The notes under the pieces: model-generated
Told to the model about the DNA's origin: nothing
The model's database searches: none
What the model saw: the letters and a program-made list of their open reading frames with translations, nothing else
In this document: piece by piece, positions 1 through 3,599 of the stretch
How the letters are laid out: every line of letters starts with the position of its first letter
How positions within the stretch are numbered: position 1 is the first letter of the stretch
Position numbers and translations under genes: made by a program
Source of the DNA: a virus
Taxonomy: Duplodnaviria > Heunggongvirae > Uroviricota > Caudoviricetes
Virus record (IMG/VR): IMGVR_UViG_2698536484_000040
DNA length: 3,599 nt
Strand: one strand, 5' to 3'

Positions 1-662
<662 letters not shown>

Positions 663-663
663 T

Positions 664-786
664 GGGAATAAGCAGGTTGAATGCGATTACATGTTATCTG
701 CATTAAGGCGCATGGAGTTGAGAGGGCACCTTAATGAAATATATGACGGTGTGATTGTTAATAAGAAAGAAGGAAACGCGGCATGA
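664..786 (+). pseudogene. Possible 3' remnant of a prophage gene truncated by the IS insertion (open frame from the IS boundary to TGA 784-786)
   Basis: The frame is open from immediately after the IS end (...NKQVECDYMLSALRRMELRGHLNEIYDGVIVNKKEGNAA*). Its stop overlaps the ATG of the next gene in an ATGA arrangement (ATG 783-785, TGA 784-786), the usual coupling geometry in phage operons. There is no recognisable domain, and it could be non-coding leader. Confidence 0.25.
718..745 (+). promoter_or_regulatory. Candidate sigma70-like promoter upstream of the 783 gene (TTGAGA, 16-bp spacer, TATATG)
   Basis: Hexamers read by eye: -35-like TTGAGA at 718-723 and -10-like TATATG at 740-745. The -10 is imperfect (G at position 6). 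Purely a sequence-pattern guess. Confidence 0.2.
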
Positions 787-1541
787 TCACTATTACCAAA
801 GGGCGACTGCTGACAATCAAGCAGTGGCGCGAAACATACGGACCGGGTAGCAACGTTGTACTGCCAGCAGAAGAAGCGGAAGAACTGGCACGAATTGCAC
901 TGGTATCGCTGGAAGCAGAGCCGATGGCAAAGATTATAGCTCATTACCCATTAGGAGTTGACGTAGGCAAACAAAAGTTCGTACAGGCCATTGGAGAGCT
1001 TCCTGACTTTGGCGGATATCTATTTGCCGCCCCGCCAGCGCCGGTAGTGCCGGAAGAAGCAACTCCGGAAAACGTAGAAATGCTCTCTGGCTATGTTTCC
1101 ACGTACAAATTAACCGATAGCGAGCGCGATATTGCTGCCGAAATATGGAACGCCTGCCGCACCGCCATGCTTCAGTCCGGAAACTTTCGGGAAAGCAAGA
1201 ATTCGTCAACCAATAATTTTCGGGAAATCCCGGAAGCGTCAACCAGCTCTCCGGTAACTCCGGCTCTTCTGCCTGGTGGTTTCACCATTGAGGAGGCGAA
1301 GGAATTACATGAAGACCTGGTACGCAGCCACATAAGCAAGGCCTTAAGTGGCGAAAAGATGAAAAAGAAAGATCGCGATGCTGATTTGCGCTGGATTCAT
1401 GGCGTTATAGTTCAGGCAGCGTGGTTTGTAAAAGCATCACTGGAGCAGAATGCACTATCGGGCAACTCTCCGGTAACTCCGGATGGTTGGATAAGCTGTA
1501 GTGAGCGAATGCCGGACGACAGGCAGGAGGTGAATCAATGA
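783..1541 (+). CDS. Uncharacterised prophage early-region protein (252 aa) with a Pro/Ser/Thr-rich repetitive linker; its C-terminus stops right after a GWISCSERMPDD motif that resembles the start of a DUF551-type domain
   Basis: ATG at 783 is preceded by a GAAGGA Shine-Dalgarno (769-774, 8-nt spacing). The ORF is long and co-directional with xis-int. Internal in-frame direct repeats are present (see repeat features). Stop TGA 1539-1541 overlaps the ATG of the next ORF. The DUF551 resemblance is from memory of the WI...LP(E/D) motif, not a search. Confidence 0.75.
   Translation: MITITKGRLLTIKQWRETYGPGSNVVLPAEEAEELARIALVSLEAEPMAKIIAHYPLGVDVGKQKFVQAIGELPDFGGYLFAAPPAPVVPEEATPENVEMLSGYVSTYKLTDSERDIAAEIWNACRTAMLQSGNFRESKNSSTNNFREIPEASTSSPVTPALLPGGFTIEEAKELHEDLVRSHISKALSGEKMKKKDRDADLRWIHGVIVQAAWFVKASLEQNALSGNSPVTPDGWISCSERMPDDRQEVNQ
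1247..1263 (+). repeat. Copy 1 of a perfect 17-bp direct repeat ctctccggtaactccgg inside the 783-1541 CDS (encodes SSPVTP)
   Basis: Exact string match with 1466-1482, read directly from the sequence. The copies are 219 bp apart (73 codons), in the same frame. Confidence 0.95.
1466..1482 (+). repeat. Copy 2 of the perfect 17-bp direct repeat ctctccggtaactccgg (encodes NSPVTP)
   Basis: Exact string match with 1247-1263. The shorter core aactccgg also occurs at 1061-1068 (encoding ATPE). Confidence 0.95.
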
Positions 1542-1621
1542 GCTGGCCTGATGCAATCGTAACTCTGGGGGTGGTATTCGCAGCAGCGTTTGTTGTGTTC
1601 TCGATTTGTCGATGGGGATAA
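1538..1621 (+). CDS. Micro-ORF encoding a 27-aa hydrophobic peptide MSWPDAIVTLGVVFAAAFVVFSICRWG (predicted single transmembrane helix); not in the supplied ORF track
   Basis: AGGAGG Shine-Dalgarno at 1524-1529, 8 nt before ATG 1538. ATGA overlap with the stop of the upstream gene. Stop TAA 1619-1621 lies 4 nt before the next ATG (1626), so the ORF exactly fills the gap in an otherwise gap-free operon. The hydrophobic core AIVTLGVVFAAAFVVFSI is flanked by a polar N-terminus and a basic C-terminus. Confidence 0.45.
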   Translation: MSWPDAIVTLGVVFAAAFVVFSICRWG

Positions 1622-1625
1622 CCAC

Positions 1626-1868
1626 ATGTTCGCTTTGATTCAACGCGGTCAGATATACACGGACAGAGCTGGATACCCCGTGGTGATTACTCGCATCACT
1701 GAGCACTCAGTGTTCTTTCGACGGATGGACGGACGATCCGGGCGGGTACGCATTGGTGAGTTAAACTGCCTGTTCGAACATATTGACCACCAGGAGTACC
1801 GCAAAATTCTCGCGGACACTGAGCAGGAAAAGCACCTGAAAAAATTACGAGCCATAAAAAGGAAGTAA
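1626..1868 (+). CDS. Small prophage protein (80 aa), DUF4222-like
   Basis: ATG 1626 follows a GGGGA motif (1614-1618). The ORF track's 1590 start is a TTG that would overlap the micro-ORF, so ATG 1626 is preferred. The translation MFALIQRGQIYTDRAGYPVVITRITEHSVFFRRMDGRSGRVRIGELNCLFEHI... matches my recollection of the DUF4222 pattern seen in enterobacterial prophage early regions. Family call is from memory. Confidence 0.65.
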   Translation: MFALIQRGQIYTDRAGYPVVITRITEHSVFFRRMDGRSGRVRIGELNCLFEHIDHQEYRKILADTEQEKHLKKLRAIKRK

Positions 1869-1871
1869 AGA

Positions 1872-2006
1872 ATGAATAAAGCATTTGAACGATGGGTCCA
1901 CCAGCGTTACGGCAATCGCTATGACCTGACGCGAGATGTTGACGGCTTCTACTGTCGTGAAGTTGTGAAGCGAATGTTTGAAGTGTGGTGCCACTGCCGT
2001 GGATGA
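1872..2006 (+). CDS. Micro-ORF encoding a 44-aa Cys-containing protein MNKAFERWVHQRYGNRYDLTRDVDGFYCREVVKRMFEVWCHCRG; not in the supplied ORF track
   Basis: AAGGAAG Shine-Dalgarno at 1859-1865, 6 nt before ATG 1872; this spacer contains the TAA stop of the upstream gene. Stop TGA 2004-2006 lies 18 nt before the xis ATG. It fills the only remaining gap in the operon. There are three Cys (in CRE and CHC), with no recognisable family. Confidence 0.45.
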   Translation: MNKAFERWVHQRYGNRYDLTRDVDGFYCREVVKRMFEVWCHCRG

Positions 2007-2024
2007 AAATTTTATGAGGTTGGC

Positions 2025-2279
2025 ATGCAGACAATCATCTATCAGATAACCCCCAGCAAATGGTGTACGGAGAGAGTCCTCATTGCATCAACAGGGCTAA
2101 AGCCTGGCACCATTGAGCGGGCAAGAAGAAAGTCATGGATGCAGGGAAAAGAATACCGCCATTACGCTGTAGAAGGTGATCCGGGGCACTACAGTGAATG
2201 CCTGTACAACATCGAAGAAATTATGCGATGGATCGAAAACCAGAAACAACCAGGTGCCAAAAATGCAAGTTCCGGTTAA
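2025..2279 (+). CDS. xis: Excisionase-like protein (Xis; prophage excisionase-like family), directly upstream of the integrase
   Basis: 84-aa ORF with a GAGGT Shine-Dalgarno at 2016-2020. The translation has the ...TGLKPGTIERARRKSWMQGKEYRH... core that I associate with the enterobacterial prophage excisionase-like family. The xis-then-int order on one strand is the canonical lambdoid arrangement. Confidence 0.8.
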   Translation: MQTIIYQITPSKWCTERVLIASTGLKPGTIERARRKSWMQGKEYRHYAVEGDPGHYSECLYNIEEIMRWIENQKQPGAKNASSG

Positions 2280-2312
2280 CCTGTTAATGCTCCTGGACGT
2301 CTGGGAGGTTTA

Positions 2313-3599
2313 ATGAGTAACGCATCATACCCGACAGGCGTTGAAAACCATGGAGGATCACTCCGTATATGGTTTCACTATAATGGCAAACGTGTCAGAG
2401 AAAACCTCGGTGTTCCTGACACAGCCAAAAACCGGAAGATCGCTGGTGAACTTCGCACTTCCGTTTGTTTTGCAATCAGAATGGGGAGTTTCGACTACGC
2501 CGCGCAGTTCCCTAATTCCCCTAACCTGAAACACTTTGGTCTGGGAAAAAGAGAGATAACCGTTAAGGCACTTTCGGAAAAATGGTTGGACCTTAAGAAA
2601 ATTGAGATTTGTGCGAATGCACTTAATCGTTACCAGTCAGTAATTAAAAACATGTTGCCTATGTTGGGTGAGAAAAAACTGGTTTCATCCATAACAAAAG
2701 AGGATTTACTTTTCGCAAGGAGAGATTTGTTGACCGGTTACCAAAAGCTTTCTAATGGAAAGATTTCTTCCATAAAAGGGCGCTCAGTGGTCACAGTAAA
2801 CTACTATATGACAACCATAGCTGGAATGTTTCAATTTGCAACAGATAATGGTTATACCTCAGGAAACCCATTTAACGGTCTGGCACCCTTAAAAAAGTCC
2901 AAGGTAAAACCAGATCCTCTCACCCGTGACGAATTTATTCGTTTTATTGAAGCTTGCCGTCATCAACAAACAAAAAACCTGTGGATTCTCGCTGTATACA
3001 CGGGTATTCGTCACGGGGAGCTGGTATCGCTGGCATGGGAAGATATAGATCTTAAAGCAAGGACTATAACCATCCGTAGGAATTATACAAAACTTGGCGA
3101 ATTCACTCCACCAAAAACCGATGCTGGCACCGGAAGGACAATTCATCTGGTTCAACCAGCTATTGATGCTCTTAAAAGTCAGGCGGAAATGACCATGCTT
3201 GGAAAGCAACATTCTGTAGAGGTAAAGCAGAGGGAATATGGGAGAAGTACTGTGCATAAATGCACTTTTGTTTTTAGTCCTCAGGTAATAAAACAGCGGC
3301 AGTTTTCCGGACCGCACTATAAGGTTGACTCCATCAGGGAGTCATGGACAAGTATCTTAAAACGCGCAGGTCTGAGACACAGAAAATCGTACCAATCCAG
3401 GCATACTTATGCATGCTGGTCACTTGCCGCTGGAGCTAATCCTAGTTTTATCGCAAGCCAGATGGGCCACACAAACGCACAAATGGTATTCAATGTTTAC
3501 GGAGCATGGATGAAAGACAACAATCACGAACAGATAGAACTCCTTAACAAAAGACTATCTGAAAGTGTCCCATGTATGCCCCATAAGAAAGCTGGGTAA
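2313..3599 (+). CDS. int: Phage integrase, tyrosine site-specific recombinase (428 aa, complete), with an N-terminal arm-type DNA-binding region
   Basis: GGAGG Shine-Dalgarno at 2304-2308. Catalytic-domain motifs are present: LAVYTGIRHGELVSLAWEDIDL (Arg box), PPKTDAGTGRTIHL, SRHTYACWSLAAGANPSFIASQMGH (His/Arg box) and NVYGAWM (candidate catalytic Tyr). The N-terminus GSLRIWFHYNGKRVRENLG resembles the arm-binding domain of Rac-type (IntR-like) integrases as I recall them. Stop TAA at 3597-3599 coincides with the window end. Confidence 0.93.
   Translation: MSNASYPTGVENHGGSLRIWFHYNGKRVRENLGVPDTAKNRKIAGELRTSVCFAIRMGSFDYAAQFPNSPNLKHFGLGKREITVKALSEKWLDLKKIEICANALNRYQSVIKNMLPMLGEKKLVSSITKEDLLFARRDLLTGYQKLSNGKISSIKGRSVVTVNYYMTTIAGMFQFATDNGYTSGNPFNGLAPLKKSKVKPDPLTRDEFIRFIEACRHQQTKNLWILAVYTGIRHGELVSLAWEDIDLKARTITIRRNYTKLGEFTPPKTDAGTGRTIHLVQPAIDALKSQAEMTMLGKQHSVEVKQREYGRSTVHKCTFVFSPQVIKQRQFSGPHYKVDSIRESWTSILKRAGLRHRKSYQSRHTYACWSLAAGANPSFIASQMGHTNAQMVFNVYGAWMKDNNHEQIELLNKRLSESVPCMPHKKAG

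Follow-up and report, generated by a model that had tools for sequence, protein, structure and literature searches.

Four accessory genes between an IS911 copy and xis-int in a lambdoid prophage, with an under-annotated micro-protein family among them

Gene layout and genomic setting

The window, that is, the whole stretch of 3,599 nucleotides that was analysed, carries four tightly packed, co-directional open reading frames (ORFs) between an insertion sequence and the genes xis and int, at the positions given for them in a preliminary description of the same DNA. Its features are as follows.

1–662, + strand: 3' part of an IS911 copy (IS3 family), with the C-terminal 217 codons of transposase orfB at 1–654
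663–786, + strand: remnant of a gene cut by the IS911 insertion (last ~41 codons, in frame from 665)
783–1541, + strand: ORF1, 252 aa
1526–1530, + strand: Shine-Dalgarno sequence GGAGG of the micro-ORF, inside the last ORF1 codons and 7 nt before the ATG
1538–1621, + strand: micro-ORF, 27 aa
1626–1868, + strand: ORF3 (DUF4222), 80 aa
1872–2006, + strand: ORF4, 44 aa
2025–2279, + strand: xis, excisionase of the DUF1233 type, annotated xisR (Pfam DUF1233, 2e-29; phrog_539, excisionase)
2313–3599, + strand: int, tyrosine integrase (Pfam Arm-DNA-bind_2, 2e-24; Phage_integrase, 5e-18)

The insertion that had been noticed upstream is a copy of IS911 ending at 662, with its right inverted repeat at about 639–662. 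The C-terminal part of its transposase matches Pfam rve (2.7e-32) and NCBIfam transpos_IS3 (9.5e-74), and in matching genomes bears the PGAP label 'IS3-like element IS911 family transposase'. Homology to phages begins directly after this copy, at 663, with the remnant of a homologue of YYZ-2008 gp07, which covers profile positions 200–230 of 230 of phrog_9263 (E 5e-17); the C-terminal end of the 119-aa ORF of YYZ-2008 reads ...GNKQVECDYMLSALRRMELRGHLNEIYDGVIVNKKEGNAA.

From the remnant onwards, stop and start codons are closely interlocked. The remnant overlaps the start of ORF1 through an ATGA at 783–786 and ORF1 overlaps the micro-ORF in the same manner at 1538–1541, after which gaps of 4, 3 and 18 nt follow the micro-ORF, the DUF4222 gene and the 44-aa gene, respectively, such that the spacing first described (ATGA overlaps or gaps of 4–18 nt) is essentially right save for the one gap of 3 nt. 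Each of the four starts is preceded by a purine-rich, Shine-Dalgarno-like motif, again in keeping with that description. All four ORFs recur intact in many other phages and prophages, above what chance would give.

Phage PhiR5_1 and prophages of 61 complete E. coli genomes share 99.9% identity with the region and have the order ORF1, DUF4222, 44-aa gene, xisR and int, with bet, exo, gam and kil upstream. In PhiR5_1 the full order is kil-gam-bet-exo, more ORFs, ORF1, DUF4222, 44-aa gene, xis and int, and that of YYZ-2008 is the same. All four ORFs share a strand with xis-int and have the red/kil genes to one side and xis to the other. They occupy the promoter-distal end of the pL ('exo-xis', early-left) accessory region in a PhiR5_1 / YYZ-2008-type lambdoid prophage, the early-left position that had been proposed for them. 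The xis product has 27% identity to Rac XisR (E 4e-7), and the int of relatives adjoins mlrA/yehV or yecE-yecN att sites.

The four genes are chained, their stop and start codons overlapping or almost touching. A scan of 600–2400 for promoters and terminators, set against shuffled sequences, gave nothing above chance, and the lack of such signals between the genes fits a single transcript which would run through all four and on into xis-int. Normal expression of the four genes is probably disturbed in the window by IS911, inserted immediately upstream of them. An Rfam scan returned no family, its sole match being a sub-threshold snoRNA that arose by chance. Antisense ORFs of 68–112 aa are also present, three of them with no PHROG match and two with short or marginal ones (phrog_23547, 2e-6 over 20 residues; phrog_31437, 0.009); they are treated here as shadows of the sense genes.

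Families and models of ORF1, ORF3 and ORF4

ORF1, an acidic protein (pI 5.0), is an Eaa/DUF551-type mosaic protein from which the DUF551 core has been deleted in frame. Its residues 235–250 cover only profile positions 1–16 of the 68 of DUF551 (PF04448, Pfam), while P0064, an intact sibling of 304 aa, covers positions 1–68 (E 1.4e-14); in the alignment of the two a single Arg stands in place of 52 residues, the deletion junction lying at codon R247, about 1521–1523. The protein matches phrog_60 at 1.3e-40, and the stub with which it ends also caps mosaic proteins of 170–431 aa. ORF1 shares the linker and the first 16 DUF551 positions with Eaa/DUF551 phage proteins such as E. coli CPS-53 YfdS and the Ea22 variant V2 of Stx phages, and is built block by block as are the Ea22 variants (PMC10834534), but both the DUF551 core and the Ead_Ea22 signature are absent from it. 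That the Ea22 variants are mosaic and that DUF551 is a portable domain has already been described (PMC10834534), and YfdS is cited as tied to peroxide sensitivity. Identity with Ea22 itself was considered and rejected, given an E value of 6.4 in BLASTP against lambda Ea22 and no Ead_Ea22 signature in Pfam or NCBIfam at E <= 0.1; the annotation of PV340545 as 'Ea22' finds no support.

No function had originally been assigned to any of the four proteins. For three of them it still holds that none has been demonstrated, but ORF3 belongs to Pfam DUF4222 (PF13973; 8e-14, 51.3 bits against a cut-off of 27, profile positions 2–53 of 53), which is the family of RgdR (PMC3378721). RgdR (ECs1581), from prophage CP-933C/Sp7 of EHEC O157:H7, is the characterised DUF4222 protein (2e-23 and 82 bits against the profile) and regulates type III secretion and motility, activating LEE1/T3SS and repressing motility, with an RGD tripeptide (aa 20–22) that matters for its activity (Flockhart et al. 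2012, PMC3378721). Both proteins are small, basic (ORF3 has a pI of 10.1) and prophage-encoded. The model of ORF3 is a five-stranded small beta-barrel of the SH3/Tudor-like kind, the core of which aligns with that of RgdR, followed by a conserved basic C-terminal helix, ...EQEKHLKKLRAIKRK.

The differences between the two are considerable. Identity is about 20% over the whole alignment (local BLASTP 11/27 residues, E 6e-4), and ORF3, with 80 aa against the 99 of RgdR, is without the 13-residue N-terminal extension. R20-G21-D22 of RgdR faces R7-G8-Q9 of ORF3, such that the RGD tripeptide itself is not found in ORF3, and in an alignment of the xis-proximal DUF4222 subfamily it is G8 and Q9 that are invariant. 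The C-terminal helix (EQEKHLKKLRA) is conserved across this subfamily and differs from that of RgdR. Finally, ORF3 adjoins xis in lambdoid phages, whereas RgdR sits in a P4-like element beside a primase gene.

By analogy with RgdR and from the modelled fold, ORF3 is most likely a small transcription-modulating cofactor that acts on host gene expression. A weaker suggestion is that RgdR and the xis-proximal members of DUF4222 are Tudor-like and would bind the beta lobe of RNA polymerase as do UvrD and CarD, which would explain the pleiotropy of RgdR. The resemblance of the ORF3 model to RNA-polymerase-binding Tudor domains is not specific, the top Foldseek ranks being MscS, PWWP, TraI and KOW barrels with none at E <= 0.001. 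The link to RgdR together with the fold nevertheless yields a testable hypothesis on mode of action and, were the xis-proximal DUF4222 homologues indeed to reprogram transcription in the host, a regulator expressed on induction would have gone unrecognised in many prophages.

The position of these genes invites a different reading, in which DUF4222, with or without the 44-aa protein, would be an accessory factor of site-specific recombination that helps or regulates Xis/Int or their expression. DUF4222 homologues lie immediately, or nearly so, before xis/int in at least four different recombination modules (DUF1233-xis; the HTH-xis of 933W with inverted int; phage 21 xis/int; and a Klebsiella int), and the basic ORF3 has a modelled fold compatible with DNA binding. 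We consider this role unlikely, since the only studied member, RgdR, has no xis neighbour and acts on host promoters, and since the xis-proximal end of the operon is in any case a site at which accessory genes collect. We know of no recombination directionality factor with a DUF4222-type fold.

A contig search with ORF3 gave two loci only, and the diversity described here was drawn from IMG/VR and a phage collection. Several candidate relatives were also rejected: Rac RcbA, which lies beside xisR in K-12, has no similarity to ORF3 or ORF4; lambda orf55 does not align with ORF3; and phi24B Gp05, a 'possible transcription factor' (PMC8614690), is a different, wHTH protein and not the product of a DUF4222 gene. 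The name vb_24B_1c, which belongs to the DUF4222 gene of phi24B, had no match in papers.

ORF4 (pI 9.0) is a member of a narrow Enterobacterales phage family with the conserved motif FE...RYDLTRD..G.Y.RE..K.M...W, and is modelled as helix, beta-hairpin and helix. Its cysteines had been put forward as a functional clue, and a zinc-finger or zinc-binding mini-protein was considered; this fails, as no Cys or His is invariant among 25 homologues, in which C28 is replaced by S, F or A, C41 by R, H42 by S, E or Y, and C43 by L, H or R. The 44-aa gene occurs in five other contexts, including T1-like virulent phages without int/xis and a nin region, and in Fels-1 and Klebsiella phages it is found without DUF4222. 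A natural fusion of DUF4222 with the 44-aa protein, suggested by cluster membership, proved to be a clustering artefact once the sequences were read.

The 27-residue micro-ORF

The micro-ORF, the product of which is MSWPDAIVTLGVVFAAAFVVFSICRWG, is, on the pattern of its variation, a real gene under purifying selection and conserved at the protein level. Among 240 copies, 39 DNA variants encode 13 peptide variants, and in one clade 30 DNA variants reduce to six peptides with 7, 5 and 19 variable sites at the three codon positions, while the other frames of the same clade give 25–30 stop-containing translations. Between clades pN/pS is 0.15–0.6, with pS up to 0.68. The start, the position of the stop and the length are kept although the stop codon alternates between TAA and TGA, and those residue replacements that occur leave the segment hydrophobic.

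DNA homology is confined to the ORF itself, with an identity of 0.91 inside it against 0.33–0.40 in the flanks. The gene 3' of the micro-ORF varies and that on the 5' side may encode any of several unrelated proteins; all the same, the ATGA overlap with the stop of the preceding gene is present in 210 of the 240 copies, and the mean pairwise identity upstream is 0.66 at -15..-1 against 0.35–0.40 further out. In this regard, GGAGG is retained within unrelated upstream C-terminal codings (QEV as CAGGAGGTG, VED as GTGGAGGAT). The micro-ORF is predicted from its sequence context to be translationally coupled, in the window to ORF1 through the ATGA, and the micro-protein would be made by termination-reinitiation from whichever gene precedes it.

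All variants of the peptide have a hydrophobic core of 17 residues (mean KD 2.1–2.7) with flank charges of -1/+1, and a single-pass membrane peptide, N-out/C-in, is predicted. In its 27 residues, one hydrophobic helix and positive charge on the C-terminal side it is like other small single-pass membrane proteins of bacteria and phages, while no family described in Pfam, PHROGs, NCBIfam or PADLOC is related to it in sequence, and a string search of papers for 'SICRWG' gave 0 matches. A natural fusion of DUF551 with the micro-protein, again taken from cluster membership, was likewise a clustering artefact.

Of 5426 complete genomes, 1349 have the micro-ORF in its MTWPE type and 182 in the type of the window; about 25% of complete E. 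coli genomes carry it, with up to five copies per genome. Seventy phage records match it, lambda not among these. RefSeq annotation omits it, and the exact 27-aa peptide of the window was not found in a collection of 15 billion proteins. It had been supposed that ORF callers miss both of the smallest ORFs; this is true of the micro-ORF, but the 44-aa protein is called by PGAP (WP_001030157.1). A gene that is under purifying selection and carried by roughly one in four complete E. coli genomes, 933W-type Stx phages included, does not show in RefSeq, and for the study of small proteins in phages of medical relevance its product is a concrete and cheap target. The peptide MTWPEAFTTVGIAMAVALVVYSICRWG is named as a query for EHEC proteomics or peptidomics data.

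As to what the micro-protein does, we offer a tentative proposal, which we hold to be possible rather than probable. The M[ST]WP[DE]A-hydrophobic17-CRWG family would comprise uncharacterised phage membrane micro-proteins, found in about one quarter of E. coli and in 933W-type Stx and rV5-like virulent phages, in every case translated by termination-reinitiation at the ATGA that ends the final gene of an Eaa/Ea22-type array, and acting on a host membrane target to alter the outcome of infection.

An unlikely alternative to this proposal is a type-I-toxin-like or holin-like peptide that damages membranes and whose translation is gated by the upstream gene in the manner of mok/hok. The peptide is indeed small with a single hydrophobic helix, its translation is predicted to depend on the overlapping upstream frame as in mok/hok-type coupling, and the micro-ORF often ends a transcription unit and adjoins hok/sok loci. 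Against this, no antisense RNA family (Rfam) or dedicated promoter was found near 1538–1621 on either strand, in consensus scans that may miss a novel sRNA; the coupling partner, unlike that of hok, varies among unrelated proteins; no toxin family in Pfam, PHROGs, NCBIfam or PADLOC resembles the micro-protein in sequence; and up to five copies per genome in a quarter of E. coli, in early-expressed operons, come with no recognisable antidote. Scarcely credible is the notion that the conserved 84 nt are no protein gene but a recombination boundary, an RNA element or the flanking sequence on the 3' side of a mobile module, for which speak the position of the block precisely at the joints of the mosaics, with unrelated sequence on either side, the lack of RefSeq annotation and the absence of the exact peptide from the protein collection, but which the in-frame reduction of variants, the codon-position bias and pN/pS, the constancy of hydrophobicity, start, stop position, length and upstream Shine-Dalgarno sequence, a folding no better than that of shuffles (z = +1.5) and the want of an Rfam match all contradict.

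One module or independent units

The four genes had also been proposed to make up a single module, of a host-kill, superinfection-exclusion, anti-defence or toxin-like kind, whose products act together. The components assort independently elsewhere: in none of 80 IMG/VR loci chosen by an MTWPE-type micro-ORF does DUF4222, the 44-aa gene or the DUF1233 xis lie within 2.5 kb, and DUF4222 occurs beside four different xis/int types with neither of the two micro-ORFs (27 and 44 aa), as in its homologues of 933W-type phages, phage 21 and a Klebsiella phage. In the lineage of the window, on the other hand, the micro-ORF is closely linked to DUF4222 and the 44-aa gene, at 67 of 80 loci; both counts come from a redundant sample picked by similarity and do not represent independent events.

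We consider it likely that the four are ordinary, independently shuffled lambdoid accessory genes which have become neighbours in one lineage, and not one machine. The single module, by comparison, appears quite improbable. It can draw on the tight packing and translational chaining, on the hydrophobic peptide among its components, on the linkage within the window's lineage and on a position that is a known home of accessory genes. Yet, besides the independent assortment, PADLOC returned 0 families at E <= 1 for all four ORFs and no toxin-antitoxin family was matched in Pfam, PHROGs or NCBIfam, while ORF1 is hypervariable and domain-deleted here beside constant neighbours, which is unexpected of an obligate partner. 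The preliminary description had let its proposal stand or fall with the co-occurrence of the genes and the conservation of the micro-ORFs as proteins; the conservation was borne out and the four genes co-occur in one lineage only, which on those terms neither refutes the proposal nor confirms the four as a unit. Given the tight linkage there, the micro-ORF, DUF4222 and the 44-aa gene may cooperate functionally within that lineage.

The arrangement that we envisage is of three independently shuffled units, neighbours by chance in this lineage: the DUF551-deleted Eaa/DUF551-type protein with the single-pass membrane micro-protein; the DUF4222 (RgdR-family) barrel with its basic C-terminal helix, as a putative cofactor of host transcription; and the 44-aa helix-hairpin-helix protein. 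Expression would be from pL after induction or infection, whereupon the peptide would insert into the membrane. The apparent four-gene module would be a by-product of mosaic recombination, and the region is of a known kind, with one under-annotated micro-protein family.

What is said here of the function of all four proteins is by analogy, in the first place with the exo-xis genes of lambda (ea22, ea8.5, orf55, orf60a, orf61, orf63 and orf73), which share the position and strand of the four, with the recombination genes on one side and xis on the other, and are alike in general character, being small, non-essential, mosaic accessory genes. None of the lambda proteins tested is homologous to any of the four ORFs. 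As with other exo-xis genes, the most likely role of each unit is in tuning host physiology or the choice between lysis and lysogeny, and several of those of lambda do influence this choice or RNA polymerase (PMC3824215, PMC7093339, PMC8614690, PMC9239242).

Organisation and origin of the region

The region upstream of the excisionase and integrase genes (xis-int) is compact, with its annotated features all on the same strand.

1-654, + strand: C-terminal part of a transposase, in the 3' part of an IS3-family element whose end is at 662
663-786, + strand: phage gene remnant, 124 nt
783-1541, + strand: ORF1, 252 aa
1538-1621, + strand: micro-ORF, 27 aa
1626-1868, + strand: ORF3, 80 aa, DUF4222
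1872-2006, + strand: ORF4, 44 aa
2025-2279, + strand: excisionase, DUF1233 type
2313-3599, + strand: tyrosine integrase

The preliminary description of four closely packed ORFs is borne out, in that ATGA overlaps occur at 783-786 and 1538-1541, the gaps between successive genes after the second overlap are 4, 3 and 18 nt, and each of the four ORF starts is preceded by a purine-rich motif. Within 600-2400 there is no promoter-like or terminator-like site above shuffled expectation, nor any Rfam family match in the region, and a single transcript running into xis-int therefore fits. Two antisense ORFs give weak PHROG matches (1455-1706, - strand, phrog_23547, 2e-6 over 20 residues; 1649-1855, - strand, phrog_31437, 0.009), and both families probably derive from antisense ORFs called in error in this region.

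From 663 to 2320 the sequence shares 99.9% identity with temperate phage PhiR5_1 and with prophages carried by 61 complete E. coli genomes. Parts of the region match 2938 of 5426 such genomes; matches also occur in 396 phage records, among which Stx-converting phages are numerous. [quoted passage not shown] This region influences lysogenisation and prophage induction, and most of its genes are uncharacterised (PMC3824215, PMC7093339, PMC8614690). Closely related integrases (WP_000063640 / WP_000063650) adjoin different chromosomal genes in two genomes, namely mlrA (locus L001, 8958-9659) and a DUF72 gene with yecN (locus L003, 8028-9273). Both neighbourhoods are known as attachment regions of Stx phages (yehV and yecE).

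The insertion element is IS911, from the PGAP product name in matching genomes. It sits inside the phage gene directly upstream of ORF1, a homologue of YYZ-2008 gp07 (phrog_9263) of which the last ~41 codons remain, and its junction with the phage sequence is found in 0 of the 5426 complete E. coli genomes. Such an insertion probably has polar effects, lowering or altering expression of the whole downstream gene set.

The 27-aa micro-ORF

Annotation of the region and of three of its genes already exists in hundreds of genomes, and a studied member is known for one of the families; the exception is the micro-protein family. The micro-ORF is widespread in phages: tblastn and pattern scans, of which two confirmed it in at least 492 and at least 470 IMG/VR stretches, also place it in ArgO145, 933W, a virulent phage of the rV5-like kind and a record bearing an Actinobacillus phage label. 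In complete E. coli genomes the commoner MTWPE type is present in 1349 of 5426, at up to 5 copies each, and the window's MSWPD type in 182 of 5426.

A sample of 240 copies, taken from 250 sequences (249 loci and the window), comprises 39 DNA variants and 13 peptides. The ATG overlaps the upstream stop as ATGA in 210 of the 240, the upstream ORF itself ranging from 81 to 431 aa with at least four unrelated C-terminal endings. What follows downstream is variable: DUF4222 at +4 nt, a hok/sok locus ~150 nt off, or differing terminator-like hairpins. We conclude that the constant partner of the micro-ORF is the ATGA junction itself and no particular protein. Outside the DUF4222 context the stop lies directly before assorted GC-rich hairpin and T-run sequences (loci L087, L090, L172, L174 and others), or a hok/sok locus lies about 150 nt 3' (L091 and L257); since these elements come next, the micro-ORF is usually the last gene of its transcription unit there.

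Mean pairwise identity is 0.91 within the micro-ORF, 0.66 in the preceding 15 nt, where GGAGG is kept despite different codings, falling to 0.33-0.40 elsewhere. The commonest clade has 30 DNA variants, whose translations number 6 peptides in frame but 25-30 stop-containing ones in the other frames; its variable sites by codon position number 7/5/19. Comparison between clades puts pN/pS at 0.15-0.6, pS reaching 0.68, and RNA folding of the micro-ORF is no better than that of shuffles (z +1.5). On sequence evidence we conclude that the micro-ORF is a real, translationally coupled micro-protein gene, with no function assigned.

The core of the peptide spans 17 residues with a mean hydropathy of 2.1-2.7; its N-flank is net negative and its C-flank positive. 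The positive-inside rule is established for the orientation of membrane helices, and from these flanking charges a single-pass, N-out/C-in helix is predicted. The most novel candidate reading is that the peptide may function as a membrane effector shared by many E. coli phages.

The family is widespread, under purifying selection, and effectively unannotated and unstudied. RefSeq annotation skips it in both of the records that were checked, it appears now and then in GenBank submissions under the names 'bacteriophage protein' or 'hypothetical protein', and the peptide string has no match in the searched literature. A 40-aa form, in which the extension MKIEYQDAAGGES precedes the 27-aa peptide, is seen in L005/L006 (Shigella flexneri, E. 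coli) and carries a hypothetical-protein annotation on >1000 contigs; such forms seem to come from gene callers extending the ORF at sites of a broken upstream gene.

Two records with non-enterobacterial host labels carry E. coli Stx-phage-like sequence, and the labels look doubtful: PP818812.1 ('Actinobacillus phage vB_Apl-pPE4', locus L089) has an MTWPE-type peptide at 2001-2084 with a downstream hok context as in 933W, and OM284015.1 ('Elizabethkingia phage EKP1', match H176) has the 44-aa gene at 84% identity.

ORF1, ORF3 and ORF4

In Pfam, ORF1 matches positions 1-16 of 68 of DUF551 only, at its extreme C-terminus. A 304-aa sibling (P0064), collinear with ORF1 and near-identical by eye, carries the full domain; by this comparison ORF1 has undergone an in-frame deletion in which one Arg (codon about 1521-1523) took the place of 52 residues. 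The truncated end '...PVTPDGWISCSERMPDDRQEVNQ' is common to ORF1 and mosaic proteins ranging from 170 to 431 aa. In the fetched loci, 87 different proteins occupy this position, and they appear to be built of blocks joined at recurring linkers (IALASLEAEP, APPAPVVPE, AMLQ, NSPVTP); the mosaicism of Ea22 variants and the portability of DUF551 have already been described (PMC10834534). The label 'Ea22' given to the ORF1 protein in one record is unsupported, there being no similarity to lambda Ea22 (E 6.4) and no Ead_Ea22 signature in Pfam or NCBIfam. Given such variability, and the domain deletion here, an obligatory place for ORF1 in a fixed complex is unlikely.

ORF3 scores over the Pfam DUF4222 gathering threshold, and RgdR (ECs1581) belongs to the same family (2e-23). 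RgdR, of 99 aa, is encoded by a prophage of EHEC O157:H7 (PMC3378721). It is an activator of LEE1 and type III secretion and a repressor of motility, its DNA binding is weak and non-specific, and its activity is sensitive to residue 20 of the RGD motif (PMC3378721; review PMC10877973). The two are distant, with about 20% identity across the whole alignment; the RGD aligns with R7-G8-Q9 of ORF3 (BLASTP local match, 11/27 residues, E 6e-4), and the C-terminal helix of ORF3 is unlike that of RgdR, its 'E-x-EH[LI]KKLR' being kept in the xis-proximal subfamily. In the AlphaFold2 model of ORF3 (pLDDT 82), five strands form a small barrel, after which comes a long basic helix. Homologues stand just upstream of xis/int beside four different recombination modules, a position which may reflect a link to recombination or merely the place where accessory genes gather. 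A weaker novel reading is that DUF4222 proteins might bind RNA polymerase as the Tudor domains of UvrD and CarD do. One 100-aa DUF4222 protein (P0096) contains an internal 20-residue tandem duplication, GYPVKIIRSTDHSVFFKRMD repeated twice.

ORF4 is a member of phrog_3871 and of a narrow family of Enterobacterales phages, with 95 homologues and only 30 cluster representatives among 1.84 billion proteins. Its Cys and His positions are not conserved, and the conserved core is F5, E6, R16-Y-D-L-T-R-D22, G25, Y27, R29, E30, M35 and W39. The model (pLDDT 87) is helix / hairpin / helix, with no fold match. The family profile matches a 993-aa protein (P0323) at nine stretches, and the conserved hairpin RYDLTRDxxGxY may resemble the YD/Rhs repeat unit. 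Fels-1 and Klebsiella phages also carry the gene, without DUF4222. In T1-like virulent phages, which lack int/xis, it follows a DUF551 gene in the midst of tail genes, and in a nin region it forms the C-terminal portion of an 80-aa ORF.

One module or separate units

Among 80 loci of the window's lineage selected by DUF4222, 67 have the micro-ORF, DUF4222 and the 44-aa gene side by side; among 80 selected by the MTWPE-type micro-ORF, not one has DUF4222, the 44-aa gene or a DUF1233 xis within 2.5 kb. Both samples are redundant and were picked by similarity, such that these counts are of sequences and not of independent events. PADLOC gives no match for any of the four proteins. The earlier proposal of a four-gene toxin-like or exclusion module is therefore unsupported. 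A lineage-specific cooperation of the micro-ORF, DUF4222 and the 44-aa gene is possible from their adjacency.

Expression of the genes probably sets in early once the prophage is induced or a cell infected, on a transcript that would also serve xis-int and, from lambda biology, would start at pL. The ATGA overlap and its Shine-Dalgarno sequence are present, and through termination-reinitiation ORF1 and then the micro-protein would be made in fixed order. The peptide would insert in the inner membrane, and ORF3, by analogy with RgdR, may act as a small basic cofactor on transcription.

In Stx2 phage records (LC567830, LC567840, LC567820 and others) and AJ431361, a deletion variant (matches H96-H100, H204-H215), annotated 'hypothetical protein', has DUF4222 residues 1-36 and 44-aa protein residues 28-44 matched ~30 nt apart, the pair appearing to have merged into one ORF.

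Follow-up and report, generated by a model that had tools for sequence, protein, structure and literature searches.

A putative 27-residue membrane micropeptide encoded in the early-left region of temperate coliphages

Background

The window analysed here, a stretch of 3,599 nucleotides from a Caudoviricetes virus (IMG/VR record IMGVR_UViG_2698536484_000040), contains part of the early-left Ea22 region beside xis/int of an E. coli prophage. Its genes follow one another closely, with gaps of just 3, 18 and 33 nt elsewhere in the row, and positions 1542-1625 would otherwise form the largest unexplained interval. Does this interval encode a product of its own? A preliminary description had placed there a coupled open reading frame (ORF) that fills an otherwise empty 84-base gap and ends 4 nt before the next gene. 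This arrangement is indeed present: an ORF of 27 codons with a TAA stop (1619-1621) occupies positions 1538-1621 of the plus strand and encodes MSWPDAIVTLGVVFAAAFVVFSICRWG, and the following gene starts at position 1626.

The lambdoid exo-xis/ea genes are non-essential, accessory and highly mosaic, and the region has been reported to influence the lysis-lysogeny decision and the induction of Stx prophages (PMC7093339, PMC4195576, PMC10834534). Members such as ea22, ea8.5, orf60a, orf61, orf63 and orf73 share the neighbourhood of the ORF and presumably its early-left transcript. The exo-xis products described to date do not include a membrane micropeptide such as the one predicted here, and the exo-xis literature searched makes no mention of an ORF following Ea22/DUF551 variants.

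Genomic context and translation signals

Both neighbours of the ORF lie on the plus strand. The upstream gene (783-1541) encodes an Ead/Ea22-like mosaic protein of 252 aa with a DUF551 domain that lacks its interior: the Pfam DUF551 match covers only positions 1-16 of the 68 in the profile, and only ...DGWISCSERMPDD followed by RQEVNQ is left. Intact relatives run from DGWISC through ~60 aa to ...HWMPLPEPPQEVNQ. The downstream gene (1626-1868), located 4 nt past the stop of the ORF, encodes an 80-aa DUF4222 protein (Pfam DUF4222, 8e-14).

The start codon (1538-1540) overlaps the upstream TGA (1539-1541) in an ATGA arrangement (1538-1541), as previously described. A Shine-Dalgarno (SD) sequence AGGAGG is located inside the last codons of the 252-aa gene, with a spacer of 7 nt to the ATG; its first base is position 1525 (1525-1530) rather than 1524. 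These signals recur among 125 distinct contexts of the ORF: GGAGG occurs at -18 to -4 in 117 of them, against 2.7% of control ATGs, with a spacer of 7 nt in 91 and 10 nt in 25, and a long upstream frame terminates at the stop-start overlap in 115. A TGGGGA within codons 24-27, 8 nt before the DUF4222 ATG, may act as a weak SD-like element.

Distribution and conservation

The carriers of this family are temperate coliphages, in the form of lambdoid and Stx prophages and of IncY, P1-like phage-plasmids of E. coli and Salmonella, together with at least one virulent phage. Of 5426 complete E. coli genomes, 1018 (~19%) contain DNA copies that are ~74% identical, with up to four ORF copies per genome and roughly 1,300 E. 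coli copies overall. The Stx phages 933W and VT2-Sakai also carry the ORF, which in the 933W record starts at position 58909 of the minus strand. A species-wide GTDB scan retrieved it only from Escherichia and Shigella, plus three tiny contigs from elsewhere that look like contamination; the patterns used were strict and could miss distant relatives. In the K-12 prophage CPS-53, yfdT directly follows the DUF551 gene yfdS and matches to the ORF are at chance level only.

The same 27-codon frame is retained in diverged copies (933W, Stx2 II, Av-05, E. coli SC434 and pPE4). Among 368 homologous places defined by blastn, 364 are intact at exactly 27 codons and comprise 69 alleles and 45 peptides, while two are frameshifted and one has lost its stop; the stop codon itself is TAA or TGA depending on the allele. 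Samples anchored on the flanking DUF4222 or DUF551 genes, which are unbiased by peptide motifs, gave a concordant picture. The small ORF lies immediately upstream in 80 of 80 DUF4222-anchored relatives and is intact in 79. Of 75 loci anchored on DUF551, approximately 67 have it intact; at the other eight its place is taken by a different gene and not by a decayed copy. The ORF thus withstood the check proposed in the preliminary description, a search for frameshifts or stops in relatives.

The conserved block starts just upstream of the ORF, at the SD, and ends at its stop codon. Beyond it, at least six unrelated C-terminal modules are found upstream of the various copies and about 20 kinds of sequence downstream, and the contexts other than that of the window are likewise early or accessory regions. 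On this comparative evidence, the retention of frame, start, stop and SD at ~74% DNA identity across many unrelated flanks is far beyond chance, and it bears out the proposal of a genuine, translationally coupled small gene.

Substitution patterns

The comparison of synonymous with nonsynonymous change, which the preliminary description had suggested as a check, also favours a coding function. Tree-based reconstruction gave 117 synonymous and 118 nonsynonymous changes, where 26-28% synonymous (~27%) would be expected (p ~1e-13, within a range of 2e-15 to 2e-12). The shifted frames gave synonymous to nonsynonymous ratios of 34:143 and 37:140 on the same tree, and among the forward frames the synonymous excess is confined to that of the ORF. 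C24 has accumulated five synonymous changes and R25 seven, i.e. 12 together without a single replacement, and G11 eight synonymous and two nonsynonymous changes. Variation peaks at third codon positions. Across 56 distinct alleles, and counting only codons that the search pattern leaves free, the frame of the ORF has a pN/pS of 0.44, whereas the shifted frames reach 0.88 and 1.39. Selection is moderate (omega ~0.35-0.5). At the level of sequence evolution, these patterns demonstrate purifying selection on the amino-acid sequence.

On the opposite strand, the frame whose third codon positions coincide with those of the ORF is open in 54 of the 56 alleles and scores equally well (pN/pS 0.34). 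It is therefore the start, the stop and the SD that decide between the strands. The openness of the antisense frame is explained by the richness of the sense frame in G-first (GNN) codons. An antisense gene was considered and rejected: neither the start nor the ends of this frame are conserved, a start codon is frequently lacking altogether, and in the window the frame begins only beyond the limits of the conserved block. A long antisense ORF running across the small ORF is annotated in one phage record.

The predicted peptide

The 27-aa product is predicted to form one uniformly hydrophobic helix between two conserved ends, M-x-W-P-[D/E]-A and C-R-W-G. Codons 6-23 (1553-1606) would specify the hydrophobic core of a transmembrane helix, with conserved G11, A15 and A17, and codons 24-27 (1607-1618) a conserved C-terminal anchor in which C24, R25 and W26 do not vary among the 45 distinct peptides. 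The best hydrophobic window of 18-19 residues begins at residue 6 in all 45 variants, and the tail contains one Arg, in agreement with the earlier view of essentially one transmembrane helix with a short basic tail. For the allele of the window, the insertion dG sums to -1.85 and the hydrophobic moment is 0.05; the family median of the insertion dG is ~0, which is borderline. Some alleles have a charged residue within the helix (V20E in 8 copies, D17 in 15, G11R in one), and W3R is also found.

The peptide falls by size and helix content within the small single-pass membrane proteins (<=50 aa, one bilayer-spanning segment), which constitute a functional class and not a homology family. Lipoprotein and secreted-peptide precursors have a basic N-region together with a lipobox, of consensus [LVI][ASTVI][GAS]C, or a signal-peptidase I site. 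A lipoprotein or secreted-peptide precursor was rejected on the basis of the acidic N-terminus (M-S/T-W-P-D/E), the residues F/Y-S-I before Cys24, which form no lipobox, and the presence of just three residues past the Cys.

Database, promoter and RNA searches

The preliminary description called the peptide untracked. This holds for the window, since RefSeq/PGAP annotates no feature at the ORF in identical copies and an exact look-up among ~15 billion proteins returned no entry for its peptide. Three of six other family peptides looked up have sporadic GenBank entries, such as 'bacteriophage protein' or 'Prophage protein', and the family is therefore mostly, but not entirely, untracked. The exact look-up also put the peptide in 90% clusters with 'DUF551 domain-containing proteins' of 121 and 185 aa. 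A Rosetta-stone fusion of the peptide with DUF551 was rejected because these proteins end in ...PPQEVNQ and do not contain the peptide; the clustering is thus an artefact.

No significant match to the peptide was found in Pfam (E <= 0.01), NCBIfam, PHROGs or PADLOC, which agrees with the earlier statement that no specific named family fits, and the neighbouring genes were likewise without match among the PADLOC defence models. Some alleles, although not that of the window, show a similarity to phrog_4612 (unknown function; E = 0.011-0.029, ~16-17 bits) that is most likely generic hydrophobic similarity. The possibility that phrog_4612 is a mis-started version of the ORF was discarded, as upstream-extended translations did not raise the score. 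No Ribo-seq or proteomic record of the peptide turned up: literature searches found the peptide strings in no full text, and the peptide is absent from the supplements of a Ribo-seq study of the EHEC strain Sakai that took only ORFs of >=30 aa.

The search for an antisense RNA promoter, suggested at the outset with a type I toxin in mind, was negative: no sigma-70-like promoter was detected on either strand between positions 1300 and 1900. Rfam has no family at E <= 1 in the region, the minus strand of 1500-1660 folds no better than shuffled sequences (z = +1.22), the plus-strand fold is not significant against shuffles (z = +0.91), and 18 diverse alleles show no consensus RNA structure or covariation. 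An RNA element or antisense RNA was rejected on these grounds.

Several known architectures were also compared and set aside. Type I toxins are paired with a cis- or trans-encoded antisense RNA that has its own promoter and overlaps or adjoins the toxin mRNA, for which the above searches gave no sign. Their own transcription unit, and translation repressed by mRNA structure or a leader, do not agree with the GGAGG and stop-start overlap seen in 117 and 115 of the 125 contexts. Hok/Gef proteins (PF01848) are ~50 aa long, with a conserved periplasmic Cys-containing domain and a mok/sok arrangement, against 27 aa and no Pfam match here. Holins would be late products of a lysis cassette with endolysin and spanin genes, and would combine one or more transmembrane domains with a highly charged, hydrophilic C-terminal domain, against an early-left location, one helix and the C-R-W-G tail with its single charge.

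Discussion

Taken together, the sequence evidence makes it very likely that the ORF is translated and under selection as a gene encoding a membrane peptide. The more specific reading, that positions 1538-1621 are a real gene of the early-left operon encoding a 27-residue single-pass inner-membrane micropeptide of an unnamed family, is also likely, if slightly less firmly so. Among the activities suggested in the preliminary description (host killing, holin-like, type I toxin-like or membrane regulator), the last appears by analogy to be the most plausible.

A membrane-damaging effector akin to type I toxins, Hok or holins, which would kill or arrest the host by depolarising or permeabilising its inner membrane, would also be small and hydrophobic, and TisB, DinQ and the Ibs peptides are of similar size. 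Moreover, the ORF is often found in regions with stabilisation genes, since its neighbours include the sokW/hokW locus, ~90 nt downstream in the 933W-type context, and in some contexts RelE/ParE-ParD pairs. We nevertheless consider this explanation unlikely. The 933W annotation lists hokW, mokW and sokW as features of their own, downstream of the ORF. Similarity to host-killing peptides finds no echo in Pfam, where neither Hok/Gef nor another toxin family matches, and the predicted helix lacks a polar face, its hydrophobic moment of 0.05 comparing with 0.35 for TisB. The strong, conserved SD and direct coupling stand against the tightly repressed translation of type I toxins, and the location beside xis/int, outside any lysis cassette, against a holin. 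Hosts tolerate as many as four copies in one genome. Since the searches yielded neither an antisense promoter nor an Rfam match, and neither a stable or conserved RNA structure nor a family match, a toxin or holin function is unsupported.

Alternatively, the ORF could be a coupling relay or spacer passing ribosomes from the Ea22/DUF551-type gene to the next one, the peptide being irrelevant. Such a function would account for the exact length, the overlap with the upstream stop and the short distance from the stop of the ORF to the next gene, which is 4 nt in the window, where TGGGGA could serve as SD of the DUF4222 gene, and 3 nt in the copy of the IncY phage-plasmid. It is very improbable in view of the synonymous excess, the 8:2 changes at G11 and the invariance of C24, R25 and W26 despite 12 synonymous changes. 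In addition, many contexts have no coupled gene downstream (43 copies leave a gap of ~150 nt before mok/hok, and others end at a convergent gene), and at loci without the ORF the DUF551 end is itself coupled to the following gene, which makes a relay unnecessary. It is scarcely credible that there is no gene and that a chance ORF lies in a conserved non-coding linker, for example a recombination boundary, or reflects the signal of an antisense gene or RNA element. Short conserved sequences do occur at the junctions of mosaic phage genomes, the ORF is mostly passed over by gene callers, and the antisense frame is open in nearly all alleles with a low pN/pS and an annotation in one record. Against this, variation peaks at third codon positions with a synonymous excess in this forward frame only, the ATG, the SD and the stop position are conserved through TAA/TGA switching, neither the start nor the ends of the antisense frame are conserved, no conserved RNA structure was found, and the conserved block extends from SD to stop codon, as expected of a gene module.

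For the membrane micropeptide favoured here, the following mode of expression and action can be proposed. The ORF would have no promoter of its own and would be expressed within the early-left (exo-xis/ea) operon, its translation being coupled to, or re-initiated at, the stop codon of the Ea22/DUF551-type gene that precedes it. As a product of this operon, the peptide would appear soon after infection or induction and not in a quiescent lysogen. Residues 6-23 would form the uniformly hydrophobic helix, with Trp3 and Trp26, 23 residues or about one bilayer thickness apart, at the two membrane interfaces. The acidic N-terminal end (D/E5) would probably face the periplasm and the C-R-W-G end the cytoplasm, a tentative assignment, as the charges are nearly balanced. 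The conserved small residues G11-x3-A15 and A13-x3-A17 could form a helix-packing face, through which the peptide would most likely bind another membrane protein, of host or phage, or self-associate. Action through a partner, suggested by residue conservation and analogy, is a serious possibility that falls somewhat short of probable; it would resemble that of MgrB, AcrZ, MgtS or KdpF and not hole-punching.

MgrB, AcrZ, MgtS, PmrR, KdpF and CydX are, like the peptide, very short (~20-50 aa) and essentially one hydrophobic helix; such regulators and subunits are often missed by annotation and bind a larger membrane protein. The hydrophobic profile of KdpF (29 aa) is comparable. However, the peptide has no sequence similarity to any of them (E = 2.6 with the NCBIfam KdpF model) and, in contrast to small host regulators, is phage-borne, mobile and not linked to a fixed partner operon. 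TisB, DinQ, Ibs, Ldr and HokW are also small and hydrophobic, some being prophage-borne, and the 933W copy lies near hokW/sokW; the peptide differs from these toxins in having no antisense RNA, own promoter, translation-blocking leader, amphipathic or polar face or Pfam Hok match, and in its strong SD and coupled start. Coat proteins of the Pf3/M13 type are short, Sec-independent single helices inserted by YidC, and that of Pf3 contains ...GIRWIK. The Pf3 coat shares with the family (...ICRWG) an acidic N-tail, a hydrophobic helix and a basic/aromatic C-terminal anchor, and the insertion route and N-out/C-in topology implied for the peptide resemble those of these coats; the peptide is much shorter, has no homology to them and by its context is not a virion component.

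Conclusions

Small membrane proteins, although recognised as a class, are badly served by annotation, and this family is a clear case. Although present in ~19% of complete E. coli genomes, in the reference Stx phages 933W and VT2-Sakai and in IncY phage-plasmids, the family lies outside RefSeq, Pfam, NCBIfam and PHROGs, and the present alignment would suffice to enter it into annotation resources. A change of ATG to ATA would remove the start of the ORF while turning the upstream TGA into TAA, leaving the product of the neighbouring gene unaffected.

The ORF belongs to the exo-xis/ea region, whose genes reportedly shift lysogeny and Stx prophage induction (PMC7093339, PMC4195576). We suggest, tentatively and with considerable doubt, that the phage may use the micropeptide to modulate one particular inner-membrane protein of the host and thereby influence the lysis-lysogeny decision, Stx-prophage induction or superinfection exclusion. 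It would be made together with Ea22-type proteins in the first minutes of infection or induction, in EHEC and other E. coli, and candidate targets would include a transporter, a sensor kinase, a protease or a DNA-entry factor. If this were true, the micropeptide would represent a previously unseen, membrane-acting component of the long-studied but poorly understood exo-xis/ea region.

Genomic context of the small ORF

The window covers the left arm of a lambdoid prophage of E. coli. It opens with the last part of an IS3-family element (1-662), carrying the 3' part of the transposase (ORF 1-654; rve domains), and continues with a gene row comprising an Ead/Ea22-like gene of 252 aa (783-1541, + strand), the small ORF of 27 codons with its TAA stop (1538-1621, +), a DUF4222 gene (1626-1868, +), a 44-aa gene (1872-2006; PGAP WP_021524344.1; phrog_3871 at 2e-32), a DUF1233 excisionase (2025-2279) and a tyrosine integrase (2313-3599), which mlrA/yohO adjoin in identical copies elsewhere. 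The ATG of the small ORF shares bases with the TGA (1539-1541) of the 252-aa gene and is preceded by AGGAGG at 1525-1530, with a 7-nt spacer to position 1538. The remaining intergenic gaps of the row are 3, 18 and 33 nt. The layout given in the preliminary description (start overlapping the upstream stop, end at 1621, next gene 4 nt on) is exact, except that its AGGAGG start was off by one base.

The IS3-family element lies within the hypothetical gene usually found ahead of the 252-aa gene, since homology to an IS-free relative (L001) starts only at window position 663. As the IS and the operon have the same orientation, the element may sever the operon from pL or provide read-out transcription.

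Annotation of the small ORF

PGAP annotates nothing at 1542-1625 in identical RefSeq copies and the window's exact peptide is absent from ~15 billion catalogued proteins. Pfam, NCBIfam, PHROG and PADLOC contain no matching family, in agreement with the preliminary description, which could name none; the phrog_4612 score stays at ~17 bits, reached by some alleles. The ORF is unannotated in every phage, plasmid and RefSeq record examined, is unmentioned in the exo-xis/Ea22 papers searched, and the peptide string was not found in the full-text literature searched. A few GenBank submissions label identical family members 'bacteriophage protein', 'Prophage protein' or 'hypothetical protein'. Common gene callers impose a 90-nt minimum, below which this 84-nt ORF falls, and the Sakai Ribo-seq survey left out ORFs <30 aa. 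PGAP annotates the 44-aa gene two places downstream and not the 27-aa ORF; together with the phrog_3871 match, this indicates that small genes are detected here at 44 aa, not at 27.

Clusters at 90% protein identity place the 27-aa peptides with 121-aa and 185-aa DUF551 proteins that lack the peptide, and PGAP calls a contig-edge 31-aa fragment in the small ORF frame (GGESMTWPEAF...ICRWG; P0012) 'DUF551 domain-containing protein, partial'. Both appear to be artefacts, either of annotation or of clustering.

Distribution and intactness

A 121-nt query around the small ORF matches 1332 places in 1018 of 5426 complete E. coli genomes, the best match being just 60-80% identical in 849 of the 1037 matching records. 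With the peptide as query, tblastn retrieved 70 phage records, including 933W, VT2-Sakai, Stx2 II, ArgO145 and Av-05, a virulent member of the Vequintavirinae, and 226 plasmid records, mostly non-mobilizable and of ~95-100 kb, from E. coli, Salmonella, E. fergusonii and Klebsiella. The replicon is IncY in the single plasmid record examined, and this plasmid is taken to be P1-like. Near-identical E. coli phage sequence bearing the ORF also occurs in very small contigs attributed to Acinetobacter idrijaensis (369 bp), Xanthomonas pisi (431 bp) and a Segatella copri MAG (1.8 kb) and, together with a hok gene, in 'Actinobacillus phage vB_Apl-pPE4'; these occurrences (L012, L014, L015 and L007) probably reflect contamination or mis-assigned hosts rather than true host range.

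The frame is open over exactly 27 codons in all diverged copies inspected. Loss of the frame by frameshifts or stops, the outcome that would have counted against the ORF, is not what relatives display: when IMG/VR, GTDB and GenBank loci were pooled and homologous places defined by blastn, the ORF was intact in 364 of 368 places, representing 69 distinct alleles and 45 distinct peptides. In the other four places, a low-coverage MAG contig lacks 1 nt, a G-run has gained one G, the stop codon is lost, or a contig end cuts the copy. Stops are TAA in 50 alleles and TGA in 5. Because the first harvest used peptide-derived patterns, sampling via flanking genes was added. The ORF is present in 80/80 DUF4222-anchored loci (intact in 79) and, among loci anchored on DUF551 proteins (42-99% identity), ~67 of ~75 informative ones have an intact 27-codon ORF, including new variants such as MNWPEAFAITGVAMAIAFLVYVICRWG. 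The remaining eight carry no decayed copy; a different gene adjoins the same GGAGG-containing DUF551 end.

Coding signature and antisense frame

Pairwise pN/pS on codons 7-23, left free by all search patterns, is 0.44 in frame versus 0.88 (+1) and 1.39 (+2), and variation is greatest at third codon positions (184 vs 88 and 58). The synonymous excess proposed as a check of the reading frame is also found on a tree of the 69 alleles, with 117 synonymous and 118 nonsynonymous changes where 26-28% synonymous are expected (p 2e-15 to 2e-12; omega ~0.35-0.5); read in shifted frames, the tree changes give 34:143 and 37:140. The clearest codons (synonymous/nonsynonymous) are Cys24 (5/0), Arg25 (7/0), Gly11 (8/2) and Gly27 (10/3).

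The antisense frame sharing third codon positions is uninterrupted in 54 of 56 alleles and has a pN/pS of 0.34, as expected from frame geometry and from the large share of G-first (GNN) codons in the sense frame. An antisense gene was rejected because start and ends are not conserved, the start codon is often missing altogether, and the first start in the window falls outside the conserved block. The Stx2 II record (L004 1001-1750, minus strand) annotates a 249-aa antisense 'ORF C38' over the small ORF and its neighbours; the frame is open there because many sense codons begin with G, and 'ORF C38' looks like an over-annotation.

Translational coupling and modular flanks

Among 125 distinct 284-nt contexts, GGAGG lies 4-18 nt 5' of the ATG in 117 (vs 2.7% of control ATGs), with a spacer of 7 nt in 91 and 10 nt in 25, and the upstream long frame terminates at the ATGA overlap in 115. 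The upstream genes end in at least six unrelated ways. Two are DUF551 ends, one intact (...HWMPLPEPPQEVNQ) and one gutted, that of the window (...SERMPDDRQEVNQ). The others include a '...NGLISVEDILR' module, the zinc-ribbon/coiled-coil protein L0139 of 933W, Av-05 gp123 and the eaa protein of an IncY plasmid, where the overlap is TAATG. Downstream sequences are of ~20 kinds, among them DUF4222 at +4 nt, mok/hok ~150 nt away and, in convergent orientation, KilA-N or RelE/ParE genes. Since both flanks are unrelated across contexts, the conserved block runs from the SD to the stop codon, the pattern that a gene module of mosaic phages should show. In 933W-type contexts (L003 1501-1950; L007 1501-1951) the small ORF stop lies ~90 nt 5' of the annotated sokW antisense RNA and mokW/hokW genes, which makes two small hydrophobic peptide genes adjacent.

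The 252-aa gene has lost the DUF551 interior (Pfam match limited to profile positions 1-16 of 68) and retains the final codons, in which the small ORF has its intact SD and start. The remnant (1485-1541) comprises 16 profile positions from the beginning of the domain and five residues (QEVNQ) from its end; this internally deleted form is common (134 harvested copies, duplicates counted). The DUF551 C-terminus ...PLPEPPQEV is encoded by CCGCCGCAGGAGGTG (L333, L331, L365, L351 and L352), which therefore also provides a GGAGG ribosome-binding site to any following gene, and at least four different downstream genes begin 5-10 nt after it. In these mosaic phages the DUF551 end appears to serve as a coupling junction of general use.

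Predicted properties of the peptide

M1, C24, R25 and W26 are common to all 45 peptide variants, and W3, P4, A6, G11, A15, A17 and I23 are nearly invariant. The best hydrophobic window of 19 residues begins at residue 6 in every variant, in line with the single transmembrane helix of the preliminary description. For the window allele the insertion dG sums to -1.85 (family median ~0) and the hydrophobic moment is 0.05 (mostly <0.1 across the family), so the helix would have no polar face. Trp3 and Trp26 are separated by 23 residues, which would correspond to about one bilayer thickness, and G11-x3-A15 and A13-x3-A17 may be small-x3-small packing motifs. An N-out/C-in topology is weakly favoured, the charges at the two ends being nearly balanced. 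Recurrent, presumably disruptive changes (L305, L358, L336 and similar) are V20E (8 copies), Asp17 within the helix (MIWPEAFAITGVAIAIDFLVYVICRWG; 15 copies) and W3R (6 copies). These alleles may reflect tolerance, functional specialisation or the onset of decay.

Discussion

The small ORF is conserved, under selection, equipped with an SD and coupled to the preceding gene. The preliminary description had considered a toxin-like or holin-like product, and a type I toxin would call for an antisense promoter. No sigma-70-like promoter was detected on either strand in 1300-1900, where the sole terminator-like hairpin is located within DUF4222. Rfam returned nothing relevant in the region, neither strand of 1500-1660 folds better than shuffled sequence, and 18 diverse alleles yield no consensus RNA structure (-1.07 kcal/mol, 5 pairs). 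An RNA element was rejected on these grounds, the type I toxin-like reading finds no support at the locus, and the toxin and holin readings appear unlikely, their defining features being absent here. It could also be argued that the ORF only passes on translation, the peptide itself being irrelevant. This is contradicted by the constraint on its amino acids and by the existence of contexts without a closely following gene.

The small ORF is instead a real gene feature, an unnamed addition, from its predicted product, to the small single-pass membrane proteins of phages. It would be translated as part of the early-left (exo-xis/ea) operon following infection or induction, and the peptide would insert into the inner membrane as a single helix. 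It may then act by helix-helix contacts, either with a membrane protein of the host or the phage or by self-association, a mode of action resembling that of bacterial small membrane regulators. The gene lends itself to clean testing. Although a small membrane protein in a phage is unsurprising in principle, this one is widespread, its carriers include the medically relevant Stx phages, and the region in which it resides is linked to the lysis-lysogeny decision.

Follow-up and report, generated by a model that had tools for sequence, protein, structure and literature searches.

How did a 252-codon prophage gene come to carry the same 17-bp sequence twice, in the same frame, on either side of a 73-codon segment, and to stop just inside the start of a DUF551-like domain? 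The window, the whole stretch of 3,599 bp that was analyzed, contains the integrase end of an Escherichia coli lambdoid (lambda-like) prophage, and all of its features described here lie on the plus strand. Positions 1–662 are the 3′ part of an IS911 copy, with the transposase orfB ending at 654 and the right inverted repeat at 662; this part, which has Pfam rve, rve_3, and rve_2 domains and a 100% RefSeq match labelled "IS3-like element IS911 family transposase," lies outside the mosaic gene and is mentioned for context only. Prophage homology begins at 663; the junction between IS911 and the prophage was found in none of the complete RefSeq E. coli genomes. The 252-aa gene (783–1541; located from the ORF list, annotations in the L001 locus and phage PhiR5_1, and PHROG) is followed by a DUF4222 gene (1626–1868), a 44-aa ORF (1872–2006), an excisionase of the DUF1233 family (2025–2279), and a tyrosine integrase (2313–3599), all four assigned using Pfam and the RefSeq annotation of L001.

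Outside the insertion sequence, the region shares 99.9% identity with the deposited phage PhiR5_1 and with prophages of E. coli strains including O55:H7 RM12579. The L001 locus, also 99.9% identical to the window, has the same neighborhood. The gene order in PhiR5_1 (orf61, TraR-like, Ea22, hypothetical, 252-aa gene, DUF4222, xis, int) and that in YYZ-2008 are those of the lambda exo–xis region, and the 252-aa gene thus occupies the exo–xis early-left location of a lambdoid phage in PhiR5_1, L001, and YYZ-2008. Databases call it "phage protein," "DUF551 domain-containing protein," or "Ea22" (in PhiR5_1 the last label is the depositor's), and its PHROG matches, PHROG 60 and others, are all without an assigned function. 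The gene, which is non-essential, belongs to the mosaic Ea22/DUF551 accessory genes found between exo and xis in lambdoid prophages.

The 17-bp sequence CTCTCCGGTAACTCCGG was found at 1247–1263 and 1466–1482, and no third match appeared at up to three mismatches. Its expected count was 0.01, and none of 200 dinucleotide shuffles contained two copies. Both copies are in the frame of the 783–1541 ORF, 219 bp or 73 codons apart, and encode SPVTP as residues Ser-156 to Pro-160 (copy 1, the left boundary of the cassette) and Ser-229 to Pro-233 (copy 2, which bounds the cassette on its right and DUF551 on its left). The homology grows leftwards to 20 nt with 19 identical positions (95%; 1244–1263 versus 1463–1482). 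No inverted copies of the linker were present in the window. The perfect in-frame direct repeat encoding SPVTP twice, which the preliminary description had pointed out, was therefore confirmed at its exact positions. Two lesser repeats noted there exist but carry less weight: the shorter core near 1061–1068 is part of a 10-mer, GCAACTCCGG (1059–1068), which is related to the repeat, but a match that short is not statistically notable; and the imperfect 33-bp tandem encoding NFRESKNSSTN and NFREIPEASTS (1182–1245, a low-complexity linker with units at 1182–1212 and 1215–1245) is present at 77% identity, but it is likewise not statistically notable and is too weak a repeat to be detected by Tandem Repeats Finder at score 30. 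The number of NFRE units in relatives is one or two; L016 has a single one.

Since recombination between the two copies predicts a specific joint, consisting of the left flank of copy 1, the 17-mer, and the right flank of copy 2, we scanned IMG/VR for this pattern (CCAG-17mer-GATRGTTGG). The predicted short joint was found in 21 contigs, and all of them (21/21) encode ...NFR(K/E)I(P/S)E(A/T)STSSPVTP-DGWISCS..., that is, the gene minus 73 codons; 86 contigs had the left joint with the module. The closest long/short pair, L067 (long) and L023 (short), could be aligned from the start codon past the downstream genes (about 1,118 bp); a single 219-bp gap, located at the repeat, and 5 mismatches were the only differences. 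Protein lengths agreed with this, P0029 having 243 aa and the short form 170 aa, a difference of 73. The same alternation was seen in a second, unrelated N-terminal background, in which YYZ-2008 gp05 reads MINR...GNSPVTP-DUF551 with no cassette and P0133, which has the same N-terminus, reads MINR...NSPVTP-cassette-PPVTP-DUF551. In P0143, the tail directly follows the cassette, and the presence or absence of the cassette occurs with either state of DUF551, so that each of the four possible combinations is represented. In searches whose E-value limits could be passed only by contiguous matches, the cassette (long) joint was detected in about 307 and the direct linker-to-DUF551 joint in about 501 of 5,426 complete E. 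coli genomes. Thus, the differences between alleles comprise whole modules and have their breakpoints at the linker (L023/L067; YYZ-2008 gp05/P0133), and relatives differing by exactly the 219-bp unit exist both in near-identical flanks and in the second background, as expected if the segment between the repeats is, as had been suggested, a module that can be inserted or deleted in frame. Long and short alleles are common in sequenced E. coli, and the 252-aa gene is a mosaic of swappable modules. The reciprocal duplication joint (left flank of copy 2, 17-mer, and ALLPGG in the same gene) was not found among the 86 contigs; a single GN-SPVTP-ARLPGG match was rejected as such a joint because it represents the second N-terminal background.

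The unique part of the 219-bp cassette (1264–1465) encodes an approximately 60-aa module, LPGGF...SHISKALSGEKM...AAWFVKASLE, followed by QNALSGN, and is present or absent as a unit. The LPGGF module constitutes a separate, small family, to which 84 clusters (50% identity) out of 1.84 billion representatives belong, and occurs inside varied proteins as well as in the form of a stand-alone protein of 71–117 aa. No family was matched by the 73-aa cassette alone in Pfam, PHROG, or NCBIfam scans. An AlphaFold model placed helices at residues 169–188 and 195–224, with low confidence (pLDDT about 40). For the intact relative P0005, AlphaFold2 with a 47-sequence alignment gave a mean pLDDT of 41, the DUF551 part alone reaching 54–79, and suggested, again with low confidence, five strands in DUF551. 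A PDB sequence search with P0005 returned nothing (best E = 0.7).

The SPVTP linker is not confined to these two joints. In the retrieved loci, more than 20 unrelated upstream peptide contexts preceded the same 17-mer/GNSPVTP-DGW junction, and at least five module types were found downstream of the 17-mer, among them DUF551 (DGW/DSW...) and the LPGGF module (ALLPGG/ARLPGG). Since the loci and the IMG/VR sets were retrieved by exact DNA patterns, the conservation of the 17-mer is partly by construction, whereas the diversity around it is not. Short DNA shared at joints between otherwise unrelated flanks is the pattern of intragenic module shuffling, and SPVTP is a generic adaptor between modules. 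Alternative blocks among relatives were also found at other joints of the gene, namely ARIALASLEAEP, AAPPAPVVPEE, and CR(A/T)AMLQSGNFRE. We propose that these proteins are strings of small modules on short Pro-rich linkers conserved at the DNA level and that the 17-mer encodes one such linker, (G)N/S-SPVTP, closing each module unit. Because each unit consists of a module and then a linker, two adjacent units give a direct repeat without any special mechanism.

Together, these results make it very probable that the gene is a linker-bounded mosaic of modules in which the cassette was gained or lost at the linker and the DUF551 core was removed by a separate 159-bp deletion. The cassette may have been gained or lost by recombination at the linker, either through short-homology deletion or slippage within one gene or through exchange between paralogues of co-resident prophages, and its two states would then have spread by ordinary homologous recombination in the flanks. 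Up to nine matching places were found per E. coli genome, with several such genes often together, so that recombination partners are available; exo/RecT-type recombination genes are present in relatives of the prophage. Phage Rad52-like recombinases drive mosaicism on short, diverged homologies, and the minimal efficient pairing segments are 31–34 bp for RecA and 23–27 bp for Red-beta (PMC3945230). The 17–20-bp repeat falls below both minima and should thus be a poor substrate for classical homologous recombination, so that the active hotspot suggested there is no more than putative; this makes slippage or a RecA-independent short-homology deletion the more likely form of a within-gene event. 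Alternatively, the founding event may have been rare, with both states now moving via recombination in the longer flanks.

The last idea can be carried further, to the view that the SPVTP copies are a mere inter-domain linker, that the founding join was illegitimate, and that recombination in the long flanks has moved the polymorphism ever since. The shortness of the repeat relative to the RecA and Red-beta minima (PMC3945230) fits this view, as do the 50 bp or more of near-identity that both flanks offer among alleles and the absence of the reciprocal duplication joint from the 86 contigs. However, when long and short alleles are compared, the gap coincides exactly with the repeat, of which one copy is kept, and the same boundary was used in an unrelated N-terminal background. 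Moreover, the short forms combine the variants of copies 1 and 2 differently (CAG/CAA, TCT/TAT, and GATGG/GATAG), suggesting more than one exchange within or beside the linker. We therefore regard a purely passive linker as unlikely and recombination at the linker as the better account of the cassette. As to its direction, it is quite possible, though we hold this tentatively, that the short form is ancestral and that the long form acquired a module-plus-linker unit from another gene through an in-frame insertion. The direct joint is the commoner of the two (501 versus 307 genomes) and stands behind many more contexts, and donor copies exist, as the module occurs alone (71–117 aa) and in unrelated proteins; on the other hand, a precise in-frame insertion requires a more complex mechanism than deletion between direct repeats, and gain and loss yield identical sequences. 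The enzymatic route, the direction of the cassette change (gain or loss), the parent of the deletion described below, and any function are points that we infer rather than read from the alleles.

The preliminary description had also noted that the gene ends just inside a DUF551-like start. In Pfam, residues 235–250 of the 252-aa protein matched positions 1–16 of the 68-position PF04448 profile (E = 7e-5) with 24 bits, above the gathering cut-off of 22, and this match, together with the alignment to intact alleles, defines an N-terminal DUF551 remnant, DGWISCSERMPDD, at 1482–1520. The complete domain (profile positions of about 1–68, including the HWMPLPEPP end) is absent from this protein and present in its close relatives: P0005 (302 aa, 99% identical) matched positions 1–68 (E = 8.5e-21) and P0004 matched positions 1–65. 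More generally, relatives that are 98–99% identical over the first ~245 residues have 302–313 aa and a full DUF551 domain, with at least five different cores, and at least 15 DUF551 core types follow the same DGWISCSERMP start in the retrieved loci. Nearly all intact cores end in HWMPLPEPPQEV(N/K/R)Q, and the stop codon overlaps the ATG of a 27-aa ORF. With 16 of 68 profile positions left and the predicted beta-strand core absent, the window allele cannot form a DUF551 domain. The domain start and its continuation in homologues were thus both recovered, and the alternative modules, the alleles with and without the cassette, and the varied DUF551 cores of the relatives bear out the suggestion that the gene is a mosaic.

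A different explanation is needed for how the domain was lost. It had been suggested that the original C-terminal domain was replaced by the junction with the micro-ORF; however, the window allele reads ...SERMPDD|RQEVNQ*, and since it still has its native tail (QEVNQ) and stop codon as well as the ATGA overlap, the micro-ORF junction is original and replaced nothing. Rather, allele comparison indicates that the DUF551 core was lost by an internal in-frame deletion of 159 bp (53 codons). L224, a metagenome contig, encodes the full-length protein P0004 (305 aa), which ends in HWMPLPDDRQEVNQ. Upstream, L224 and the window are 99.8% identical. On the 3′ side, alignment A2 shows no difference at the junction or immediately after it, and identity across the whole 3′ match is 96%. 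An 8–10-bp direct repeat, CCGGACGA, occurs twice in L224, at 815–822 and 974–981, 159 bp apart, once at the core start (SERIPDD) and once at the core end (LPDD). The window has one copy (1512–1519) and lacks exactly those 159 bp; its deletion junction, TGCCGGACGA (1510–1519), contains the one retained repeat copy and aligned by BLAST with both 813–822 and 972–981 of L224 (alignment A2). Repeats at both ends in the putative parent and one copy kept in the product are the pattern of a short-direct-repeat deletion, and the 159-bp loss would most simply have occurred between CCGGACGA repeats like those of L224.

L224 itself may not be the parent. Further alleles of its type (HWMPLPDDRQEV) numbered zero in IMG/VR, and none were found in the complete E. 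coli genomes (best match 95.9%); as a single metagenome contig whose type was found nowhere else, it may be a secondary recombinant. In that case, the core could have been lost by a microhomology join (CAG/GCAG, from ...DDxQ to ...PPQ-EV) in an unsampled parent, and the HWMPLPDDRQEVNQ end of L224 would be a later recombinant of truncated and intact alleles. Besides the solitary occurrence of the L224 type, absent from both IMG/VR and the complete genomes, this scheme draws on the ends of nearly all intact alleles, which read PEPPQEV and not PDDRQEV, and on the existence of DUF551 starts with MPDDGQ, MPDDKQ, and MPDDAQ. It would, however, need a crossover within only ~5 bp (CCGGA) to turn the truncated allele into L224, whereas the window allele follows from L224 by simple loss between CCGGACGA copies 159 bp apart, with 3′ flanks that are identical at the junction. 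We accordingly consider the microhomology join rather improbable and deletion between CCGGACGA-type repeats the preferable explanation.

The truncated allele is widespread. Its joint was found in 125 of 5,426 complete E. coli genomes and as identical DNA in 40 stretches of the fetched loci, almost all of them IMG/VR contigs. The truncated protein belongs to a 401-member protein cluster, and PhiR5_1, a deposited phage genome, carries the allele as well. At least six N-terminal architectures precede the same truncated tail, one of them (P0125) with a genuine Ea22 N-terminus. The truncated form is thus an established allele that later entered several backgrounds by recombination. DUF551 was also lost a second time in another way, giving ...FVKASLEA|LPEPPQEV, and here too the tail was kept. 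These occurrences bear directly on whether the truncation or the cassette difference could have arisen as an artefact of sequencing or assembly, or could represent a recent pseudogene confined to this strain. Short-read assemblies can collapse repeats, and the singleton proteins P0001, P0022, and P0023, with their odd internal duplications, may be artefacts; but a 17-bp repeat is far too short for read collapse, and the 125 complete genomes, 40 identical stretches, 401-member cluster, and PhiR5_1 leave this reading effectively refuted and its probability negligible.

We then considered what the deletion had spared. The native C-terminal tail RQEVNQ and the stop codon (1521–1541) correspond to the ...PPQEV(N/K/R)Q tail and ATGA overlap found behind at least 15 DUF551 cores. 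The overlapping micro-ORF (1538–1621) encodes a hydrophobic 27-aa peptide, MSWPDAIVTLGVVFAAAFVVFSICRWG; it is open at 27–28 codons in 10 protein variants from 62 loci, its hydrophobic pattern is conserved across the variants, and it has no RefSeq annotation. The QEV codons CAG GAG GTG contain AGGAGGT, a Shine–Dalgarno sequence, at 1525–1531, six bases before the ATG at 1538, which overlaps the stop codon. From this arrangement, the 27-aa ORF is probably translationally coupled to the 252-aa gene, and the tail is probably constrained as its ribosome-binding site, which would explain why the tail is conserved after unrelated cores and why deletions leaving it intact have survived. Because the deletion left the Shine–Dalgarno sequence and the overlapping start codon intact, downstream expression should be preserved.

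The variety of cores between constant ends admits a more far-reaching, and in our view doubtful, interpretation, according to which the DUF551 end is a natural site of cassette exchange. A hypervariable core of ~42 aa (at least 15 types) lies between a left anchor, the GNSPVTPDGWISCSERMP linker, and a right anchor, the HWMPLPEPPQEV tail, which would at the same time provide the ribosome-binding site of the micro-ORF, both anchors being conserved in their DNA; prophages would swap specificity cores under diversifying selection, and core-less alleles would be selected null or escape variants. If so, co-resident prophages would trade cores by short-homology recombination, for example in phage–host or phage–phage conflict, and the core-less alleles would keep the conserved 27-aa membrane micro-ORF expressed. 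The same hypervariable core between conserved ends, with its 15 or more types, and the alleles with and without the cassette could also be taken as signs of a programmed variation system with frequent switching of modules (phase variation, a shufflon, or a diversity-generating retroelement). We consider this highly improbable. The window has no reverse transcriptase, invertase, or template repeat, and its sole recombinases are the prophage integrase/excisionase and the IS911 transposase. Neither inverted linker copies nor notable tandem arrays were present in its 3.6 kb, and neither dedicated machinery nor simple-sequence tracts for programmed variation were found in the window or in the flanks of relatives. 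In addition, the variants are fixed between genomes, and heterogeneity within a genome was not observed.

The linker-bounded mosaic thus represents intragenic mosaicism of a known kind in Ea22/DUF551 accessory genes, in an allele that is common and already in databases. It provides a clean and quantifiable case of in-frame domain shuffling within a phage accessory gene, in which the joint is marked by one 17-bp linker present in two copies, and in which a domain core was lost in a separate in-frame event that spared the translation signals of the next gene. The combination of a linker-bounded cassette and a spared ribosome-binding tail is apparently undescribed in the literature searched, and a text search with the motif gave nothing relevant. 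For annotators, "DUF551 domain-containing protein" is wrong for the 252-aa allele, which has only a stub of the domain, and the conserved 27-aa ORF that has been missed is an annotation gap. The locus reveals neither a new mechanism nor a function, and it lends itself readily to measurements of how phage recombinases act on short homologies.

Several known systems resemble parts of this locus. Deletions between short direct repeats are reportedly classic in lacI (the 1982 work of Albertini and colleagues); in such deletions, one repeat copy is kept and the intervening segment lost, which fits the 159-bp loss and possibly the 219-bp cassette, with the difference that those deletions were observed and the present events are deduced from allele comparison. 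With DUF551 (PF04448) proteins such as YfdS of prophage CPS-53, the window protein shares the DGWISCSERMP start; unlike them, it keeps 16 of 68 profile positions without the beta-strand core. Compared with relaxed recombination by Rad52-like enzymes, the 17–20-bp sequence is shorter than the measured pairing minima (PMC3945230).

A close parallel is provided by the mosaic ea22 genes of lambda and Stx phages (variants V1–V3), which lie, as here, in the exo–xis neighborhood beside xis/int, have the same block-wise mosaic build, and in variant V2 carry a portable C-terminal DUF551 (PMC10834534, PMC7093339). These two papers do not describe an SPVTP repeat, a 73-codon polymorphism, or an in-frame deletion of the DUF551 core. 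Unlike Ea22 proteins, the window protein matches no Ead/Ea22 family (IPR025153, named in PMC10834534): DUF551 was its sole Pfam match at E ≤ 1, and NCBIfam gave nothing relevant. Some Ea22 proteins favor lysogeny (PMC7093339), and this pro-lysogenic function is known from those other proteins, not from the window protein. In its relative P0125, a true Ea22 N-terminus and coiled coil are joined to the very cassette and truncated tail described here. The module junctions of lambdoid phages are said to be marked by conserved boundary or linker sequences, reportedly in the work of Juhala and colleagues in 2000 and of Clark and colleagues on HK620 in 2001. As in those boundary sequences, short conserved DNA between unrelated flanks coincides here with mosaic joints; in contrast to them, the joints of the 252-aa gene lie inside coding sequence, in frame, and connect protein domains rather than genes.

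The 219-bp cassette of the 252-aa gene contains a core (LPGGF..SHISKALSGEKM..AAWFVKASLE; window 1264-1465) that corresponds to a small protein domain, for which no model or family match was found in Pfam, PHROG or NCBIfam. The family of this core comprises 84 clusters at 50% identity among 1.84 billion proteins. Stand-alone proteins of 71-117 aa are also made of it, and it is contained as well in a 585-aa multi-module protein (P0163). Three singleton database proteins of 375-395 aa (P0001, P0022 and P0023) carry internal duplications that take in the cassette region, with junctions located away from the 17-mer linker repeat; these could be true tandem duplications or assembly artefacts.

The DUF551 domain, whose counterpart in the window occupies 1482-1541, was compared across the related loci L005-L223. 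Its ends were strongly conserved, the conservation of the left end being partly due to how the scans were constructed, and its core of about 42 aa was hypervariable, with at least 15 core types lying behind one and the same linker. This pattern looks like the outcome of cassette exchange or diversifying selection.

Loss of DUF551 was also seen in other forms. In the related proteins P0140, P0143 and P0120, the cassette is joined straight to the C-terminal tail (...FVKASLEA/LPEPPQEV) without DUF551, and the tail with the downstream ribosome-binding site is again retained. Judging from these sequences, the direct cassette-tail fusion is a second, independent route of DUF551 loss. In addition, the annotation splits a 91%-identical copy of the 252-aa gene in E. 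coli PS1Thumoskin9 (L002, 3121-3987) into two pieces: one is a pseudogene "missing C-terminus", the other a 45-aa "DUF551 domain-containing protein". The family therefore decays by frameshift or stop as well as by in-frame deletion.

Upstream of the 252-aa gene, an IS911 element is present as its 3' portion at window positions 1-662, and its right inverted repeat ends at 662. The insertion point lies about 120 bp 5' of the gene, between it and the Ea22-like genes found upstream in relatives. Since the IS911/prophage junction was found in no complete RefSeq E. coli genome, the insertion is specific to the source strain. IS911 may separate the 252-aa gene from leftward early transcription.

Downstream, a hydrophobic 27-aa ORF (MSWPDAIVTLGVVFAAAFVVFSICRWG; window 1538-1621) overlaps the upstream stop codon with its start as ATGA, and a perfect AGGAGGT lies six bases 5' of its ATG. 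Its reading frame is kept open in 10 protein variants from 62 loci; the annotation of the RefSeq locus L001 does not include it. The ORF is probably a real gene for a small membrane protein.

According to Dydecka et al. (PMC7093339), Ea22 proteins have a C-terminal tripeptide, (K/R)-G-E, whose conservation is left without an explanation. We speculate that K-G-E, which can be encoded as AAAGGAGAA, would provide a Shine-Dalgarno sequence for the following gene, and would thus share the logic of QEV encoded as CAGGAGGTG in the window tail (1521-1541).
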